In this document: positions 1 through 64,000 of the stretch, piece after piece
Layout of the letters: every line of letters begins with the position of its first letter
Position numbering within the stretch: the first letter of the stretch is position 1
Source of the DNA: Nitrosopumilaceae archaeon
GTDB lineage: Archaea > Thermoproteota > Nitrososphaeria > Nitrososphaerales > Nitrosopumilaceae
Direction of reading: 5' to 3'
Assembly (NCBI GenBank): GCA_965208905.1
Contig: OZ242365.1
Location: 1,760,001-1,824,000 of the forward strand
DNA length: 64,000 bases
Notes under the pieces: model-generated
Told to the model about the DNA's origin: nothing
The model's input: the letters and a program-made list of their open reading frames with translations, nothing else
Database searches by the model: none
Position numbers and translations under genes: made by a program

Positions 1-160
1 TGCGCTCCAACCTATCAAGTCGTCTTTTAAGAGACTCGATTATACATGACGAATACTTTAGATTGTAGCCGCTTGTCGCAACCGAGCGCATTTCCAGATT
101 CGCCCATATGGAATCGACCTTGCGCTCCAATTCATTCAGCCGCAATACCATATCCGTCAT
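1..160 (-). pseudogene. Hypothetical coiled-coil protein running off the window start; its 5' end is cut off by the TnpB TIR element
   Basis: Open frame MTDMVLRLNELERKVDSIWANLEMR...RLDRLER. Removing 171-1636 plus one TSD joins it in frame to ATG 1661 (MGKVEDALT-MTDM), which follows an SD-like GGGGTGA. Confidence 0.6.
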
Positions 161-170
161 GGTTAATGCA

Positions 171-1636
171 GGGAATTATATACAAAAGTACACAACCCAG
201 ATTCTGAGAGTTAATGCCTGAACCACGGATCTCGTCCATACAACTCCCCTTAAATACTAGTATGCCGTATTATATATTATGATACGTATAGTTAAGGTAC
301 CGCTACGGAGGGATGTGTTGTTTGCAGGGTGGGCGCACCGCACGAATCATGCGTCAAGATATGTGTACAACCGCGCCGTATCAGAGTATTTGTTTGGTGG
401 CGAATATATGGAGAGGGTGGTAGTGGACATCCTGCAGCCCTTCAAACTACCGGGCAAACTTAGTTTTACATCAGGTATGCTGGACGATGACTACCATACA
501 TATGATTTTGGGCCATCAAAGAATGTATTAAAGTACGGCATGTTCAAGCAGCTTACGGAGTGGCGCGCTGAACATGCATGGGTATCTGACTTGCCTATGG
601 TGTTTGGTAGGGGCGCCATACAGGATGCCTCTATCGCATGTAGAAGAGTTATACATGACAACTCCGGCCACGCGCCATACCGCCGCAAAGACGGCCGCAT
701 CATATTGAGTTCCGTTACACCGCCTATACAGAAAGGCGAGCACACCATACATATCCCCGGATATGGTATTGTAGAGACCGCCAAGCCCATCAATGTATTA
801 TGGGACATGCGCTCATTCAAGATAGTTGATGTCACCAAACGGGTGGACAAGCATACCAAACCATCAGACCACATGTTTGAGCTGCATATTGCCGTGCGTG
901 TACCGGTCGAGCCGCACCGTAATACGGGTGTAATACGTGGTGTTGATGTGGGCGGCAAGCACCTCGCCGTCACGGTAGATACGGACGGCAACGTCACAAT
1001 ACATGATACAAGACACAGACGCATACTGCGGGAGATTGATGCTCTCAAGAGTTTGCGCGACCGCAAGACACGGCATGGCCGGAAGTGGCATATATTGAAT
1101 GACCAAATAAAGCGGCTATACAGGAAGGCCAACAACATAGCCGCGAACACCATAAATCAGACGATTGCGCAGATAACTAATGGTATGGACGCAGTCGTGG
1201 TCGAGTCGCTCTCTATACAGGATATGACCACACATGGCGGGAATTACAAACGCGCCATGAACCGTTCAATGCGGGAGAACCATGTTGGGGAGTTCCTGCG
1301 CAAGCTTGCGCAGTGGTGCGAGATGCATAACATACCGCTGTTGGGGGCATCGGCCAAATATACGAGCCAGACGTGCCATGTGTGTGGTCACGTAGACTCA
1401 GAGTCGCGTATATCACGCGACAAATTCATTTGCACTAACTGTACCAGGGTATTCCACGCGGATGTCAATGCCGCCTGGAACATTCTGCATAGGGCGGCGG
1501 GGAACGTCGTCCTAAGACGGCCGGGGCACAAGGAGGGCTACAAGCCAACACCTTCTATGCTCCACTCCATACAACGAGGTCGTCAGAAAAGGCTTGAGTG
1601 TGCAGCCGAGGCTGTGTACTTTTGTATATAATTCCC
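171..1636 (+). mobile_element. Non-autonomous TIR element with IS1595-like ends, carrying only tnpB
   Basis: Perfect 24-bp TIR GGGAATTATATACAAAAGTACACA (171-194 / 1613-1636); 8-bp TSD TTAATGCA (163-170 / 1637-1644). Confidence 0.92.
279..1631 (+). CDS. tnpB: TnpB-family RNA-guided endonuclease, apparently intact
   Basis: RuvC-I GVDVG, RuvC-II VVESL, Zn finger TSQTCHVC..CTNC, RuvC-III HADVNAAWNI; the stop codon lies inside the right TIR. Confidence 0.92.
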   Translation: MIRIVKVPLRRDVLFAGWAHRTNHASRYVYNRAVSEYLFGGEYMERVVVDILQPFKLPGKLSFTSGMLDDDYHTYDFGPSKNVLKYGMFKQLTEWRAEHAWVSDLPMVFGRGAIQDASIACRRVIHDNSGHAPYRRKDGRIILSSVTPPIQKGEHTIHIPGYGIVETAKPINVLWDMRSFKIVDVTKRVDKHTKPSDHMFELHIAVRVPVEPHRNTGVIRGVDVGGKHLAVTVDTDGNVTIHDTRHRRILREIDALKSLRDRKTRHGRKWHILNDQIKRLYRKANNIAANTINQTIAQITNGMDAVVVESLSIQDMTTHGGNYKRAMNRSMRENHVGEFLRKLAQWCEMHNIPLLGASAKYTSQTCHVCGHVDSESRISRDKFICTNCTRVFHADVNAAWNILHRAAGNVVLRRPGHKEGYKPTPSMLHSIQRGRQKRLECAAEAVYFCI

Positions 1637-1693
1637 TTAATGCATCCTCAACCTTTCCCATTATTCATCACCCCCTGTATGTCCGGTACAATT

Positions 1694-2740
1694 CTATGAC
1701 TCCAGCCTCATTGGAATGTATTGTTTTGTAATGTAATCCAGTCCCTTCTCGGCAAACGCCTGCAGCTCAACCTTCTGTTTTATCTTAATGAAGTGCTTTA
1801 GTTCGCGCTGCCACATGTCTCCTGCAAAGCGCGGGTCCAGTAGGGTTTGCTTACATTTCTTTATGTCTACCTCCTTCATGGGGATTGTAACTTTAAAGTC
1901 GTACTCTGTGATATCGGTGGCCCACACACCCATCCATTTGGCATTGGGTACGACCAAATCGCGCAGGTGCGCGGACTGCGCAGAGCCGGCAGATATCACC
2001 CTTGCTATGTACATCCCCCACGGGTCTGCATCCGTAAATACGTATAGTGGCAGCTTGAACTGCTTTGTTATTCGGTGCAATACAATACGCGCGTTGCGCG
2101 ATGCCTGGCCGTTCAGGTCTACAATGATTGCCTTGTATTTGTCAACAATGCCGTCCTCGTACAGTCTTGTGAACGTGTCTGTTTTTTCAACGGCAATAAC
2201 ACACTCGGCGCCCGTCCTTACATACTCGGCGGTCGCCAAGGCAGGCGATATGCTCATGCCGTCCGGTATGGCATCCAACCTCATCTGCTTTCCTATATAT
2301 TTTGGGACAGTGTATTGTATCAGCATATCACCGTATATCGAGTTGCGTTCTGCCGGATACACGCCCAATAACTCGCGCGGCGTCTGCGTGACAGCCTCCA
2401 GATCGAATATCGTCTTGTCGGACTCGGACTGCGCATCGAACATATCAGGTAGTACGGACATGGATGCATAATACAGTCCGCGCATCGTAGTTGTCTTGCC
2501 CTGTTGCAGTAGCCCGTCCGATAACGAGGCGGCCCATATGAGCTGCATCATTGATTTTGCCGTGCTTACGTTGCCTGCAGAGCGCTCGGCTACCCCGTCG
2601 CCCAACACGTACTGCTTTGTGGCATCATCATATACGATGTTTGACGTATTGCGCGAAGGCACGCCAATTTTGGGAAACTCGCCCCTCTGTACACTCCTCA
2701 GATACTCCTCTGCCATGTTGCGCAGTTTTTCGCGTATCAT
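1694..2740 (-). CDS. top6A: DNA topoisomerase VI subunit A
   Basis: Catalytic-Tyr motif TMRGLYY, TOPRIM motifs AVEK and FTDADPWG; start at 2740 overlaps the top6B stop (ATGA). Confidence 0.9.
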   Translation of the reverse strand: MIREKLRNMAEEYLRSVQRGEFPKIGVPSRNTSNIVYDDATKQYVLGDGVAERSAGNVSTAKSMMQLIWAASLSDGLLQQGKTTTMRGLYYASMSVLPDMFDAQSESDKTIFDLEAVTQTPRELLGVYPAERNSIYGDMLIQYTVPKYIGKQMRLDAIPDGMSISPALATAEYVRTGAECVIAVEKTDTFTRLYEDGIVDKYKAIIVDLNGQASRNARIVLHRITKQFKLPLYVFTDADPWGMYIARVISAGSAQSAHLRDLVVPNAKWMGVWATDITEYDFKVTIPMKEVDIKKCKQTLLDPRFAGDMWQRELKHFIKIKQKVELQAFAEKGLDYITKQYIPMRLES

Positions 2741-4314
2741 AATACAGCCTCCACGGATGGTGTCTCTGTATTGCATATTGCGGCGGCGCGCTCCGTGCCA
2801 ATCACAAGATACTTGCGCAGTGCCTCCTGACGCTCCCTACTGCGCCTTTCCGCATGTTTTGCGTGTATGTAGGTCTTTGTTTTTTTGCCCAACTCCCATA
2901 CGCCCATCTGCACTTCGCGTGTTATCTCCGGGCGGTCCGCCACACCCTCCTTCCCTACGGACTTGTAGGGGACGCGCGTACTGCATATGTGAACACAAAT
3001 GGCTACCGGATCCTCCTCAATGTTTATGCCATATCGCTTCCAAAGTGCTTTGTTGTGTATCGTACAATATAGTGCATCTCCCTTCTCTCCATACAGTAAT
3101 GGTATGCGGTTCGCAAAACGATACACCCCAGGCTGTTTTATCTTACCCCCATATGCTATACCCATCTCTATGATGCATGGCCAACCACCATACGCGAATG
3201 GCCTGCGTTGTATCGTATGGATAACGTCGGGCTCAAATATAGTCTCCATGCCTTTTTGTAGTAGGCATGCCCCAAGGGGTGCTAGTACAGAAGATGTGGG
3301 CTTACTCCACTTCTCATATGATGCCATTGCATCGGCGAGCAGCACAACATCATTGTCTGAGAGTAGCCATATGGGAGTATCTGGTGGTAGATCCACATAC
3401 GAACAGAAGGACTGCGCGGTCTTGGGCCCGATGGTATCAAACGTACTTAGAAATTTCACAAGCCGTGGAGAGTGTTGTGTAATCTTCTTCACCTCGGCGG
3501 CCTTAAGGTTGTGCTGTACATCAGTATATAGAATGCGGTTGGGCAGATCAAGCGAGCGGACGTCCTCACCATTATACTTCTCATGTATAGTCTCTTGTAT
3601 CAGTCTGGTTATTGTTTCAGCATCCGTGCCCTGTGGGTGGGGTGTTGTGTTACGTGGTGGTTCCGGTACTACATCGGTGACGCGCCTGATGTTGATATTC
3701 TCACCGCGCGGTCCACTATACGTGATATTCGCGTATGGTGTGATTATACCGTTGTATTCGATATATCTGTGAATCTGTGTTGCCGCAAGTGAGTAGTTGC
3801 CGCGCAGGGTGCATCGTATCTCGGTCCCACTATGTTCACGGAGTTCCGTATGCTTTGATTTTATAATTGGTTTGTTGTGTTTTATGTCCAAAGTCATTAC
3901 ATATGTGGTCCAGCGCTTGCCGGTCCCGCTGGACACAACAAACGGGGTACGCGACGTAATCTGCCCGTACAGTATGGCCATAGTGGCGCCCATGCCGAAC
4001 ATGCCGCGCGCCTGCTTTAGTCCGAACTTACTGCCGTACATTATACTGCCAAATACTTCGGGTATGACGTCTGCGGGCAGCCCAGGCCCGTTATCGCGCA
4101 CCGTAATTGTATAGTCTGTCGGGTCTTTGCCCTCCCCCTCTATGCCAAGATATATGTCGGCAGGTATGCGCGCCGAGTCGCATGCATCAAGCCCATTCTC
4201 AAAGAACTCGCGTATGCCTGTGTATATTGCCTGTGTTGGGTTGCCAAAGCCGGCCATATCGCGGTTCTGGCAGAAGAATTCGGATGGCGATATTTGCTTG
4301 AACTTCTCGGACAC
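2737..4314 (-). CDS. top6B: DNA topoisomerase VI subunit B
   Basis: ISPSEFF, GHKL motifs ENGLDAC, DNGPG, RGMFGMG; RFANRIPLLY; VPYKSVGKE. Confidence 0.93.
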   Translation of the reverse strand: MSEKFKQISPSEFFCQNRDMAGFGNPTQAIYTGIREFFENGLDACDSARIPADIYLGIEGEGKDPTDYTITVRDNGPGLPADVIPEVFGSIMYGSKFGLKQARGMFGMGATMAILYGQITSRTPFVVSSGTGKRWTTYVMTLDIKHNKPIIKSKHTELREHSGTEIRCTLRGNYSLAATQIHRYIEYNGIITPYANITYSGPRGENINIRRVTDVVPEPPRNTTPHPQGTDAETITRLIQETIHEKYNGEDVRSLDLPNRILYTDVQHNLKAAEVKKITQHSPRLVKFLSTFDTIGPKTAQSFCSYVDLPPDTPIWLLSDNDVVLLADAMASYEKWSKPTSSVLAPLGACLLQKGMETIFEPDVIHTIQRRPFAYGGWPCIIEMGIAYGGKIKQPGVYRFANRIPLLYGEKGDALYCTIHNKALWKRYGINIEEDPVAICVHICSTRVPYKSVGKEGVADRPEITREVQMGVWELGKKTKTYIHAKHAERRSRERQEALRKYLVIGTERAAAICNTETPSVEAVL

Positions 4315-4433
4315 ATGGGCACAGCATATTCATTCCTTTTAAGGCGGGTGCTGGCTTGAGGGTGTCAGGAACTTATGAATCTACAAAACATGGTGAAGTG
4401 GTAAGTTAACAGCCGCTTGGAATATGATCGTTT

Positions 4434-5036
4434 TTATTTGAGTGGGGTAGTGATAACAATCGTTGGCGGCATTATGTTTGGTATAGTGTGTGGATTAACA
4501 GCACCAATTGCACCATGACCTACACTAATAACCGTGCTTGAAGACAAAGAATCTTGAAGCAAATCTGGGACTTGAAGTATGATTGTTCTTGCGTTCATAT
4601 CTTGTATAACCGTGGCATTGCCAAGATTGTGTGCATCAAACCCGGCATATGCGGTGATGCTAGTCTTGTCAAGCGAAATAACTTCACGTGCAAACAGGAG
4701 AAATAGAATGCCAGTTTCAGGATCGTATGTAGCCTCAACTAACCAGAGCCAGTGTATGTCATCGGTATAATGCAACAAAAATGGTGATAAAATTATACAC
4801 AATACTCCCAAGACAAGTATGGTGGCAATTACAACTATAAGATGTGATTTTGCCATTACTTTTTTGTTGTACATTAAGTATGCAATAACCGCAAAAGGAA
4901 CAGCAGACATAATTAGGAATATGTGTCCAACGTTAGACCCACTCAATCCAACATGAGTATACCACACCGTGCCAACACCACTTAATATAAGCAGAAAAAT
5001 TCCAATTGGTTTTCCAAAATAAAAAAATACTTTCAT
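4434..5036 (-). CDS. Hypothetical membrane protein (3-4 TM helices)
   Basis: 200-aa ORF with hydrophobic N-terminal segments; AT-rich. Confidence 0.6.
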   Translation of the reverse strand: MKVFFYFGKPIGIFLLILSGVGTVWYTHVGLSGSNVGHIFLIMSAVPFAVIAYLMYNKKVMAKSHLIVVIATILVLGVLCIILSPFLLHYTDDIHWLWLVEATYDPETGILFLLFAREVISLDKTSITAYAGFDAHNLGNATVIQDMNARTIILQVPDLLQDSLSSSTVISVGHGAIGAVNPHTIPNIMPPTIVITTPLK

Positions 5037-5040
5037 ACCT

Positions 5041-5757
5041 CTACCTAGATATAACTAGGTCGTAAGCAAAATTGCCGTAAAAGCTGTGAGTGTTTGCGCT
5101 ACTTGGTACATCTGTATGGTACGTACCGGTGTTCTGCTGTGAGAATAACGTTCCTTCCATTAATGAGTAGTTGAGCGCAAGGTGTGAGAATGCCCATTCA
5201 GCAAACCACCATCGGTATGTTAATGGAGCATCCCAGTCTATGGTTGCCCTATTGTTATCCACTTCTACGTCAACTGAATATGACTTCCCGTCCCACGTTG
5301 TGCCGCTAGAATGTAGATCAGTGGTGATGCTACCACTATCTGAAACGGGAAGTATGCCATACCTACCATTAGAGATATACAGATCAGATGATCCTTCTGA
5401 TTCTATACGTGTAAATGTTTGGTTAAAGTCACTACTAGTAACACTATATGCATTATCGGACAATATTTTGATGGTGTAGGAATAGTGCGATGTAAGAGAT
5501 CCGTTGATATACTTTTGTGTAGTTACGGAATAGGTATCAGAGGATGGATTAAGTATTTCAAAAGTAATGTCCATGCTAGTCGACTCATAATTATATGAAT
5601 TGGTTGTTCTGCCCGTATTGGCAATCAGCTGATCCATATATCTATTTAAGGTTGGTTCATAAATCAGGCTCTCACTTTCAGCATAAGCATCGCCTGCTAT
5701 CACTACTAATGCTCCCAATACTGCGAACGTAAGTAAGTGTATGTACTTGATATACAT
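5041..5757 (-). CDS. Hypothetical secreted S/T/Y-rich protein
   Basis: 238-aa ORF with a signal peptide ending AYA; 4 bp upstream of the membrane-protein gene. Confidence 0.65.
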   Translation of the reverse strand: MYIKYIHLLTFAVLGALVVIAGDAYAESESLIYEPTLNRYMDQLIANTGRTTNSYNYESTSMDITFEILNPSSDTYSVTTQKYINGSLTSHYSYTIKILSDNAYSVTSSDFNQTFTRIESEGSSDLYISNGRYGILPVSDSGSITTDLHSSGTTWDGKSYSVDVEVDNNRATIDWDAPLTYRWWFAEWAFSHLALNYSLMEGTLFSQQNTGTYHTDVPSSANTHSFYGNFAYDLVISR

Positions 5758-6044
5758 TACGTTCCTACTCTATTAGAGACTTTATAACATTTCACTAGTA
5801 TTCCAAATATATGTTATACAAGAATAGACTTGATGCGCAGTTAGCCGTAGGCTGCCCACCAGCCTGCCCCCGCATCTATCACGGCGGTTATCCTTTTCTC
5901 TAAAAGTTTTGTGGTGGTCTTGACCTGGGCGGGATCCGTGAGCCTGGGCGCCACTACGGCATGCGCAGATGATTTCACAACCCACGTCTATACTCAACGG
6001 CTGTGGAGTGGACCCCGTTCTTTAGAACCGATTTTCGCAACATT

Positions 6045-6902
6045 TTATTCACACTTTTTACCCCCTGCATATATGCTATCCCTTGAGTTCTGCCAATATT
6101 GTTCGGCGAACTCAGAAGGTGCCAAGTACTGTATAGAAGAGTGAATTCTGTTATGATTGTAATCTTCAAATGCAGCGAGTATTGTCTCTTTGGCTTCCTG
6201 AATGTTCGCAAACTCACGGGGCCAGACGTACTCCTTTTTGAGTGTCTTGTGGAAGGATTCGATATGTCCGTTTTGTTCGGGAGTGTTGATGTAGATGTAT
6301 TCAAGAGTAATTCCCAACGCTGCCATTGATGATCTAAATTCCCGACTAGTGTATTGAGTTCCATTATCGACTCTCAAAGTCAATCCCGGTAATGTTGGAT
6401 TGGAGTCGGCTACGGCATTATTTACGGCCATGATAGCCTCGTGTCGTGTGGCACGACTCTCCAATACAAATGCCAACCATTGCCTGGTAAAGACGTCGAT
6501 TACATTAAAACAGTAACCCCATCCGTCTCTACCGCACCAGATGTATGACATGTCCGATTCCCGGAACTGATTTGGAGCCTTTGGTTTTGGAATCTTTTTA
6601 TTGGTACGTATTATCTCACGCTTGGTACGTGATGGTTTACTCCATCCCAGTGCTTTGAATATACGTTTTATTGCCTTGCGGTTGATGGGACGATTCAACT
6701 CTCGTGAGGCTTGGGCAGCCATACGTCTTGTCCCATATGTCGGTCTTTTAGGTGCAATCTTTTGTACAATCTCTAGTACTTCGGGGTCCGATGACACGTT
6801 TCTGGGTGTAGGGGCATAATACCGTGCAGTTTTGGAGACTCCGCAAAGAGCGAGTGACCTATTGAGGTCCAACACGTCATGTATGATACGTGCGGCGTTC
6901 AT
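6045..6902 (-). CDS. IS3 transposase OrfB (rve integrase core)
   Basis: YGTRR, ESDMSY, VDNG, PEQNGHIESF; -1 frame relative to orfA, with an A7G slippery run near 6922-6929. Confidence 0.9.
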   Translation of the reverse strand: MNAARIIHDVLDLNRSLALCGVSKTARYYAPTPRNVSSDPEVLEIVQKIAPKRPTYGTRRMAAQASRELNRPINRKAIKRIFKALGWSKPSRTKREIIRTNKKIPKPKAPNQFRESDMSYIWCGRDGWGYCFNVIDVFTRQWLAFVLESRATRHEAIMAVNNAVADSNPTLPGLTLRVDNGTQYTSREFRSSMAALGITLEYIYINTPEQNGHIESFHKTLKKEYVWPREFANIQEAKETILAAFEDYNHNRIHSSIQYLAPSEFAEQYWQNSRDSIYAGGKKCE

Positions 6903-7213
6903 TCTGCCTCGCCCTCCAGCGCTTTTTTTAAAGCATCATTAGCCACGGCATACTCTCCGATGATTCTCTTAAGTGATGTAATCTCCTTTTTGTGCTTCTT
7001 GGCCTGTTTGGAAGCGTTAGAACCCTCAAACGAGCTGCGTCCGCCATCTAGAAACTTTTCTTTCCAATCGTATACGGTTCGTGGGGCCAAGTTGTGTTCG
7101 CGGCATATCTCGGCCATACTGGTCCTGGGATTGAATGTCTGGAGTACTATGTGGATCTTTTCATCTGTACTCAACTTTGATTTTTTATTTGTCATATGGT
7201 GTGTGCCCCCCAA
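6899..7213 (-). CDS. IS3 transposase OrfA (HTH)
   Basis: EKIHIVL..AEICREHNL..YDWKEKF followed by a leucine zipper. Confidence 0.88.
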   Translation of the reverse strand: MGGTHHMTNKKSKLSTDEKIHIVLQTFNPRTSMAEICREHNLAPRTVYDWKEKFLDGGRSSFEGSNASKQAKKHKKEITSLKRIIGEYAVANDALKKALEGEAE

Positions 7214-7283
7214 TTGCTAAAGTGTGCATCGACGATCGGTCTTATTCTAGCGGGGTCCGCGCCAAGAGGCAGTATGGCTACGC

Positions 7284-7643
7284 ATGGATGCAGCGCGGAC
7301 CATGTGCGATATAGCGGACGGATTCAGGGCAGCAGGTAAGGATTATCAGGAGCGTGTGGATAAGGCCTTTGAGATATGCGCCGACTCGGCAGATGCATAT
7401 TGGTTGGCCACCGGCAGGCTAGAGCAGCTCGGGTTTATTCCTGATATGACAATTAAATTTTCCGAGAAGGCGTACGAGTTGGCGAATACCGTTGACACTG
7501 CGTATGAAGTTGGCATGACGTATTTCAAACTAAAACGGTACAAGGATGCCAAAGAGTGGCTCAAAAAGGCTGAAAAGCACGACCCTAGCGACACGGATGT
7601 GAAGATTGCGTTGGAGAGTGTGGAAAATTATACCAGTACATAA
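7284..7643 (+). CDS. Tetratricopeptide-repeat protein
   Basis: YEVGMTYFKLKRYKDAKEWLKKAEKHDP matches a TPR pattern. Confidence 0.7.
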   Translation: MDAARTMCDIADGFRAAGKDYQERVDKAFEICADSADAYWLATGRLEQLGFIPDMTIKFSEKAYELANTVDTAYEVGMTYFKLKRYKDAKEWLKKAEKHDPSDTDVKIALESVENYTST

Positions 7644-7740
7644 TATTAACTCCTCACTGATGTCCGCATACTACAGTTGATGGGCGGATCCGGTCATACA
7701 TTACACGCGACCTAATTTCAGTTCTGCACACCTAGACTCC

Positions 7741-7778
7741 GGGTCAGCACTTTCCCTAGGTCAGCATTTCTTCCCAGC
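7741..7778 (+). repeat. Partial copy of the dispersed intergenic repeat
   Basis: CTAGGTCAGCATTTC (7756-7770) is the exact reverse complement of 13467-13481. Confidence 0.55.
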
Positions 7779-7880
7779 CCCTGCGCAAGTTAACGATAAA
7801 CCTCGTTAATTCTCCACCCGTTTTTGCTGGAAGAACCCGATGTGTAGGGAGTATCATCATACTGCCGAAGTCAATTGCAC

Positions 7881-9431
7881 TCAAGAGATACCTATCGACA
7901 CGCCATTCTCCTGCATCCTACGGAGTGTATGCGACACGGCAAGGTCGGCTAGCATACGCTTGTTGGCGCACAACACCAACTCGATAATCTGAACTCCTGA
8001 TTCCGTGGGATTCCCATCGGATGATGCACGATCGAACACCCCATAGGGATCCTCCACCAAACCACCGGCGGCCTCGCATGTGCGCAACATCAACTGCTCC
8101 CACGTATCTTGGTCAACAGACTCGGCCAACCCCCAAACGCCAAAGCCGTACAGTGCCTCCGGCTCCGGTGATGAGTCTAATACAGATTCCCAGAATTGCA
8201 CGGCGCGTTTCACAAATTCCCCCATACCGTCCTGCATAATGAGCCATCCACATTCGTGGCCGGCAATTGATACGGCATCGGGCCCCATACTAATCAAAGC
8301 CCTTACCGAGCCGTCTATCTCGTAGCCGCGCGAACCATGCAACATATGGTTGATAAAATCGTTCATGAGGTCGTTTCCTTCCGCCCGGCTTCCCGTTTCA
8401 GATTCCAATTTCCTCACTGTCCGCATCTCTTCACCCAGCGCCTCCAGTACAAGCGCATGGTACTTCTCCATAGTCGGCCTGTCCAAGGAGGTGATATGTG
8501 AGTAGACGCGCATCAAAACCACGTTCATGCCGTCTGGAGAATCTTCCCCAAAGAGTAGTGATTCGTTTTCTTTGTACCAATCCGGTAGTGCCCAGCGTAA
8601 AACATTCAACGCGCAACCAAGCACAATTCGGTGTTCCCTTCCTTCCTGCCCGCCAAGCCTTGCAACGGCGGTTAGCGTTTCTAGCACCTCCGGTGGCGTC
8701 CCGTTACGCAACCTTGTCACCACATATGTGAGACAGAAAAACGCCTGAAGGTGCAGCCTGTTGTCAATCTCGTCGTGACTCAACTTGTAGCACTCATAAT
8801 CTTCATATTGACCAGGCATAATAGCCTGCAATATGCGGCCTATGTCTTTCAGCACGCCTGCGCCAAACTCAACCTTCTCATTCCTCAATAGATTCTCAAG
8901 CGTATGCATAATATCTGAAACCGCTTCACGCCAACCAGATTCATCGTCTGCTCTCTCAGTACGGGACGCTACATACTGTTTCACGACATGAAGTATTATT
9001 GGCGCCAGGCTCTCCGTCTTCACACCGTTGGCACTCCACAACCCTCTAAAGTACGCGCTCGCGTATGCCGGGTAGTATAACGCCCCTATTACGTGGTCGG
9101 GGTCGGCAGTCCACTTTTCGGTGTTGTTTTGTACGGCCTCCCTCAACTCATCAGATGTTCCAGAGAATGGCGTGTGTGCATGGTTCGGCTTTTGTGAATG
9201 GCGCGACTTCACAGATTTTACATATGTGGGTTTACACCCAAGGATGCTACACAGTTCTTTGGCTGCGTCCAGGCGGCCTTTGCCGCCATAATATATCGAA
9301 CATTGTTCTACGCCCAATAACACAACGCATCTTTCGTCCACCCCGCAATACCACCAATCATCTCCCGGCTCCATCATACTAGGTCGGGTGCCAATACGGG
9401 TGATCGTCCAAATAATACTCCCAAAATGCAT
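7881..9431 (-). CDS. Hypothetical helical protein, possibly a fragment of a larger protein
   Basis: 516-aa open frame with no recognised motif. Confidence 0.6.
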   Translation of the reverse strand: MHFGSIIWTITRIGTRPSMMEPGDDWWYCGVDERCVVLLGVEQCSIYYGGKGRLDAAKELCSILGCKPTYVKSVKSRHSQKPNHAHTPFSGTSDELREAVQNNTEKWTADPDHVIGALYYPAYASAYFRGLWSANGVKTESLAPIILHVVKQYVASRTERADDESGWREAVSDIMHTLENLLRNEKVEFGAGVLKDIGRILQAIMPGQYEDYECYKLSHDEIDNRLHLQAFFCLTYVVTRLRNGTPPEVLETLTAVARLGGQEGREHRIVLGCALNVLRWALPDWYKENESLLFGEDSPDGMNVVLMRVYSHITSLDRPTMEKYHALVLEALGEEMRTVRKLESETGSRAEGNDLMNDFINHMLHGSRGYEIDGSVRALISMGPDAVSIAGHECGWLIMQDGMGEFVKRAVQFWESVLDSSPEPEALYGFGVWGLAESVDQDTWEQLMLRTCEAAGGLVEDPYGVFDRASSDGNPTESGVQIIELVLCANKRMLADLAVSHTLRRMQENGVSIGIS

Positions 9432-9573
9432 AAAAGTACATCAAGTATATGGTAATTGACCTGAACCAGAATGCATTACCTCAGTATCGTCAGGATGTGT
9501 TATCCATCCTTTACACATGAGAGTTTATCCCGCCCAACTGAAATAATAAATATCAGAGATGCCTATACGTATT

Positions 9574-9690
9574 ATGGCAATCACGCAAGAGGATTACAAT
9601 CGCATACAGGCAGATATTAATGAGTTGAATGCGCGTTTAGATGACATACGTGAAGGCCTCGCCGAGGTCAGAAAACTACTACATGCCTAA
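9574..9690 (+). CDS. 38-aa helical microprotein (module copy 1, gene A)
   Basis: MAITQEDYNRIQADINELNARLDDIREGLAEVRKLLHA; AT-rich TATA-like box ~25 bp upstream; paralogue at 18502. Confidence 0.75.
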   Translation: MAITQEDYNRIQADINELNARLDDIREGLAEVRKLLHA

Positions 9691-9909
9691 TAGAGAATCA
9701 ATATTCTCTTTGATGTTAATCACCAGTTTACGCGCTGACTTTAATTCCTCTCCCTTCTCCCTTAGAATAAAGTCCGCTGCGATAAATTCACCAAACTTCT
9801 CAGCCTTTACATCCTCCAATTCTTCACACTCTGCCTCCAAGTTGCGAACCTCTTCCTGCGCACTCCTAAGCTGTTCAAACAATTCCTCGACCATTTCACG
9901 ATCTCCCAT
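9679..9909 (-). CDS. 76-aa acidic coiled-coil protein (module copy 1, gene B)
   Basis: MGDREMVEEL..CEELED..AEKFGEFIAA..IDSLLG; paralogue at 18604-18834. Confidence 0.8.
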   Translation of the reverse strand: MGDREMVEELFEQLRSAQEEVRNLEAECEELEDVKAEKFGEFIAADFILREKGEELKSARKLVINIKENIDSLLGM

Positions 9910-9969
9910 GATGTTATGTTGTGTTTGAGGCGTTTATGTGTTACAGGACACCATATGACGTGTATCCTG

Positions 9970-10046
9970 TACAGTGGAAATAGTCTGCGGGCGGAAACGA
10001 TGGTTTGTAGTGGAAACATAGGCAGGTCACAGATTTTCCAATTTTA
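9970..10046 (+). repeat. Dispersed GTGGAAA-rich repeat, split by the IS1595 insertion (continues ~12745-12795)
   Basis: CAGTGGAAATAG..GCGGAAAC..AGTGGAAACATAGG..GGTCACAGATTTTCCAATTTTA aligns with the reverse complement of 13467-13626. Confidence 0.6.
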
Positions 10047-10101
10047 GGGAATTATATACTTAAAATCAATCTTTATATAACCAGTGATTCTAAGGTGTAT
10101 A

Positions 10102-11043
10102 ATGCAACAAGCACCAGGTAAAAGCCACCGTGAAGGAATAACACTAGTGAAACTGTTCAAGATGTTTCCCGATGATGAAACGGCTGAAAAATGGTTTGAG
10201 TCAAACATATGGGGTGATGAGCCATGCTGTCCGTATTGTGGCAATACAAATGTAACAAAGACTGTAAACCAATCACAGCCGTATTACTGTGCAGGTCGTG
10301 GGAATTGCCACAAGCGGTTCTCTGTCAAAGTCGGCACCATAATGGAGCATTCCCATATCACATACCAACAGTGGGCAATCGCAACATACCAGTTCATGAC
10401 TAATGTGAAAGGCATTAGTTCAATGAAGTTACATAGGGATTTAGGCATTACCCAAAAGTCCGCATGGTTCATGGTTCAACGGTTAAGAGAATCATGGAAG
10501 ACATTAGCAAGTGTAAACAAGATGGAAGGTCCAGTCGAGATTGACGAGGCTTATTTCGGTGGCAAGGAAGGTAACAAACACGCAGACAAGAAAAGACCAC
10601 ATAGTCAAGGTGGAGCCGGCAAGGTTGCCGTTGTGGGAATAAAAGACCGCAAGACAGGTACAGTAAGAGCTCAACCCGTACCAGAGACTACCACAGCCCG
10701 TCTTGGTGAATTTATTAAACAAAACACCGAGACGGGCGCTACCCATTATACAGATGAGCATAAAGCATACAAGAGTTTACCAAACCATCATGTAGTTAAT
10801 CATTCCGTTAGTCAATATGTCAACGGCATGGCACACACAAATGGCATAGAATCCTTTTGGGCTTTACTAAAGCGTGGTTACTATGGAACATTTCATCATA
10901 TTTCGGCAAAACACCTACACAGGTATGTCAATGAGTTTGCAGGTCGCTTGAATATACGCAACATGGATACAATAGACATGATGGTAAGCATGGTTCAAGG
11001 CATGGTTGGCAAACGACTTACGTATGACGTACTCATTTCATAG
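10102..11043 (+). CDS. IS1595-family DDE transposase
   Basis: Zn ribbon CPYC, QKSAWFM HTH, VEIDEAYFGG, YTDE, HTNGIESFW, YVNEF. Confidence 0.93.
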   Translation: MQQAPGKSHREGITLVKLFKMFPDDETAEKWFESNIWGDEPCCPYCGNTNVTKTVNQSQPYYCAGRGNCHKRFSVKVGTIMEHSHITYQQWAIATYQFMTNVKGISSMKLHRDLGITQKSAWFMVQRLRESWKTLASVNKMEGPVEIDEAYFGGKEGNKHADKKRPHSQGGAGKVAVVGIKDRKTGTVRAQPVPETTTARLGEFIKQNTETGATHYTDEHKAYKSLPNHHVVNHSVSQYVNGMAHTNGIESFWALLKRGYYGTFHHISAKHLHRYVNEFAGRLNIRNMDTIDMMVSMVQGMVGKRLTYDVLIS

Positions 11044-12491
11044 TAGCAGGTATCGCACGTGGCTTCAATATAGAGAGATCTGGTTTGATACCTTTTGATT
11101 TTAGTGTGGCGATTAAGTATGCCAAATCCCTATTTCCTTTTGTACTGTTACATGCTCCACATAATAACATCAGATTATCAATATGGTCAGTGCCACCTTT
11201 GCTTTGCGGTATGATGTGGTCTATTGTAAAATTCCTAAACGGAAAGTGTACATTACATAGACAACGGCCTTCTTGCCTACCGTATAGTTCATGTTTGCGT
11301 GTGCGGTAATTTGGTATTGCGCCTTGGTCAGTACGTTTAGGTGCCTTATCGCGGTTGGTGATCTCATAATGCCTTAACCCCATAGTGCGTTGAGTTCGCA
11401 TGGCGACAAGTTCAACGGCCTTGTGCGATAGATCAATACCGACCCATTGACGGTTTAGTTTTTCGGCAGCCACACATGCCGTTGCGCACCCACAAAACGG
11501 ATCAAACACAATATCACCCTCATTGCTTGAGGCTTTTATAATGCGTTCTAGTAATGCTAATGGTTTTTGGGTTGGATAGCCTAATGCTTCTCCACTACTT
11601 GAAATTCTCGGTATATCATTCCAAAAATCATCTATAGGAACACCAACGTAATCTTCTGCATACTTACGGCGCTCTAACTTATTATTCTCATGTATTACCA
11701 CATTTCCCTTATCGTATTCTTCTTCCAATCGTTTTTTGCTCAATCGCCATCCACTAGGATGTGGGTTAGTAAATCCTCGCCATGTATAACATAGGTTAGG
11801 ACGATCACCCATTGATTTGGAACAAAATATCGGTATACCAGTCTTATATCGTCTCCCATCAACATCCACTTTAGGAAATTGTTCTCTCATTTGCTCTGAC
11901 GTAAGTTGCTGATATGGTCGCAATGTGGTTGTAGCAGTCTTAACATAGAATAACAGAATGTCAGTATTGCGGCCCCACTGTTTTGGTTTATGTTGAGAAC
12001 CTTTTCCTCTTTTATCATTGCGTTGCCAATGTACTTCATTACGAAAATTGTCTTTTCCAAATATTGCATCCATGACCAGTTTGAGGTAGTGACTGGCAGT
12101 TGGATCGCAATGTAAGTATATAGACCCCCCCCCCCCCGCGCAGGATCCGCCTCATCTCGATAAGGCGAATTCCCATCATGATAAGATATGACATCATGGA
12201 TTTGCCATGCGTATTACGAGTCGCATCAATAACAGCATGCAATGCGGGTTCACTGTCAGCCAAGTAGCCATGCCATGCAACATCCACATCACTCAATGAC
12301 CATGTATCCTTGAAAGCGGCCCCGGCCGCCTTAGAACCTATTGGTGCTTCATATGAGCGATTGGAATTGAATGGCGGATCTAAATATATCAAATCGACTG
12401 ATTCAGAGTTCATGCCCCGCATTATATCCAAGTTATCACCTGTCCACATGGTACGGTTTGACCAGTTAGGATCGTTCATACTATACATCAT
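11033..12491 (-). pseudogene. Beta-class N6/N4 DNA methyltransferase fused to a C-terminal HNH nuclease, frameshifted at a G13 tract
   Basis: DLIYLDPPF in the 5' frame; GSIYLHCD, YPTQKP, DPFCGC and IDHIIPQSKGG..NL..LC..CN in the 3' frame. The frames switch at C13 12125-12137. Confidence 0.88.
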
Positions 12492-12837
12492 ACATTATCG
12501 GTATATTTGACTACTGCCCAACAGTTTAAACCATGTGATCAAACTTTCTTAACCATACGTCACGTTTATAAAATAAGGATATGAAAGCAATTTCAAGGGC
12601 TCAAATCAACGCTCTTTTCGTCATTGGGGTCACTCCCTTTGGCTTTTGTAGTTTTATCATTGCCTGTCTTGTTGCTTTCATAACATACCTAGGAAATATG
12701 GATTATATAAAGATTGATTTTAAGTATATAATTCCCCAATTTTATGTTACAAATTTCCCAACCGTATAGTAGGTCACTATTTCTTCCCAATTCCCCCCAG
12801 ACGCAACGCTTTTCCAGATAGCTAGGATAACTCACTT

Positions 12838-13326
12838 GTGGAGATAGTCCTGATGGTCGGAATCGCAGGTAGTGGGAAGACCACCTACGCCACTGATATG
12901 TTCCCAGACCATGTCCAAGTGTCCATGGACAGATACCGGAAGGACAAGTCATGGGCAGTGAAAAGACGCGGGTTGATACGTAGGTACGACTGTGAGCGTC
13001 CACTAGGCTCAATCTTAATCGATAGTGGCAACAAGAAGGCAGAGTGTGTCTTGGTAAACGATGCTCTCAAAGAAGGTAGAGATGTGATTGTTGATGACAC
13101 AAACCTGACCAAAAAGATACGCCGACCCTATGTGATGCTGGCGCAGAAACACAGAGCTGTCATCAGAGTGGTATACTTCAGGAACATCCGACAGGCATAC
13201 GCCAGAAACGCGAGGAGAGTGAAAGGCGAAGATGTGGTGCCAAAGAAAGCTATCGACAAACAGCGTGACGAGTTGGAGCCCCCATCCGAGAACGAAGGTT
13301 TTGATACCATTTTGTTCGGGAGTTGA
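12838..13326 (+). CDS. AAA_33 / polynucleotide-kinase-like P-loop kinase
   Basis: GIAGSGKTT, IVDDTNL, RNARR, LEPP..EGF. Confidence 0.8.
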   Translation: MEIVLMVGIAGSGKTTYATDMFPDHVQVSMDRYRKDKSWAVKRRGLIRRYDCERPLGSILIDSGNKKAECVLVNDALKEGRDVIVDDTNLTKKIRRPYVMLAQKHRAVIRVVYFRNIRQAYARNARRVKGEDVVPKKAIDKQRDELEPPSENEGFDTILFGS

Positions 13327-13466
13327 AGATACCGGTTTGTGGGTGAACTGACATCTAAACCACGATTATTTGCTAGATGATAGCTGGTTTTGGTTGTATG
13401 TTAATCTCCGCAACCTTGCTGGCGCATGGGCTGTATAATAATCGGCACTTGAGACGCTTCTGGTAC

Positions 13467-13626
13467 GAAATGCTGACCTAGAAAAAGTTGAAAAAGATAT
13501 GACCTAAAATTGGAAAGTTTGCGACCCGACCTCTGTTTCCACTCGACCTCTATTTCCACCCCACACATTTGATGTACGCAAGACCTACGTTTCCGCTCTG
13601 GGTCACTTTTTTGACAGTTCCGTATA
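13467..13626 (-). repeat. Most complete copy of the dispersed intergenic repeat
   Basis: Iterated GACCTCTRTTTCCAC / GACCTACGTTTCCGC units plus GACCTARAA units; homologous to 16909-17050. Confidence 0.65.
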
Positions 13627-13731
13627 GGTCACCATGTCTTGACAGCACCGTAGCGAACGGGCCGATTTCGCCGCTCACGGGTGCGGTCTCAGTGTCTAAA
13701 ATTTTAATATCGTCCATCTGTTATAATAGGC

Positions 13732-14895
13732 GTGACCTCATTGGGACAACCGGTATTGCTATGTCTGGCAGTGACCGTTACGGCATCCTTGGCTGTGCCG
13801 AGCATCACGGTAGGAGCCGAAGAGAACTTGGCCGCTTACGCCACCGCGCCTTTAGTCCCCCCATCGTCCGGCTTCGCCAACAGCGTCGCCATCACGGAAA
13901 TATCTGGCGGGACGTACGCGGTGGTTGCCAACCTGCGTGCCAACCTGGACATCATTGGCGACGGCAACTGGACCGCCGCCATGCGCGTCGGCGTAAGCAT
14001 CATCAACGTTACGTACCCGGCCGCCCCCACCACGGTCACCGGCACAACCTACGATGCCGACGGCTTTACGCATCTGATTGGAGGGGCCAGCATCGCTGTC
14101 TCGCAGATATCCGGCGGGACGTACGCGGTGGTTGTCAGCGCGGATGACACCGGCATCCAGATAATCAACATCACCGACCCGTCAGCCCCCGCCATTGTCA
14201 ACGGCACCTTCGAAATAACCAACGGGTTCACCCATTTGTACGGAGCGGTAGGTGTCGAGATAGTAGAGATTGCAGAGAGAACGTACGCAGTCGTCGCCGG
14301 TGAGCAAGACAGCGGTCTGCAGATAGTCGACATTACCGACCCGGCCTCTCCGATATCGACCGCCGCCGTAACCGACGGCGTTGATGGATTCACCGCACTG
14401 AGCGGGGCATTTGAAGTAAGCGTCTGGAGTATATCTAACAGGACCTATGCGGCGGTTGCCAGCGTGTACGACAGTGGCCTACAGATAGTCGACATCACCG
14501 ACCCGGCCAATCCTTTCCCAGTCGTGGACATAACTGGCATCACCGACCCGGTCTCCGGCGGATACACCGCGCTGCGCTGGATGTTTGACGTGACCGTCTT
14601 TGAGACATCCGGCAGGACGTACGCGGTGGCTGCCAGCATACGCGACAATAGCCTACAGATATTTGACATCACCGACCCGTCAGATCCCGCGCCAGTCATC
14701 GGCATTACTGATGATCTGGACGAGTTTGCTGGATTGACCGTCACAGGTATAGAAATAGCTGAAATAGACAGCAGAACCTACGTGGTAATCGCCAGCGCAG
14801 ATTATGGGAGTGTACAGATAATAGACATCACCGACCCGGCCAACCCATTTCCACTACCGTCCCCGCATTCAACCACCCGTCCTGATTCCGGCTGA
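13732..14895 (+). CDS. Secreted LVIVD-repeat beta-propeller protein
   Basis: Signal peptide; about 6 repeats of TYAVV....SGLQIVDITDP. Confidence 0.85.
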   Translation: MTSLGQPVLLCLAVTVTASLAVPSITVGAEENLAAYATAPLVPPSSGFANSVAITEISGGTYAVVANLRANLDIIGDGNWTAAMRVGVSIINVTYPAAPTTVTGTTYDADGFTHLIGGASIAVSQISGGTYAVVVSADDTGIQIINITDPSAPAIVNGTFEITNGFTHLYGAVGVEIVEIAERTYAVVAGEQDSGLQIVDITDPASPISTAAVTDGVDGFTALSGAFEVSVWSISNRTYAAVASVYDSGLQIVDITDPANPFPVVDITGITDPVSGGYTALRWMFDVTVFETSGRTYAVAASIRDNSLQIFDITDPSDPAPVIGITDDLDEFAGLTVTGIEIAEIDSRTYVVIASADYGSVQIIDITDPANPFPLPSPHSTTRPDSG

Positions 14896-15229
14896 AGCGT
14901 CGGCACCTGGATGCCGAACCATGCGCCTTTCAGGCCAAATATGGCGTGTGTAGAATCTGCAAACATGGACGAATTACAGTGCATGTTGTTGATATACGGG
15001 TTAGGCGGAGCGGCTCCGTACCTCCTTGAAGGCGCACCCCACCAAGCGCCTGCGGGTTCTGGAGGCCGAGGTTGCCCAGGTCAGGGACAAGCCGCGGACC
15101 TTGCGGGATGCTACCGTTTTACCGTATATTCGTGGTTCCAAAACAGTAGGGTGCGGCACCTCCTACCGGTTGCGTTGTTCCAGTACAACAACTGGAAAGT
15201 CTATAAAATAAGTCTGAGAAATACAAGTA

Positions 15230-15622
15230 GTACTATACTGCGGCCATCAGACGAAAAGAAGGACTATCAATACGGGAGATAGCCGATGATGTCAATGTGA
15301 GTGTTAGTGCTGTATCGATGTGGTTGCAAAGCATGATGACGCGCGGCATCGGGAGGATTATGAGGTCAAACGGGGCAGACCACCAAAGCTTACACCCGAA
15401 CAACTAGAGGAATTAAGTGTAGACATGAGAGAGCCCCCTGTACGGTATGGTCTGGATTCGATTGCCTGGGTATCACGTACGGTTGCGCAGTATGTATTAC
15501 AAAAGTTTGGTATTTCAATCACACCTGGTTCGATGCGCCGTATTCTGGTGCGCAAAAACATAGAGTGGCCCGGCTCAGCAAAAGCCATTGGGGGCGCGGG
15601 GAACTTTCCCCGAATCAAATAA
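15230..15622 (+). pseudogene. IS630-like HTH / winged-helix transposase remnant
   Basis: GLSIREIADDVNVSVSAVSMW, a frameshift, then GRPPKLTPEQ..W..KFGISIT..MRRIL. Confidence 0.65.
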
Positions 15623-15635
15623 AAAAGAAAGATGA

Positions 15636-16397
15636 TTAGCGTTGTGTGACGCGTGTAGAGCGTGGGTCTGATATGGTGCTTGTGCTGCCGTCGGTGCCCG
15701 TGACGGTGATGTATAGTTCGGACGAGGCCGGAACTGTCCGCAGTATGTCAAGGACGTCGGCGTGGCCTCCGGTTGAGATGCCGGTGACGACAATCCGGAA
15801 CGACTTTGAGGAGCCGGCCGTCAGTGATACCAAATCATCCTCATCGGTGCTGAATCCGGTAACCAACACAGTCGCAGTGACAGTAGCAGGATCGGCTCCA
15901 TCGGCTGCAGTAGCAGCATCGACGATATTGAACGCGTTGTCGGCGGCGTTTACGGCAACACCACTACTAACAGCGGTGTTTGCAGTACCGCCATTATCTA
16001 CTGCATCATCCACACCTGTTACTGAGCCACCGACGTCATCCAGTCCGGACAGAGTAAGCGTGCCGTGCCCGTCTGCAATCTGCCCGTCCTCTGTGCTGGC
16101 GAGCTAGGTGATGACCAGATCGCTGACCGCAATCTCATCTATCGTAACAGACTTCATTATACCACTGCCTAGATTCTTTATGTTGCCTGATATCACCAGA
16201 CGGTTATCATCAGTATATGCGCTTACAGTCTCAATGACCAGCTTTTCGGCAGCCTCCTTCTCCATGCTTGTGATGTTGGAGATCTCAATGGGTCCCCGCA
16301 CTACCAAATCCATGATGTTGTGTATGCCTGCATCAGCCAGTTTGCGTTCAGTTACCGGTCCGACACCCTCCAGACTGTCAAGTTGTATGTCTTCCAT
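15636..16397 (-). pseudogene. Chimera: RadA N-terminal HhH fragment fused to a pilin-like C-terminal region, with an in-frame TAG at 16104-16106
   Basis: LDSLEGVGPVTERKLADAGIHNIMDLVVRGP (RadA-like), then LVISGNIKNLGS..SELYITVTGTDGSTS (resembles a thaumarchaeal pilin); same frame on both sides of the stop. Confidence 0.7.
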
Positions 16398-16573
16398 TGG
16401 CAGTGTAAAGTGCCGTTCCATTTAAGGCGCCATATGTGTTGTGGTGAATGTCATAGGAACTGGTCAGAGATACTGACCTGTGTATGACTGGGACAGTTCC
16501 GGCCAAGTCCCCATTTCTTGACACATTCAACAGGATAATTCCCTTAAATATGATGATACAACGCTTTTTGTAT

Positions 16574-16909
16574 ATGCAGAAGATGCAAATCATGAAGAGG
16601 AAGAAACAGCCATGGGGTGAAGAAGGTTCACTGATTGAGTTCAACGACTCCATATACAAGGCAGTAAGCCCAAGACGTTCAAACCCGAAATACGGTTCCG
16701 GGTGTTATTCTATGGATGTCGTCTACCTGCGCGAGTATGATGATCTCCCACGACGGGATCGTAAAACACTCCTAGATGGATTTGAGCTGAGTTGGCATGA
16801 GGATTGGGATACCAAACCAAGTGATGCTGATCTGCTAAATAGGGCCAAGAGGGTTTCCGAGCAATTCAACAGGAGGGGAACGCGCCTCAATGACGCTTCA
16901 CTAAAGTAG
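16574..16909 (+). CDS. Hypothetical protein
   Basis: Open frame with protein-like composition; start uncertain. Confidence 0.45.
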   Translation: MQKMQIMKRKKQPWGEEGSLIEFNDSIYKAVSPRRSNPKYGSGCYSMDVVYLREYDDLPRRDRKTLLDGFELSWHEDWDTKPSDADLLNRAKRVSEQFNRRGTRLNDASLK

Positions 16910-17050
16910 GGGAACTGTCCCACCTATGGCGCGTGCCACAAAAACTACGTAGGGTGGAAATCTAGTGGGGCGGGCACATAGGTAGGCCACAAACTTTCCA
17001 ACTTCAGGTCAGACACTTTCCAACTTTTTCTATGTCGGTATTTCTGACCA
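16909..17050 (+). repeat. Dispersed intergenic repeat copy
   Basis: GGAACTGTC..GGGTGGAAAT..CAAACTTTCCAACTTCAGGTCA..CAACTTTTTCTA parallels the reverse complement of 13467-13626. Confidence 0.65.
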
Positions 17051-17097
17051 GTTCCAAGTCATATGGCGCCTTATATTGTATCATACATCAGGAGTAC

Positions 17098-17620
17098 ATG
17101 AGTACAGTATCTGTTATACGGCAGGCCGTCATACAGGAGATAAACCGCATACCGTTTGATGGAATTGGAGGCAGTATAAGGATAGACGATGATTTTGAGC
17201 CAATCCAGTCAAACACCACACTGGATTGTACGTTTGTAGCTGGCGGCAATGTGACCATACTGCACACGCCGTACTGTCATTTGGAGATGAACCGATTGTT
17301 CGGCGCCACGTACAATGGAATGAGCCGTATACGGGAGTATCCGCGTGTGTCGTTCTATTCGCTTATACGGTATGAGCCCATCACACATGCAATATATCCA
17401 ATACGCCCTTGTGGGGGAACCTGCGCATAATCCTTTAGATTGGATTGAATTTTACGGTTTCGAACGACCCCTGAGGCCGGCGGCATGCAGACAATTGTAT
17501 AATCCCAAGAATTCCGATAATGCCGTACCGGTGAGATGTCAGTTGAAGACTGTTTGGTTATGTTTGTGGGACACAGCCACGAATACTGCCACACTTATAT
17601 CCCACCGGGACGTCCGTTAG
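17098..17620 (+). pseudogene. Hypothetical protein, possibly frameshifted
   Basis: Two overlapping + frames (17032-17430 and 17345-17620). Confidence 0.3.
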
Positions 17621-17624
17621 ACAC

Positions 17625-18236
17625 ATGCTCGCGGGACGTCCCTCGCTTGACAACCTAAAGATGGTCGCCGATGTGATAGTGAGTCCGGGTGACAGCTTTG
17701 CCACCATCCGGGACAACTACCACAACTACTATCTAGCCTCCATATGCGTGACGTTCGCGGCACTCGCCTCGGTAGTATTGTTTGTGGCACTCTTTTCCCG
17801 CGAACCATACCAACTGTGGCTGAATATAGCAGTCGGTTTTGTCGGAATTGTCATCCAGGCGGCGGTCTTCCATTGCGTAAGCCGACTGTTTGGCGGTTCC
17901 AAGAATGCGATGCAGGCCTTTACGGTGTATTTCTACGCGAACTCTGTCATATTCGGCATGTTGGCGATTGTTGGGATTGACATGTTGATGCGATTCACGT
18001 TGTTGGGTTTTTCTATGTCGTTTAGTAGCCTGTTGCTCACCACAATCTTCGCGGTATGGTGGGCGATAGTTTCAGTCAAGGCACTCAAGGCGGTAAACGG
18101 ATTCGGTACGGGAGAGGCGCTGGGCGCTTGGCTGCTTGGGCTGATCGTGTTAGCTGTGGCTAGTAGTGGTGCGATAATAACAGGCATCACCACGCAACTC
18201 GACATATCGTGGATATCGGCTCCCTTTTGGGTTTGA
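17625..18236 (+). CDS. Yip1-family membrane protein
   Basis: IVSPGDSF, five TM segments, RLFGG, KALKAVNGFGTGEA. Confidence 0.7.
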   Translation: MLAGRPSLDNLKMVADVIVSPGDSFATIRDNYHNYYLASICVTFAALASVVLFVALFSREPYQLWLNIAVGFVGIVIQAAVFHCVSRLFGGSKNAMQAFTVYFYANSVIFGMLAIVGIDMLMRFTLLGFSMSFSSLLLTTIFAVWWAIVSVKALKAVNGFGTGEALGAWLLGLIVLAVASSGAIITGITTQLDISWISAPFWV

Positions 18237-18501
18237 TGTTGTGACATCATATGAACTTGCCTCCCATGGCAGCGAACGTCATGGATGCACCAATACCGAT
18301 TAGAATCAGTGTTACTATCAGGCCTGATATGGCCGGGCGTCGCAGGTGTTGTTGATTGGCGCCGGCAGAGCCGCGCCAATGTTCTTGTATTTCTGTCATT
18401 GCTACCTAGCATATATGGGGGGCGTTAAAGGGTTACAGCGGTGGGGCGGGTCCCAGCGGCGTGATTATACAACATAAATAATAGTTCTGCGTAGTTATAT
18501 T

Positions 18502-18618
18502 ATGGGAATTACACAAGAAGACTACGACCGCATACAGGCGAAGTTTGACAAATTGTATGAACATGTAGATGCCGCGCGTGCACATATCGCCAGGGCCAAC
18601 GAACTACTCTCCAAGTAA
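18502..18618 (+). CDS. 38-aa helical microprotein (module copy 2, gene A)
   Basis: MGITQEDYDRIQAKFDKLYEHVDAARAHIARANELLSK; TATA-like ATAAATAAT upstream. Confidence 0.75.
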   Translation: MGITQEDYDRIQAKFDKLYEHVDAARAHIARANELLSK

Positions 18619-18834
18619 CGCATCAATGTCTTTTTGAATATCGGCCTCCACTTCCTGCGCCAATTCCAGTTCCTCTACTGCTTCTCTTCGGGCAATATTG
18701 GCTGCAATAAATTCACCAAGCTTCTCTGCACAACTGTCATCCAATTCCTCACAGTTTGCCTCGGCTTCACGAACTATCCTGCGCGCGTCCTCCAACTGCG
18801 CATACAACTGCTCCAGCATCTCTCTGTCTGCCAT
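18604..18834 (-). CDS. 76-aa acidic coiled-coil protein (module copy 2, gene B)
   Basis: MADREMLEQL..CEELDD..AEKLGEFIAA..IDALLG. Confidence 0.8.
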   Translation of the reverse strand: MADREMLEQLYAQLEDARRIVREAEANCEELDDSCAEKLGEFIAANIARREAVEELELAQEVEADIQKDIDALLGE

Positions 18835-18968
18835 ATTACCATATCATGTGGGAGACGTTTATAGGTTGAACACGTGAACTGTCACAAAATTGCGTGTATA
18901 GTTGGGAGCATAAATAATCCTACATTCTGTTAGAAAGGCATAAATGATCAAAATTATTACCTAATTCT

Positions 18969-19703
18969 ATGAATAACCAAACTAATGCCCAAAAAATAAA
19001 GGCTGCCCTAAAACAGACTAAGAGTACAACGCAATACGCCCGTATCGTAGCCGTAAATATGGTGCGCGTTAAAGGATATACCGTCTCTGCGGCAGCGGAT
19101 GTGCTTGGTGTCGATCGTAGCACCATATATGATTGGCTTAATGTCTACGACCATAAAGGCCTGGATGGCCTCGCCGATGGTGCGAGGCCTGGCCGTCCAT
19201 CTTTCGTACCGCGCCACACATTAGAGAATATAATTAACAATACCAAACAATTCACCGCCTACGGATTTGTTAAACTGGCTGAGAAAAAGACCGGCATAAA
19301 ATACAGCGAATCGCAAGCGCGCCGTATCCTTAGGTCTCTTGGCTTTACTATACGGAAGACTCCCCGGATATCCGACCGAATTCCACCAAGGAAAGATCTC
19401 GAAATCTGGCAGAAAGATGCCAAAAATGAGATAGAAACATTGGAAAAAGACGGATTCACGCCTATAATGTCGGATGAAAGCCACCAAAATTTGAGCATGT
19501 TTGGCAGCGGCGCAGTCTATACACGCGGTGATGCCATACCGGTACAAACACCACTCGGCAACCAGCGCCAGACCATATACGGAGGCATCACGTTAGATGG
19601 GCAGACATGCTATATGATGGTCGCTAGCAAGGCCAACGACAGGTTGTTCATCAGGTATTTAAACAAGACAAAAAAACGGTTCTGGGAAATCAACGGGACA
19701 TGA
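18969..19703 (+). pseudogene. IS630-family transposase, truncated at the C-terminus
   Basis: HTH, ARPGRP, winged HTH, MSDES (first catalytic Asp); cut at 19678 by the MITE-like element. Confidence 0.8.
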
Positions 19704-19848
19704 CATGGAAGCCGCAGGTATCACTATCGAGGGCAATAGCAAGTACCTAACCCTCATTCGAGCAGCCGCAGAATCAACATCTTAATCCCTCATTTTTTAT
19801 GTCCCTAATTTCCCACTACATGTCATGTCCCGTTGATTTCCCAGAACC
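19678..19848. mobile_element. MITE-like element with 30-bp perfect inverted repeats
   Basis: GGTTCTGGGAAATCAACGGGACATGACATG (19678-19707 / 19819-19848); the interior encodes a transposase-like C-terminal tail, EAAGITIEGNSKYLTLIRAA. Confidence 0.75.
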
Positions 19849-20027
19849 TACTCAACTGTCTTTACTACATTTGCATGGCGGTCTGGAAGCTAGGAAGACA
19901 CGTTGACCTGACCACGATTTCCACTGCGACCTATGTTTCCACCTATGTAAGCTAGGCTTCGGAGAGCGTGTCGCCGCATACCTTGTTGAATGCCAAAGTA
20001 TGATAGCCAGCCAGTACTATATAAACA

Positions 20028-21635
20028 ATCTATGATTGGAACAACTTTTTCGGCCAGACGGGAGGGGGAAAGGGGGCGTCGAAGCCGCCCCTCGCTTATA
20101 CGGGGGCGGCAAGACGCCACCCGCGCCGTCGGACAAAATGCAATGCGCAGCATCCCCCACGGGTGGCGGACCCGAAAAACAAAGAGTGGGTCCTTTCCGA
20201 GTCTTCTGATGCGGCACAAAACAGCTGGGTTTTTTAGGGGTATATTGCCCCGAAAAGGCGGCGCGTCTGATGTATTGCCTTGACATATGCCGGAACAGTC
20301 CCATTGTAATTCGAGGGCTCAGTTGCGGCATACACCCTAGGTTTTCGGCTTTAGGCGCGCCAGCTTTTGCTTGTATTTTTTCTCATCATGGTATCGGTAT
20401 GGTTCGCGATTAGTCAGCATCTGCCAGATGTATTTTGCAAGCTTGTTGCCCACAATACTGCGTGCCACCCTTGGCGGGTGGTTCTTTTTGGCCTTTTCGT
20501 AGATTTTATTCAAATGCGGGTCACTTGTTGCACCTATCATGGCTGCCTGCATCATAACCCATTTCAGGTTGCCGTCTACGTCCTTTTTCATGCGGCCGTA
20601 TTTGATGCTGTCGCCGGACTGGTACACTCTAGGGCACATTCCCATGAACGATACCAGTTTCTTGGGGTCATCAAACCTATCTATGCCGTCTATGGATGCC
20701 GCCACCAGCAGCGCCCCGAACGGGCCGAATCCGGGAATACTCATTATGATTTTGGCATCTTTGTTTTCGCCTGCGGCCTCATAGATGCTCCTCTCCAATG
20801 TGTCTATCTCTTTGTTCAGATATCTGATGTGCCGTATGTACTGCATCATTATTCTTGTGTCGCTTGAATTCAGTACCAGTTTTTCAAGGAACTGCTGATG
20901 CTTCTCGCCGTGTGTGTTGCCGTGTCCCGTAATCAGTTCATAGTCATACCTCTCGCACAGGCTGCTCTGTCGGTTCAGGACGCGGGTTCTGTCCCTGACC
21001 AGCGTGATGCGATGGCGCATCAACTCTAAAATTCGCCTGGTCCCCTTCGGATAGACATAACACTCTGGAACTGCGTTCATTCTGAGCCGGTCTGCCAGTT
21101 TCTTAGAGTCTAGTTTGTCTGTCTTGACTCCGGACTGGGCCATCTTCATTCGAATCGGATTTCCCAAAATTATGGGTAGATGGTATTCTTCGAATACTTC
21201 GTATGTCTTCATCCACATTTTTGATGTTGACTCGCACACGGCGCTACATGTGCCGTACTTTGACAGCAGGGTCTTGGCTAATACGCCTGCAGCCGTGCGC
21301 GTGTTCTTGTATTTTGTATGCTCCAAAACGTTGCCGTCTCTATCCATGACACAAACGGCACAATTTCGCTTTCCTATATCGATTCCAACGTATGTTGTCT
21401 TGTCTGTTGTTTTGTCTGTTATTCTTTCTCACCTCCTTTTTCTTTTGGTTGGCAAGCAGCAAGGCTACAATCACCTATCAGGACTGCCTGCATCCTCTCG
21501 GATAACCGGCGCCCACTAAAGCGCAGCTTGGCTGTCCCCATTCACTCCGGAGAGCTCGAAGCCCATGGAAACAAAGGGGTCTGCTTACCGCTCTCCATAC
21601 GGTGAACCCGAATTTACTCGCTTTCACTCAACTGT
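20028..21635 (-). mobile_element. IS110-family element, boundaries approximate
   Basis: IS110 recombinase flanked by ~200-nt and ~300-nt GC-rich non-coding ends. Confidence 0.7.
20337..21422 (-). CDS. IS110-family DEDD recombinase
   Basis: YVGIDIG (upstream of the first ATG), VCEST, KTDKLDS, SIPGFG, YQSG; the frame opens at ATA 21422 after SD GGAGGTGA. Confidence 0.88.
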   Translation of the reverse strand: MTDKTTDKTTYVGIDIGKRNCAVCVMDRDGNVLEHTKYKNTRTAAGVLAKTLLSKYGTCSAVCESTSKMWMKTYEVFEEYHLPIILGNPIRMKMAQSGVKTDKLDSKKLADRLRMNAVPECYVYPKGTRRILELMRHRITLVRDRTRVLNRQSSLCERYDYELITGHGNTHGEKHQQFLEKLVLNSSDTRIMMQYIRHIRYLNKEIDTLERSIYEAAGENKDAKIIMSIPGFGPFGALLVAASIDGIDRFDDPKKLVSFMGMCPRVYQSGDSIKYGRMKKDVDGNLKWVMMQAAMIGATSDPHLNKIYEKAKKNHPPRVARSIVGNKLAKYIWQMLTNREPYRYHDEKKYKQKLARLKPKT

Positions 21636-21867
21636 GTAGGCATCATTTCCACTCCACGTACAAGTTTTCACAGATCTACGTTTCCACTATGGGTCACCAT
21701 TTCTTGCTAGTTCCCTTCAGAACACTATACGTTTGCACAACTATAATACACATACAACATCCCCGCTGATCATTTAAGCAGTATCTCCAATGAATTCCAT
21801 ATTACGATACCACCAATGGCTATGCCGGCCGTACCTGCCACTACACACAGAATCAAAAAGTTGCGGT

Positions 21868-22665
21868 TCATGATATGTTTAGTATAGATAGGGTGCCTAA
21901 TATGGCCTCCTCCAAACGTATGGTTCGTGTATTCTGGTGCGGAAAGAAGTTTAGTTGTATCATGTTGTTGGCCTGTAGTCTGCCCCCTGCTATATCTATA
22001 ACATCCCTCTTGGGAGAGCCAAAGACAACCAGTGTATTATCTTTGTATACGTTTGATATTCGAGGTTTGGTGGCCACCTTGCCAGATTTGGTGGCTATAA
22101 TGATGCGACCTGACCACTCCCGTAATAGTGATGCGACTGATGAGCGTTCTCTCACCTTGTACCCCCAGTACTGTGATGTATTCTCTGATGGTATTACATG
22201 TGCCGTATTCACAGATACATTTGGCGGGAACTGTACTGTAACTCGTCCATCCCGCTTGGCACCCTCCACCGCAAACAGATGATTTACTCCGACATCCACA
22301 TATTTGCGTCCGCGCAGTGTGACTGCCAACCCTTCACGTATGTCGCCCGGTTTTATACTCTTGACATCTGATGATAACGAATGACTGGGTATGGCAAGGG
22401 GGTGCAGCACACCAGCAAACTTGAGCTCAGACATTTTAGGAAACAGGTGCTTTCTCATGAATTGAGGGGTCTCCATATAGTGAAGTATTGTGAGTAGTAG
22501 ACTTCTATCCTCAGAGTTGTTGCCGTCTTTATACACTAGTACCTCTTTTACGCCAAAGATGGCCATACTGCGGGCCAACTGGGATATCTTGCGGGCTTTG
22601 GCCAGTTTTGTGCTCTCATCAGTGAGAGAAGAGTCGGGTATCGCCACAGATAGTCCTTTATACAT
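21868..22665 (-). CDS. SPOUT RNA methyltransferase (DUF171 / MTH1-like)
   Basis: LSVAIPDS, YMETPQFMRK, VVFGSP, QNTRTIRLEEA. Confidence 0.85.
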   Translation of the reverse strand: MYKGLSVAIPDSSLTDESTKLAKARKISQLARSMAIFGVKEVLVYKDGNNSEDRSLLLTILHYMETPQFMRKHLFPKMSELKFAGVLHPLAIPSHSLSSDVKSIKPGDIREGLAVTLRGRKYVDVGVNHLFAVEGAKRDGRVTVQFPPNVSVNTAHVIPSENTSQYWGYKVRERSSVASLLREWSGRIIIATKSGKVATKPRISNVYKDNTLVVFGSPKRDVIDIAGGRLQANNMIQLNFFPHQNTRTIRLEEAILGTLSILNIS

Positions 22666-23393
22666 CAGTCTGAGTTTGAGTATTCGGAATCTGACTGCTC
22701 TGCATATTTGGCTATATCATCAGAATCTATCTCTCTGTATCCCTCTTTGTCTATAACCGCTATTCTCATCTGCTCTACAACATTTTTGCTGTCACTGGCC
22801 ACTTTGACAGATGCCACGGCCAACGTTACTGCATCATCTTTGGATAGTTCTGTCTTGTAAGACTTTTCCAAGAATGATGTCACTCTGTCTGAACCGGCTC
22901 CAATGGCAATGGCATCATACTCGATATATGTGCCACTAGGATCCGTCATGTATAGATGCGAGCCGTCCTTGTTTACGCCTCCAAGTATTAATGCGACACC
23001 AAATGGCCTAACTCCTGCATACTGAGTGAACTGCTGGCATTGATCCGCCAGATGCTTGGCTACTGTCGCTATATCTACTGGCTCATCATATATCAGCTGA
23101 TTACTCTGCGAAAAGAATCTTGCATTGTCTACCTGGCTACGTGCATCGGGTATGTAGCCTGCAGCGGCCACGCCTATGTGATCGTCTATCTTGAATAGTT
23201 TCTGTGCCGACTCTGTGATCTGTAGTTTGCGGGTGCGTTCCTCGCCTGCTATGACTACGCCGTCCTTAAACTTTATTCCCACAGCCACTGAACCTCGCCG
23301 TACAGTCTCAATTGCGTACTCGACCTGATATAGACGGCCGTCTGGTGAGAATACAGTGATTGCCCGGTCATATCCTTGCTGTGCTGGTAACAT
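22665..23393 (-). CDS. psmA: Proteasome alpha subunit
   Basis: GYDRAITVFSPDGRLYQVEYA, RPFGVA, TDPSG. Confidence 0.97.
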   Translation of the reverse strand: MLPAQQGYDRAITVFSPDGRLYQVEYAIETVRRGSVAVGIKFKDGVVIAGEERTRKLQITESAQKLFKIDDHIGVAAAGYIPDARSQVDNARFFSQSNQLIYDEPVDIATVAKHLADQCQQFTQYAGVRPFGVALILGGVNKDGSHLYMTDPSGTYIEYDAIAIGAGSDRVTSFLEKSYKTELSKDDAVTLAVASVKVASDSKNVVEQMRIAVIDKEGYREIDSDDIAKYAEQSDSEYSNSD

Positions 23394-23450
23394 TATGATA
23401 TCCCTATCTTTGAGATTAATTTAAGTCATGCCCATTGCCATCACTGTGTA

Positions 23451-23882
23451 ATGTGCAATATCACAAGATGTGTTGTACCTTTCTCTGGTCACAAAAACGT
23501 TAGGGCCACACACCGCACCACAATAGAGATAACCACACATGAATCCCTGACCCCTCGCGGAGACTGTATTGTGGGGGTGGCATCTGATGTGGGATGCTTT
23601 GGCCTACCATACAATATACGAAGAGCGCTACAGAGCGATTCTAGCAAGGTGCGTATTCTGTTTACGGTGGGCGATGATCTATTTGCTGTATATGGCAGAG
23701 GCAGCTCGGAGCTGACCTTGACGCATCCCCAGGATATTGTATTGCGCAAGAGTGACTTTGTCTGCCCGCGCACATTAGTCATAGGGTGTGATGCAGCCTC
23801 AATAGATATGCCCCGACATATGGTGCAGTCCCTTCAGGGGGGCGTGGGCGGTACTATGGAGATAGTCGTACAGTCAGCATAA
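23451..23882 (+). CDS. DUF371 family protein
   Basis: GHKNVRATHRTTIEIT..LTPRGDCIVGV, RKS.FVCPRT. Confidence 0.85.
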   Translation: MCNITRCVVPFSGHKNVRATHRTTIEITTHESLTPRGDCIVGVASDVGCFGLPYNIRRALQSDSSKVRILFTVGDDLFAVYGRGSSELTLTHPQDIVLRKSDFVCPRTLVIGCDAASIDMPRHMVQSLQGGVGGTMEIVVQSA

Positions 23883-23920
23883 AAAGAGGCTTTTATATTG
23901 CATATGCCACAAACGACACA

Positions 23921-24043
23921 ATGGGACTTGGAACAAAGATATTTGTGGTATTGCCACTGGCCATCTTTGCCGCAATAATATTTGGTTTTGCCATATACAA
24001 CACAATATGTAAAAACTCCAGCGTGGCATTGATTGACTGCTGA
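23921..24043 (+). CDS. 40-aa single-TM microprotein
   Basis: MGLGTKIFVVLPLAIFAAIIFGFAIYNTICKNSSVALIDC; TTTTATAT box ~25 bp upstream. Confidence 0.5.
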   Translation: MGLGTKIFVVLPLAIFAAIIFGFAIYNTICKNSSVALIDC

Positions 24044-24289
24044 TGTATAGAGATGAGTTTACCAGATGTAAGATACTGTTGCTCCTGCGCAGAGACTTTG
24101 ATTAACTGGTATTGCACACTTTACGAAATTTACAATATCGTATGATATCAAAATTAGGCAGAGCACAAATATGCTGCTTTTGTATATGTTAGAATTTATT
24201 TGCAATCGTACAACTTGATGGTTTTGGTCAGTACCACTCACATTGAATCTGTCTTTATATATTGCATACACAGGGAGGCATTATAGAGC

Positions 24290-24472
24290 ATGTCAACATA
24301 TGAGGAGTGGCTTGATGAGTTAATAGCTGACCGTGATGAGACCGGAGTGCCCATCACTAGACGCGAATACTATGAAAAGTTCTTCAATAACATAGATACA
24401 AAGCGGGTGTATGAGCAGGATGTTGCGGTAACCTCGCGTCTAAAGGAGCGCGGAGTTATAGTTGACAGCTAG
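24290..24472 (+). CDS. Small hypothetical protein
   Basis: 60-aa ORF preceded by a TTTATATA box. Confidence 0.6.
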   Translation: MSTYEEWLDELIADRDETGVPITRREYYEKFFNNIDTKRVYEQDVAVTSRLKERGVIVDS

Positions 24473-26913
24473 CCACTCCACTTTGCGTCGGGATGGTGTA
24501 CAACTATGGCCGCCGTTGAAAGGTCAGGTGTAATGTGACCTGTTGTAGTGAGATTCATACCGATTCGCTCTGGTTTTAATATGTCCCACATCAGCCTGTG
24601 TTGTGTGACGTCTGGACAGTCCGGATATCCCAAACTGTACCGGAGACATCCTTTATCAAGGCCCATTGTACGACGTATCAGTCTGTTGATCCAGCTGGCT
24701 ATGGCCTCCACGAACTCTGTTACAAAACCGTTCAAATAGAATGAGTCTGTGGTCCTTCCAGCCTCGTCCCACTCGGTGACCATGCGGTTGGCGGCCTCCC
24801 CAGCGGTGCACGCCTGAAATGCCACCACATCATTCTCCCCAAAGTAGTCTGCGATACATAGGTGTCTGGACTTGAGTGATCTGGGAAAGTCAAATGTTAC
24901 TGTACCTGAATCCCCCTCCACATTTAGACTCTCACCATCCGAGTGGCATTTAAAGAAGCCATATATTGCGCGCGGCTCAAGTATGCCTCGCACCTCCTCG
25001 GCCATCTTTTGTAAGAGTTTTTGGTGTTCTGCCTTCCATTTACCGCCTGATCGACCTTGCACGCCCCAGCCCCTGAGAATGAGAGCCTTTACGTCCAACT
25101 CTTTCAGGACCTCATCATAGTCTATCTCTGATATGATGGTCGTTCCGTACTGCACATTGGGAGGAGTCACTGGTTTTATACCACTCCGGGGTATGGGTGT
25201 AGTTCTGACTATACGGGGTGCCTGTTTCTCTTTTAGTCCACTTCGCCACTCTGAGAGTAATGCGTCTCTATCGCCCATTATCTTATCCATAGTCTTTAGT
25301 CCAGCGAACATATCCTTGCAGTAAAAGACACCCGGCTCGTAGACGCCCCCATCGGTCGCTATCCTGTTTATGTAATTGAGGTTTATGGCGGCACCGCCAC
25401 ACAGTACTGGTATATCCATGCTGTTTGTACGCGCATAATCTACAAAGTGCTTCATCTCGCGGGATGTATTCACAAGAAGCGCGGACAGTCCCACCGCATC
25501 GGCATTCACCTCTTTTATTTTGTCTAGGAATGTCTGCATGGGCACCTGCTTGCCCAGGTCATGTACTGTATACCCGTTGTTCTGAAATATGGTCTTTACC
25601 AGATTCTTTCCTATGTCATGGACATCTCCATAGACGGTCCCTAGCACCAGCTTTCCCTTGCTGACACCCTCCTTCTTTACCAGATATTTTTCTACCTCTG
25701 AAACTGCAGCCTTCATGCACTCGGCCGACTGAAGCACAAATGGCAGTATGATCTCACCTGACCCAAACTTGTCGCCTACAGTCTTCATAGCTGGGAGTAG
25801 CGAGTCGTTCAGTACGGATATGGCAGCATCATGAGTCTCTGTTGGACTCATGGCTATCGATGAGCCATCTTTTGACATTATGGGACTCTCTATGTTGTCT
25901 GCTATGGCCAGAACCACATCAGCTTCTATGTCTTCCCGTATGCGATTGATTATTCTCTTATTGATACGCTTACTGGCCGGCCATTGTGCGTCTATGACTG
26001 GTGCTGTTGTGGCTCTGCCAACGTGATCTGACGCAACACAGGTACTCAACAATGATGCTAGCGCATCTGGCTTTTTGTTGAATATCAAATCTTCTGCTGA
26101 ATCTTTATGGTCGGACTTTAGCATGTGATATGGAATAATATCTTTGGGGTTTAGTATCACACAGTCTAATCCTGCCTGCACGGCATGATACAGAAATACA
26201 GAGTTGATCACCTTACGTGGGTATGGGTCAAGACCAAAGCTGATGTTGCTTAAACCAACTACAGTATATGAATTGGGGAATCGTTCTTTGATCAATCTTA
26301 TGCCCTGTATGGTTTGTATGCCTGCATCCAGGAACTCTTCCTGGCCTGTAGCCAATGTAAATATGAGTGGATCGAATATGTACTGATTCTCTTTTATGCC
26401 GTACTGTGAGCCTCTCTCTACAATCAACTCGGCCGTCTGCACCTTCTGCTTGGCGGTCTTGGCCATCCCGGCAGGCCCTATGCACATTGCTATGGCTGGT
26501 ACACCATACTGAGCCATTATGGGTGCCATACCAGCAAACCTGCTACCATCACCCTCTAGATTTATCGAGTTTATGATGGGCTTGCCTGGTATCTGTCTGA
26601 TGGCCGACTCTGCAACTGATGGACTGGTTGTGTCTATTACAAGGGGCGCCTCCACCTCCAAACTGAGCCTCTTTACCAAACGTGTCATGAACTCATTCTC
26701 ATTGTCCTTCTCGGTGACGGCCACAGAGACATCTAAACAATGAGCGCCGTCCTCGACCTGGCGTCGTGCTATGTCTACTAGGCCATCGTAGTCGTCGGCC
26801 AGTATCAACTTTTTGGCCTTACGTGACCCCTGAGCGTTGACCCTCTCACCGATTATCATGGGTGGCGGGGACTGCTTAACGCTAACCACCTTGAGGGCTG
26901 AGCTTACATCCAA
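24469..26913 (-). CDS. metH: Cobalamin-dependent methionine synthase: pterin-binding, B12-binding and activation domains
   Basis: IIGERVN..GS, INSINLE, GLSNISFG, GDVHDIGKNLV, RYSLGYPDCPD; no homocysteine-binding domain. Confidence 0.92.
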   Translation of the reverse strand: MDVSSALKVVSVKQSPPPMIIGERVNAQGSRKAKKLILADDYDGLVDIARRQVEDGAHCLDVSVAVTEKDNENEFMTRLVKRLSLEVEAPLVIDTTSPSVAESAIRQIPGKPIINSINLEGDGSRFAGMAPIMAQYGVPAIAMCIGPAGMAKTAKQKVQTAELIVERGSQYGIKENQYIFDPLIFTLATGQEEFLDAGIQTIQGIRLIKERFPNSYTVVGLSNISFGLDPYPRKVINSVFLYHAVQAGLDCVILNPKDIIPYHMLKSDHKDSAEDLIFNKKPDALASLLSTCVASDHVGRATTAPVIDAQWPASKRINKRIINRIREDIEADVVLAIADNIESPIMSKDGSSIAMSPTETHDAAISVLNDSLLPAMKTVGDKFGSGEIILPFVLQSAECMKAAVSEVEKYLVKKEGVSKGKLVLGTVYGDVHDIGKNLVKTIFQNNGYTVHDLGKQVPMQTFLDKIKEVNADAVGLSALLVNTSREMKHFVDYARTNSMDIPVLCGGAAINLNYINRIATDGGVYEPGVFYCKDMFAGLKTMDKIMGDRDALLSEWRSGLKEKQAPRIVRTTPIPRSGIKPVTPPNVQYGTTIISEIDYDEVLKELDVKALILRGWGVQGRSGGKWKAEHQKLLQKMAEEVRGILEPRAIYGFFKCHSDGESLNVEGDSGTVTFDFPRSLKSRHLCIADYFGENDVVAFQACTAGEAANRMVTEWDEAGRTTDSFYLNGFVTEFVEAIASWINRLIRRTMGLDKGCLRYSLGYPDCPDVTQHRLMWDILKPERIGMNLTTTGHITPDLSTAAIVVHHPDAKWSG

Positions 26914-27215
26914 TTACATCACCTTCCGTGCAATGTTCACATATGGGTATATTTTATCTGTGATGTACCGCTCTAAAAGGTCACTATACGCAAGACCCGT
27001 ACTTGATACGGTAAATAGTATGGGGGCGTTTTTATGTATATGTGGCGGAACAGTCGCATACAACATGTGTGTATATTACCTCACTGTTATTTATTCGATG
27101 GAGATGTTAGTCTTTTGCAAAATACGTGGAATGTTCAATCTTTACCCAAATGTATCATCGTCTTGGCACATATTATCATAGTTGGTTCCTTGAACCACAC
27201 TGGTTACATGACACG

Positions 27216-27680
27216 CTATAACGATGCCATGGCCAACCGCTCATAGTAAAACTCCTGACGTTTTAAATCTCGATGTGCAATGATTCGGCAGCGCGCCGGC
27301 GTTACAAGACGTGATATCTGCTCGTACGTCTCCAATCTGGTATAGTCTGATGTGTACAACACCTGAAAGAGTGGTGACCGCTCCAAAAATAACGGTCTGG
27401 CTTGATCATATCCGGCTATACGGAGTAAATTAAGTCTGAGTATGCCCACCGACTCGCCTTGAGAGACCAGAGGGTCCTCATAACAACATATGGCATAATG
27501 TTTCTCATCTTCTATTATGGTTAATTTTGTAAATCGATCATTCCACAACTCCATATGTCTTGCCAGTGATACGGCCATCTTTTTGTCCTCAAAGATTGGC
27601 GAGACGACCAACCGTCCGGTTTCGTGAGTCCACGCAATTCTGTGAAACCCACCAACCCATCGTATGTAGACCACATGATA
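27216..27680 (-). CDS. Hypothetical protein, start uncertain
   Basis: Protein-like 3' part of a 205-codon open frame. Confidence 0.4.
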   Translation of the reverse strand, partial: YHVVYIRWVGGFHRIAWTHETGRLVVSPIFEDKKMAVSLARHMELWNDRFTKLTIIEDEKHYAICCYEDPLVSQGESVGILRLNLLRIAGYDQARPLFLERSPLFQVLYTSDYTRLETYEQISRLVTPARCRIIAHRDLKRQEFYYERLAMASL

Positions 27681-27838
27681 ACATGTGACACATCTGTTAA
27701 TATGGGCTTTGGTGTTGTATCCAAGAGACAATACAGCACCATATCTGTAGAAGATACAATCTACTATACAAGAGAGTTTATGCGTAATTGAATTATGATG
27801 TATAGTACCGTAAACATAAATATCACAAACCATACATC

Positions 27839-28649
27839 ATGTGCATGGGTACAATAATGCGCACCATCCATGTAACACATGACAACGGGTATCTTTTGGG
27901 CGGTTTGTTACATTATGTGGGGGCTGCGTCCAACCATGCTGCAAAAGCACTACGCAAGGGTGTGCGCGGCAAGAAACTATATCGTATGGCGGTGCACCGT
28001 ACTGGCGTATACCACTCACGCTTCACCGACTATATAATACAAAATGTACATGGAAACTACAAGGCATGGCGTACGAATCAGTTGATCGATGTACATGCAT
28101 GTGCTCCACACTACCACAACCCTGTGGCGCAGACTGACAGGTTCGAGCTGGCATTTGATGATACATCAAAACGGTGGAATGGCACACCATCAATACATGT
28201 ACCAATATACGGTAGGGGCCGTCCAGATGAGCTATGGCTGGCCTTCCCTGTACCACCATATGTAGTGGATGAGCTTACCAAGCCTGGCCGAACGCCAAAG
28301 ACTGTACTACTAAGATATAATGAGATATACATTACATACAAGGAAGACATTCCAGATCGTGAACCTATGTCCTGGGCCGGTGTGGACATGAATGCCAAAA
28401 ACAACACCTATGCATTCGCTGATGGCACTGTAGTTATGCGGCCCAACCGCAATGCACGTGAATACAACAAGGCACACAGCAAGATGCTAAAGGTGAAGCG
28501 GCGTAGTGATAACCGCATCATGACAAAATACACAAACAAGTCGTGGAATATATACAAAAATCGCATCCATAATGATGTATGTGTGGAAGCCCGGAAGATG
28601 GCCAATGCCGGGTACGGTATAGGGCATGAAACGTTGAGCATACACCGAC
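27839..28649 (+). pseudogene. tnpB: TnpB-family nuclease N-terminal part, truncated by IS3
   Basis: RuvC-I WAGVDMN and a probable RuvC-II GIGHETL; interrupted at 28650, C-terminus absent. Confidence 0.65.
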
Positions 28650-28706
28650 TGGAGTGGACCCCATAGAATGTTACTGTTTTCGGCATGATTTTACATACAT
28701 CTTCCA

Positions 28707-29537
28707 TCATTTATTTGTCATCTCCAACTGTTCGGCAAATTCTACTGGTGTCATGTATCCGATAGAGGAATGAATCCTCTCGGTGTTGTAATCTACAAAG
28801 GCCTTTGCAATGATCGTCTCTGCCTCCTGATAGTTCGCAAACTCGTGCGGCCAGATGTATTCCTTTTTCAGCGTCTTGTGAAATGATTCGACATGTCCGT
28901 TCTGCTCCGGCGTATTCTTGTAGATGAATTCATGTTTGCCGATGCCAAGGGCCTGAACCGCATGTCTAAAGTCGCGGCTCGTATACTGGTTGCCGTTGTC
29001 CGTACGCAATCGTAATTGTGAGCAGTCAGGTTTCTCTGCGGCAACCGCGTTGGTGATTGAGGTGATTGCAATGTCTCGTGTGGCATTGACATCAAACGCG
29101 TAGGCGATCCACTTGCGCGTAAAGCAGTCAATTACGTTGAAGCAGTAGCACCAGCCGTCTATACCGCACCAGATGTATGTGATGTCCGTCTCCCACAACT
29201 GGTGTGGGGCTTTGGGTTTGAAGAGCTTTTGACCCGCTCGAATGATGTCGTTTTTGGTATTTTGTGGCTGGATGTAGCCCATTTTGCGATATATCCGCTG
29301 TATCTGCTTGCGGTTCACCACAATTCCCGTATCGCGCGTTATCTGGGCCGCCATGCGCCGTGTGCCGTACGTGGGCCTCTTTCTGCTCGTATCTAGCACA
29401 GTGCTCAATATATCCGGATTCAATCCCATGTCTCTGGGCTTGGGTTTGTAGTACCATTGGCGCCTGGATACGCCCGCATACCCTAGCGACTTGCGCAGGC
29501 TCAAATGTTGTTCCTGCATGATTTTTACCGCGTTCAA
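28707..29537 (-). CDS. IS3 transposase OrfB
   Basis: LWETDITY, TDNG, PEQNGHVESF; A8 slippery run at 29557-29564. Confidence 0.9.
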   Translation of the reverse strand: MNAVKIMQEQHLSLRKSLGYAGVSRRQWYYKPKPRDMGLNPDILSTVLDTSRKRPTYGTRRMAAQITRDTGIVVNRKQIQRIYRKMGYIQPQNTKNDIIRAGQKLFKPKAPHQLWETDITYIWCGIDGWCYCFNVIDCFTRKWIAYAFDVNATRDIAITSITNAVAAEKPDCSQLRLRTDNGNQYTSRDFRHAVQALGIGKHEFIYKNTPEQNGHVESFHKTLKKEYIWPHEFANYQEAETIIAKAFVDYNTERIHSSIGYMTPVEFAEQLEMTNK

Positions 29538-29824
29538 TCGTTGCTTGCCTCCAAGGTTTTTTTTAAAGCGTCGTTTGCGATTGTCAGATCCCCTATGATT
29601 CGCTTTAGGTCGCCGTTCTCCTTTTTGATGGCCTTTATCGGATCCTTCTTTCCGTGATGGGTCAGTCCGGACTTGCCTGCGTCCATGAACTTTTGCCGCC
29701 AGGCTTGAAACGTTTGGGGATGAACGTTGTGCTTGCGGCACAGCTCGGCCGTGCCAATATTGGTCTTGATTGATTCCAAAACGATCTGGATCTTTTGGTC
29801 TGGAGTAAACTTTGTTCTTACCAT
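29534..29824 (-). CDS. IS3 transposase OrfA
   Basis: FTPDQKIQIVLE..AELCRKH HTH. Confidence 0.88.
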   Translation of the reverse strand: MVRTKFTPDQKIQIVLESIKTNIGTAELCRKHNVHPQTFQAWRQKFMDAGKSGLTHHGKKDPIKAIKKENGDLKRIIGDLTIANDALKKTLEASND

Positions 29825-29932
29825 GGCATCATCCCTCCCATTACGACTTTAAGCTGTATGAACGTGAGTGTTCTCATTCTAGCGGGGTCCCCACCACTAT
29901 ATTTAAGTATCACCTTAAAAAATGAATATTAA

Positions 29933-32278
29933 ATGATTAAAACAACTTTGGCAATCGCAATGATTGCCATAACGATGACCATAGCAGGAACAGCTTATGC
30001 AGATATACCCGAAGAAGTGATGGTGGGATCAGTCCTGCCGTTGACTGGTGGGTACAGTTCTGTAGGGGTTCAGGTTGATGCCGCAACACAGTTGGCGGTT
30101 ACAGACTTTAACGCATATCTAGAAGAGATGGATGCCGGTTGGCAGTTCGTACTTTCTAGTGAAAATTCAGAAAGCACCGTTCCAGCTGCACTTGATAGAG
30201 TTACTACGCTTAAATCCAAGGGTGTTGATATTATATTCGGCCCAGCCGGATCAGGACGCGTAAACGGTGTGATTGGCTACACAGATGAAAACAATATGCT
30301 GGTACTGTCTTGTTGTAGTACAGCACCAACACTAGCCATACCAAACGACTCAGTATACCGTATAGTTGCAGATGACACAAATCAAGGTAAGGCAATAGGC
30401 AAGCTCTTAGAGGCAGCAGGTGTTGAAGTCGCAGTTCCAGTTTGGATTGGCGATACATACGGAGACGGATTGATAGGTGAAATTACTGATGACTTTGAGT
30501 CTCGTGGAGGCACAGTTGATGATGGTGTAAGGTACAATCCAGACGCTGTAGAGTTTTCCGTAACTGTGGGAACACTAGCTGACATTGTCCAAAAGCATGT
30601 AGATGAACATGGTGCAGACAAAGTAGGCATACCAATAGTTGCATTTGATGAGATAGTATCCATACTACAGACTGCAGACAACTACCCAGTACTAAAACAG
30701 GTACACTGGTTTGGTTCTGAGACCATAGCAGATTCCACCCCCTTAAAAGAAGACAGGATAGCCTTTGGATTCGCCGAAGAAGCGAGTTTTACCGCAGTCC
30801 AAGTGGAAGTTGATACTGGTGACAGGGCTCAACACGTAAGAGAAGGACTAGCTGATAGATTCGGCGATTCGCCAAACGTATTTGCATATACCGGATATGA
30901 CGCTGTATGGCTGGTTGGCCTAAGCATCATAGAAGCAGACAGTGCAGAGGTAGACGACATTAAAGCAGTAATACACAAAGTCGCCGAAGAGTATACTACA
31001 GGAGCTCTTAGGTCTACTGCGCTTAATGAAGCAGGAGATCTGGCTACTGGAAACTACGGACTACGAACAGTTGAGAACGGTGAGTGGGTAAAAGGTGACA
31101 TATACTACTCTGATACCGACACAATACCACCTCCAATACCTGAAGGTACTGTTGTATTTGCAAGCTCGCTACTGCCACTGACTGGCGGATACAGTTCCGT
31201 CGGAGTGCAGGTCAACGCGGCCACAGTATTGGCAGTAGAGCACCTCAACAGCTACCTAGATGCTAATAATGCAGGCTGGAATATGGTACTATTCCAAGAG
31301 AATACCGCCAGTAACCCAGTCATAGCACTCGAGAAGGCTCAGACACTCCATTCACGTGGAGCTGACATTCTCTTCGGCCCTGCGGGTAGCGCACGCGTCA
31401 AAAGCGTCATGAACTACGTAAACGACAACAATATGATATTATTATCGTGTTGTTCCACATCTACTGAGCTGGCAGTGGCAGACGATCGTGTCTTCCGAGT
31501 TGTGGCTGATGATGCCAATCAAGGAAAGGCATTCGGCATACTACTCGCTCACGAAGGTATAGAAGTTGCTGTTCCCCTGTGGATTGGAGACTCGTACGGT
31601 GATAGTTTGAGGAATGCTGCAATGAGTGAATTTGAAGAGCGCGGCGGCACGTATGATGAAGGTATACGGTACAATCCCGATGTAAGAGAGTTCTCCGTAT
31701 CCATAGATGCTCTGGCCAGTACAGTCCAAGGATATGTAGATAGTCACGGCGCAGACAAGGTAGCAATAGTGGTGGTTGCATTTGATGAGATTGTATCCAT
31801 ACTACAGACAGCAGACAGATATCCCGTACTAAAGGAGGTCAAATGGTATGGTTCTGAGACATTAGCACAGAACCCATTCATAGCAAGAGACAGAATAGCC
31901 AGCGACTTTGCCATTGAGGTCGAGTTCAGCGCAATTCAAGTACCTTTGGGTGATGGTCCCAGAGCCCAAGGTGTTACAGATGCTCTGTCAGTACCGTTTG
32001 GCGGTGTGCCTAATGCATTCGCATACAACGCATATGATGCAGTATGGTTAGCCGGACTAGCAATAGAGAGGACAGGTAGTACTGATCCAGCAGACATTGC
32101 AGCAATATTGCCACGTCTAGCAGAATCCTATGCTAGTGGTGCCCTTAGCTCTACAGAACTGAACGAAGCAGGCGATCTTGCCTTGGCCATATATGGTACA
32201 TGGCGTCTTAATGCCGACGATTGGTTCGTGGAAGACGTAATACACATAAACGACGAGAGCGTAGTTCCGTTTCAATAA
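29933..32278 (+). CDS. ABC transporter substrate-binding protein (LivJ-like), two tandem domains
   Basis: Signal peptide; LPLTGGYSSVGVQV, SCCST, YDAVW and LNEAGDL each occur twice. Confidence 0.88.
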   Translation: MIKTTLAIAMIAITMTIAGTAYADIPEEVMVGSVLPLTGGYSSVGVQVDAATQLAVTDFNAYLEEMDAGWQFVLSSENSESTVPAALDRVTTLKSKGVDIIFGPAGSGRVNGVIGYTDENNMLVLSCCSTAPTLAIPNDSVYRIVADDTNQGKAIGKLLEAAGVEVAVPVWIGDTYGDGLIGEITDDFESRGGTVDDGVRYNPDAVEFSVTVGTLADIVQKHVDEHGADKVGIPIVAFDEIVSILQTADNYPVLKQVHWFGSETIADSTPLKEDRIAFGFAEEASFTAVQVEVDTGDRAQHVREGLADRFGDSPNVFAYTGYDAVWLVGLSIIEADSAEVDDIKAVIHKVAEEYTTGALRSTALNEAGDLATGNYGLRTVENGEWVKGDIYYSDTDTIPPPIPEGTVVFASSLLPLTGGYSSVGVQVNAATVLAVEHLNSYLDANNAGWNMVLFQENTASNPVIALEKAQTLHSRGADILFGPAGSARVKSVMNYVNDNNMILLSCCSTSTELAVADDRVFRVVADDANQGKAFGILLAHEGIEVAVPLWIGDSYGDSLRNAAMSEFEERGGTYDEGIRYNPDVREFSVSIDALASTVQGYVDSHGADKVAIVVVAFDEIVSILQTADRYPVLKEVKWYGSETLAQNPFIARDRIASDFAIEVEFSAIQVPLGDGPRAQGVTDALSVPFGGVPNAFAYNAYDAVWLAGLAIERTGSTDPADIAAILPRLAESYASGALSSTELNEAGDLALAIYGTWRLNADDWFVEDVIHINDESVVPFQ

Positions 32279-32417
32279 ACCATAAATCTAATTTTTATTT
32301 GTTTTTTATTCATAAATACTATTTCATATTCGCTATCTTTAGAGCATGATGTATATCCGTGGAATACAGCCGTCCTGTCAAAAATACATTTATACCTGAA
32401 CCATATAAACGCAACAT

Positions 32418-33410
32418 ATGAAAACACAGGCTGGACTATTGGCAATTATGATTTTAACGGGCGCTAGTAGTTTGGCATTTGCTGATAATCACAACATTCC
32501 CCCAATCACATTCTCTGTTAATGCCGAAACATATGAAGAAGGCGACACTATTACAATATCTGGTACAATAAAGGATGTCGACTCAGAACTGCTAGGTGCA
32601 GTTGTTGCACAAATTATTAGTCCCACAGGAAATCGGGTTGGATTTAGTCAGACTGTAGTGGATGTAAACAGTGGTGACTTTAGACTGGATATAACTGCTG
32701 GAGGCCCACTCTGGTCAAATAGTGGAGATTATACCATATTACTGACATATAACGCAAATGATGTTGAAACTACAATATCATACGTACGTGTTGAACCTGA
32801 ACCAGAACCCGTACTTCCAAACTGTGGTGAAGGCACCATGCTAGTTGGAGATACGTGTGAAATAATACCACCTGAACCAGAACCCGAACCTGTGGTAGTG
32901 CCGCCACCTCCCCCTCCTCCAGAGCCCGAACCTGAACCCGAACCTATAGTTTGTGGAGAGGGGACGCAACTGGTTGATGGTAAATGTGAAGTAATACCTA
33001 CAACTCCCAGTGGCGGGTCATGTCTGATTGCCACAGCAGCATTTGGTACTGAATTGGCTCCCCAAGTCCAATACTTACGGGAGATTCGTGACAACACATT
33101 ACTGAGTACTTCATCAGGAGACTCATTTATGACTGGCTTTAACCAACTGTACTATACAATATCTCCCCCGATAGCCGACTTGGAAAGAGAGTATCCCGCA
33201 TTTCGTGAACTTGTAAGTCTGGCAATCACGCCCATGCTAGCATCATTATCCATCATGAGTTTAGCTGAAGAAGGCTCTGAAGTATCAGTGCTTGCCTTTG
33301 GAATCGGGGTAATAGCGCTCAATGTAATCATGTATGTACTGGCACCGACCTTGTTTGGCGTTAAAGCATATAGGCTAATACGCACTCCCAAAACCACTAA
33401 AACCATTTGA
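32418..33410 (+). CDS. Surface protein with Pro/Glu linker and CFI-box-CTERM domain
   Basis: Signal peptide, PEPEP and CGEGT repeats, GGSCLIATAAFGTELAPQVQYLREIRD, C-terminal TM. Confidence 0.88.
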   Translation: MKTQAGLLAIMILTGASSLAFADNHNIPPITFSVNAETYEEGDTITISGTIKDVDSELLGAVVAQIISPTGNRVGFSQTVVDVNSGDFRLDITAGGPLWSNSGDYTILLTYNANDVETTISYVRVEPEPEPVLPNCGEGTMLVGDTCEIIPPEPEPEPVVVPPPPPPPEPEPEPEPIVCGEGTQLVDGKCEVIPTTPSGGSCLIATAAFGTELAPQVQYLREIRDNTLLSTSSGDSFMTGFNQLYYTISPPIADLEREYPAFRELVSLAITPMLASLSIMSLAEEGSEVSVLAFGIGVIALNVIMYVLAPTLFGVKAYRLIRTPKTTKTI

Positions 33411-33851
33411 AATACAATAAAGGATACGTGAGTGGGAATTTGCCCAACATGAATGAATCTAGTCCTGCCTTTGCGCAAGGTACGCATTTAGTCAACGTAT
33501 ACATGACTTACAGAATGTTATGATACATCAGCAGCATGCCACACAACATAACCATTAAGCATTACGTCCCTAAACTCATCAAAGCGTAGATATTTTACAT
33601 TGGAATCTGTCTGATGGATTCTAGATAGAACATTGGCCAAATCCTGTGAAGCTGTGCCTTGCGCAAGCATCGACAATCCTAAAGCAAATACGGCTACCAA
33701 AAAACATCTCATCCATATTCCAATGGACCGTCAATCTATCTCACTCGTGAAGTAATTTCAAATCATTATGTGAATTTTCATATGCGTATAATCCAAACAG
33801 AAACAATATACAAATGCCCAGTGATATTCTAACAAGCAAGATTGCGAATGT

Positions 33852-34643
33852 TTAGATATCTTTTGTTTTATGCTTTGTTGTCCTTTTGTAATGATGCTTG
33901 GCAATTTTAGCGGCTGCCGCACCGGCAGCTACGCCCCCGTCTATATTTACTACTGTCAATCCCAATGCGCAACTCTGTAGCATTGATGACAAGGCAGCTG
34001 TACCACCAGCTCCATACCCATACCCTACAGATACAGGCACTCCTATGACTGGTATGTCCACAAGTGAAGCGACCAGTGTGGATAGAGTACCCTCCATACC
34101 AGCAGCCACCACTATACAATCAACTTCATCTTTTATCATCTCTTTTAGTACGGGGAATATCCTGTGGAGGCCAGCCACACCCACATCATACTCGCATACG
34201 GTATCACATAACATTGCTTTGCATATTAGACGGGCCTCTTCAGCTATGGGTATATCCGATGTCCCGGCGGTCAAAATCCCAACTAGGCCCCCGGTAGGGG
34301 TTAGAGGCTTGCGCCACAACAGTATACTACTACAGTTCTGACCTACATCTATACTGTATCCAAGAGACTCTGCATATGAGACAATATCATCTAAAACATC
34401 AGATTTTATTCGAGAGATCATCAGTGAATCTCTTGTATGCCGTTCTATGATCAATTTAATGTCGGAGAGTTGTTTTGACTCTGCAAGTATTACTTCGGGA
34501 ACTCCACGGCGATGCGCCCTACCGATATCTAGACGAACCGAATTCTCCAACTTTTCTATTGAATGTAATGATAACATCTTTCGGGCTTGCGCAGAGTCTA
34601 TCTTGTGTAGTTCCAAAGATCTTAAAATCTCATCTAGTTCCAA
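33852..34643 (-). CDS. larB: Nickel pincer cofactor biosynthesis protein LarB
   Basis: RRGVPEV, TAGTSD, DVGVAG, AGMEG, PVSVGYG, VVNID. Confidence 0.9.
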   Translation of the reverse strand: MELDEILRSLELHKIDSAQARKMLSLHSIEKLENSVRLDIGRAHRRGVPEVILAESKQLSDIKLIIERHTRDSLMISRIKSDVLDDIVSYAESLGYSIDVGQNCSSILLWRKPLTPTGGLVGILTAGTSDIPIAEEARLICKAMLCDTVCEYDVGVAGLHRIFPVLKEMIKDEVDCIVVAAGMEGTLSTLVASLVDIPVIGVPVSVGYGYGAGGTAALSSMLQSCALGLTVVNIDGGVAAGAAAAKIAKHHYKRTTKHKTKDI

Positions 34644-34656
34644 GGAGTTATCAATC

Positions 34657-35571
34657 CTAAAGCGACAAGCCAGAGATGGCAGACTTTACATTGGTCACAC
34701 CGGCATCAAAGATGAACCGTTCATCCTCATTCAACTCTAATTCTACAATACTTTCGATACCGTTACGACCAATCACTGCAGGAACACCGATGGCCACATC
34801 AGTGTGGCCGTACTCTCCATCAAGACGTGTAGACACAGGTAGCACATTACGACGATCACTCATTATGGACTCTACTATTACGGATATGGCATTTCCAGGA
34901 GCATGTACTGTGGCACCTTTCAGAGCAATTACCCGTGCAGCTACACCACGTGTATCTGTCACCAGATCATTTGCCTCTTCTGATTTTATCAGGCTCATCA
35001 AAGGTATGCCTGAGACAGAAGCAAATCGTACGAGTGGAAGCATCTTCTCTCCATGTTCACCAATCACCAATGCGTGTATGGCGTGTCTGGAATAATTTGT
35101 CGTTTCATGTATGAATTGCTGAAATCTGGACACATCCAACATATTTCCCATACCCAACACCCTACTCCGCTCAAAACCAGTGACGTGTTGTATCACATAC
35201 GTCATTGGGTCTAGCGGATTTGTTACAGGTACTACTATGCAGTCAGGTGCAAATTTTTTGATATTTGTGGCTACATCGGTGACAATGCTTGCGTTCTTTT
35301 TTAGCAGATCCATTCTTGTCATGCCTGGTTTTCTTCCCGAACCAGCAACCACTACTATGATATCTGAGCCAGCCATGTCCTCGTAGCTGTTGGAACCACG
35401 CACCTTAACATCAATACCTTGTTCTGAGAGTGCATGGTTCAGGTCCATTGCCTCACCCTGAGGCAAACCTTCAACTACATCAAGTAGCAGTATGTCTCTA
35501 TCCACCCTCTTTAGTGCCGAGAAAAGAGCGGCACTGCCTCCAACCTTGCCGGATCCAACTATGGTAAGCAT
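34657..35571 (-). CDS. mdh: Malate dehydrogenase (LDH-like)
   Basis: [28 protein letters not shown]. Confidence 0.93.
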
Positions 35572-35878
35572 GTCTGAATGTAACTGATTGGATGTAAATA
35601 AATCTAAGTGTACATGGCTGTACTGACTCAACTGTATACTTGAAGTGATATTGTTTTATTATGGGATATCTGAAGTTTGAATGCCTAAATGACCAACCAC
35701 TATATTTTTGATGTATAATATTGGGAACTATATGCGAAGTTAGCGCATAATGCGGCATGGCATTAGTAGTCTTTAAACGAGCCGATTCCCATATAATACA
35801 ATATGTCCCTCAAGTGACTCCCACATCAACATGACTCGTATGCAAGCGGGCTATGTGGGTAGGATACGCAACACTTAG

Positions 35879-37486
35879 GGTTCCTCCCGCAAAGTCGGGT
35901 GATTACACCCCCGCCATGCGGGATAGTCTGTCAGCCCAGTTGCTCCAGCAACCCTGTATGAGTGGTGTGGGACACAGTATTACATCCACACCACGACGGA
36001 CTTCGCCCAGACTGGCCGAAACCTGACGACCATATCGTGATACGGCGCTTGTTCGCCGTATGTTCTCCACTGTATTGACATCGCGATCTACGCCAACTAT
36101 ATGGCAGCGGGTGCAGTCTTTTCTATGATAAGTTCCAGTTAGTATGGTTCTGCATGCAGCACACAACTTGGATGTGTTGTGTGGACGCATATGTAATGCC
36201 TCCACTCCCAAAAACCGGGACTTTTCATAAATTAAATCCGATGCCTTTCGCATCATGGCAGAATGTAATCTGCGACGCATGCTGCGTCCAAACTTTCCAC
36301 CCTTCTGCCAATTGTACGATATGTGGGTTAAATCCTCCAACATAACCAAACACCCGGATTGTGCGGCCCACTGTGCAATGCATAGTGCTATCACGTTCAG
36401 CACATGTTCGTGGTGGCGCATGGCTTTGGCTACCCTGCGCTTTTTAGCACTCTTTTTTGACTTTGTGTGGTTATGTGGTATGCTCAATACGCATCTGCTT
36501 CTTTATCTCGGCGACCCTCTTGTGTTTGCCCTCCCTCTTGAGTTTCCTGTATCTGCGTTTGAGTTTGCTGTGTAACTTGTGACCACCATGTGCGACTTGT
36601 TGCTTTTCTCTGCGTTCCTCCTCTTTCTTGTGTGTAATGCGCCTTCCGGTACGTGCCGCATATGTGATATTATCATGTGTACGTGTATACGTATTGTTTG
36701 CATCCTCAGTCTTTGCCTCCTCAATGGCCTGTATCGTATCGGATAGATCAAACTGTACCACCGTATTTTTATCACCTACGGTGATGTTCTTTTCATTAAT
36801 ATCCACGCCAATTACATCCCTTGGTGTGCCGCCCACACAACCCACATCCGTAAGCAACTCGATAATCTCTGACTTGCCGTGTGGGTGGGGTCTTTCAACC
36901 TCGGGCACTTTATTATGATATGTTATGGTGTATGTGGTTGGCGTAATCCATAACTTGCCCAACTCATTTTGTCTTATTTTACGTACCACATCTGAAGAGA
37001 TAGGAATTGCTATCATATGTGGGTGTTTTGATGAGCCAACATTTGCAATAGCCATATATCCACCCGCTATCGGATTCAGCCTCCAATTTTGGTTTTTTAA
37101 CTTTACAACCGGATTACAGAATACAGGTTCAGATACCTTCATGCCCTGTGCAGTCTTCGTATTGTACGTTTTATGGGCGGCAACCCCGTCCCGTATGGCG
37201 GTCTGCGTTATGGACGAATATACTTTGGGGTCAGGACCGCGCATTATACGATATATCAATGCGTTAACACCATAGGTATTCCTCCCTGTATTATTCGCTA
37301 TAATGTACGCCACTTCTGCTACCTTCCTGACATGTTCAAACACATGCCGCATACCCAAATTTTTTGTGTATGGACGTGTTACTGCCCTGCCATTTTTTAC
37401 AAGAGCCATCATACAGTACGGTTTAATGACGTATTTAACGCTATCCAATGACACATCAACCATCACCTGACTTTGTGGGAGGAATC
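35879..37486 (-). mobile_element. Non-autonomous TIR element carrying only a TnpB-like gene
   Basis: 25-bp TIR GGTTCCTCCCGCAAAGTCGGGTGAT (35879-35903 / 37462-37486, 3 mismatches); 8-bp TSD ACACTTAG (35871-35878 / 37487-37494). Confidence 0.88.
35903..37466 (-). pseudogene. tnpB: Long TnpB/Cas12f-like nuclease with one frameshift near 36480
   Basis: VIGVDIN (5' frame); VMLEDL, TSKLCAAC..CTRC, DRDVN..NI (3' frame). Confidence 0.82.
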
Positions 37487-37626
37487 ACACTTAGTAATTT
37501 GTATATAACTGGGCGGCAGAGAGCGCCACAATAGTACCCTATACTATTTGAGATCATTCTGACATAAAATAATGACTGTAGTAGAACCAACAGAGTTTAT
37601 ATGAATTTGATGTATCATAACACTCC

Positions 37627-38844
37627 ATGGTACTGGTAATAGACCCCCGGCAGGCAGGTATATCTGGAGACATGATGTTGTCTGCTCTTGTGGATATGCG
37701 GGGAGACGGTGATGCGCTATGCAAAAATATACAGAAATGCGCAAAGTACCTAGAAGGCTCAACAATAAACAGTATCCATTTTCAAAAGACAGCCCGCAAC
37801 GGTATGGCGTGTACGCAGCTAAAACTGAACATAACTGACCCTCATTTTAGACCTGCGTCCGAGATAATATCTGCTATTGAAAAGTCCGTAGAGTATCTGA
37901 AACTCTCAAAACCAGCAAAAATGTTTGCAGAGCGTACTGTGCATGCTCTGGTATCTGCAGAATCTCAAATACATGATACTACATTAGACTCGACAGAACT
38001 ACACGAGCTCTCCTCTGTTGACACACTGGTGGACATTGTTGGAGTGGCCCTGGCGCTTGATGGAATAAATGCATTTCAGAACAATGTGATTATTATGCCG
38101 GTAAATGTGGGTGGCGGTACTGTAAAATTTGCGCATGGAACAATGTATAATCCAGCTCCCTCCATACTAAATATATTATCTAATGCACAGATTCCGATAT
38201 TTGGCGGACCAGAAGGCACAGAGACAACAACTCCTACTGGTGCTGCTATTGTGGCAGGACTTGCGGGAACTACGATGCCGTTTTATCCCCATATTGTACC
38301 AAAGTATATCGGATATGGTGCTGGCTCCAAAGATGTCACTAACTTTGCCAACGTACTTTTATTGGTACAGGGTGATGACTACACCGAAACATCATATGAT
38401 ACAATATCTGTTATAGAGACCAATGTGGATGATATATCCGGTGAAGTTATAGGTGATCTAATATCCACACTCCTGAATCATGGAGCCTTGGATGCCACCA
38501 TTCATACCCGTATAGGCAAGAAAGGCAGACCGGTTCATGTAATTTCAGTTATGTGCGCCCATATCTTAGTAAGCAATATTACAGATGTACTTGTACGTTA
38601 CACAGGTACATTGGGAGTGCGCCTTACTACTACTCATAGATATACAGTACCAAGACAAGATGCGACCATTACAGTTACAATCGATCAAGCAGAATATACA
38701 TTTCGTTACAAATCCCACAAACACAGACAGACATCAGACTTTAAGATAGAGTTTGATGATATTGCAGATGCTGCAAAGAAGACAGGCATGAACGCCCGTA
38801 CAGTAGAGCGGTTAGTCAGGAGGCATATTGAAGAGAATAGATGA
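37627..38844 (+). CDS. larC: Nickel insertase LarC
   Basis: AGISGDM, HELSSVD, FAHG..PAP, TTPTGAA, GYGAG, ETNVDD, KKGRP. Confidence 0.92.
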   Translation: MVLVIDPRQAGISGDMMLSALVDMRGDGDALCKNIQKCAKYLEGSTINSIHFQKTARNGMACTQLKLNITDPHFRPASEIISAIEKSVEYLKLSKPAKMFAERTVHALVSAESQIHDTTLDSTELHELSSVDTLVDIVGVALALDGINAFQNNVIIMPVNVGGGTVKFAHGTMYNPAPSILNILSNAQIPIFGGPEGTETTTPTGAAIVAGLAGTTMPFYPHIVPKYIGYGAGSKDVTNFANVLLLVQGDDYTETSYDTISVIETNVDDISGEVIGDLISTLLNHGALDATIHTRIGKKGRPVHVISVMCAHILVSNITDVLVRYTGTLGVRLTTTHRYTVPRQDATITVTIDQAEYTFRYKSHKHRQTSDFKIEFDDIADAAKKTGMNARTVERLVRRHIEENR

Positions 38845-39610
38845 TATAGTGGAGTGGTTTTCAGAGACTCCATCAGTTATTGTGGCACTGTCTGGAGGGG
38901 TGGATAGTGCTTTGGTGGCATACGCCGCCCACAACTCGTCACACACCAAAGCCATGGCTGTGACCGCCGACTATATGACTCTGGCAGAGGATGAACTCAA
39001 ATCCGCCAAGAATGTGGCGTTGCAGATAGGAATAAAACATCACATAATTCAATACAGCGAACTGAATGATGAAGAGTTCACAAAGAACGATAAAAATCGA
39101 TGCTATCATTGCAGGACGCAGATGGGCCAGCGACTACGGGCACTAGCAGATGAAACAAAATACCATGCTATAGTGGATGGGACCAATGCTGATGATGTAT
39201 TTGATTATAGGCCCGGAATGCGCGCCATAGCTGAGCACGGCATACAGAGTCCCTTGCTGGAGCTTGGCATCAAAAAGTCACATATCCGAACATTGGCTCT
39301 TCAAGCAGGACTTGACGTGCACGACAGACCATCAAATTCATGCCTAGCTTCTAGGATACCTTGGGGCAGGCGTATTACGGCACAGATGCTGGCGCGCATA
39401 GAGATGGCAGAAAAGTATGTGAAAGATATAGTTCCTGTCGGCCCTGTCCGTGTACGAGACATTAATGGTACTGCGCGCATTGAGGTATCAAAAGATTGCA
39501 TACAACAGATTCACAGCCATGTGGATAGACTAGATGAGAGCTTACGTCTATTGGGATTTGACAGTGTAGTTATACGTGAATATGTCAGTGGAGGTGCTAA
39601 TACACAGTGA
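38828..39610 (+). CDS. larE: ATP-dependent sulfur transferase LarE
   Basis: SGGVDS PP-loop, RCYHCR, DGTNADD, RPG, CLASRIP. Confidence 0.92.
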   Translation: MKRIDDIVEWFSETPSVIVALSGGVDSALVAYAAHNSSHTKAMAVTADYMTLAEDELKSAKNVALQIGIKHHIIQYSELNDEEFTKNDKNRCYHCRTQMGQRLRALADETKYHAIVDGTNADDVFDYRPGMRAIAEHGIQSPLLELGIKKSHIRTLALQAGLDVHDRPSNSCLASRIPWGRRITAQMLARIEMAEKYVKDIVPVGPVRVRDINGTARIEVSKDCIQQIHSHVDRLDESLRLLGFDSVVIREYVSGGANTQ

Positions 39611-40761
39611 TATACATGGACAATGCTGCATCCACACCCATAAACAAAGATGTTGTGACTGTCATGCTACGCTACATGGAGCAGACGTACGGAAATCCCT
39701 CATCCATACACAGGGAAGGCAGAATGGCCAGGCGTGGCGTAGAGGATGCTCGAAGACATGTGGCTGATCTAATAAATGCAGACTCCTCGGAGATATTCTT
39801 TACGTCTGGAGGTACTGAATCAAATAACGCGATACTGCGCAACCCAAATTATAACAATATAATAACAACACAGATAGAGCACGACTCTGTACTAGAACCG
39901 TGTCGGTCTCGCGTAGCGCAAGAGAGTGACCGCGTAAACATAACGTATCTGCCGCCAGATGAGTTTGGTATGATATCGCCCGAATCACTAGAATCTGCTA
40001 TAACCAGGCATACGGATTTGGTCAGTATTATGACTGCCAACAACGAGGTGGGTACGATTCAGCCGATTGAAGAGATATCTGCAGTATGCAAAAAGTACAA
40101 TGTGCGCCTTCATACTGATATGGTACAAGCTGTAGGCAAAATACCCATAGATGTCAAGAGGATGGGTGTTGATGTCGCATCCATATCATCACACAAACTT
40201 GGGGGCCCAAAAGGAATAGGTGCTCTATACATACGCAATGGTGTAGAATTAAGTCCACTAATTTATGGTGGAGGGCAGGAGAAGGGATTCCGATCCGGTA
40301 CAGAGAACGTACCAGCAATAGTGGGATTTGGTCAGGCATGCCTTATATCTAAACAACAACTACAAAGCAATGCACAACACGTAAAATCCCTACGAGATGC
40401 AATGGTGGACGGCATAGTATCAAAAATATCACATGTGGCGTACAATGGTCATCCCCTGCATAGACTACCGGGAAATGCCCATTTGGCATTTTTGGGTGTC
40501 AACGGTGAAGATATGATAATCAAACTTGATGAATATGGTATAGCTGCATCCACAGGTTCAGCTTGCTCCGTTCACACACAAAAAGAGTCACACGTTCTTC
40601 GTGCTATGAATCTGCCCAATGATGTCATATCTGGCTCCCTGAGACTAACTTTGGGTCCTAACAACACAATGACCGATATAGATTCTGTGGTATCTACAAT
40701 AAAGAATGTCGTAGCAGAGTTGCGTCGGGTCTCACCACTTAAAGAAAAGTACGCATTCTAA
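39607..40761 (+). CDS. iscS: Cysteine desulfurase
   Basis: YMDNAAST, FTSGGTES, SSHKLGGPKG, RSGTEN, STGSAC. Confidence 0.93.
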   Translation: MIYMDNAASTPINKDVVTVMLRYMEQTYGNPSSIHREGRMARRGVEDARRHVADLINADSSEIFFTSGGTESNNAILRNPNYNNIITTQIEHDSVLEPCRSRVAQESDRVNITYLPPDEFGMISPESLESAITRHTDLVSIMTANNEVGTIQPIEEISAVCKKYNVRLHTDMVQAVGKIPIDVKRMGVDVASISSHKLGGPKGIGALYIRNGVELSPLIYGGGQEKGFRSGTENVPAIVGFGQACLISKQQLQSNAQHVKSLRDAMVDGIVSKISHVAYNGHPLHRLPGNAHLAFLGVNGEDMIIKLDEYGIAASTGSACSVHTQKESHVLRAMNLPNDVISGSLRLTLGPNNTMTDIDSVVSTIKNVVAELRRVSPLKEKYAF

Positions 40762-41533
40762 AGCGGGAGAGTATGGATGCGGTTACAATTCCGCCAATCA
40801 ATATGATAAAGACGGAGCTAAACTCGGGGACCACCTGAGTACCAACTATCATTATATCTGTGGTGTCAGCATCAAAATTTATGACAACACGACGTATATC
40901 CTGCCCCATGTCATCAACATGATCTCTCTGCACTCCGTTTACCAGTGTGATGTATTGCGCATCCCCTCCATCGTTATGTATGGAGTCTATATACTCCCGG
41001 GGCAAATCCAACAGTATGCGGCCACTCTGTTCTGCGTCTATGGATATCTGTATGGCCAAATTCTCGTAATCTACCTGCATACTATTTACATCTCCTCCAC
41101 GTATGGAATATGATACATCAAATGTCCCCCCACGTCCATCTGCCACCTCGAACATTCCCAGTGTATCTTCTATACTCTTGGTAGCATACTCAAAGTATTG
41201 ACTGGTGTTATCGTGACCATACCAAACACGAACGGTATACTGGCCATCGTGAACCCACTGTGAACCTTGCGTGTTCACTAAATAAGTAAATGTGCCATCC
41301 TGCGCAACATCAAACTGGTCTACCAATAGTACTGTGCTGCGATATAGTACCTGTAGGCGCATCTGCTCGTCAGGTAATGTGGTTGGCACCTTGCCGTATA
41401 CAACCATTGTGTCGCCGTCTTCGTATGATGTACTATCTAAGTTCAACTGAATACTGTTCTCTTGAGCTGCCACGCTACCAACACATGATGCCGCTATAAC
41501 GACAACTAAAATCATGAAGAGTGTGTTTGACAT
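40739..41533 (-). CDS. PEFG-CTERM-type surface protein
   Basis: Signal peptide; IVGTQVVPEF followed by a TM helix and a basic tail. Confidence 0.85.
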   Translation of the reverse strand: MSNTLFMILVVVIAASCVGSVAAQENSIQLNLDSTSYEDGDTMVVYGKVPTTLPDEQMRLQVLYRSTVLLVDQFDVAQDGTFTYLVNTQGSQWVHDGQYTVRVWYGHDNTSQYFEYATKSIEDTLGMFEVADGRGGTFDVSYSIRGGDVNSMQVDYENLAIQISIDAEQSGRILLDLPREYIDSIHNDGGDAQYITLVNGVQRDHVDDMGQDIRRVVINFDADTTDIMIVGTQVVPEFSSVFIILIGGIVTASILSRFRMRTFL

Positions 41534-41632
41534 TGCTATCAGAGATAAGGTCTGTTTATCATATTATAGTATTGCTAAGGGGTTTGGGAATTATCCAAAT
41601 AACTAAAATTCTACCGGCTGTCGGATATGACA

Positions 41633-42676
41633 TCTATTGTGCGGAAATTAGTTCGCCCTAACTTTAGACTGCCAACCAAAGAATATTTTAGTCTATATAG
41701 ATCACGCAAACCCATGAGAGTCAATCTGACACAGAAGCAGATAGATTATATCATTCGACAATGCAGGAAAGGTAGTAGTACATCACACATTGCTACAGAG
41801 ATGAAGATTAGCCAGAGACGCGTACAACAACTCTGGGCAATGTATCGTGCAACGGGCAAGATTCCCACACTACAAATGCCAGGCAGACCCAAGATTCCTC
41901 CCACCGAGGAGCAAACCAACGTCGTACTAGCAGCACATCGTATAATGCCAGCAGGCGTCACAAGGATCACCAAGTACTTAAATCACAAGGGCATACAAAT
42001 AAGTGAAAAAACGGTATACACAATCATGAAAGAAAACAATATGGTCACTCCATCTGCAGCAAAATCGCGCAGGCGTAAATGGATACGCTATGAGCGCAGA
42101 TACTCCAATGCGATGTGGCATACGGACTGGCATGCGATGAAAGATCCACGTTTTCAAGGCTACCAATTAATCACATATCTTGATGATGCGTCAAGATGTG
42201 TGGTTGGAGCCATGATATTCAAGGGGGCCACATCCGAGAACGCGGTAACAGTCCTGCAAAATAGCATTGTTGAGTTTGGAACCCCGGCCACCATACTCTC
42301 CGACAACGGATCGTGCTTTGTGGGTGTGAGAAGAAAGATTCCTGCAAAATCATGGACCCCCACTATATTTGAGGCAGAGCTGCTTGACCGGGGTATTGAG
42401 TTGATCAACACCCGCCCCTACCACCCACAAACAAACGGCAAGCTTGAACGGTTCCACCGCACCTTGGAAGAAGAACTATGTCATTTTGGCAGCCTAGCGG
42501 AGTTTGTCGCGTACTACAACGAGGTGCGACTGCACTGGTCTTTAGACATAAACAATGGCGAGACCCCGCTACAGGCATTTCACAACAAAAAAGTACCAGA
42601 TGATGTCAGGAAGAGTGACTTAGAATGGATGGAGAGGGACACCGATGACTAGGCGAAATAATTTCGACATAATACA
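41633..42676 (+). mobile_element. IS481-family insertion sequence
   Basis: Imperfect TIR TCTATTGTGCGGAAATTAGTTCGCCTA / TGTATTATGTCGAAATTATTTCGCCTA; 16-bp flanking direct repeat GCTGTCGGATATGACA. Confidence 0.85.
41714..42652 (+). CDS. IS481-family transposase
   Basis: RYER, WHTDW, LDDASR, SDNG, PQTNGKLERF. Confidence 0.92.
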   Translation: MRVNLTQKQIDYIIRQCRKGSSTSHIATEMKISQRRVQQLWAMYRATGKIPTLQMPGRPKIPPTEEQTNVVLAAHRIMPAGVTRITKYLNHKGIQISEKTVYTIMKENNMVTPSAAKSRRRKWIRYERRYSNAMWHTDWHAMKDPRFQGYQLITYLDDASRCVVGAMIFKGATSENAVTVLQNSIVEFGTPATILSDNGSCFVGVRRKIPAKSWTPTIFEAELLDRGIELINTRPYHPQTNGKLERFHRTLEEELCHFGSLAEFVAYYNEVRLHWSLDINNGETPLQAFHNKKVPDDVRKSDLEWMERDTDD

Positions 42677-43020
42677 GCTGTCGGATATGACATGTAATAC
42701 AGACGGCGCAAAGACGATGTCACCAGTATTAACATATCGTGCCGCGGTATATCCACATATGAACCGGCGACCGATTCAGCGCAAGCTGGACGGTGTGTGG
42801 CCGGGGATTGGATGTAGTGCGTCGTACAACTAGTCCGCAAGTTGTTGGATGCTGTCGTTGTACATGACGGTGAAGGGCGACGGCCTCAAGGAGGAGTGAA
42901 CAACCCATGTATAGTGGGGGACGCGCTACCTCCGGTTGAGCTCCCGGATGTGTCCAATTATATCACTGGTGCAGGGCTGCCGGAGGCGGCTCCGTGGGCT
43001 TTATACTAGTGGGACACACC
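42677..43020 (+). pseudogene. Possible 3' remnant of a tnpB gene
   Basis: RRKDDVTSINISCRG resembles RuvC-III, followed by GC-rich non-coding sequence. Confidence 0.35.
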
Positions 43021-43039
43021 CTAATGAAAAAGAAAACAA

Positions 43040-43885
43040 TTAGAATCGATTAACCAATCCAAGTTTAGATCTGGCAGAGACTACAACTACTGAGACTAGC
43101 GAGACTCCTAGAATCAGCGCAGCAATTGTGCCAAATTCTGGTATGACGTGAGAACCTACAAATTCAATATTCTCTGTATCAGCCAAAAAGTAGACTTTTA
43201 CTGTTTGCTCATCAATTTTGACATCGTTGGCCTCTTCACCGTTTACCATTACAAAGAATATATCGTCTATTACCTCAGAGGGAAAGTCTATCTGCAACTT
43301 GCCATCATCGTGGGCATATATGTCTAGTACAATTGAGTTGTGATCAGGGTTCACTATTGTTCCAGTAACCTCACCACCTTCAATCTCATATGGTATACAT
43401 ATCTCCTCTATGCTCAACATATGATTACCGCAACCCATGACAGGCTCCATCTTCTCTGACTCTATCAACTCAAACTGGACCTTGTTGTCCCGAGCAGTAC
43501 TGCCATACTGAGCCATTAGTGTGTATATTCCTGGATAAGACCAAGAGCTAGCAGCATATTCTGACTCAAAATCACCATTTGAATCCACATCCAACTGATC
43601 AACTAGCGCTAAGTTCCCATCAGGATCAATGACTTTAATGGTGATGGAGAATCCTTCGAATACGTTTGCTACATGACCAGTTACGGTAACAGTATCTGAC
43701 ATCATGTATGTACTACTATCAATCCACAGTGACAGTGGCACGGCTTGGAGTTTTGCCTCTTCTGCCATCTTTATGGGATCCCCTTCACATGTAGGACACG
43801 CTGGCTGCTGGGCCAAGGCAGATGAAGTTCCAACTGCTGCCAGAGTCAACATTACTGTAAATAACAATGTCATTCTAATTCTCAT
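43040..43885 (-). CDS. PEFG-CTERM surface protein
   Basis: Signal peptide; HVIPEFGTIAALIL. Confidence 0.88.
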   Translation of the reverse strand: MRIRMTLLFTVMLTLAAVGTSSALAQQPACPTCEGDPIKMAEEAKLQAVPLSLWIDSSTYMMSDTVTVTGHVANVFEGFSITIKVIDPDGNLALVDQLDVDSNGDFESEYAASSWSYPGIYTLMAQYGSTARDNKVQFELIESEKMEPVMGCGNHMLSIEEICIPYEIEGGEVTGTIVNPDHNSIVLDIYAHDDGKLQIDFPSEVIDDIFFVMVNGEEANDVKIDEQTVKVYFLADTENIEFVGSHVIPEFGTIAALILGVSLVSVVVVSARSKLGLVNRF

Positions 43886-44017
43886 ATTGAATATAGAGAG
43901 GAATCGTCTCTATTTATGTATAATTGACTATTTGGATAAACGATGTTTCATAATTTACCTATACTATTCGGCTCACCCCTGTCTCTGTGGGCGGAACATC
44001 GTATAATATAATAAAAA

Positions 44018-44851
44018 TTAAAACTTGGGAATTATGCTGAGTCGAGAACGCGTAGAAATTGCAACTACTGATATTATGGATATGGCTAAAATGAGTGCAG
44101 CTATGGTACCAAATTCTGGAACAACTACGCCATCCGCAACACCAACTACTGCTGATGTGGAATATCCTTCAATATCCTGCTCAGCAATAACAGTGTAATC
44201 TCCATCCTGTGACCATAGTGGACCGCCAATCTGAATATCTTTAGCAAAGAGTCCATGCTCATCCATGAGGATTTGATCAGTCATTACAACATTACCATTA
44301 GGAGCTAAAACTCTAATTATAATTGGCATATTAGTAACGTCGGTCTGGCCACTTATGGCTATGACATCCGAACCTTCCATGGCATCGGCAGTCAATACCA
44401 TGCCACCATCAAAGATCTCTGGGCCCACAAGCATGGTTGGCCTCTCAAAGTTTGACTCTATTGCTAATATGTCGGGAGTCGTGCCATCTGATATGGGAAC
44501 ATTTACCTCCAACTTGTACATACTGGCCTCTCCCTGACTGGCTATAATGCGATATAGGCCATCTTCGGTGAGGCCGGCAACATTAAATGTTGAAGCAAAT
44601 GTGCCATCACTACTCGGGTCAAGCTGATCCAACTTTACCAAATTATTGGTGGGCGATATATATCTGAGAATTACAGGGTCATCACGTATGGTCGTTCCTG
44701 TTACGTGTACTATTGTTGATCCATCATCGGCAGAAGCTACAAGTTCCATTCCCTCAGAGGGCATAAATTCGGCACTTGCAGGCAATACATAGATGCCCAT
44801 CATCAGTATGGATATGGTAGTAACTGCATAATACATAGATCTATTTATCAT
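44018..44851 (-). CDS. PEFG-CTERM surface protein
   Basis: Signal peptide; VVPEFGTIAALIL. Confidence 0.88.
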   Translation of the reverse strand: MINRSMYYAVTTISILMMGIYVLPASAEFMPSEGMELVASADDGSTIVHVTGTTIRDDPVILRYISPTNNLVKLDQLDPSSDGTFASTFNVAGLTEDGLYRIIASQGEASMYKLEVNVPISDGTTPDILAIESNFERPTMLVGPEIFDGGMVLTADAMEGSDVIAISGQTDVTNMPIIIRVLAPNGNVVMTDQILMDEHGLFAKDIQIGGPLWSQDGDYTVIAEQDIEGYSTSAVVGVADGVVVPEFGTIAALILAISIISVVAISTRSRLSIIPKF

Positions 44852-45324
44852 TACAAAGTTGTATTATTCATTCTATTTATGTTTTACACACAAATTTGTT
44901 GGATGTGCAATCCCAAAATTAGTTCTCCCTCTACGTGGCATCATACACCTCCCCCGACTGCTTGTCTACTATGGTGAATTCTTTAGGTGACATCTTGCGC
45001 ATAAACACCTTGGCAGGCGCCTCCAAATTGTCCCAGTCCAAGGACATGTAATGTCTGATGTGGTTACACCAGCGTATGATCTCACGTGTGTCTGAAAACC
45101 ACTATTTCCACTACAATTTCCTTGGTGCTTCTTCCAAGCTCCTTTTGCCGTATGATGTATCTTTGAGTAGATCAGGTTTTGCCATGATCCTGTAACGTTT
45201 TCCTCCATTCCATACGCATCGCTTACCGAGATCATGTCTTAAATAGCAAACTGGTTTCAGGACTTTAGATTGAGAGATCTACCTGAGAATTCATATTATA
45301 TAATGTGCAGTGTTATGTAATACT

Positions 45325-45855
45325 ATGAGAGGACTTGTCATGGGCCGCTTTCAGCCATTTCACAATGGACACATGGGCCTCATAAGAGAAGCACTTCAAG
45401 AGTGTGATGATATCATAGTGGCAGTCACTGGATCACAGTTCAACTATATTCGCATGGATCCGTTTACCGCTGGCGAACGAATAGAGATGATTCAAGCCTC
45501 GTTATTGGAGTCTGATATAGACCCTCACAGATATATGGTACTGGGTGTGGAGAACCAGCCCAACGTATACACGTGGCTTTCATATCTGAAAGCCGCACTA
45601 CCTCCATTTGATGTAGTGTATAGTGGAAATGAGTATGTTGCTATGCTTCTGGCAGATTCGGGTATATCGGTGGTGGAACCACAGATGATATCGCGCCAAA
45701 CACTGAACGCCACCTCTATACGAAACATGATGGTACAGAATAATGCTTGGCAGGATTTGGTACCAACTGCAGTCTGCCGCGTAATAGATTCTATAAATGG
45801 TATAGAGCGCTTAAAGACAATTTTAAAGTCGGATACGGACCCCACAACTCACTGA
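45325..45855 (+). CDS. nadM: Nicotinamide-nucleotide adenylyltransferase
   Basis: GRFQPFHNGH, PFTAGER, ATSIR. Confidence 0.92.
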   Translation: MRGLVMGRFQPFHNGHMGLIREALQECDDIIVAVTGSQFNYIRMDPFTAGERIEMIQASLLESDIDPHRYMVLGVENQPNVYTWLSYLKAALPPFDVVYSGNEYVAMLLADSGISVVEPQMISRQTLNATSIRNMMVQNNAWQDLVPTAVCRVIDSINGIERLKTILKSDTDPTTH

Positions 45856-45968
45856 TGGCCCACAGAGCATGCCCGGTCTGCCCATGCGGATCTAGAAAGT
45901 TCACAAGAGTAAAGTCCGACAAAGCCAGTGTATGTTGTGTAGTATGTGGCCGCATACTAAAGATCTAA
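45855..45968 (+). CDS. 37-aa Zn-ribbon microprotein
   Basis: MAHRACPVCPCGSRKF..CCVVCGRILKI; TGATG coupling to the nadM stop. Confidence 0.55.
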   Translation: MAHRACPVCPCGSRKFTRVKSDKASVCCVVCGRILKI

Positions 45969-46372
45969 CTGCGCGAGAGGTGTATATGTACAATCTTCCA
46001 TTCTCTGTTAATCCTTACAAGCACAAATGTGGCACGACCATCTACTGATATGTGCTCACCGGTATAATTTTTGTTGTCCACCAGCATGCCGGTCTGTTGC
46101 AGCTCAAGTGCTACGACGGCTGAATCTCCAAATATACTGACCTTGGGATTTATCATTTTGTAATTGTAATCTGATATACTGACAAAGCGTAGCTCTTCTA
46201 ACATGAGTGTCGTTTTAAAGTCCTTCATGTCTAGTGGAGGTACGTCGCTGAAGCTACTAAAGCGTGTATCATCTAATTGTAAATTGTATAATGTGGCAGT
46301 ATCCTTTGTCCTTCCCACCTCAAAGAATGCCTCTATAACATCAAGAATTCTATTGGTATCTGTGTTTGACAT
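45965..46372 (-). CDS. NTF2/SnoaL-like fold protein
   Basis: GRATFVLVR...WKIVHIHLS. Confidence 0.8.
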   Translation of the reverse strand: MSNTDTNRILDVIEAFFEVGRTKDTATLYNLQLDDTRFSSFSDVPPLDMKDFKTTLMLEELRFVSISDYNYKMINPKVSIFGDSAVVALELQQTGMLVDNKNYTGEHISVDGRATFVLVRINREWKIVHIHLSRS

Positions 46373-46374
46373 GA

Positions 46375-46830
46375 CTACTGTAGTGGTATGGGTAGCATAA
46401 CATATACCTGTTTTATGCCCGAGTCGGTTATCTCTATTATGGGTGACATCTCTGAATTGAATGTTAATGCTAGTGTATAGTGGCTTGAGCCTATCTGTAT
46501 GGTATCTACACCTGTAACACCATAAATTGTGGATATCAATCCAGCACCTGTTAGGCCCGCCAAAGCTGGATTGTACGGGTCTGTTATATTTATCAATTCT
46601 ATACTGTCATTGGAGCTACCCACCGTTATAAAGGCTTGATCCCCACCAGTCAAAGACTCTGTGCTTTCAGGGTTGTGTATAAAGATCAGTGGTTGACCAC
46701 TCTGTATGGTGTTCATATATTTAACATTGAACGGGTCTATGATGTCGGCCAATGTAACTGTATTGGTACGATAACTTATGACTACCATGACAATCCTGTC
46801 TCCCACTTGCACGGTAGTGACGTCAAGGCT
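46375..46830 (-). pseudogene. C-terminal fragment of an LVIVD-like repeat protein
   Basis: LADIIDP, IELINITDP, IIEITD repeats; no plausible start. Confidence 0.5.
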
Positions 46831-46903
46831 GGCTGTCGGAGATAACCGCCTGAGGGGCACCACCTGCAACACCGGCGACCCAAGCACGACAGCCTCTTGA
46901 CAA

Positions 46904-47701
46904 CTAGGGCATATCGGCCGCCACCCCACGCTGCGACTTTACCACGTAGCGGTCCCGCAGCTTGACGCTTATCCAGTCTATCACCAGCACGGTGGCCAGT
47001 ACCACCAGCATGAAAAAGACAGCCTTTCCGTACTGAAGATACTTGGTATATGTGATTATGTAAAATCCTATCCCACCGGCCCCCACCAGTCCCAATATGC
47101 TGGTCTGTCTCACGTTATAGTCGAACATGTACAGCAGGTGTCCCAACAGATGGGAGGCAGACTCGGGTATCACCACGAACCGTATCAGCTGCAGCCGGGA
47201 GAGCCCTATGGAGCTGGCCGAGTCCATAGGATCGGCATCCACAGCCTCTATGGATTCGTACTGCAACTTGGCAACAAACCCCAACGTGTACATGGTAATG
47301 GCCAGTATGCCGGCGAACGGGCCCGGACCTACCATTATGATAAACAGCAGCGCCCACATTATGGACGGGAGCGTACGCGCCATGGCCAGCAGGCCCCGCA
47401 TGGGAACATACACCCACCTGCTGGCCAGGTTACGCGAAGCCAGGAGACTCATGGGCAGGGCCAGCGCATACCCCACCATAGTCCCAATAAATGCCATTTG
47501 GATGGTCTCTAGCATGGCCCACACTGCGTTGTATGCCATGTTATCAGTGACCGTGGTAAGCTCCACCATAACCTCCTCTATCAACTGCCACAACCGGGGC
47601 AGCCCCTCTGCGAACTCCACCGGGCTGGCCTCTATGTGCCAAGAGGCAGCAATCACCAGGGCAACGACCGCCCCGATCATCAGGTTACTTTTGGGAGTCA
47701 T
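46904..47701 (-). CDS. phnE: Phosphonate/phosphite ABC transporter permease
   Basis: ETIQMA, RTLP, GPFAG, NVRQTSILGLVGAGGIG. Confidence 0.9.
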   Translation of the reverse strand: MTPKSNLMIGAVVALVIAASWHIEASPVEFAEGLPRLWQLIEEVMVELTTVTDNMAYNAVWAMLETIQMAFIGTMVGYALALPMSLLASRNLASRWVYVPMRGLLAMARTLPSIMWALLFIIMVGPGPFAGILAITMYTLGFVAKLQYESIEAVDADPMDSASSIGLSRLQLIRFVVIPESASHLLGHLLYMFDYNVRQTSILGLVGAGGIGFYIITYTKYLQYGKAVFFMLVVLATVLVIDWISVKLRDRYVVKSQRGVAADMP

Positions 47702-48527
47702 CGTACATCTCTAGTATCTCTTGAGTGGTCAGGTTGCCCGACTGAAAGTCCAGTATGTGGACATGGTCATGGTCGATGCCCATCTCCATTATTTTGCGTC
47801 CCTCCTGCATGACAGCCACCCGGTCAGCGTACTCCAGCGCCAGACTCATATCGTGGTGTATCATTATCGCAGTCAGGCCCGTGTCCCTTTGCATGACGGC
47901 CACCAAGTCCATTATATCCCTAGAGGTGACGCTGTCCAGCTCCGAGACTATCTCGTCGGCCAACAGAATGCGCGGATTCTGCATGAATGCCCGCGCGATG
48001 GCTACCCGCCTCTTCTCACCGCCGCTGAGCATGTACGCCTTGCGACTCTCCTTGCCGGACAACCCCACCATCTCCAGTATGCGGCGCGCCTCGGCCATAT
48101 CCTCCTCCGAATACCTCTTTAGGAGTGACTGCAGGGCGCCCATCCTAGGTAGGGCTCCAATCATCACATTATCCAGTACGGAGGAGTTGCGGACCAGTCC
48201 TAGACTCTGTGGTATGTACCCTATACGGGCCATTGCACTCTGAAATCTTCTGTTGTGCTGGTCCGGTCTGTGGCTGTCAACCATGATGGTTCCACGGTTG
48301 GGAATCATCAGGCCGTTCATGATCTTGAGCAGAGTGGACTTGCCGGATCCGGATTTGCCCACTATCGCATAGTTGGAGCCAGCCGACACCCTCATGTTTA
48401 TCTCTCGGATGGTCGTGCTGCGAGCATCATAGGATGCCCAGACATCCTCCATGCAGATTATGCAACTGTCTGGCTCCGCCTTGTCGATGTCGTGTGTTTC
48501 CGACTGTATGCTGGCATGATACGACAA
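47685..48527 (-). CDS. phnC: Phosphonate/phosphite ABC transporter ATPase
   Basis: GKSGSGKST, LSGGE, LLADE. Confidence 0.88.
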   Translation of the reverse strand: MSYHASIQSETHDIDKAEPDSCIICMEDVWASYDARSTTIREINMRVSAGSNYAIVGKSGSGKSTLLKIMNGLMIPNRGTIMVDSHRPDQHNRRFQSAMARIGYIPQSLGLVRNSSVLDNVMIGALPRMGALQSLLKRYSEEDMAEARRILEMVGLSGKESRKAYMLSGGEKRRVAIARAFMQNPRILLADEIVSELDSVTSRDIMDLVAVMQRDTGLTAIMIHHDMSLALEYADRVAVMQEGRKIMEMGIDHDHVHILDFQSGNLTTQEILEMYDDSQK

Positions 48528-48999
48528 CCTACCATTTTGACATGGTAGTGGTTTATAACAATCTTACGGCTTTCGACATCTAATCTAAAAGTGATCTGTA
48601 TAAATTCAAGACAGATGCGTACCATCCCCTCTACGAATGTATTTGTGCGACCCGTATGCCCGCACATGGCAGCACGACATGCCGAAACCACCACGACCCT
48701 CCGCCGGCCGGCCAACGGGACATCCCATCTGACATGACCCGTGTCACATATGACAGACGGCGGATACTACCCGTTCGTCCAGATGATGGGGGCTTCCTGT
48801 TGGTGCCAGTCCAGCAGTATGGCGCCTTGGGGAATCTATCGTTATGATTCTCTTTCGGCTATTACATTTGGTTAAAATGAAATTTATGATCTTAAACATT
48901 TAATATATGATCGACTGGATTTGATCTGTTATCTGTTTGTAGAATAAGACAGTAAGCTCTTACGCAACACTATATAAACACACAGAGAACGTTCTGTCA

Positions 49000-50088
49000 A
49001 TGAAACAAATTATTATAGCGTTGGCGGTTATGGCCAGTCTGGTCATAGTGCCTGCCACGCAAGCAGCTGAAGCTCAATCAATGTCCGATGTCGAGTCAAA
49101 GATACCTCAATATGTGAAGTTTCTGGCAGAAGGTTGGGTGGGCGGCTCGATCTCCGACGATGAATTCATAGTCGCGTTGCAGGATCTTATTGCAGCAGAT
49201 GTCATACCCCTCGAATCCCGCATAACAGGTACCGACTCGTTGACCATCGGATTCATTCCTGTAAAGCCGGTGGATTTCAGTGGCTTTGAACCCGCTGCGG
49301 AAGCATTTGCAGAGTTCTTGGAGAGCCAGCTGGGAGTTGATGTAGAGACAAACACACCCTCCAGCTACGAGCCCATAATAGAGAGCCTGAGGTTTGGTCA
49401 TATAGACGCAGCCATAATGGATACTGGCCCCGCATGCATAGCCATTTCACAGTCTGGCGCCGAGGTTCTGATGGCCGAGGTCGACAGCGGCAGGATATAC
49501 TATCAGGCCACAGTCTGGGTAAGCGCCGACAATGATGATGAGATAGAATCCCTAGACTATGTCCTAGACAAGAAGGTCTCCTTCACCAGCCAGACGGGTT
49601 CATCTGGATTCGTTAGGCCATTCGGCTCGCTGGTCACCGACGGACATGTCACCATCAATGGTGATGATGTTGTGGCCCTAGAACAGGCAATAGATGATGC
49701 ATTCGAGAGTCACGCATTTCCGGGATCCTATAGTGGAGCAGCCGAGCTGCTGGCCGCGGGCGTGGTCGATGTAGCCTTTGGTAACGATCGGCTCCCCTCC
49801 TACCTGCCCGAAGAAGAGCGTGGACTGATCAAACCAGCCCTGACACTTGGTCCGGTGCCCTCCCACGTACTGGTGGTGAGCGCGGACATGTCGGAGAACA
49901 ACAGAAAAGCACTGACTGATGCCGTTCTAAAGCTCAACGGAGGCCCGAATGCCCGTATTCTCTACGACCTATACAATGCCGATGCCATGCTGCCCACCAC
50001 AACCGATCACCACATGGCCGGCTTTTGTGACAATATCAATGATCTGATCGGCTTCGAAGACAGGCTACTGGACAAATTCCGTAACTAA
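49000..50088 (+). CDS. phnD: Phosphonate/phosphite ABC transporter substrate-binding protein
   Basis: Signal peptide, SYEPIIESLRFGHID, GSSGFVRP; divergent from phnCE. Confidence 0.85.
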   Translation: MKQIIIALAVMASLVIVPATQAAEAQSMSDVESKIPQYVKFLAEGWVGGSISDDEFIVALQDLIAADVIPLESRITGTDSLTIGFIPVKPVDFSGFEPAAEAFAEFLESQLGVDVETNTPSSYEPIIESLRFGHIDAAIMDTGPACIAISQSGAEVLMAEVDSGRIYYQATVWVSADNDDEIESLDYVLDKKVSFTSQTGSSGFVRPFGSLVTDGHVTINGDDVVALEQAIDDAFESHAFPGSYSGAAELLAAGVVDVAFGNDRLPSYLPEEERGLIKPALTLGPVPSHVLVVSADMSENNRKALTDAVLKLNGGPNARILYDLYNADAMLPTTTDHHMAGFCDNINDLIGFEDRLLDKFRN

Positions 50089-50214
50089 CCTTACTTTTTA
50101 CGTTTTTAATATCATTAATTTATTTTCTATTCGTATAATATGATTAGAGACAGCTAAGCAATAAGCACCCTACAGATCCTGCCAGACACTCAAAAGTAAG
50201 AGTGTGGACGAACC

Positions 50215-50600
50215 GTCTCCTTAGAATAAATACGCTCATATCTTACCCATCTGTGCTGTTTGGACTTTGCGGGAGAGTCGACTACTAAACCCTCCGATTT
50301 CATTATGTTGTATATGTCACGGTATCTTGTATCTTGTCCCTCTCTTTTCAATCTCTTGGCAGTTTGCACATATCTTTCGAGATTGTTTTTGTGCGTATTT
50401 AGTACCGTATCATCGGATGGCGCCAAGCCTGGAGGTCTTCCGACGACGTGTTGAGCGTGAACCACTCCAGTCTTCAGATATTCGGCCCACAGTCACTGGA
50501 TGCGTCTTTACGTCACGTTCGGCTCCCTGGATACAGTTTTGGTACCTTTACCTTTCTCAAGTTGTTTTATTGCGTATCGTATTGATATGTCAGTCATCTT
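50215..50600 (-). pseudogene. IS481 transposase remnant
   Basis: RRIQ*LWAEY..GRP..SPAKSKQHRWVRYERIYS, similar to 41714-42652, with internal stops. Confidence 0.75.
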
Positions 50601-50743
50601 TGACTTCATTCTCCCATTTGATTTGTAAATCTTAATGTATTCTTGTTGTGTGCGCTTATCTTTACTTAAGCGACATGATTTCTGTTTAATATACGCGCCC
50701 AAGAAACTGACAAACTCTATTAAACATAAGGTACACGGCAAAC

Positions 50744-52399
50744 ATGATGAGAGACAAAGCTTTGATAACCAGTGCCCTCCCATATGCGAATGGGGAGATT
50801 CATCTAGGGCATGTGGCATCAACATATCTGCCCGCAGACGTTACCACCAGATATCTCAAAATGAAGGGGGTAGAGACATACTTTGTATGTGCATCTGACG
50901 ACTATGGCACACCCATTCTGATACAGTCTGAGAGAGAGAAGAAGACGCCAGAAGAGTACTCGGCGTACTGGAATAAGAGAGATCTTGAGGATTTTACTGC
51001 ATTAGACATTAACTTTGATCTCTTCTCACGTACCAGTTCAAAGGAGAATACGGAGTTTGTCCAGTATGTATTTAATAAATTAAACAAGGCCGGATACATA
51101 TACCACAAGGAGATAATACAATACTACTGTACTAATGACAAAAAGTTTCTTCCTGATAGGTACGTACAAGGTACATGTCCAAATTGTAATGCAACAAACC
51201 AGTACTCGGATTTATGCGAGAGATGTGGAAGCGTTCCTGAAGCTATAAAAGATCCAAAATGTGTACTCTGCGGTCAAGCACCCGTCATGAAACCTACAAA
51301 ACACTACTTTTTCTACCTGAAAAAATTTGCTAAGTCTCTAGAATCTTGGCTGGACTCAAATCCTAATCTGCAAACAGACATTAAAAAATATGTTAAAAAT
51401 TGGATAAAAGGCGGGTTGGTGGATTGGGATATTACACGAGACATAACTTGGGGAGTACCCATACCGCTATCTAATGCCACTGACAAGGTCTTCTACGGCT
51501 GGTTCGACAACCATCTGGCGTACATATCTACTACCATCAAACTACTAAATGAGAAAGGAATTGATGGTAAGGAGTTTTGGAACTCGGCGGACATTTATCA
51601 TTTTATAGGAAAGGATATTGTGTACCATCACTATTTATTTCTGCCTGCAATAAGATTGGGAATAGATGCAGAGTACAAACTGCCTGACTATATACCCACT
51701 CGGGGCCACCTTAGTCTGCAATCCAAAAAGATATCCAAGAGCCGAAATTGGTATATCGGCCTTCGGGACTTTTTAAAGACATATCCAGCAGACTACCTAA
51801 GGTTTTATCTGCTGTTCATAACACCACACTCTCAGGATGATCTCAACTTTGACTTGGATGACTTTGCTGCACGTATAAACTCTGAATTAATTGGAAATCT
51901 GGGAAACTTTGTAAACCGTTCATTGGGATTTACGACTAGAACATTTGGTGGTGTTGTTCCTGAACCTAACAATATGGACAGTGAAGATGAAAAAGCAAGG
52001 CAAGCAATAATGCAGATATCCAAAGATATGGATACACACATGGAGAGTCATCACACAGACAGGGCCCTGAAGAGATTGATGGAGTTTTCCGCACACTTCA
52101 ACCAATACTTTCAACATAAGGAACCCTGGAAAGATAAAGATGCTGGACGCTCTTGCATATTCTACTCTGTCAATGCTGTACACAGCATATCTCTGGCCCT
52201 ATATCCATTCATACCAAATGCAGCGGGCCGCATATGGAGACAACTTGGAATGAAACAAGACATAACCAGCAAGTCATGGAAGCAGATATCTACACTACCC
52301 ATAAAACCTGGCCATAAACTAGGAGATGTATCCCCACTCTTCAAAAAGGTAGACACCGATGATATAGAGCGTCAAAAAAGACGACTGCAAGAGCATTGA
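50744..52399 (+). CDS. metG: Methionine--tRNA ligase
   Basis: ITSALPYANG.IHLGH, Zn knuckle, IGKDI, KISKS. Confidence 0.96.
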   Translation: MMRDKALITSALPYANGEIHLGHVASTYLPADVTTRYLKMKGVETYFVCASDDYGTPILIQSEREKKTPEEYSAYWNKRDLEDFTALDINFDLFSRTSSKENTEFVQYVFNKLNKAGYIYHKEIIQYYCTNDKKFLPDRYVQGTCPNCNATNQYSDLCERCGSVPEAIKDPKCVLCGQAPVMKPTKHYFFYLKKFAKSLESWLDSNPNLQTDIKKYVKNWIKGGLVDWDITRDITWGVPIPLSNATDKVFYGWFDNHLAYISTTIKLLNEKGIDGKEFWNSADIYHFIGKDIVYHHYLFLPAIRLGIDAEYKLPDYIPTRGHLSLQSKKISKSRNWYIGLRDFLKTYPADYLRFYLLFITPHSQDDLNFDLDDFAARINSELIGNLGNFVNRSLGFTTRTFGGVVPEPNNMDSEDEKARQAIMQISKDMDTHMESHHTDRALKRLMEFSAHFNQYFQHKEPWKDKDAGRSCIFYSVNAVHSISLALYPFIPNAAGRIWRQLGMKQDITSKSWKQISTLPIKPGHKLGDVSPLFKKVDTDDIERQKRRLQEH

Positions 52400-53136
52400 T
52401 CGTTCCACGTATTACCACTAGGGGATACTATGACCGTCGTACTGGTAGCCGTCTTAAAGAGAGAGATTATGGGGTATATCCACACGGTCTGTTCAAAGAC
52501 TTGGTAAATCTGGACGAGTTTGTAGTTGTGGTGCATGGTATGCGCAATAACAGTAGTGGGGCCGCATCCAAGGTACTGATTGCCACCAACACACTTACAG
52601 AGATGAATTACACAGGTAAAATCATAGGGTTTAGTTATGATGCCGATGTAATAGGCGGGCATCAAAGAGATAATTTGGAGGCGCTCCGGGTAGCCAGAGC
52701 AATAGCCACAGTGAATGGCCTCCATCTGGCAAAATTTATTCAAGACGTACGGTCCGAAAACCCATCTGTTCGGATTCGCATTATGGGACACTCGTTGGGC
52801 TCAGAGATTGTGATACACGCTGCGCAACACCTTGATGAGTTAAACAATTACCACTCCATAGATGCCGTATACTTGTTTGCTGCATCCATAGGCCGGGAAT
52901 ACTTGAACCGGCCATCGGTCTTGGAGTCTCTACAACATACAATACGCACAAAGTTGGTCAACCACTACTATACTGATGATGAAGAGCTAGCAATAGGCCA
53001 CAATGACGGTCACAATCCGTATCCTGTCGGACTGTTTGGTATACAGAGTAGCCTTGATATGATACAAGATGTGCAGGTCTCTCCTGCGAATCATCGTTTC
53101 TTCAGTTATATGGCAGTCTTACCTTCATTCCCCTAA
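52396..53136 (+). CDS. Alpha/beta hydrolase (DUF900/DUF726-like)
   Basis: VVHG, GHSLG nucleophile elbow. Confidence 0.8.
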   Translation: MIVPRITTRGYYDRRTGSRLKERDYGVYPHGLFKDLVNLDEFVVVVHGMRNNSSGAASKVLIATNTLTEMNYTGKIIGFSYDADVIGGHQRDNLEALRVARAIATVNGLHLAKFIQDVRSENPSVRIRIMGHSLGSEIVIHAAQHLDELNNYHSIDAVYLFAASIGREYLNRPSVLESLQHTIRTKLVNHYYTDDEELAIGHNDGHNPYPVGLFGIQSSLDMIQDVQVSPANHRFFSYMAVLPSFP

Positions 53137-53361
53137 GACTGTGGGCAAAAATCAACTATGAAGGCTTGTATAATGACCTAGCTGTATCTGCACTTTTTGA
53201 TATATCCATCATCAATGAACCATCAGGTTGGAGATATCTGCGTTTATGACCTTCATGTGTAGTTTGGGCTGGACCCAGCATTTTGTTACCGTTTCACCTT
53301 ATACTTCAGTGGTGAGTAGTACAGCAGAATCTTAAAAAGTGCTTGCGGAACAAAAATTCTA

Positions 53362-54231
53362 TTGGACTATGATTCGCTACATGACTTTATCAAACACAGG
53401 ATGAGGATGACTCACATCTATCAACCTGTGATGATCAAGACGTTGCTGCAACGGGAAGGTCGGGCAAGAACTGAGGATATTGCGAGAGCATTTCTTAATA
53501 CTGATACATCACAATTAGAGTACTACAAAACTATTACAAAACGCTGGCCGCACCAGACACTCAAGAAACATGGCATCATATCCTATCATCGTGAAGAGTA
53601 TACACTACTATTGAATGATATAACCCGAAAGGAGCGAGAGCGCCTCATTGATCTCTGCGAGCTGCGCATACAAGAGTTTATAGACAAGGATCCATGGATA
53701 CGAAATATTCGCAAGCTGGACAACAGTGCGATTCAGGGATCCATGAGGTATGACGTACTAGCTAGATACCGAGGGTTGTGTGCGGCTTGTGGTGCCAGTG
53801 GCACGACTACTCTGTTAGATGTGGATCACATCATACCCAGAAGCATGGGCGGGCCTACCATACTGGAGAATCTACAGGTTCTCTGTCAGCGTTGCAACAG
53901 GGAGAAACGCAACAGAGATGAGACTGACTTTGTGCTGTGGCATAACCGCCTAAAGTTTAGAAGAAAGGGGTGTCAGTTGTGTGATCCAAAAAACATAATG
54001 GCTGAGAACCACATGGCCAGCGCCATTGCTGTAGGCCAACATATAGTAGTGCTACCTAAAAGGCATGTGAGCTCTTTTTTTGAGATGTTGCTACCAGAGC
54101 GCAATCTCTGCTTCGCACTGGCAGACTCGGTTTTGTCCAAATCTGGTAAAACTGCATCCAAGATAACCATCGACCCAATTCCGCAGGATGGTGATATGCA
54201 CCACTGCCATATTGGAATAATAACTACATAG
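53362..54231 (+). CDS. HNH endonuclease with a C-terminal HIT-like domain
   Basis: MTHIYQPVMI, CAACG..DVDHIIPRS.GG..NLQVLC..CN, PKRHV, HCHIGII. Confidence 0.82.
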   Translation: MDYDSLHDFIKHRMRMTHIYQPVMIKTLLQREGRARTEDIARAFLNTDTSQLEYYKTITKRWPHQTLKKHGIISYHREEYTLLLNDITRKERERLIDLCELRIQEFIDKDPWIRNIRKLDNSAIQGSMRYDVLARYRGLCAACGASGTTTLLDVDHIIPRSMGGPTILENLQVLCQRCNREKRNRDETDFVLWHNRLKFRRKGCQLCDPKNIMAENHMASAIAVGQHIVVLPKRHVSSFFEMLLPERNLCFALADSVLSKSGKTASKITIDPIPQDGDMHHCHIGIITT

Positions 54232-54608
54232 AATTATGGTGTACAGTCTCTTGATGAGCACGCCCATCTAATCATTTATTGATGTCTAAAATTCGTTATA
54301 CATATGATCATCATGTTCGGATATGCAGAGGGTCTACATCAAACTCAGATTAATAATGATGTATCATACTTTTGCGCAAGTGACTTGATACATAATATGT
54401 TGCGCTGTTTGATCTGAACTGGTGCATTAACGGTGCCGAGAATAAATGGCGCTTGAGTGCCGCACCAACCTACATTCCTACTCTGCTGAAACACCTGTGT
54501 TCCCGCCCCACAGTACGACTGTGAGGCGGCCGCCATCTCCACTCTAAGTCACTTTTTCTAGGTTGCATATTTTTGCCACCTTGTTTTGACAGTTTACTTT
54601 TTATCTTG

Positions 54609-55619
54609 ATGGGAGAAAATAATGAGGTGGAATTCAGTAAGGTGGAGCCGGCCTACACCTCAAGGCACGGATGCAGGCTCGTGTGGCAAGGGGCCAACGA
54701 AGACGACTCCGACACTGTCATCCTGAACCGGGATGAGTTAGATTCCCTTGTAGATATTCTACAAAAAGACTCGACGGGGACCGTGGTACTGGAGGACCGA
54801 ATCAGCAAGATCCTTGTTAATTCAGATGTCACCCAGTTTTCCTTGCAGGGACACAAGTTGCTTGAGGCAGATACACTTCAGCTCCAAAAACAAGTGCTTG
54901 AATATGCCAAAATCCCGCACGAACCGCAGTACGTCTACATCAACTCAAAACAGTTCTACCCTTCGGTCTGGATGAGGAGGGAGGATGGAGAGGGAAAAGG
55001 AGAGACACGGCAGCCTGGAGACGGCTCTGGAGGACAGGCCGCCAGGCAATCTCTGCTGGACACCATACTCTGTTCAGAACCGAAAAAGACAGACATGCCG
55101 CGCCCAGAGTCTGATGTCTTTAGGATATTCGCAACGAGGAGATCCACAAGAAAGTTTGCAAAGATCAAGGTGGAGGACTGGAAGATTGACAAGATATTGG
55201 CCGCAGCAGACACCGCGCCCACCGCGGGAAATTTTCAGGGCCTGAAAATATTTTATATAAAAAATGGCAAGACAAAGGAGGCTCTCGTAGAGGCTGCCAA
55301 CAAGCAGTCATACGTCAATGCGCCGGTAGTGCTTGTATTCTGCATGGATCCGGCGCGGGTCAAGCTAAAGTTTCCCAAAGATATTCTGGAAAAATTCTCC
55401 ATCCAAGACGCGACGCTTGCAGCATCGCATGCGTTGATTGCGGCGGCGGGGCTGGGGTTGAGCTCAATCTGGATCGGAATGATCGACGAAGAAAAGGTAA
55501 AGTCGATCCTTGGGACCAAGTTAAGACCGTCTTCGATTCTTTGCATCGGGTATCCGGACAAGAAAAAGCCCCCAAAATCGAGGCGAAAACTGAAGGAATT
55601 AATTGAGGTTATAGAGTAG
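54609..55619 (+). CDS. Nitroreductase-family protein with an N-terminal extension
   Basis: RRSTRKF, APTAGNFQ, GLSSIWIG, IGYP. Confidence 0.85.
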   Translation: MGENNEVEFSKVEPAYTSRHGCRLVWQGANEDDSDTVILNRDELDSLVDILQKDSTGTVVLEDRISKILVNSDVTQFSLQGHKLLEADTLQLQKQVLEYAKIPHEPQYVYINSKQFYPSVWMRREDGEGKGETRQPGDGSGGQAARQSLLDTILCSEPKKTDMPRPESDVFRIFATRRSTRKFAKIKVEDWKIDKILAAADTAPTAGNFQGLKIFYIKNGKTKEALVEAANKQSYVNAPVVLVFCMDPARVKLKFPKDILEKFSIQDATLAASHALIAAAGLGLSSIWIGMIDEEKVKSILGTKLRPSSILCIGYPDKKKPPKSRRKLKELIEVIE

Positions 55620-56400
55620 GTAGACCCAGCCCGCAAAGCCGGACGCTGCATAGTGCCGGTTATGAAACATGCCGACTGCAATCCGCTTCCTGATTTTTAT
55701 TCAGATAGTTTCCATGCATTTCCATGAATGATATAACTGACTAGACCGTAGATTATGTCTTGTATATTGCCTCTAGAGGCTGACTACCCAGTTCAAACTA
55801 CTTGAAAATTCCTCCATTCCCACTAAACTTGCAACATTCGTATCCCAAATGTTGAGGATATCTGATCTGGCCGTATCTGCCGTCTCATTGGCGCTTTGGC
55901 GGCATCAAAATGAGCGACAATGAAGCCGTATGGCGCATGGCCGGCTACATGATCAAGCCTGCCCTCGAATAGAGCCAGAACCGGACCATGACGTGCTATC
56001 CAAGTCGACGGGACGCCGCGGCACGGCCCGCACGGGGCGAAAACGTGGGTTGATGACCTGTGTTTTCACTCTGCCCAAATCATCTGCGTTTCCACTCTGC
56101 ATGCTTGATTGTGTCAGGCCTCAATTCCCACTTCAAGTGCCGTTAATACGCCCGTTCAGTTTGACCATATATTATGTACAATGACGATCTTTACCAATTT
56201 TTATTTTTGTATTTAAAATTACAAAATTCTGTGTCTGAAAAATACGATCAAAAATAATAATTATTCTAGTGTAAGGGAATACGCTCCAGTGAAACGATAA
56301 ATTATCATATGGTGAATAAAAGATAAATTATAGTAAGTAGTATTAAACATAACACAATGATGGTGTGTATGTTTTAAATGAATGGCATTAGTGCTCAAGC

Positions 56401-57675
56401 GTGGGGATCGATGTGGTAGATCTGTGGGTAGAGATAGTGGGCCTTGCTGCACTCATAGGACTATCGTCTTTTTTTAGTGGCTTGGAGGTGGCATTAGTGG
56501 GAACAAGAGATGCCAAGGTGAACCAGCTACGACAGAAGAAGATACGTGGTGCCGAGTCATTGTACAAACTAAAGTCTAACCCGGGTTGGATGATGGCTAG
56601 CGTCAATCTGGGAAATAATTTGGCAAATGTAGGCTCATCGGCCTTGGCCACAAGTGTAGCGTTGCGTATCTTTGGAGATGATGGCCTAGCCATTGCAATT
56701 GGTATAATGACACTACTCATATTGATATTTGGTGAGATCACACCAAAGACGTACTGTAACGCCAATTCTACCAAAGTGGCGTTAAGATTTGCTGGTGTTT
56801 TGTTGGTGTTTAGTTATGCGTTTTGGCCTGTTGTAAAGATGTTTGAGTTCATAACTAGATTTATGGTTAGACTGACCGGAAGTAGTTACCGCGCACCACC
56901 AATCACTGAAGATGAGATACGGGGCATTGTTGAGCAGGGACTAAAGGATAAGGCTTTAGAGAAGGAAGAGACAGAATTGGTTCATGGCGCCCTACTCTTT
57001 GATGATATCACAGTACAAGGTATTATGACTCCTAGAACCAAACTATTCTCACTGTCTACCAGAACACTACTCATAGATGCACTGCCACAGATAAACCACT
57101 CAACACACTCTCGAGTTCCCATATATGATAAAAACCCAGACGATATAGTTGGATTTGTACACGTGAAGGATATCTTAGTCGCAGTGGAAGAGAACTACAA
57201 AGTCAAGACGCTAGGTGAGATTGCACGAAAACCCGTCTTTGTATCACAGGAGAAGAAGGTCAGCTCCTTACTCAAAGAGATGAAGACTCACAAAATACAC
57301 ATTGCAATTGTAATAGATGAGCATGGTGGTGTAGATGGAATAGTCACACTTGAGGACCTTATAGAGACCATAGTGGGCGATATAGAGGATGAGACCGACA
57401 TGACTCAAGCTGAATCATACGAGATAATTGACAAACACACCATTGTGAGTAGCGGCGATATCCGAATATCCAAGATTAATGATATAATGAACACGTCCAT
57501 TCCCGAAGATGCCAACCATGTAACACTGAACGGAATTCTTCATAAAAAATTAAATGATATACCCAAAGCAGGTGACAGTATCAAGGTGAATGATGTGACC
57601 ATAAATGTAGAAAAGGTCACAAATAACAAGGCTGTAAGGCTACGTGTATCTAAACATCAAGCCGGCGCAAAATGA
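56401..57675 (+). CDS. CNNM/CorC (DUF21-CBS) transporter
   Basis: FFSGLEVAL, GNNLAN, FGEITPK, IMTPR, HSRVP, VTLEDLIE. Confidence 0.9.
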   Translation: MGIDVVDLWVEIVGLAALIGLSSFFSGLEVALVGTRDAKVNQLRQKKIRGAESLYKLKSNPGWMMASVNLGNNLANVGSSALATSVALRIFGDDGLAIAIGIMTLLILIFGEITPKTYCNANSTKVALRFAGVLLVFSYAFWPVVKMFEFITRFMVRLTGSSYRAPPITEDEIRGIVEQGLKDKALEKEETELVHGALLFDDITVQGIMTPRTKLFSLSTRTLLIDALPQINHSTHSRVPIYDKNPDDIVGFVHVKDILVAVEENYKVKTLGEIARKPVFVSQEKKVSSLLKEMKTHKIHIAIVIDEHGGVDGIVTLEDLIETIVGDIEDETDMTQAESYEIIDKHTIVSSGDIRISKINDIMNTSIPEDANHVTLNGILHKKLNDIPKAGDSIKVNDVTINVEKVTNNKAVRLRVSKHQAGAK

Positions 57676-58697
57676 CGCTCCAGAATATGTTTACGCTGTT
57701 CCATATGAAAGAGTGATTCGGTGTGACGTACAGCATCTTTGTATGGCCTCTGCAGCATCATTGCTTGTAGCAGCATGTGATTTTCGGGTATCACTATACC
57801 GGTCTGGTCATCCGAATATGCTATTTGGACTGTATCTCCTCTGGATGCAGACATCTCTGTGTGTATGTGTACCATGTTTGTATCGGTAAAATTATACTTC
57901 ATTGTATTGGCAAAGTCTCTTATCTGTTTTGTATCGGCGGCGCCATGCAGTACAGCCACACCCTTCTCGGCAGCAAACAGTCTGTGAATATCATCTGTGG
58001 ATGGTGCTTCGCCCTGAAAACGTATATCCATTATGTGTAAGTGCATCTGCCTGGTGGGCACCTTTACGGATCGTACATACAGAGGTATCTCGTCCCCTAG
58101 ATATACACGGGCATCATCGGCATGATGTGGATTTGGTGTCAACTGTATTGTATCGGGGAACGACTTTGATGTCTGCTCAATGTCGGCCCAACGACGTATC
58201 AGTGTTATGTCTAGCCGTTTTATATCGTTGGTGTATCTCTCCCGGAGCGGTTCAATTATGCGTCCCAAACCCGTAACATTACAGCTACCCTGTATTGCAT
58301 CACGGCGCCCCAATGCCTCATCATAATTTACCCGAGAGTTGAATATGAAACTTGATACTGATTCAGAGCCAAACGCTGATTCGCCCCCCTGATATATCAC
58401 GCCCACATCATGTTTCTTGTAAACTTCTTTGTTGCGCAGACCTTGACCTCCCGGCGAGGCATCTATGACTATATCTGCCATATTCAGCGCAGACTGTATA
58501 TCTCCTGCTGCCTTACCGTTGAATTTCGATATGCTGCCATGCGGTACATAGACATCCAACCCTGACGATACAGCTCTATCGACTCCCGCATCTGGTGAGT
58601 ACTTTCCTACACCTACAACATCTATCTCTGGGTCATCCTGCAGAAAAGAGGCTATTCTACTTCCAATAGAGCCATATCCATTAACAAATACCCTCAT
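57657..58697 (-). CDS. gap: Archaeal glyceraldehyde-3-phosphate dehydrogenase
   Basis: VNGYGSIG, YQGGE, SCNVTG, VPTRQMH, IVIPEN. Confidence 0.92.
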   Translation of the reverse strand: MRVFVNGYGSIGSRIASFLQDDPEIDVVGVGKYSPDAGVDRAVSSGLDVYVPHGSISKFNGKAAGDIQSALNMADIVIDASPGGQGLRNKEVYKKHDVGVIYQGGESAFGSESVSSFIFNSRVNYDEALGRRDAIQGSCNVTGLGRIIEPLRERYTNDIKRLDITLIRRWADIEQTSKSFPDTIQLTPNPHHADDARVYLGDEIPLYVRSVKVPTRQMHLHIMDIRFQGEAPSTDDIHRLFAAEKGVAVLHGAADTKQIRDFANTMKYNFTDTNMVHIHTEMSASRGDTVQIAYSDDQTGIVIPENHMLLQAMMLQRPYKDAVRHTESLFHMEQRKHILERHFAPA

Positions 58698-59070
58698 TAT
58701 ATTCACTGCAAGGAATTGTACATTTAAGTGAAATGCCAAACTTTCATTGATCATACACCTCTTCAGAATAATCTGTAATCCCCCACTACTCCCATGAGTT
58801 GTGCGGTATATGGTTCTGTGTGGTGTGTGTCTCCCTGAATCTAGCGATCATATCTGTAAATGGAGATTTCCTGCCTTGTACTGTCGACACCCAGAGTTGA
58901 TACCGATATTACAAGTGACAATATCTACACATATTGCCTACAGCCCAAATCCTGATGAACCTTGCATCTGAAATGCTGTGCAGTATGCTGAATTTGGACT
59001 ATTGTCGCATTCCCTATCTCGCCTACAGAAGTCACAATATATAGTGCCATTATCTGTTGTTATATCAAGT

Positions 59071-59143
59071 GGCCTCCGTCGTATAGTGGCTAGTATAGGG
59101 GACTGTGGATCCCCGGACAGGGGTTCGATTCCCCTCGGAGGCC
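59071..59143 (+). tRNA. tRNA-His(GUG)
   Basis: G-1 plus acceptor stem GCCTCCG/CGGAGGC, anticodon loop CTGTGGA, T-loop TTCGATT, discriminator C; CCA not encoded. Confidence 0.95.
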
Positions 59144-59150
59144 TACACTA

Positions 59151-59498
59151 TTAAAATAGACCATACTTTGAGGACTCCATCTCTTCTTTTATGGCCAACT
59201 TAAAACGTGGCACTTGGTTCTTTATACGTGATTCCAGCCAATTTAGGAATTTTTTGTCATCGCCTTTACCCTTTAATGTGTTAAATGATGGACCCATCTG
59301 ATCTTTTAGTTTTAATATCAGAGATCTATCCACACTGGCCACAAAAAAGTGCCAACCCAGGGCAAACTGTGAATCGGTCACAACAAAACTGTCATAGTCA
59401 TGGACCATCTCTTCAAGTAGTGTTAGCTGGTGTATCAGGGCACGGCTGACTTTGTCATAGTCTATGGCTGAGACGTTGATGTTTAGTCTGCCTTCCAT
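59151..59498 (-). CDS. Hypothetical protein
   Basis: Clean ORF starting MEGRLNINV, at the end of the operon. Confidence 0.7.
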   Translation of the reverse strand: MEGRLNINVSAIDYDKVSRALIHQLTLLEEMVHDYDSFVVTDSQFALGWHFFVASVDRSLILKLKDQMGPSFNTLKGKGDDKKFLNWLESRIKNQVPRFKLAIKEEMESSKYGLF

Positions 59499-59531
59499 AA
59501 TGATATCGTATGACAGCACTAAAAGATAAAT

Positions 59532-60275
59532 CTACGGGTTATAGTGCCCAAAATCTATACCAAAAAATCTACTCATAATTGTAGTGTATGTGCTCACCGA
59601 TTCAGGTATGTTGTCTTCGCATGTTACACCCAGCGAATAAGCAGAGTACCATATTGTAAGAGCTTGTAGTATTGTCAAAAATCGATCATTTTGAGCATCT
59701 TCGGGTTGAAGTGCCTTTGTGTAACGCTCGGCGTACTCCCACGCAGTCCCATAACTGATACATGACACACCAAAGACGGCTTGTATTTGAGACTTTATGT
59801 CTGGTGCACTGCGCAGTGGAGTCACATTAAGTACAAATGGAAATTGAACTGAATTCGGAAGGCAGCCCGGGAGAGGACCCCATATGGTAATTATGCGAAC
59901 ATTATCATCTAACTTTGAAAATCGTTGGGGCATGACATGGGTTATACTTGGGTCGGCAAACCAAAACAAAATTACATCTGAAGATGGAATGTCACACCAT
60001 CGTACATCTCCCACACGAACATCTGCATCATCACCCAGTGTGCGGCCAGCCTCCTGTACGCGAGATTCGTTGATATCCACACCGCATACATGAGCTCCGT
60101 ACTGTTTGGCTATCTGTAATGCATAACCAGAACCACATCCCAGATGGCAGAAGGTCTCGCCAGACTTTAGTTTGGCAAAGTTCAGTAGACGATGTATAGT
60201 TTTGTCCGGGAGCGATACATCATCTCCACTCATTATGTTCTTTGGCAGTGTGGCTATGTACTGATCAACATTCAC
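59532..60275 (-). CDS. SAM-dependent methyltransferase
   Basis: HLGCGSG, GVDIN. Confidence 0.8.
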   Translation of the reverse strand: MNVDQYIATLPKNIMSGDDVSLPDKTIHRLLNFAKLKSGETFCHLGCGSGYALQIAKQYGAHVCGVDINESRVQEAGRTLGDDADVRVGDVRWCDIPSSDVILFWFADPSITHVMPQRFSKLDDNVRIITIWGPLPGCLPNSVQFPFVLNVTPLRSAPDIKSQIQAVFGVSCISYGTAWEYAERYTKALQPEDAQNDRFLTILQALTIWYSAYSLGVTCEDNIPESVSTYTTIMSRFFGIDFGHYNP

Positions 60276-60535
60276 TCTCGAATGGCCTCCAGTTTGGAGA
60301 CTGCTTGCCACAACTGGATTCTCACATATGATGGCAGATTGGGGTCTTGAGTTATGTCATCCAACTGACTTATGGCATTTGCAGCACGTACAGAAATGGA
60401 GTACTCTGTAGTGTTCAGTTCTGATAATAGATCAGTTAGGGACTTTTTTACTGTCTTGGGCGTGGATGGGTTCTTTGCTATTTGATCCAGAGTGTCTATT
60501 CCTTCTTGCATAGAGACGCGGTTCCTCTCGGACAA
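60272..60535 (-). CDS. UPF0147 family protein
   Basis: RAANAISQLDDITQDPNLPSYVRIQLWQAVSKLE. Confidence 0.85.
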   Translation of the reverse strand: MSERNRVSMQEGIDTLDQIAKNPSTPKTVKKSLTDLLSELNTTEYSISVRAANAISQLDDITQDPNLPSYVRIQLWQAVSKLEAIRE

Positions 60536-60536
60536 C

Positions 60537-60848
60537 TCATAACACCTCCACGTATATGTTACCATCTTCTTCATGTATGGTATATGGTGTTAGATCACGT
60601 ATTGGGGCTGGAAATTTTGCCAACTTGCCAGTGGTACAATCAAACTCGGCACCATGCCACCCACAAACCAGGTTATCTCCATCAATCTTACCTTCTGCCA
60701 AACTAGCTCCAGCATGAGTGCAGGTGTCATCGACTGCATAATATTTGCCATTAATATTGACTATGGCGATATCGCGACCATCAAGAGTCACCTGATTTAT
60801 ACTTCCTTCCGGGAAGTCTGATGCGGATCCTGCGAATATCTTTCCCAT
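60537..60848 (-). CDS. Rieske 2Fe-2S ferredoxin
   Basis: CTH...CGWH. Confidence 0.9.
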   Translation of the reverse strand: MGKIFAGSASDFPEGSINQVTLDGRDIAIVNINGKYYAVDDTCTHAGASLAEGKIDGDNLVCGWHGAEFDCTTGKLAKFPAPIRDLTPYTIHEEDGNIYVEVL

Positions 60849-61291
60849 GGAATTATTCAAATAAGCATTCTTAATATTTATTTAGGTAGTTTTTGCTGTG
60901 TCGCACAGAGATAAGCCTCCCAATTGCCTAATTTGGCACCAACAAGTATTTAGCTCCCTAATTAGAAATACCGTCTATGGATAAAGATGCGATCAACTAG
61001 GCATACGACCTATTGTGTAGTATCGCATCACAATGGTCCTGTTTGTCGTCATAACGATTGTGGGTATACTGTATATGCCACACCGTCTCAAGTAGTCGGT
61101 AAGCGGCGTTCACAGATGCCCACCGCGGTCCTGTGGGTGGGGCATAAGGCCCGGTATGTTGAGGGGTATTTACCTGTAGGACATACCCTGAATAGGTATA
61201 ACATTTTTAACTATCTGATACCGTATGATACCATGTCGTACAAAGATAACAAGCATGTCATAAAGACACTACGATATAGGAGCGATAAACC

Positions 61292-61906
61292 ATGATGTGG
61301 TTCAAAGTTCATACAAAACCTAAACTGCCGTGTGGCACAAGACATGAAAAACAAGAAGCAATTTCAGTGTTTTTTGACAAGTTAAAGAGGCGTTATGGTG
61401 AAAATTGGGAGGATCATATATCGAAATTCACGCCATACATTATGGAGTCCACCACACGCAAGTCAGTTATGTACTCACATAGTTGGTTAACGGGGGCCTC
61501 AACAATCACCATGATTGAACCGCCCATTGCAAAACGTGAAAAATTAACTCTCCAATATAGACAATCACCATTTGGACCAGAAGAATTTGGAACGTATAGA
61601 TATATCACCGTACGTTGTACGCCAGAACTTGTTAGTTGGGCAATGGATTATATCGATTTCTCTATTGCTGACAATCCACATTATAATGGATTAGTAGATT
61701 GTTTGGACTTAAATTTGCGGGACAATGGATGGATGGATATTGCTGAGTATTTGCGGGACAATGGCAAGATTATCGCCGAATATACGGCGAAAAGAAAGAG
61801 AGACAAGAAGGGCAAATATTGGTCAATGGGAGGGTACAGGTTTTATGCCCACACCCCAGATCAGGAAAACGTTTGGGATTGGGGGGTCAAACCGGCGATG
61901 CGCTAA
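61292..61906 (+). CDS. Hypothetical protein
   Basis: 204-aa ORF with no recognised motif. Confidence 0.55.
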   Translation: MMWFKVHTKPKLPCGTRHEKQEAISVFFDKLKRRYGENWEDHISKFTPYIMESTTRKSVMYSHSWLTGASTITMIEPPIAKREKLTLQYRQSPFGPEEFGTYRYITVRCTPELVSWAMDYIDFSIADNPHYNGLVDCLDLNLRDNGWMDIAEYLRDNGKIIAEYTAKRKRDKKGKYWSMGGYRFYAHTPDQENVWDWGVKPAMR

Positions 61907-62115
61907 TGACATGGTTTACAGTTGTTACAGAAGGCGGCATGAACTCCGCCGCCCAAAAGGCTAGTAAAGATATGTTCGATTAAGTTTTGAACTCCTCATG
62001 AGGCGGCGTTTTGGCCCAGCAACATCATAGTGGTGAGACAGCCAACAGATGCATGGCAGTTCAGTGAACTTGAATATGTAATTCCCAAAAAAAATATGAT
62101 ACAAAAACTGTATGA

Positions 62116-63777
62116 TCATTTATGCGCAAAGACGGCTTGTTTTGCAGACTCTTTGCGCGCATAGCCGAATCGAACAAACTGTATCATGGTATAGTCGGGT
62201 ATGGTGGTAAAATGCGGTTCAACCATGCAAGAGAAGACTTTCAGACTGTCCACATCAAACTCTTCACCCGTAAATGGTGGCCGCGGTACGATAAGTTGTA
62301 TTGGTGTGGCACCAGAGACAGGAACCCAATGTATGCGAGGCACATCACTATGTGATGTATCTGACTGCATGGTTATTGTGCGATTTGTTGCATCTATACG
62401 AGCTACACCTAAACCCATCAACAAGACCGTACTGTTGTCGGCCACATCCAAGGCATTCAACATTATGCCATCAGCTGGATTCAACTCTCTGTTGTTATGC
62501 TTTGAACCGGGCAGATCCGGCAGGTGTACTGTCTCTGCTGTATTGGTGATAGAAAATGTCATATAATCTTGAACCATGTGTAGCCGGATAGACTCTGCAT
62601 CTATTATGCTACGATTGTAGGACTCTAATGTTTCAAACGGTGCCACCGTATCAGACTTTGTAAATCCCAAAGATAGTATGAATTTGCGTATGGCTTCGGG
62701 TCTAATTCCTCGCCGCCTAAGACCGGCCAGTGTGGGCAGGCGGGGATCATCATAACTAGATATTTGGCCTCTCTCCAAGAGTGGCTTTATCAGTCTCTTG
62801 GAGACTGGCATGTCTTTTAGCGCCAGCCTAGAGAATACAGTCATGTGAGACCTGCGCAGCCCCAATGAATCCTGTATCGAGTTGTATAGCGTATTGCGCA
62901 TCTCATACTCCTTGGAACGTAATGCATGTGTAACGCCATCAATACTGTCTTCGACAGATATGGCCAAATCATAACTGGGCCACGTTCTATACTTGGTACC
63001 TAGTAGCGGGTGTTTATCATGTATGATGCGAAAGAGTACGGGATCTCGCATGGTGGTGTTATCCGAAGTCATATCTCCACGATATCTGAGGACCGCCCTG
63101 CCAGGCTTGTATTTGGTCTGCATCTTACACCAACGGATATAGTTCTCTTCGGGTGTTATACGACTACACGGGCACGATATTTTGTTTCGACGGTTTTCAG
63201 AAGCCTTTTCACGACTACATTCACAGACATATGCCATACCCTTATGGATTAGTTCGGCAGCTTTGTTGTGTAGTAGTTCGATATCATCTGAGGTGTTCTT
63301 TACACTGGAGAATGAGACTCCCAGCCATTCAAGACCCACCTTTATGGCGGCGTAAAACTCCAACCGTTCCGCGGTAGGATTGGTGTCATCCATGCGCAGT
63401 ATCAATTTACCACCATACATCTTTGCATACTCATCATTTATGATGGCTGCCTTGGCGTGTCCTATGTGGGGATAGCCATTGGGTTCTGGCGGGAAACGTA
63501 ATGTTACATTACCATGTGTGGCACCTGGCAGTGGAGGCAATGATAATTTTTTGGTGTGTGTTTTACGAGCAGGTTTAAACTCCGTTAATTGAGATGAGTC
63601 CATACTGTTTACCTCCTGTACTATATGCTGTACTGTATCCATTATTTCCGCAGCACTGCGTCGCAAATCTGGACGGGCCCCCATCAATTTAGCCAAGACT
63701 ATCTTTGCTGTGGTAGAACCATGTGTTGCAGCACTACTTAGTGCTATTCTACGAATATCGTCTTCTGCACCATCCAA
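62116..63777 (-). CDS. gltX: Glutamate--tRNA ligase
   Basis: RFPPEPNGYPHIGH, DDTNP, THALRSKE, DDPRLPTL. Confidence 0.96.
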   Translation of the reverse strand: MDGAEDDIRRIALSSAATHGSTTAKIVLAKLMGARPDLRRSAAEIMDTVQHIVQEVNSMDSSQLTEFKPARKTHTKKLSLPPLPGATHGNVTLRFPPEPNGYPHIGHAKAAIINDEYAKMYGGKLILRMDDTNPTAERLEFYAAIKVGLEWLGVSFSSVKNTSDDIELLHNKAAELIHKGMAYVCECSREKASENRRNKISCPCSRITPEENYIRWCKMQTKYKPGRAVLRYRGDMTSDNTTMRDPVLFRIIHDKHPLLGTKYRTWPSYDLAISVEDSIDGVTHALRSKEYEMRNTLYNSIQDSLGLRRSHMTVFSRLALKDMPVSKRLIKPLLERGQISSYDDPRLPTLAGLRRRGIRPEAIRKFILSLGFTKSDTVAPFETLESYNRSIIDAESIRLHMVQDYMTFSITNTAETVHLPDLPGSKHNNRELNPADGIMLNALDVADNSTVLLMGLGVARIDATNRTITMQSDTSHSDVPRIHWVPVSGATPIQLIVPRPPFTGEEFDVDSLKVFSCMVEPHFTTIPDYTMIQFVRFGYARKESAKQAVFAHK

Positions 63778-64000
63778 TTAAAGACGCCTCTTTACTACAA
63801 AATCCAATAGTGATAACAGATTGTTATGGTGTTCACCCTGATATGTTTTCAGGGCGCGACGGGCAGCATCTGCATATGAGGCAGCCCGACTCCGGACAGC
63901 ATCCTCTATGCCTAAGCGCTGAATTATGGTGACGACGTTACGAGTCTGCTCTGCAGTGGACTGTTTGTTTCCAAAGACGCGCATTATGATGTCGCGATCT
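63778..64000 (-). CDS. Polyprenyl (GGPP) synthase C-terminus, partial
   Basis: Tail LLSLLDFVVKRRL and position immediately upstream of gltX. Confidence 0.6.
   Translation of the reverse strand, partial: DRDIIMRVFGNKQSTAEQTRNVVTIIQRLGIEDAVRSRAASYADAARRALKTYQGEHHNNLLSLLDFVVKRRL

Follow-up and report, generated by a model that had tools for sequence, protein, structure and literature searches.

Prokaryotic TnpB proteins are usually found in IS200/IS605 or IS607 elements, and for IS605 TnpB a logic of retention and homing has been shown. The IS1595 family, as set out by Siguier and colleagues in 2009, is said to include members with passenger genes. Associations of TnpB with DDE transposases have also been described. 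The relevant passages of Altae-Tran et al. (2023 PNAS; PMC10691335) define six DDE-associated TnpB branches (DDE-1 to DDE-6) with inverted terminal repeats, as well as solo TnpBs whose ends equal those of transposase-bearing copies and which are thought to be mobilised in trans; the main text of that paper names IS630 and contains the term IS1595 zero times. The corresponding part of a 2026 review (PMC13565253) gives ISL2, IS630 and IS1031 as DDE partners, and argues that the TnpB-DDE pairing is rare in prokaryotes and should bring little benefit. In Fanzors, as presented in sections of Yoon et al. (2023 NAR; PMC10711439), the RNA scaffold incorporates the target duplication, and about 15 nt separate the duplication from the start of the guide. 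A search of the literature for TnpB together with IS1595 returned, by title or abstract, no paper on their association.

The locus considered here lies in a 64,000-nucleotide stretch of DNA (the window) from a Nitrosopumilaceae archaeon. Its archaeal origin, already assumed in the initial annotation, agrees with the encoded topoisomerase VI and with the named relatives, which are Cenarchaeum and Nitrosopumilaceae MAGs. An element of 1466 bp (1.47 kb), in which tnpB is the sole gene, forms a discrete mobile unit at positions 171-1636. We regard it as probably a transposase-less IS1595 derivative that carries a functional TnpB module, and its movement in trans by an IS1595 transposase is very probable. 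As such, this TnpB cassette is a further case of a known arrangement, the transposase-less TnpB element with DDE ends. The novelty first attached to it was overrated, TnpB in DDE transposons, transposase-less copies included, having been published in 2023 (PMC10691335, in the passages mentioned above). Its features, with those of a transposase-bearing element in the same window, are collected in Table 1.

Table 1. Position of the TnpB element, its flanks and a transposase-bearing IS1595-family element in the window.
Feature	Position	Strand	Remarks
Candidate TAM, ATGG (family consensus A-T-N-G)	159-162	+	abuts left target duplication 5'; putative TAM role
Target-site duplication TTAATGCA, left copy	163-170	.	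present once in the empty allele of run X5
Left terminal inverted repeat	171-194	+	24 bp perfect, imperfect to 197; first 13 nt GGGAATTATATAC = IS1595-clade end
Left non-coding region	195-278	+	spacer ~199-248 weakly conserved, conserved stretch from ~249 (profile of 15 copies)
tnpB, 450 aa	279-1631	+	RuvC D-E-D and zinc finger intact; stop codon within right repeat
Predicted omega-RNA (reRNA) scaffold	1371-1636	+	overlaps tnpB 3' end, reaches element end
Right terminal inverted repeat	1613-1636	-	also codes last TnpB residues VYFCI*
Target-site duplication, right copy	1637-1644	.	predicted first 8 nt of guide, judging from the position of the flank motif
Predicted guide segment	1637-1656	+	omega-RNA read-through into flank, by canonical TnpB geometry
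Transposase-bearing IS1595-family element	10047-12736	+	39-bp inverted repeat starting GGGAATTATATAC; duplication CAATTTTA at 10039-10046 and 12737-12744
Transposase of the 10047-12736 element	10084-11043	+	Pfam DDE_Tnp_IS1595 138 bits and Zn_ribbon_IS1595; NCBIfam transpos_IS1595 176.7 bits
Passenger of the 10047-12736 element: DNA methylase-HNH gene in two frames	11033-12491	-	

The inverted repeat GGGAATTATATACAAAAGTACACA is identical at both ends of the element (0 mismatches) and extends imperfectly to 28 nt; it was found twice in the window, against 0 matches expected from 100 shuffles. The initial annotation had described 24-bp terminal repeats, an exact 8-bp target duplication, a reading frame that ends within the right repeat and an interior devoid of transposase. 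All four features were recovered, with the stop codon at 1629-1631 and with TnpB as the only Pfam-positive ORF within 171-1636. The only other long frame, antisense at 491-1153, matches no Pfam family and does not stay open in every copy; it was taken as a by-product of composition and rejected as a gene. Upstream of tnpB, the conserved stretch contains, at 250-256, the sequence TTAAATA, which may be the archaeal TATA box of a tnpB mRNA with almost no leader.

The annotation of the 450-aa product as an intact TnpB with three RuvC acidic residues and a zinc finger also held. The protein matches Pfam OrfB_IS605 (PF01385, 36 bits) and Cas12f1-like_TNB (PF07282, 61 bits), and scores 131 bits against NCBIfam guided_TnpB, for which the cut-off is 100. 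Its matches to PDB structures reach E values of 5e-12 to 9e-8, the acidic residues (GVDVGG, VVVESL and HADVNAA) align to the catalytic motifs of solved TnpB-type nucleases, and the CxxC...CxxC zinc finger is present. The ORF is intact in 14 of the 15 full-length copies of the genome and the median dN/dS of tnpB is 0.21 (91 copy pairs), which shows that TnpB is under purifying selection.

Searching for further copies and for empty alleles, as had been proposed at the outset, was fruitful in both respects. The 15 full-length copies lie at different sites, share 80-100% amino acid identity and all terminate exactly at the inverted repeats. The 8-bp duplication is exact in 11 of them, differing from site to site, has one mismatch in another and is absent from three. 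The 24-mer repeat, with up to 3 mismatches, gave 22+19 matches in the genome and its control pattern 0+0. In two sister species as well as in this genome, homologues with 56-92% identity have the same ends, mostly with an 8-bp duplication, and not the IS605 or IS607 ends that would have spoken against the initial reading. At the present locus, a metagenome contig from another study (run X5) joins window position 162 to 1637. This precise empty site leaves out 1474 bases (1466 + 8), with 8 ambiguous bases at the joint and flanks about 95-97% alike; the insertion carried by this genome is thus missing from a related population.

The last ~260 nt of the element are predicted to form a conserved, co-varying RNA fold, as expected of a guide-RNA scaffold. 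Region 1371-1636 folds at -98.5 kcal/mol (z -3.33), and in the consensus fold, built from 16 sequences of two species, 97.8% of cells are paired. Pairs changed on both sides number 10, versus 6.1+-1.1 in shuffles (0/500 reached this) and 1-3 in slid controls; most of these compensatory changes go back to a single species split, and the alignment in which they were counted also served to derive the structure. The helices concerned are 1492-1512 and 1516-1521 paired with 1579-1584. At the 3' end of tnpB, synonymous divergence drops only slightly (dS 0.28-0.33, against 0.36-0.61 in the rest of the gene). An Rfam scan of window positions 1-2000 gave no match; a sub-threshold HDV-like hit (20.6 bits for a gathering score of 44, E 0.61) was taken as chance. 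Transcription would continue beyond the right repeat into flanking DNA, so that the guide would consist of the right duplication copy and the DNA downstream of it, a geometry that we consider fairly likely. The duplication varies between sites and the conserved motif lies outside it, and the duplication is therefore more likely to be the start of the guide.

This motif is one-sided. Among the 12 full-length copies that bear a duplication, G precedes the left duplication (position -1) in all 12, and A at -4 and T at -3 are found in 9 each; the right flank of the same copies has no pattern. The G is also present in the interrupted copy at 1972621-1975198, in the three clear left ends of one sister genome (G018) and in five of seven left ends of another (G065), the other two being without it. 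It is absent from two of the three duplication-less copies. Whether A-T-N-G, directly 5' of the left duplication, is the TAM of this nuclease is in our view an even call.

A real, if minority, possibility is that the element is as described above and that its left-flank motif has another origin, either a site preference of the cognate transposase or promoter or terminator signals of the host in combination with selection on orientation. The insertions are indeed intergenic, the duplications are AT-rich and TATA-box-like, a gene start lies 2-134 nt past the left end, reading away from it, in about 9 of 16 copies, and TnpB families B and T2b contribute only 4 counts each. A preference of the DDE transpososome should, however, be symmetric, and the right side has none. 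The 32 transposase-bearing IS1595 elements with the same termini show no preference at -1 either (A6 C14 G5 T7 on one side, A7 C9 G9 T6 on the other), and family B, which shares both the host genome and the GGGAATTATATAC ends, has G in 0/4. The same holds for a second type of ends: the first 14 end bases of T2 and T2b are identical, but their motifs differ (TA in 8/8 versus ATTG or ATTA in 4/4), and the IS6-like transposase-bearing type of a Nitrosopumilaceae MAG has TA at only 4 of 21 ends. As for host signals, the G persists at left sides without a nearby gene start. The left-side gene contexts of the copies are heterogeneous, and host promoters, once these contexts had been tested, were not sufficient as a source of the motif.

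If A-T-N-G is a TAM, the retention and homing logic of IS605 TnpB may have been carried over to a transposon that makes a target duplication. Cleavage by TnpB and its RNA would be confined to alleles that are empty or have lost the element by precise excision, in which the TAM is followed by one duplication copy and the right flank; a filled copy, used as template for repair, would then bring the element back. The filled site would be safe because, at its right end, it is the repeat that precedes the DNA matching the guide and, at its left end, the match stops after 8 nt. We know of no route by which a DDE transposase comes to insert beside a TAM, and it is not obvious that homing by itself would yield the motif in 12 of 12 copies.

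The assignment to IS1595 is based on the ends. The terminal 13 nt, GGGAATTATATAC, and the 8-bp duplication are common to elements that encode an IS1595 DDE transposase. In other organisms, the same paired ends with 8-bp duplications were found at 29 of 80 IS1595 transposase loci, the ends being scored there with the shorter core GGGAATTATA at up to 1 mismatch. In the genome itself, IS1595 transposase genes are flanked by these ends and an 8-bp duplication four times, and the GGGAATTATATA core occurs 47+45 times, versus 0+3 for the control. The 171-1636 element has no DDE_Tnp_IS1595 gene, which makes it a non-autonomous derivative and not a complete IS1595, and since it carries only tnpB, it probably depends on a transposase encoded elsewhere. 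The DDE transposase gene would have been replaced by tnpB and the omega-RNA scaffold overlapping its 3' end, the inverted ends and 8-bp target duplication of the family being retained. The initial annotation had inferred an archaeal nuclease domesticated by a DDE transposon family. TnpB as the only cargo within IS1595-type ends is borne out, and "domesticated" is loose wording for what the data describe, a transposase-less passenger cassette.

No element containing both an IS1595 transposase and TnpB was found, either among the 80 transposase loci or among the four copies of this genome. The single TnpB match among these loci, in the related Nitrosopumilaceae MAG L088, falls outside the IS and was rejected as IS1595 cargo, and a 2851-bp element of another genome (G083) is a D-family TnpB split by another IS, not a unit of TnpB and transposase. 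Two further sets of genes were set aside. A weaker IS1595-like group (139231, 781451 and 1404389) is fragmentary and without inverted repeats, and no candidate for the mobiliser; the IS6-like genes at 1101135 and 1257533 have other ends.

A cognate mobiliser in this genome is at most putative, since the resident copies with a transposase agree with the repeat of the TnpB element over its first 10-13 nt only and differ from it in their inner repeat sequences. For the transposase-bearing element of MAG L088, the repeat matches at 18 of 24 positions. One may therefore ask whether the family is a fossil here, its former mobiliser, an IS1595 transposase whose inner repeats matched, having since disappeared, and TnpB being kept by its own retention activity or by drift. 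This we judge rather unlikely. Besides the limited match of the resident copies, it can draw on the presence of fragments and interrupted copies of the family and on the closest copy pairs, whose dS of 0.04-0.18 means that recent jumping is not demonstrated. Against it stand the intact ORFs and low dN/dS reported above, left and right repeats that are matched over 23-30 nt in most subfamilies, and the polymorphism of the present site between populations with closely similar flanks. A 115-bp MITE of this genome, with ends close to those of the TnpB family and the exact duplication AAAATTAA, is a further point against it.

The position of the motif raises the question of whether TnpB itself takes part in transposition, either as the transposase of TnpB-only inverted-repeat elements or, docked on the TAM, by directing the DDE transposase to insert beside it in a fixed orientation. 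Inverted repeats with 8-bp duplications do bound several clusters, namely A, B, T2, T2b and some of C3 (9 bp for the single T6 copy), and the fixed distance and orientation of the motif in 12/12 copies are not easily explained by homing alone. Participation of TnpB nevertheless appears very improbable. In its ends and in the length of its duplication, the element agrees exactly with IS1595 transposase-bearing elements of many bacteria, and the T2 ends surround IS6-like DDE transposases in a relative and, in decayed form, in this genome. To our knowledge, no transposition of DNA by TnpB has ever been demonstrated, and TnpB cuts on the TAM-distal side.

Chance nesting of an ordinary IS605/IS607-type TnpB element in an unrelated MITE, for which only the general rule on the usual residence of prokaryotic TnpB can be invoked, is hardly tenable and was ruled out: all 15 copies stop exactly at the inverted repeats, the empty allele lacks the entire repeat-bounded unit and one duplication copy, the ORF runs into the right repeat, the ends have no internal IS605-type hairpins (single-stranded DNA folding z +0.64 and +0.88, no better than shuffles), and the genome, 99.6% complete, has 75 TNB-domain (TnpB-type) matches and 0 for either Y1_Tnp or Resolvase (serine recombinase).

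The transposase-less IS1595 derivative may belong to a wider pattern. The genome contains eight TnpB clusters, with at least two types of DDE ends: those of IS1595 and, in the case of T2 and T2b, those of an IS6-like family. Clusters A, T2 and T2b each have a one-sided motif of their own exactly abutting the left duplication (A-T-N-G, TTA and ATTG, respectively). A broader and in our opinion improbable proposal would be that the TnpB/omega-RNA modules of this thaumarchaeal lineage have left their Y1 and serine partners and ride transposase-less derivatives of at least two DDE families, the duplication being the first 8 nt of the guide. In that proposal, either a TAM-docked TnpB would set the insertion site and orientation of the DDE transposase, or TAM-dependent homing would be strong enough to leave none but TAM-flanked insertions. 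Docking is its boldest version and would amount to a guide-independent, CAST-like partnership.

This locus offers a clean archaeal case of TnpB with a cut-and-paste DDE transposon, with many copies, an empty allele and transposase-bearing partners. Should the motif be a TAM, a transposon with a variable duplication could follow the same retention logic as IS605 TnpB, using the duplication as a portion of the guide, and how insertions come to adjoin a TAM would be a new question. The eight clusters and their different DDE ends would then be a natural set of TAM specificities.

The closest comparison is with the DDE-associated TnpBs, as covered in the passages of PMC10691335 cited above. Here as there, TnpB lies within DDE inverted repeats that also bound transposase-bearing copies, and its 3' end is less than 250 bp from the end of the element; the present case differs by having no two-gene element, a thaumarchaeal host and a putative TAM outside a variable 8-bp duplication. 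The TnpB-only elements of the IS1341 type within IS200/IS605 (ISDra2 TnpB, PDB 8BF8/8EXA) share the RuvC and zinc ribbon domains and, by prediction here, a structured RNA overlapping the 3' end of the gene, a TAM on the left and a guide on the right. IS200/IS605 elements, by contrast, have subterminal hairpins and a Y1 TnpA, and no inverted repeats or duplication, where the present element has repeats and duplication, no hairpins and no Y1. IS607, with its serine recombinase TnpA, differs in the same two terminal features, and Resolvase matches number 0 here.

Fanzor1 and Fanzor2* elements, within what is presented in sections of PMC10711439, are similar in being non-autonomous, in having inverted repeats and a duplication with a nuclease as only gene, and, by prediction here, in using the repeat as part of the guide-RNA scaffold. 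Their hosts are eukaryotic or viral and not prokaryotic, and the duplication, proposed here as the start of the guide, belongs to their scaffold; this different geometry counts against the one that we propose. With the IS1595 family, the element shares the terminal GGGAATTATATAC, the AT-rich 8-bp duplication and the carriage of passenger genes, as with methylase-HNH in the 10047-12736 element, but the transposase gene is missing and tnpB is the sole gene. Like MITEs, it has no transposase, ends and a duplication typical of a family, multiple copies and presumed movement in trans; unlike them, it contains a 450-aa gene on which purifying selection acts, together with a predicted structured RNA.

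The organization that the initial annotation had described, with 24-bp terminal inverted repeats, an exact 8-bp target duplication, an intact TnpB and a stop codon within the right repeat, was indeed present in the sequence, and the repeat GGGAATTATATACAAAAGTACACA matched twice in the window against 0 expected from 100 shuffles. The encoded protein matched the Pfam families OrfB_IS605 and Cas12f1-like TNB zinc ribbon, as well as NCBIfam guided_TnpB (131 bits, cut-off 100). Its nearest solved structures were TnpB-type nucleases (E-values from 5e-12 to 9e-8; ISDra2 TnpB gave 9e-8), with which the RuvC acidic residues, already noted in that annotation, aligned as D, E, D. An antisense frame inside tnpB matched no family in a Pfam search; base composition probably accounts for it. 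A small minus-strand ORF (2-160) has its ATG at 158-160, and the element lies 2 nt upstream of it. This ORF directly follows the topoisomerase VI genes A (1694-2776) and B (2737-4314), and the insertion may separate it from its own upstream signals.

Coordinates of the TnpB element and of related features (window positions unless stated otherwise)
Feature	Position	Strand	Remarks
Left inverted repeat, GGGAATTATATACAAAAGTACACA	171-194	+	exact match
Right inverted repeat, reverse complement of GGGAATTATATACAAAAGTACACA	1613-1636	-	0 mismatches with left repeat
Target duplication, TTAATGCA	163-170 and 1637-1644		flanks both element ends
tnpB ORF	279-1631	+	450 aa; sole convincing gene of the element
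tnpB stop codon	1629-1631	+	within right repeat
Antisense frame inside tnpB	491-1153	-	220 aa; open in many, not all, copies
Clearest RNA helices	1492-1512; 1516-1521 paired with 1579-1584		consensus fold
Transposase-bearing IS1595-family element	10047-12736		39-bp inverted repeat, duplication CAATTTTA
Methylase-HNH passenger of 10047-12736	11033-12073 and 12039-12491	-	two overlapping frames
T2-cluster element, 1608 bp	35879-37486		inverted ends GGTTCCTCCCGCAAAGTCGGG..., duplication ACACTTAG
Further TnpB-cluster sites (examples, same genome)	C1:250605-252075, 768099-769460, 376975-378453, 1018802-1020516

Mobility was clearly documented, both within the genome and outside it. A 1256-nt contig from a metagenome of another study joined window position 162 directly to 1637, skipping 1474 bases (1466 + 8) with 8 ambiguous bases at the joint, while its flanks differed from the window at 5/158 and 29/609 positions. 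This contig is a precise empty site with one TTAATGCA, in a related population; we consider it decisive, and the element is a discrete mobile unit. The genome itself (a single contig of 2,214,775 bp, 45.6% G+C) harbored 15 full-length copies of this TnpB, with 80-100% amino acid identity, in addition to fragments. All 15 terminated exactly at the inverted repeats, and the 8-bp duplication was exact in 11, carried one mismatch in one and was absent from three, the exact ones having a different sequence at each site. The ORF was intact in 14 of the 15 copies, with a median dN/dS of 0.21 (91 pairs).

The ends were of the IS1595 type. Their 12-nt core GGGAATTATATA (at most 1 mismatch) occurred 47 + 45 times in the genome, against 0 + 3 for the reversed control. 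Four elements of the same genome, with a GGGAATTATATA-type terminus or a close variant and an 8-bp duplication, encoded a 313-320-aa protein that scored 138-142 bits with DDE_Tnp_IS1595 and also matched the zinc ribbon of IS1595. One of the four is the element at 10047-12736 of the window, whose transposase reached 176.7 bits with NCBIfam transpos_IS1595. The best 80 of 589 stretches related to this transposase in a species-representative collection came mostly from bacterial MAGs of varied phyla (40-55% identity), and 29 of these 80 displayed paired GGGAATTATA... ends with an 8-bp duplication (at most 1 mismatch). Together with the elements of the genome itself, these loci indicate that the terminus is a signature of this IS1595 transposase clade, in line with the earlier view of TnpB as cargo of an IS1595-type element. 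None of the same 80 loci contained a TnpB inside the IS. The nearest relatives of the archaeal transposase (L088-L167), some of them from MAGs with sponge-type names, e.g., Poriferihabitaceae, had the same terminal 13 bases as the archaeal IS; such sequence likeness suggests that co-resident bacteria and archaea exchanged the IS. Several other derivatives were observed: a sister copy of the 10047-12736 element (genome 1043578-1046414) with an intact 454-aa methylase, a 115-bp MITE (C1:658457-658571) with inverted repeats close to those of the TnpB element and duplication AAAATTAA, and a 45-bp mini-element (C1:882738-882782) consisting of two IS1595-type ends only. Both refutations offered in the initial annotation, an ordinary IS605/IS607 context and internal IS605 hairpins delimiting a smaller element, failed: the genome gave 75 TNB-domain hits and 0 hits for Y1 transposase or serine resolvase, both of which were detected in control genomes, and single-stranded folding of the ends gave z-scores of +0.64 and +0.88 relative to shuffles, hence no excess stability.

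At E <= 1e-40, relatives of this TnpB were present in six of nine other genomes of the genus; a sample of 191 genomes, covering 26 other genera of the family, had 0. A large protein collection contained 40 clusters at 45-92% identity, below which identity fell to no more than about 34%; those with a name were "transposases" of Cenarchaeum sp. MAGs. In a sister-species genome (G065), copies with 56-58% identity shared the first 13 end bases with the element. The inner part of their repeat was different, yet left matched right in five of seven copies examined, so that in most subfamilies the two ends stay matched even though the inner sequence of the repeat drifts. An exact 8-bp duplication was present in 5/7.

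The full-length TnpBs of the genome formed eight clusters. Further clusters sat between inverted repeats TGGGCTGTGACG..., GGnnCTGTCAAATC..., GCTGGTAACTAAACG... and GGGTGTGTCCCAC..., next to 8- or 9-bp duplications. The TnpB of the element at 35879-37486, encoded on the minus strand, was decayed. In a Nitrosopumilaceae MAG, ends of this type bounded a 388-aa IS6-like transposase (DDE_Tnp_IS240; duplication CCAATTTG), and in the genome itself they bounded a frameshifted homologue thereof at 926302-927837. In cluster D (470 aa, the third with IS1595-type ends), two copies (C1:1455264-1456879 and 2049469-2051084) shared GGAAATTA crosswise, one copy having it on its right and its partner on the left, which suggests, from the flanks, a rearrangement by recombination between them. 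A further genome carried an element of 2851 bp (G083:C1:1891181-1894031) bounded by IS1595-type ends and the duplication TTTTTATT; it is a D-family TnpB interrupted by another IS encoding a 318-aa ORF.

The flanks, counted with each copy oriented by its TnpB, carried a one-sided motif. The base preceding the left duplication (-1) was G in 12/12 duplication-bearing full-length copies (10/10 in a stricter set), with a chance of about 2e-8 if G is taken as about 0.23 of bases; A at -4 and T at -3 were each found in 9/12, and the position beyond the right duplication displayed no base pattern in the same copies. G was also found in the interrupted copy at 1972621-1975198, in one of three copies without duplication, in three of three clear left ends of a second sister-species genome (G018, a fourth being ambiguous) and in 5/7 G065 copies. 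By contrast, a control set of transposase-bearing IS1595 elements, all 32 having exact duplications (28 from elsewhere and four from the genome itself), favored no -1 base on either side (A6 C14 G5 T7 on one, A7 C9 G9 T6 on the other). TnpB family B of the same genome, about 33% identical with the same ends GGGAATTATATAC, had G in 0/4. A second end type gave a comparable picture. Clusters T2 and T2b, whose first 14 end bases are common (GGTTCCTCCCGCAA), were flanked by TA at -2/-1 in 8/8 T2 copies (first duplication base C in 7/8) and by ATTG (three) or ATTA (one) in T2b. In a Nitrosopumilaceae MAG, TA preceded 4/21 ends of one element type with the same 21-nt terminus, three of these stretches matching the IS6-like transposase. 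For about 9/16 left ends, the neighboring feature was a gene start at a distance of 2-134 nt; the others faced stops or nothing, yet carried G at -1. Judged from these flanks, the motif follows the TnpB cluster, and not the element ends or host context. There is about an even chance, in our view, that it constitutes the TAM, a position which would fit a guide that starts at the right copy of the duplication. We know of no mechanism that makes a DDE transposase insert next to a TAM, and it is not obvious how homing by itself would lead to 12/12 G.

The last 266 nt of the element folded at -98.5 kcal/mol, compared with -82.4 ± 4.8 for shuffles (z -3.33; 1/200 as good). A consensus fold of the last 300 nt, from 11/15 copies of the genome and 5/7 of G065, comprised 56 pairs with 97.8% of cells paired; 10 pairs had changes on both sides, versus 6.1 ± 1.1 in shuffles (0/500 reaching 10) and 1-3 with partners slid, the structure being derived from the very alignment scored and most double changes reflecting one split between two species. 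The region is also protein-coding, with dS only mildly lower, and matched no Rfam family. This provides moderate support for a putative omega-RNA scaffold ending at the element's end.

From a mechanistic point of view, the element is probably a transposase-less IS1595 derivative mobilized in trans, whose RNA would extend past the right repeat and into the adjoining DNA. TnpB and this RNA would then cleave only the predicted TAM + duplication + right flank, i.e., an empty or precisely excised allele, and recombination with a filled copy would restore the element by homing. The proposed mechanism has two weak points. Resident transposase-bearing copies agree with the repeat over no more than its first 10-13 bases (the best match among transposase-bearing elements, 18/24, was in a related MAG), and copies differ by dS of at least 0.04.

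TnpB in DDE-type ends is a known kind of association. The main text of Altae-Tran et al. (2023; PMC10691335) describes DDE-associated TnpB branches, all six with inverted terminal repeats, with IS630 as partner of DDE-6, and solo TnpBs with ends matching transposase-bearing systems; IS1595 has 0 mentions in that main text. Passages of a 2026 review (PMC13565253) give ISL2, IS630 and IS1031 as DDE partners, in an association rare in prokaryotes, and likewise do not name IS1595. A full-text literature search for TnpB with IS1595 returned no paper on the association by title or abstract. In Fanzors, as described by Yoon et al. (2023; PMC10711439), repeat and duplication belong to the RNA scaffold, whereas the guide of the TnpB element is suggested to begin with the duplication, a different geometry. 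To these known systems, the present work adds clean mobility evidence, a genome with several TnpB clusters on DDE-type ends (IS1595, IS6-like) and no Y1 or serine transposase, and a flank motif that is one-sided and cluster-specific.

Follow-up and report, generated by a model that had tools for sequence, protein, structure and literature searches.

Between mdh and larC, in the window analysed here (a stretch of 64,000 nucleotides), lies an insertion element of a family that we refer to as F1. We consider it likely, with a probability of roughly 0.7, that F1 elements are IS6-ended tnpB elements that are moved in trans and that a short motif beside them is a candidate TAM imposed by their own TnpB. 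TIR-bounded TnpB on DDE elements has been published before; the new point is an oriented motif located outside the TSD. Its sister copies adjoin the same short motif, which suggests that the survival of an insertion is decided by the nuclease and not by the transposase.

The window copy of F1 spans positions 35879 to 37486 (1608 bp), with 25-bp inverted ends and tnpB as its sole gene. Computed pairing gave TIR arms of 23 nt at 35881-35903 and 37462-37484 that are 91% complementary, and by eye the TIRs comprise 25 nt (35879-35903 and 37462-37486) with 22/25 positions matching. The 16-nt TIR core occurs twice in the window, compared with 0.06 expected occurrences, and none of 100 shuffles reached two. 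The TIR at the tnpB-downstream, or right, end (RE; 35879-35903) is GGTTCCTCCCGCAAAGTCGGGTGAT and equals the family consensus exactly; the TIR at the tnpB-upstream end (LE; 37462-37486) has three mismatches to the consensus and contains the GTG start codon. An earlier note on this DNA had placed 25-bp TIRs at the very ends of the gene, and the start codon indeed lies within the upstream TIR, with the stop codon (35903-35905) overlapping the last base of the downstream one. The exact 8-bp TSD that it claimed is likewise present on both sides of the element, as ACACTTAG at 35871-35878 beside RE and again at 37487-37494 beside LE.

tnpB is split over two minus-strand frames of 331 aa (36471-37466) and 194 aa (35903-36487). 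The single frameshift described earlier is a copy-specific 8-bp deletion near 36497/36498 (minus strand; 8 aligned bases missing within 36490-36500). It is private to the window copy among the 12 copies compared and is not seen in any of the 11 others, a set from which the truncated copy c11 was left out. The stretch 35879-37486 is a degenerate copy of a non-autonomous insertion element, and with this deletion and the three changes in one TIR the copy is dead.

A closely related strain retains the empty mdh-larC site. A contig of 24,488 nt from the public run X12 jumps from position 35870 to 37487, skipping exactly 1616 bp with 8 shared letters. The earlier note had proposed this junction as a test for an insertion, and the X12 contig contains a single ACACTTAG there, the copy at 35871-35878 being kept once. 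Contigs of runs X1, X4, and X9 cross from the flank into the element; inside F1, contigs of the public runs are short, collapsed pieces of many copies, and a fraction of 0.07-0.12 of words was present in the RNA runs X16 to X20. The search for further copies, suggested at the same time, revealed 13 full-length F1 copies in the genome with 87-92% identity, and in all of them homology is bounded by the TIR tips. Perfect, mutually different 8-bp TSDs flank 8 of the 12 two-ended copies, and one more copy has a TSD with a single mismatch. Counting against our main reading, no matching TSD was found at 3 of these 12 copies (c1, c7, and c10), and when their flanks were compared by eye as those of possible recombination partners, none were reciprocal. 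It also counts against this reading that F1 copies differ by 8-13%, yet the flanks of the empty allele differ by only ~2%.

F1 shares its ends and its 8-bp duplications with an IS6-family insertion sequence found in archaea of the same genus. IS6-like ends had been suspected from the window alone, and the same TIR type does bound IS6-family DDE transposase elements with 8-bp TSDs in the genus: in same-genus genomes, elements of 1.44-1.48 kb with the F1-type TIR encode a Zn-finger and DDE transposase. One such element in genome G113 has the same TIR, the TSD AGCAAAAG, and a 393-aa Zn-finger/DDE protein, and genome G125 contains at least 7 intact copies encoding proteins of 395-396 aa, with perfect 8-bp TSDs in 8/8 autonomous copies examined. 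With the IS6 family model DDE_Tnp_IS240 (PF13610), the G125 protein scores 31.8 bits (cut-off, 27) and the G113 protein 20.1 bits, which is under the cut-off. The F1-type TIR pattern is found in 9/10 genomes of the genus, and a reversed control gave 0-1 matches per strand. In the F1 TIR, the GG tip and GCAAAG are present, with CTCCC in place of cTGTt; GGTTCTaTTGCAAAG is present in relatives belonging to the same TnpB family, and TnpB relatives from other species of the genus (33-45% identity) have TIRs closer to the classical IS6 end GGTTCTxTTGCAAAGTCGG.

No transposase gene was found among the ORFs between the TIRs of the window copy. Autonomous partners, which the earlier note had proposed to seek by TIR, were found in the same-genus genomes; in this genome, G000, TIR pairs enclose only tnpB, deletion derivatives, or a pseudogene. 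The pseudogene is the one copy of the cognate transposase (926302-927837), the best tblastn match, and has 5 stops and a frameshift. F1 thus appears to have been moved in trans by an IS6-type DDE transposase, and because the sole cognate transposase copy is a pseudogene, the family is probably now immobile in this genome. Thirteen further IS6-like loci were discarded as direct partners because their ends differ; the sole TIR definable among them begins with GGAACTGGTGCATC. The IS1595 transposase elements, with TIRs beginning with GGGAATTATATAC or GCTCATCT, were rejected on the same grounds.

These ends also bear on whether F1 could be an ordinary TnpB-only element of the IS200/IS605 type (IS1341 group), moved by a Y1 TnpA and with subterminal hairpins posing as TIRs. 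Each TIR does contain a small internal palindrome, CCCG-N6-CGGG, and the sequence WTAY beside the elements is reminiscent of the IS608 target TTAC (PMC13565253, available text). Nonetheless, we find this explanation hardly credible, given genuine 8-bp TSDs with an empty site, 25-bp inverted-repeat ends, and relatives with a DDE transposase gene between the same ends. Moreover, the genome searched, a single contig that is 99.57% complete, has no Y1 transposase: PF01797 gave 0 matches in it, and the control profile matched in 6/14 genomes. Serine recombinases gave 0 matches as well, with the control matching in 12/14 genomes. The available text of PMC13565253 describes IS1341-group elements that, like F1, have tnpB as the sole gene, a conserved short motif 5' of the upstream end, and a presumed guide RNA at the 3' end that extends into the flank. 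However, those elements have no TIRs or TSDs, and their TAM is the TnpA target and abuts the end, whereas in F1 the 8-bp TSD stands between the motif and the end of the element, and the transposase lacks that preference.

Judged from its sequence and a structural model, the F1 gene encodes a divergent, catalytically complete TnpB/Cas12f-like RNA-guided nuclease, for which cleavage itself is predicted. A gene of ~520 codons had been claimed, in agreement with intact sister copies of 518-529 codons stop to stop; open frames are kept in at least 9 sister copies, an intact F1 tnpB lying for example at G000:C1:239574-241142, and codon positions 1 and 2 are less variable than position 3 in 17/17 windows of the ORF. 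By the fold of the intact copy, the upstream frame of the window copy contains the WED/REC part, the RuvC-I Asp, and the basic insertion. The downstream frame, with motifs located via the intact copy P0001, contains the RuvC-II Glu, a CxxC...CxxC zinc finger, and the RuvC-III Asp, so that the frameshift splits the catalytic triad. The long basic insertion noticed earlier corresponds to a K/R-rich segment at residues ~270-350 of P0001. In an alignment of 51 sequences, the RuvC D-E-D triad (D222, E380, and D465 of P0001) is nearly invariant, and the zinc-finger (TNB) residues C438, C441, C454, and C457, located between RuvC-II and RuvC-III, are conserved. The Cas12f1-like TNB domain model PF07282 (cut-off, 26.3 bits) gave 27.2 bits for the window fragment and 28.3 for P0001. 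Single-sequence structure prediction reached a pLDDT of 39.7, and an alignment-based AlphaFold model of the intact copy was used instead (pLDDT, 84.4; pTM, 0.75), which has a WED-REC-RuvC fold. Over ~500 columns, its top Foldseek matches are Cas12f (8j12_A; E, 2.1e-14), Fanzor2 (9b0l_P; E, 1.1e-10), and TnpB (8h1j_A; E, 6.7e-10); PDB matches by sequence alone are weak, with a best E of 0.015.

The element's position next to a short motif is what sets the LE apart. In 15/16 F1 LE ends, TA is found at -10/-9, directly outside the TSD, and in the 16th it is shifted by 1 nt; the genome frequency of TA is 0.070. The TSD, whose first base comes next, opens with C or T in 16/16. TA occupies that position in 2/16 F1 RE ends (Fisher p, 5e-7 versus LE) and in 1/16 ends of autonomous elements (p, 6e-8), the latter control coming from another species, G125, with visibly GC-richer flanks, and insertion sites in one genome being samples that are not fully independent. 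At the window copy, the motif is TTA at 37495-37497 on the minus strand (TAA on the plus strand), on the tnpB-upstream side, and it is unchanged in the X12 empty allele, where no difference is listed at 37487-37557. Relatives have TTA in 4/4 cases (G083), ATA (G043 and G100), or CTA (G018) at LE; TA is missing from the motif position in one relative (G125 L045), which counts against our main reading. Other TnpB families adjoin other bases: F2, which has a different TnpB and a related TIR that shares its first 14 nt with that of F1, has TTG in 6/9 LE ends, and in the IS1595-type family A the base at -9 is G in 12/13 LE ends.

The motif could reflect an intrinsic, asymmetric target preference of the lost transposase of F1 and have nothing to do with TnpB. 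The cognate transposase in this genome is a pseudogene and the autonomous control copies belong to another species, both of which leave room for such a preference. We nevertheless judge it quite improbable, since the TIRs are near-identical and a DDE transpososome should not distinguish the two ends, yet TA adjoins 2/16 RE and 15/16 LE ends; the motif stands at only 1/16 autonomous ends; and F2, despite its 14 shared TIR nucleotides and one F2 element co-transposed with an IS6-like copy, has TTG. That F2 element forms a composite with the IS6-like copy, flanked by the common TSD TTAAACTC, which shows only that the outer ends are able to act together. A transposase without preference and a sister family with a different motif thus argue that TnpB of the element itself imposes the motif, and we infer that it is a candidate TAM of F1 TnpB, imprinted by TnpB-dependent retention or homing.

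A requirement for expression could also keep insertions beside such a motif. As the start codon lies inside the TIR and only 20 nt of the element precede it, tnpB would have to use an outside promoter, and only insertions next to a TATA-like element ~30 nt upstream would transcribe the gene and persist. The motif is located 29-30 nt upstream of the start codon, close to the usual place of archaeal TATA boxes. However, several flanks are not AT-rich beyond three bases (for instance gggcgcATA, aagccTTA, and ggatcATA), 15/16 ends keep the spacing without a deviation of even one base, and neither the TTG (6/9) nor the single G (12/13) of the sister families is TATA-like, so that we regard a promoter as an unlikely cause.

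Returning to a TAM imposed by TnpB, the nuclease would need a guide that matches the empty site. We suggest that the last 150-250 nt of the element encode a putative omegaRNA, with its end at the downstream TIR and read-through into the flanking DNA; its predicted scaffold (35879-36130, minus strand; upstream limit approximate) overlaps the 3' end of tnpB. From the TnpB/omegaRNA architecture (PMC13565253), the predicted guide-encoding flank lies at 35859-35878 on the minus strand, ~16-20 nt past RE, with the TSD copy as its first 8 nt. Consistent with such an RNA, the final 90 nt of the ORF have a third-codon diversity of 0.054, compared with 0.12-0.25 over most of its length, and the predicted region folds with a z of -2.6, with 3/200 shuffles folding equally well. 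An Rfam search of this region yielded no family up to an E of 1, and RNAalifold on 14 tails showed one-sided (mostly G-U) changes only, with no compensatory pairs or informative covariation.

On the proposed mechanism, an IS6-type transposase would insert F1 in trans, without motif preference. The putative omegaRNA from the 3' end of tnpB would run into the flank, so that the guide would consist of the TSD copy plus flank, and WTA(Y) outside the TSD on the tnpB-upstream side would serve as the TAM. Together, TAM, TSD, and flank of an empty site would then be an exact match to the guide. TnpB would cut empty alleles, resulting in homing or in the killing of cells that lose the element, and because of this cutting, insertions that by chance lie 3' of a TAM in the correct orientation would be kept and spread, and others lost. 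IS6-family elements are thought to be replicative, moving via cointegrates without excision (PMC7986276, available text). For this reason, the published "restorative homing" rationale is not directly applicable to F1, and a role in drive or addiction must be assumed.

TnpB might instead act at insertion itself, by joining in the choice of target: guide-independent binding to a TAM could recruit or orient the IS6-type transpososome, which would make the process a primitive relative of nuclease-directed transposition. In favour of this, the motif occurs in one orientation, is particular to each TnpB family, and is absent from autonomous elements, and physical coupling would fit with a constant spacing of one TSD length. 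There is, however, no sign of contact between TnpB and the transposase, the available texts of PMC13565253 and PMC10691335 contain no such TnpB mechanism, and selection after insertion covers the same data with known activities. We therefore hold a steering role to be doubtful.

The earlier note had also claimed that the TIR of the window element is unrelated to the IS1595-type one and that F1 represents a second DDE family carrying TnpB, and both statements agree with the genome-wide picture. The IS1595-type TIR, GGGAATTATATAC, forms the ends of IS1595 transposase elements and of two further TnpB-only families, A and F; the window element ends in GGTTCCTCCCGCAA, and F1 thus sits in IS6-type ends beside IS1595-type ones in the same genome. 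The similarity between the TnpBs of F1 and family A is not significant (BLASTP E, 3.8), which indicates two different TnpB lineages, each on a DDE chassis of its own. The independence of these captures, like their direction, would follow from this arrangement only by conjecture. The genome contains 75 matches to the TNB domain. It is a tentative idea, falling a little short of even odds, that TnpB has here left its Y1 and serine partners for replicative IS6 and IS1595 DDE chassis and now decides the persistence of insertions or steers insertion.

TnpB within inverted-repeat DDE transposons was described by Altae-Tran et al. (2023, PNAS, PMC10691335) as branches DDE-1 to DDE-6. In the available text, as in F1, tnpB lies within a TIR-ended transposon with its 3' end near the transposon end, and solo copies of tnpB have the same ends as a relative that encodes a transposase. 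Of the DDE families, the available main text names only IS630 (DDE-6), whereas F1 is IS6-type; the main text has 0 mentions of IS1595, the word starts with "IS6" shown there are IS605, IS607, IS608, and IS630, and the supplements may list IS6 or IS1595 cases. A statement on a TAM outside a non-specific TSD was not found in the available text of that paper. ISL2, IS630, and IS1031 are listed as TnpB-linked DDE families in the available text of a 2026 review (PMC13565253), and a Haloquadratum paper (PMC3119063, available text) describes only classical IS605-type tnpB elements without TIRs.

According to the available text of Varani et al. (2021, PMC7986276), IS6/IS26 elements share with F1 the 8-bp duplication and short TIRs that have a GG tip and contain "caaa". 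A DDE_Tnp_IS240-type transposase is encoded by the autonomous partner of F1, and MITE-like derivatives exist in the family. By contrast, F1 has tnpB in place of a transposase, passenger genes being reported there for a single IS6 member; its TIR is 25 bp long with CTCCC where the family has cTGTt, and its partner measures 1.45 kb and has an N-terminal Zn-finger extension. Fanzors, as described in the available text of PMC13565253, are similar to F1 in that an RNA-guided nuclease gene is a passenger of TSD-making DDE transposons. There, a specific TSD (such as TA or TTAA) is read as part of the TAM; in F1, the TSD is non-specific, the motif is located just outside it, and the host is archaeal.

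How TnpB serves the transposon that carries it remains under debate. A single sequence is both TAM and transposase target in IS200/IS605 and IS607 elements, and the effects of the two on element distribution are therefore inseparable. In F1, the TAM and the target choice of the transposase appear decoupled, with the motif at 15/16 TnpB-element ends versus 1/16 transposase-element ends. If the motif is a TAM, F1 elements would allow retention or drive by TnpB to be studied directly, in a transposon type believed to be non-excising, where "restorative homing" cannot explain everything. Should TnpB decide persistence, the family would amount to a natural experiment, with TnpB acting as a gene drive or as an addiction module on never-excising elements. 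F1 TnpBs are compact, divergent nucleases of ~520 aa, and the predicted TAMs are short (WTA and TTG). A search of a metagenome collection with a smaller alignment gave only 2 weak loci (E, 1e-6), which were set aside. The family is rare, with 17 representatives below an E of 1e-30 among 1.8 billion.

The TnpB-only element in the window, a member of the family that we call F1, is a 1608-bp segment enclosed by two copies of ACACTTAG, at 35871-35878 and 37487-37494 (as read from positions 35700-37700). It is bounded by 25-bp terminal inverted repeats (TIRs), with GGTTCCTCCCGCAAAGTCGGGTGAT at 35879-35903 and the complement of this sequence, with 3 mismatches, at 37462-37486. A repeat search recovered the arms as 23 nt with 91% complementarity, and the 16-nt core of the TIR occurs twice in the window, compared with an expectation of 0.06 and no shuffle out of 100 in which two occurrences were reached. 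The only long reading frames of the element lie on the minus strand, an upstream tnpB frame of 331 aa (36471-37466) and a downstream frame of 194 aa (35903-36487), the latter barely exceeding the cutoff for the Pfam Cas12f1-like TNB domain (27.2 bits; cutoff, 26.3). The start codon is located within one TIR and the stop codon is in contact with the other. An 8-bp deletion near 36497/36498, absent from the 11 other F1 copies compared, causes the frameshift. The earlier note had described an element with an exact 8-bp target-site duplication (TSD) and a gene of about 520 codons with one frameshift, whose start and stop codons adjoin the TIRs, and this description was borne out.

The element is flanked by genes for a malate/lactate dehydrogenase and a LarC-type nickel-insertion protein. 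When contigs from four public sequencing runs were placed on positions 35300-38100, those from X1, X4, and X9 extended from the flank into the element, and a 24,488-nt contig from X12 passed directly from 35870 to 37487, such that 1616 bp are missing and 8 letters are shared. Within the element, the contigs are short and merge many repeat copies. The X12 allele is therefore an empty site carrying the single ACACTTAG that had been proposed for the empty junction. The locus is also present in runs labeled sponge metagenome.

The host genome is a single contig of 2.21 Mb (99.57% complete) and contains 13 full-length F1 copies with 87 to 92% identity to the window copy, as well as fragments. Homology between copies invariably ends at the TIR tips, and among the 12 two-ended copies, 8 have perfect 8-bp TSDs, all different, 1 has a TSD with one mismatch, and 3 have none. 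Most copies have open frames of 518 to 529 codons, the exceptions being the window copy, c12, and the truncated c11. The protein of one intact copy (P0001, 523 aa) matches only PF07282 in Pfam (28.3 bits), with weak matches to a Cas12f2 model and to Cas12 chains in the PDB (best E value, 0.015). In 1.84 billion representative proteins, it has 129 matches at an E value of ≤0.001 and only 17 at ≤1e-30. However divergent, the F1 gene is a complete TnpB: D222, E380, D465, and four cysteines are almost invariant in an alignment of 51 sequences, and an alignment-based structure model (pLDDT, 84.4; pTM, 0.75) aligns to Cas12f, Fanzor2, and TnpB structures across about 500 columns, with E values as low as 2e-14. 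Furthermore, in ten intact copies codon positions 1 and 2 were less variable than position 3 in all 17 windows of the open reading frame, which indicates, from sequence comparison, that F1 TnpB has been under purifying selection.

With up to 2 mismatches allowed, the host genome has 75 occurrences of the TIR core, and the elements that it bounds are F1, a second TnpB-only family (F2), deletion derivatives of 355 to 585 bp, and one 1536-bp element without long frames; no intact transposase was found between F1-type ends in this genome. As the earlier note stated, the TIR is unrelated to that of the IS1595 transposase elements, which end in GGGAATTATATAC in this genome, and the single definable end among 13 other IS6-like loci starts with GGAACTGGTGCATC. 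Of 10 genomes from the genus, 9 contain the F1-type TIR pattern; the reversed control gave 0 to 1 hits on each strand. In one of these relatives, G113, it encloses a 1482-bp element that is flanked by the TSD AGCAAAAG and encodes a protein of 393 aa, in which a SWIM-like zinc finger is combined with a DDE domain. Another, G125, has at least seven intact transposase copies of 395 to 396 aa, and each of the 8 autonomous copies inspected in that genome is bounded by TIRs of this type and a perfect 8-bp TSD. Against PF13610, the model of the IS6 family, the protein from G125 scores 31.8 bits and that from G113 scores 20.1 bits, above and below the cutoff of 27, respectively. The best match to this transposase in the host genome is the 1536-bp element (926302-927837), with five in-frame stops and a frameshift. 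TnpB relatives with 33 to 45% identity, in G125, G043, and G100, lie between GGTTCTxTTGCAAAGTCGG ends. In PMC7986276, the IS6 family is characterized by GG tips, the motifs 'cTGTt' and 'caaa', and repeats of 8 bp. Since the same TIRs and 8-bp TSDs are associated with a PF13610 transposase in G125, the F1 element is a transposase-less, tnpB-carrying derivative of an archaeal IS6-family insertion sequence. The suggested IS6 resemblance and the reading of F1 as TnpB on a second DDE family are both supported by these data.

Alignment of the flanks in the tnpB orientation revealed a motif immediately outside the TSD, at positions -10/-9. At the tnpB-upstream end, TA is present in 15 of 16 F1 flanks and lies one base farther out in the 16th, compared with 2 of 16 at the downstream end, 1 of 16 ends of the autonomous IS6-type elements in G125, and a TA frequency of 0.070 across the host genome (Fisher tests on manually transcribed lists: upstream versus downstream, P = 5e-7; upstream versus autonomous, P = 6e-8). 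The upstream triplets are TTA (9), ATA (6), and CTA (1), and the base that follows, the first of the TSD, is C or T in all 16. Copies in relatives have TTA (4 of 4 in G083), ATA (one copy each in G043 and G100), or CTA (one copy in G018), and one G125 TnpB copy has no motif at this position. The upstream end of F2, whose TIR has its first 14 bases in common with that of F1, has TTG outside the TSD in 6 of 9 cases and TTA and TTT once each. Family A, a TnpB-only family with IS1595-type TIRs, has G at -9 of its tnpB-upstream end in 12 of 13 cases, with no pattern at its other end. In the empty X12 allele, the TAA/TTA motif and the 28 bases across the insertion point on the other side are both unaltered.

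We attribute this motif to TnpB, as its probable TAM. It is less likely that the motif reflects an unusual preference of the transposase: it differs among TnpB families with common ends, is oriented despite the symmetry of these ends, and is absent from the transposase-bearing elements. A promoter requirement is another, less likely, possibility. According to PMC13565253, TnpB elements take their guide from the 3' flank, beyond the downstream end, and have their TAM 5' of the upstream end. With a TSD-making transposase, the guide would consist of the TSD copy plus flank, and in the empty site the sequence matching it would sit directly after the motif outside the TSD. The simplest route to the observed pattern would be selection after insertion, in which empty alleles are cut by TnpB, such that only TAM-adjacent insertions would be kept and spread; a part for TnpB in target choice is possible but less likely. 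Transposition of IS6 elements is considered replicative and free of excision (PMC7986276), and the role of TnpB would hence be drive or addiction and not repair of an excised donor.

From sequence features we only infer a guide RNA for F1. Third-position diversity drops to 0.054 over the final 90 nt of the open reading frame, compared with 0.12 to 0.25 across most of it, and the final 252 nt of the element have a fold z score of -2.6; an Rfam search of the 3' region gave no match, and no compensatory changes were found in its fold. Three deletion derivatives, of 496, 585, and 355 bp (contig positions 626859-627354, 999540-1000124, and 539996-540350), retain both TIRs, the TSD, and the motif at the upstream end; of their interior, mostly the tnpB-downstream portion is left, where the guide RNA is presumed to lie. 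They may be guide-RNA-only hitchhikers.

In 2023, Altae-Tran et al. (PMC10691335) described TnpB inside DDE transposons with inverted repeats, as well as solo TnpBs that share such ends; they name IS630 as a DDE family, and the 2026 review PMC13565253 names ISL2, IS630, and IS1031. Among the papers listed by a literature search, none, judged on titles and abstracts, dealt with TnpB elements of IS1595 or IS6 type, and no description of a TAM outside a nonspecific TSD was found in the parts of the literature searched. What sets F1 above the ordinary is its identified IS6-type partner together with a strict, family-specific, oriented motif, which makes F1-like elements a natural test of the benefit of TnpB to a transposon.

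Every tnpB gene in the host genome is without a classical TnpA partner: 75 TNB-domain matches were found (74 above the cutoff), with no Y1 transposase (PF01797; positive control detected in 6 of 14 genomes) and no serine recombinase (PF00239; 12 of 14 genomes). F2 elements (about 1.51 kb; TnpB of 472 to 485 aa; 8-bp TSDs) are found at contig positions 28035-29550 and in 6 to 7 more copies, with TIRs related to those of F1 (GGTTCCTCCCGCAAGGACGGGTGC / GGTTCCTACTGCAAGCACGGGGG); among 7 pairs, 3 have a perfect 8-bp TSD and 3 have one mismatch. At contig positions 924780-927837, an F2 element, an 8-bp spacer, and a decayed IS6-like element are jointly flanked by one TSD, TTAAACTC, which suggests that these outer ends moved together as a composite. 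Family A (about 1.47 kb; TnpB of 471 aa) lies at 171-1636 of the window (contig positions 1760171-1761636) and in about 15 other copies, with GGGAATTATATACAAAAGTACACA as its TIR and AT-rich 8-bp TSDs. Family I (TnpB of 478 aa; contig positions 63116-64601 and 3 more copies) has a third type of inverted end (AGAGTTTATGCGTAAT), and family E (436 aa; about 11 copies) has no obvious TIR. At window positions 10047-12736 lies an IS1595-family transposon with 37-nt TIRs, a 319-aa transposase, and a DNA methyltransferase-HNH gene pair as cargo. A diverged solo TIR-like sequence (GGTTCTTCCAGCAAAAACGGGTGG) at 7814-7837 adjoins a 516-aa open reading frame (7881-9431). In G100, a frame for an IS66-family transposase (58.3 bits to PF03050) is located directly inside a GGTTCC...GATCTAAAT-type end (L074, G100:C54:4500-7000); this arrangement may reflect either nested insertion or a chimeric element. 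Self-comparison of the host genome gave about 250 repeat intervals of at least 500 bp, with IS630-like, rve-type, and IS6-like families of 10 to 22 copies each among them, a very heavy insertion sequence load for 2.2 Mb.
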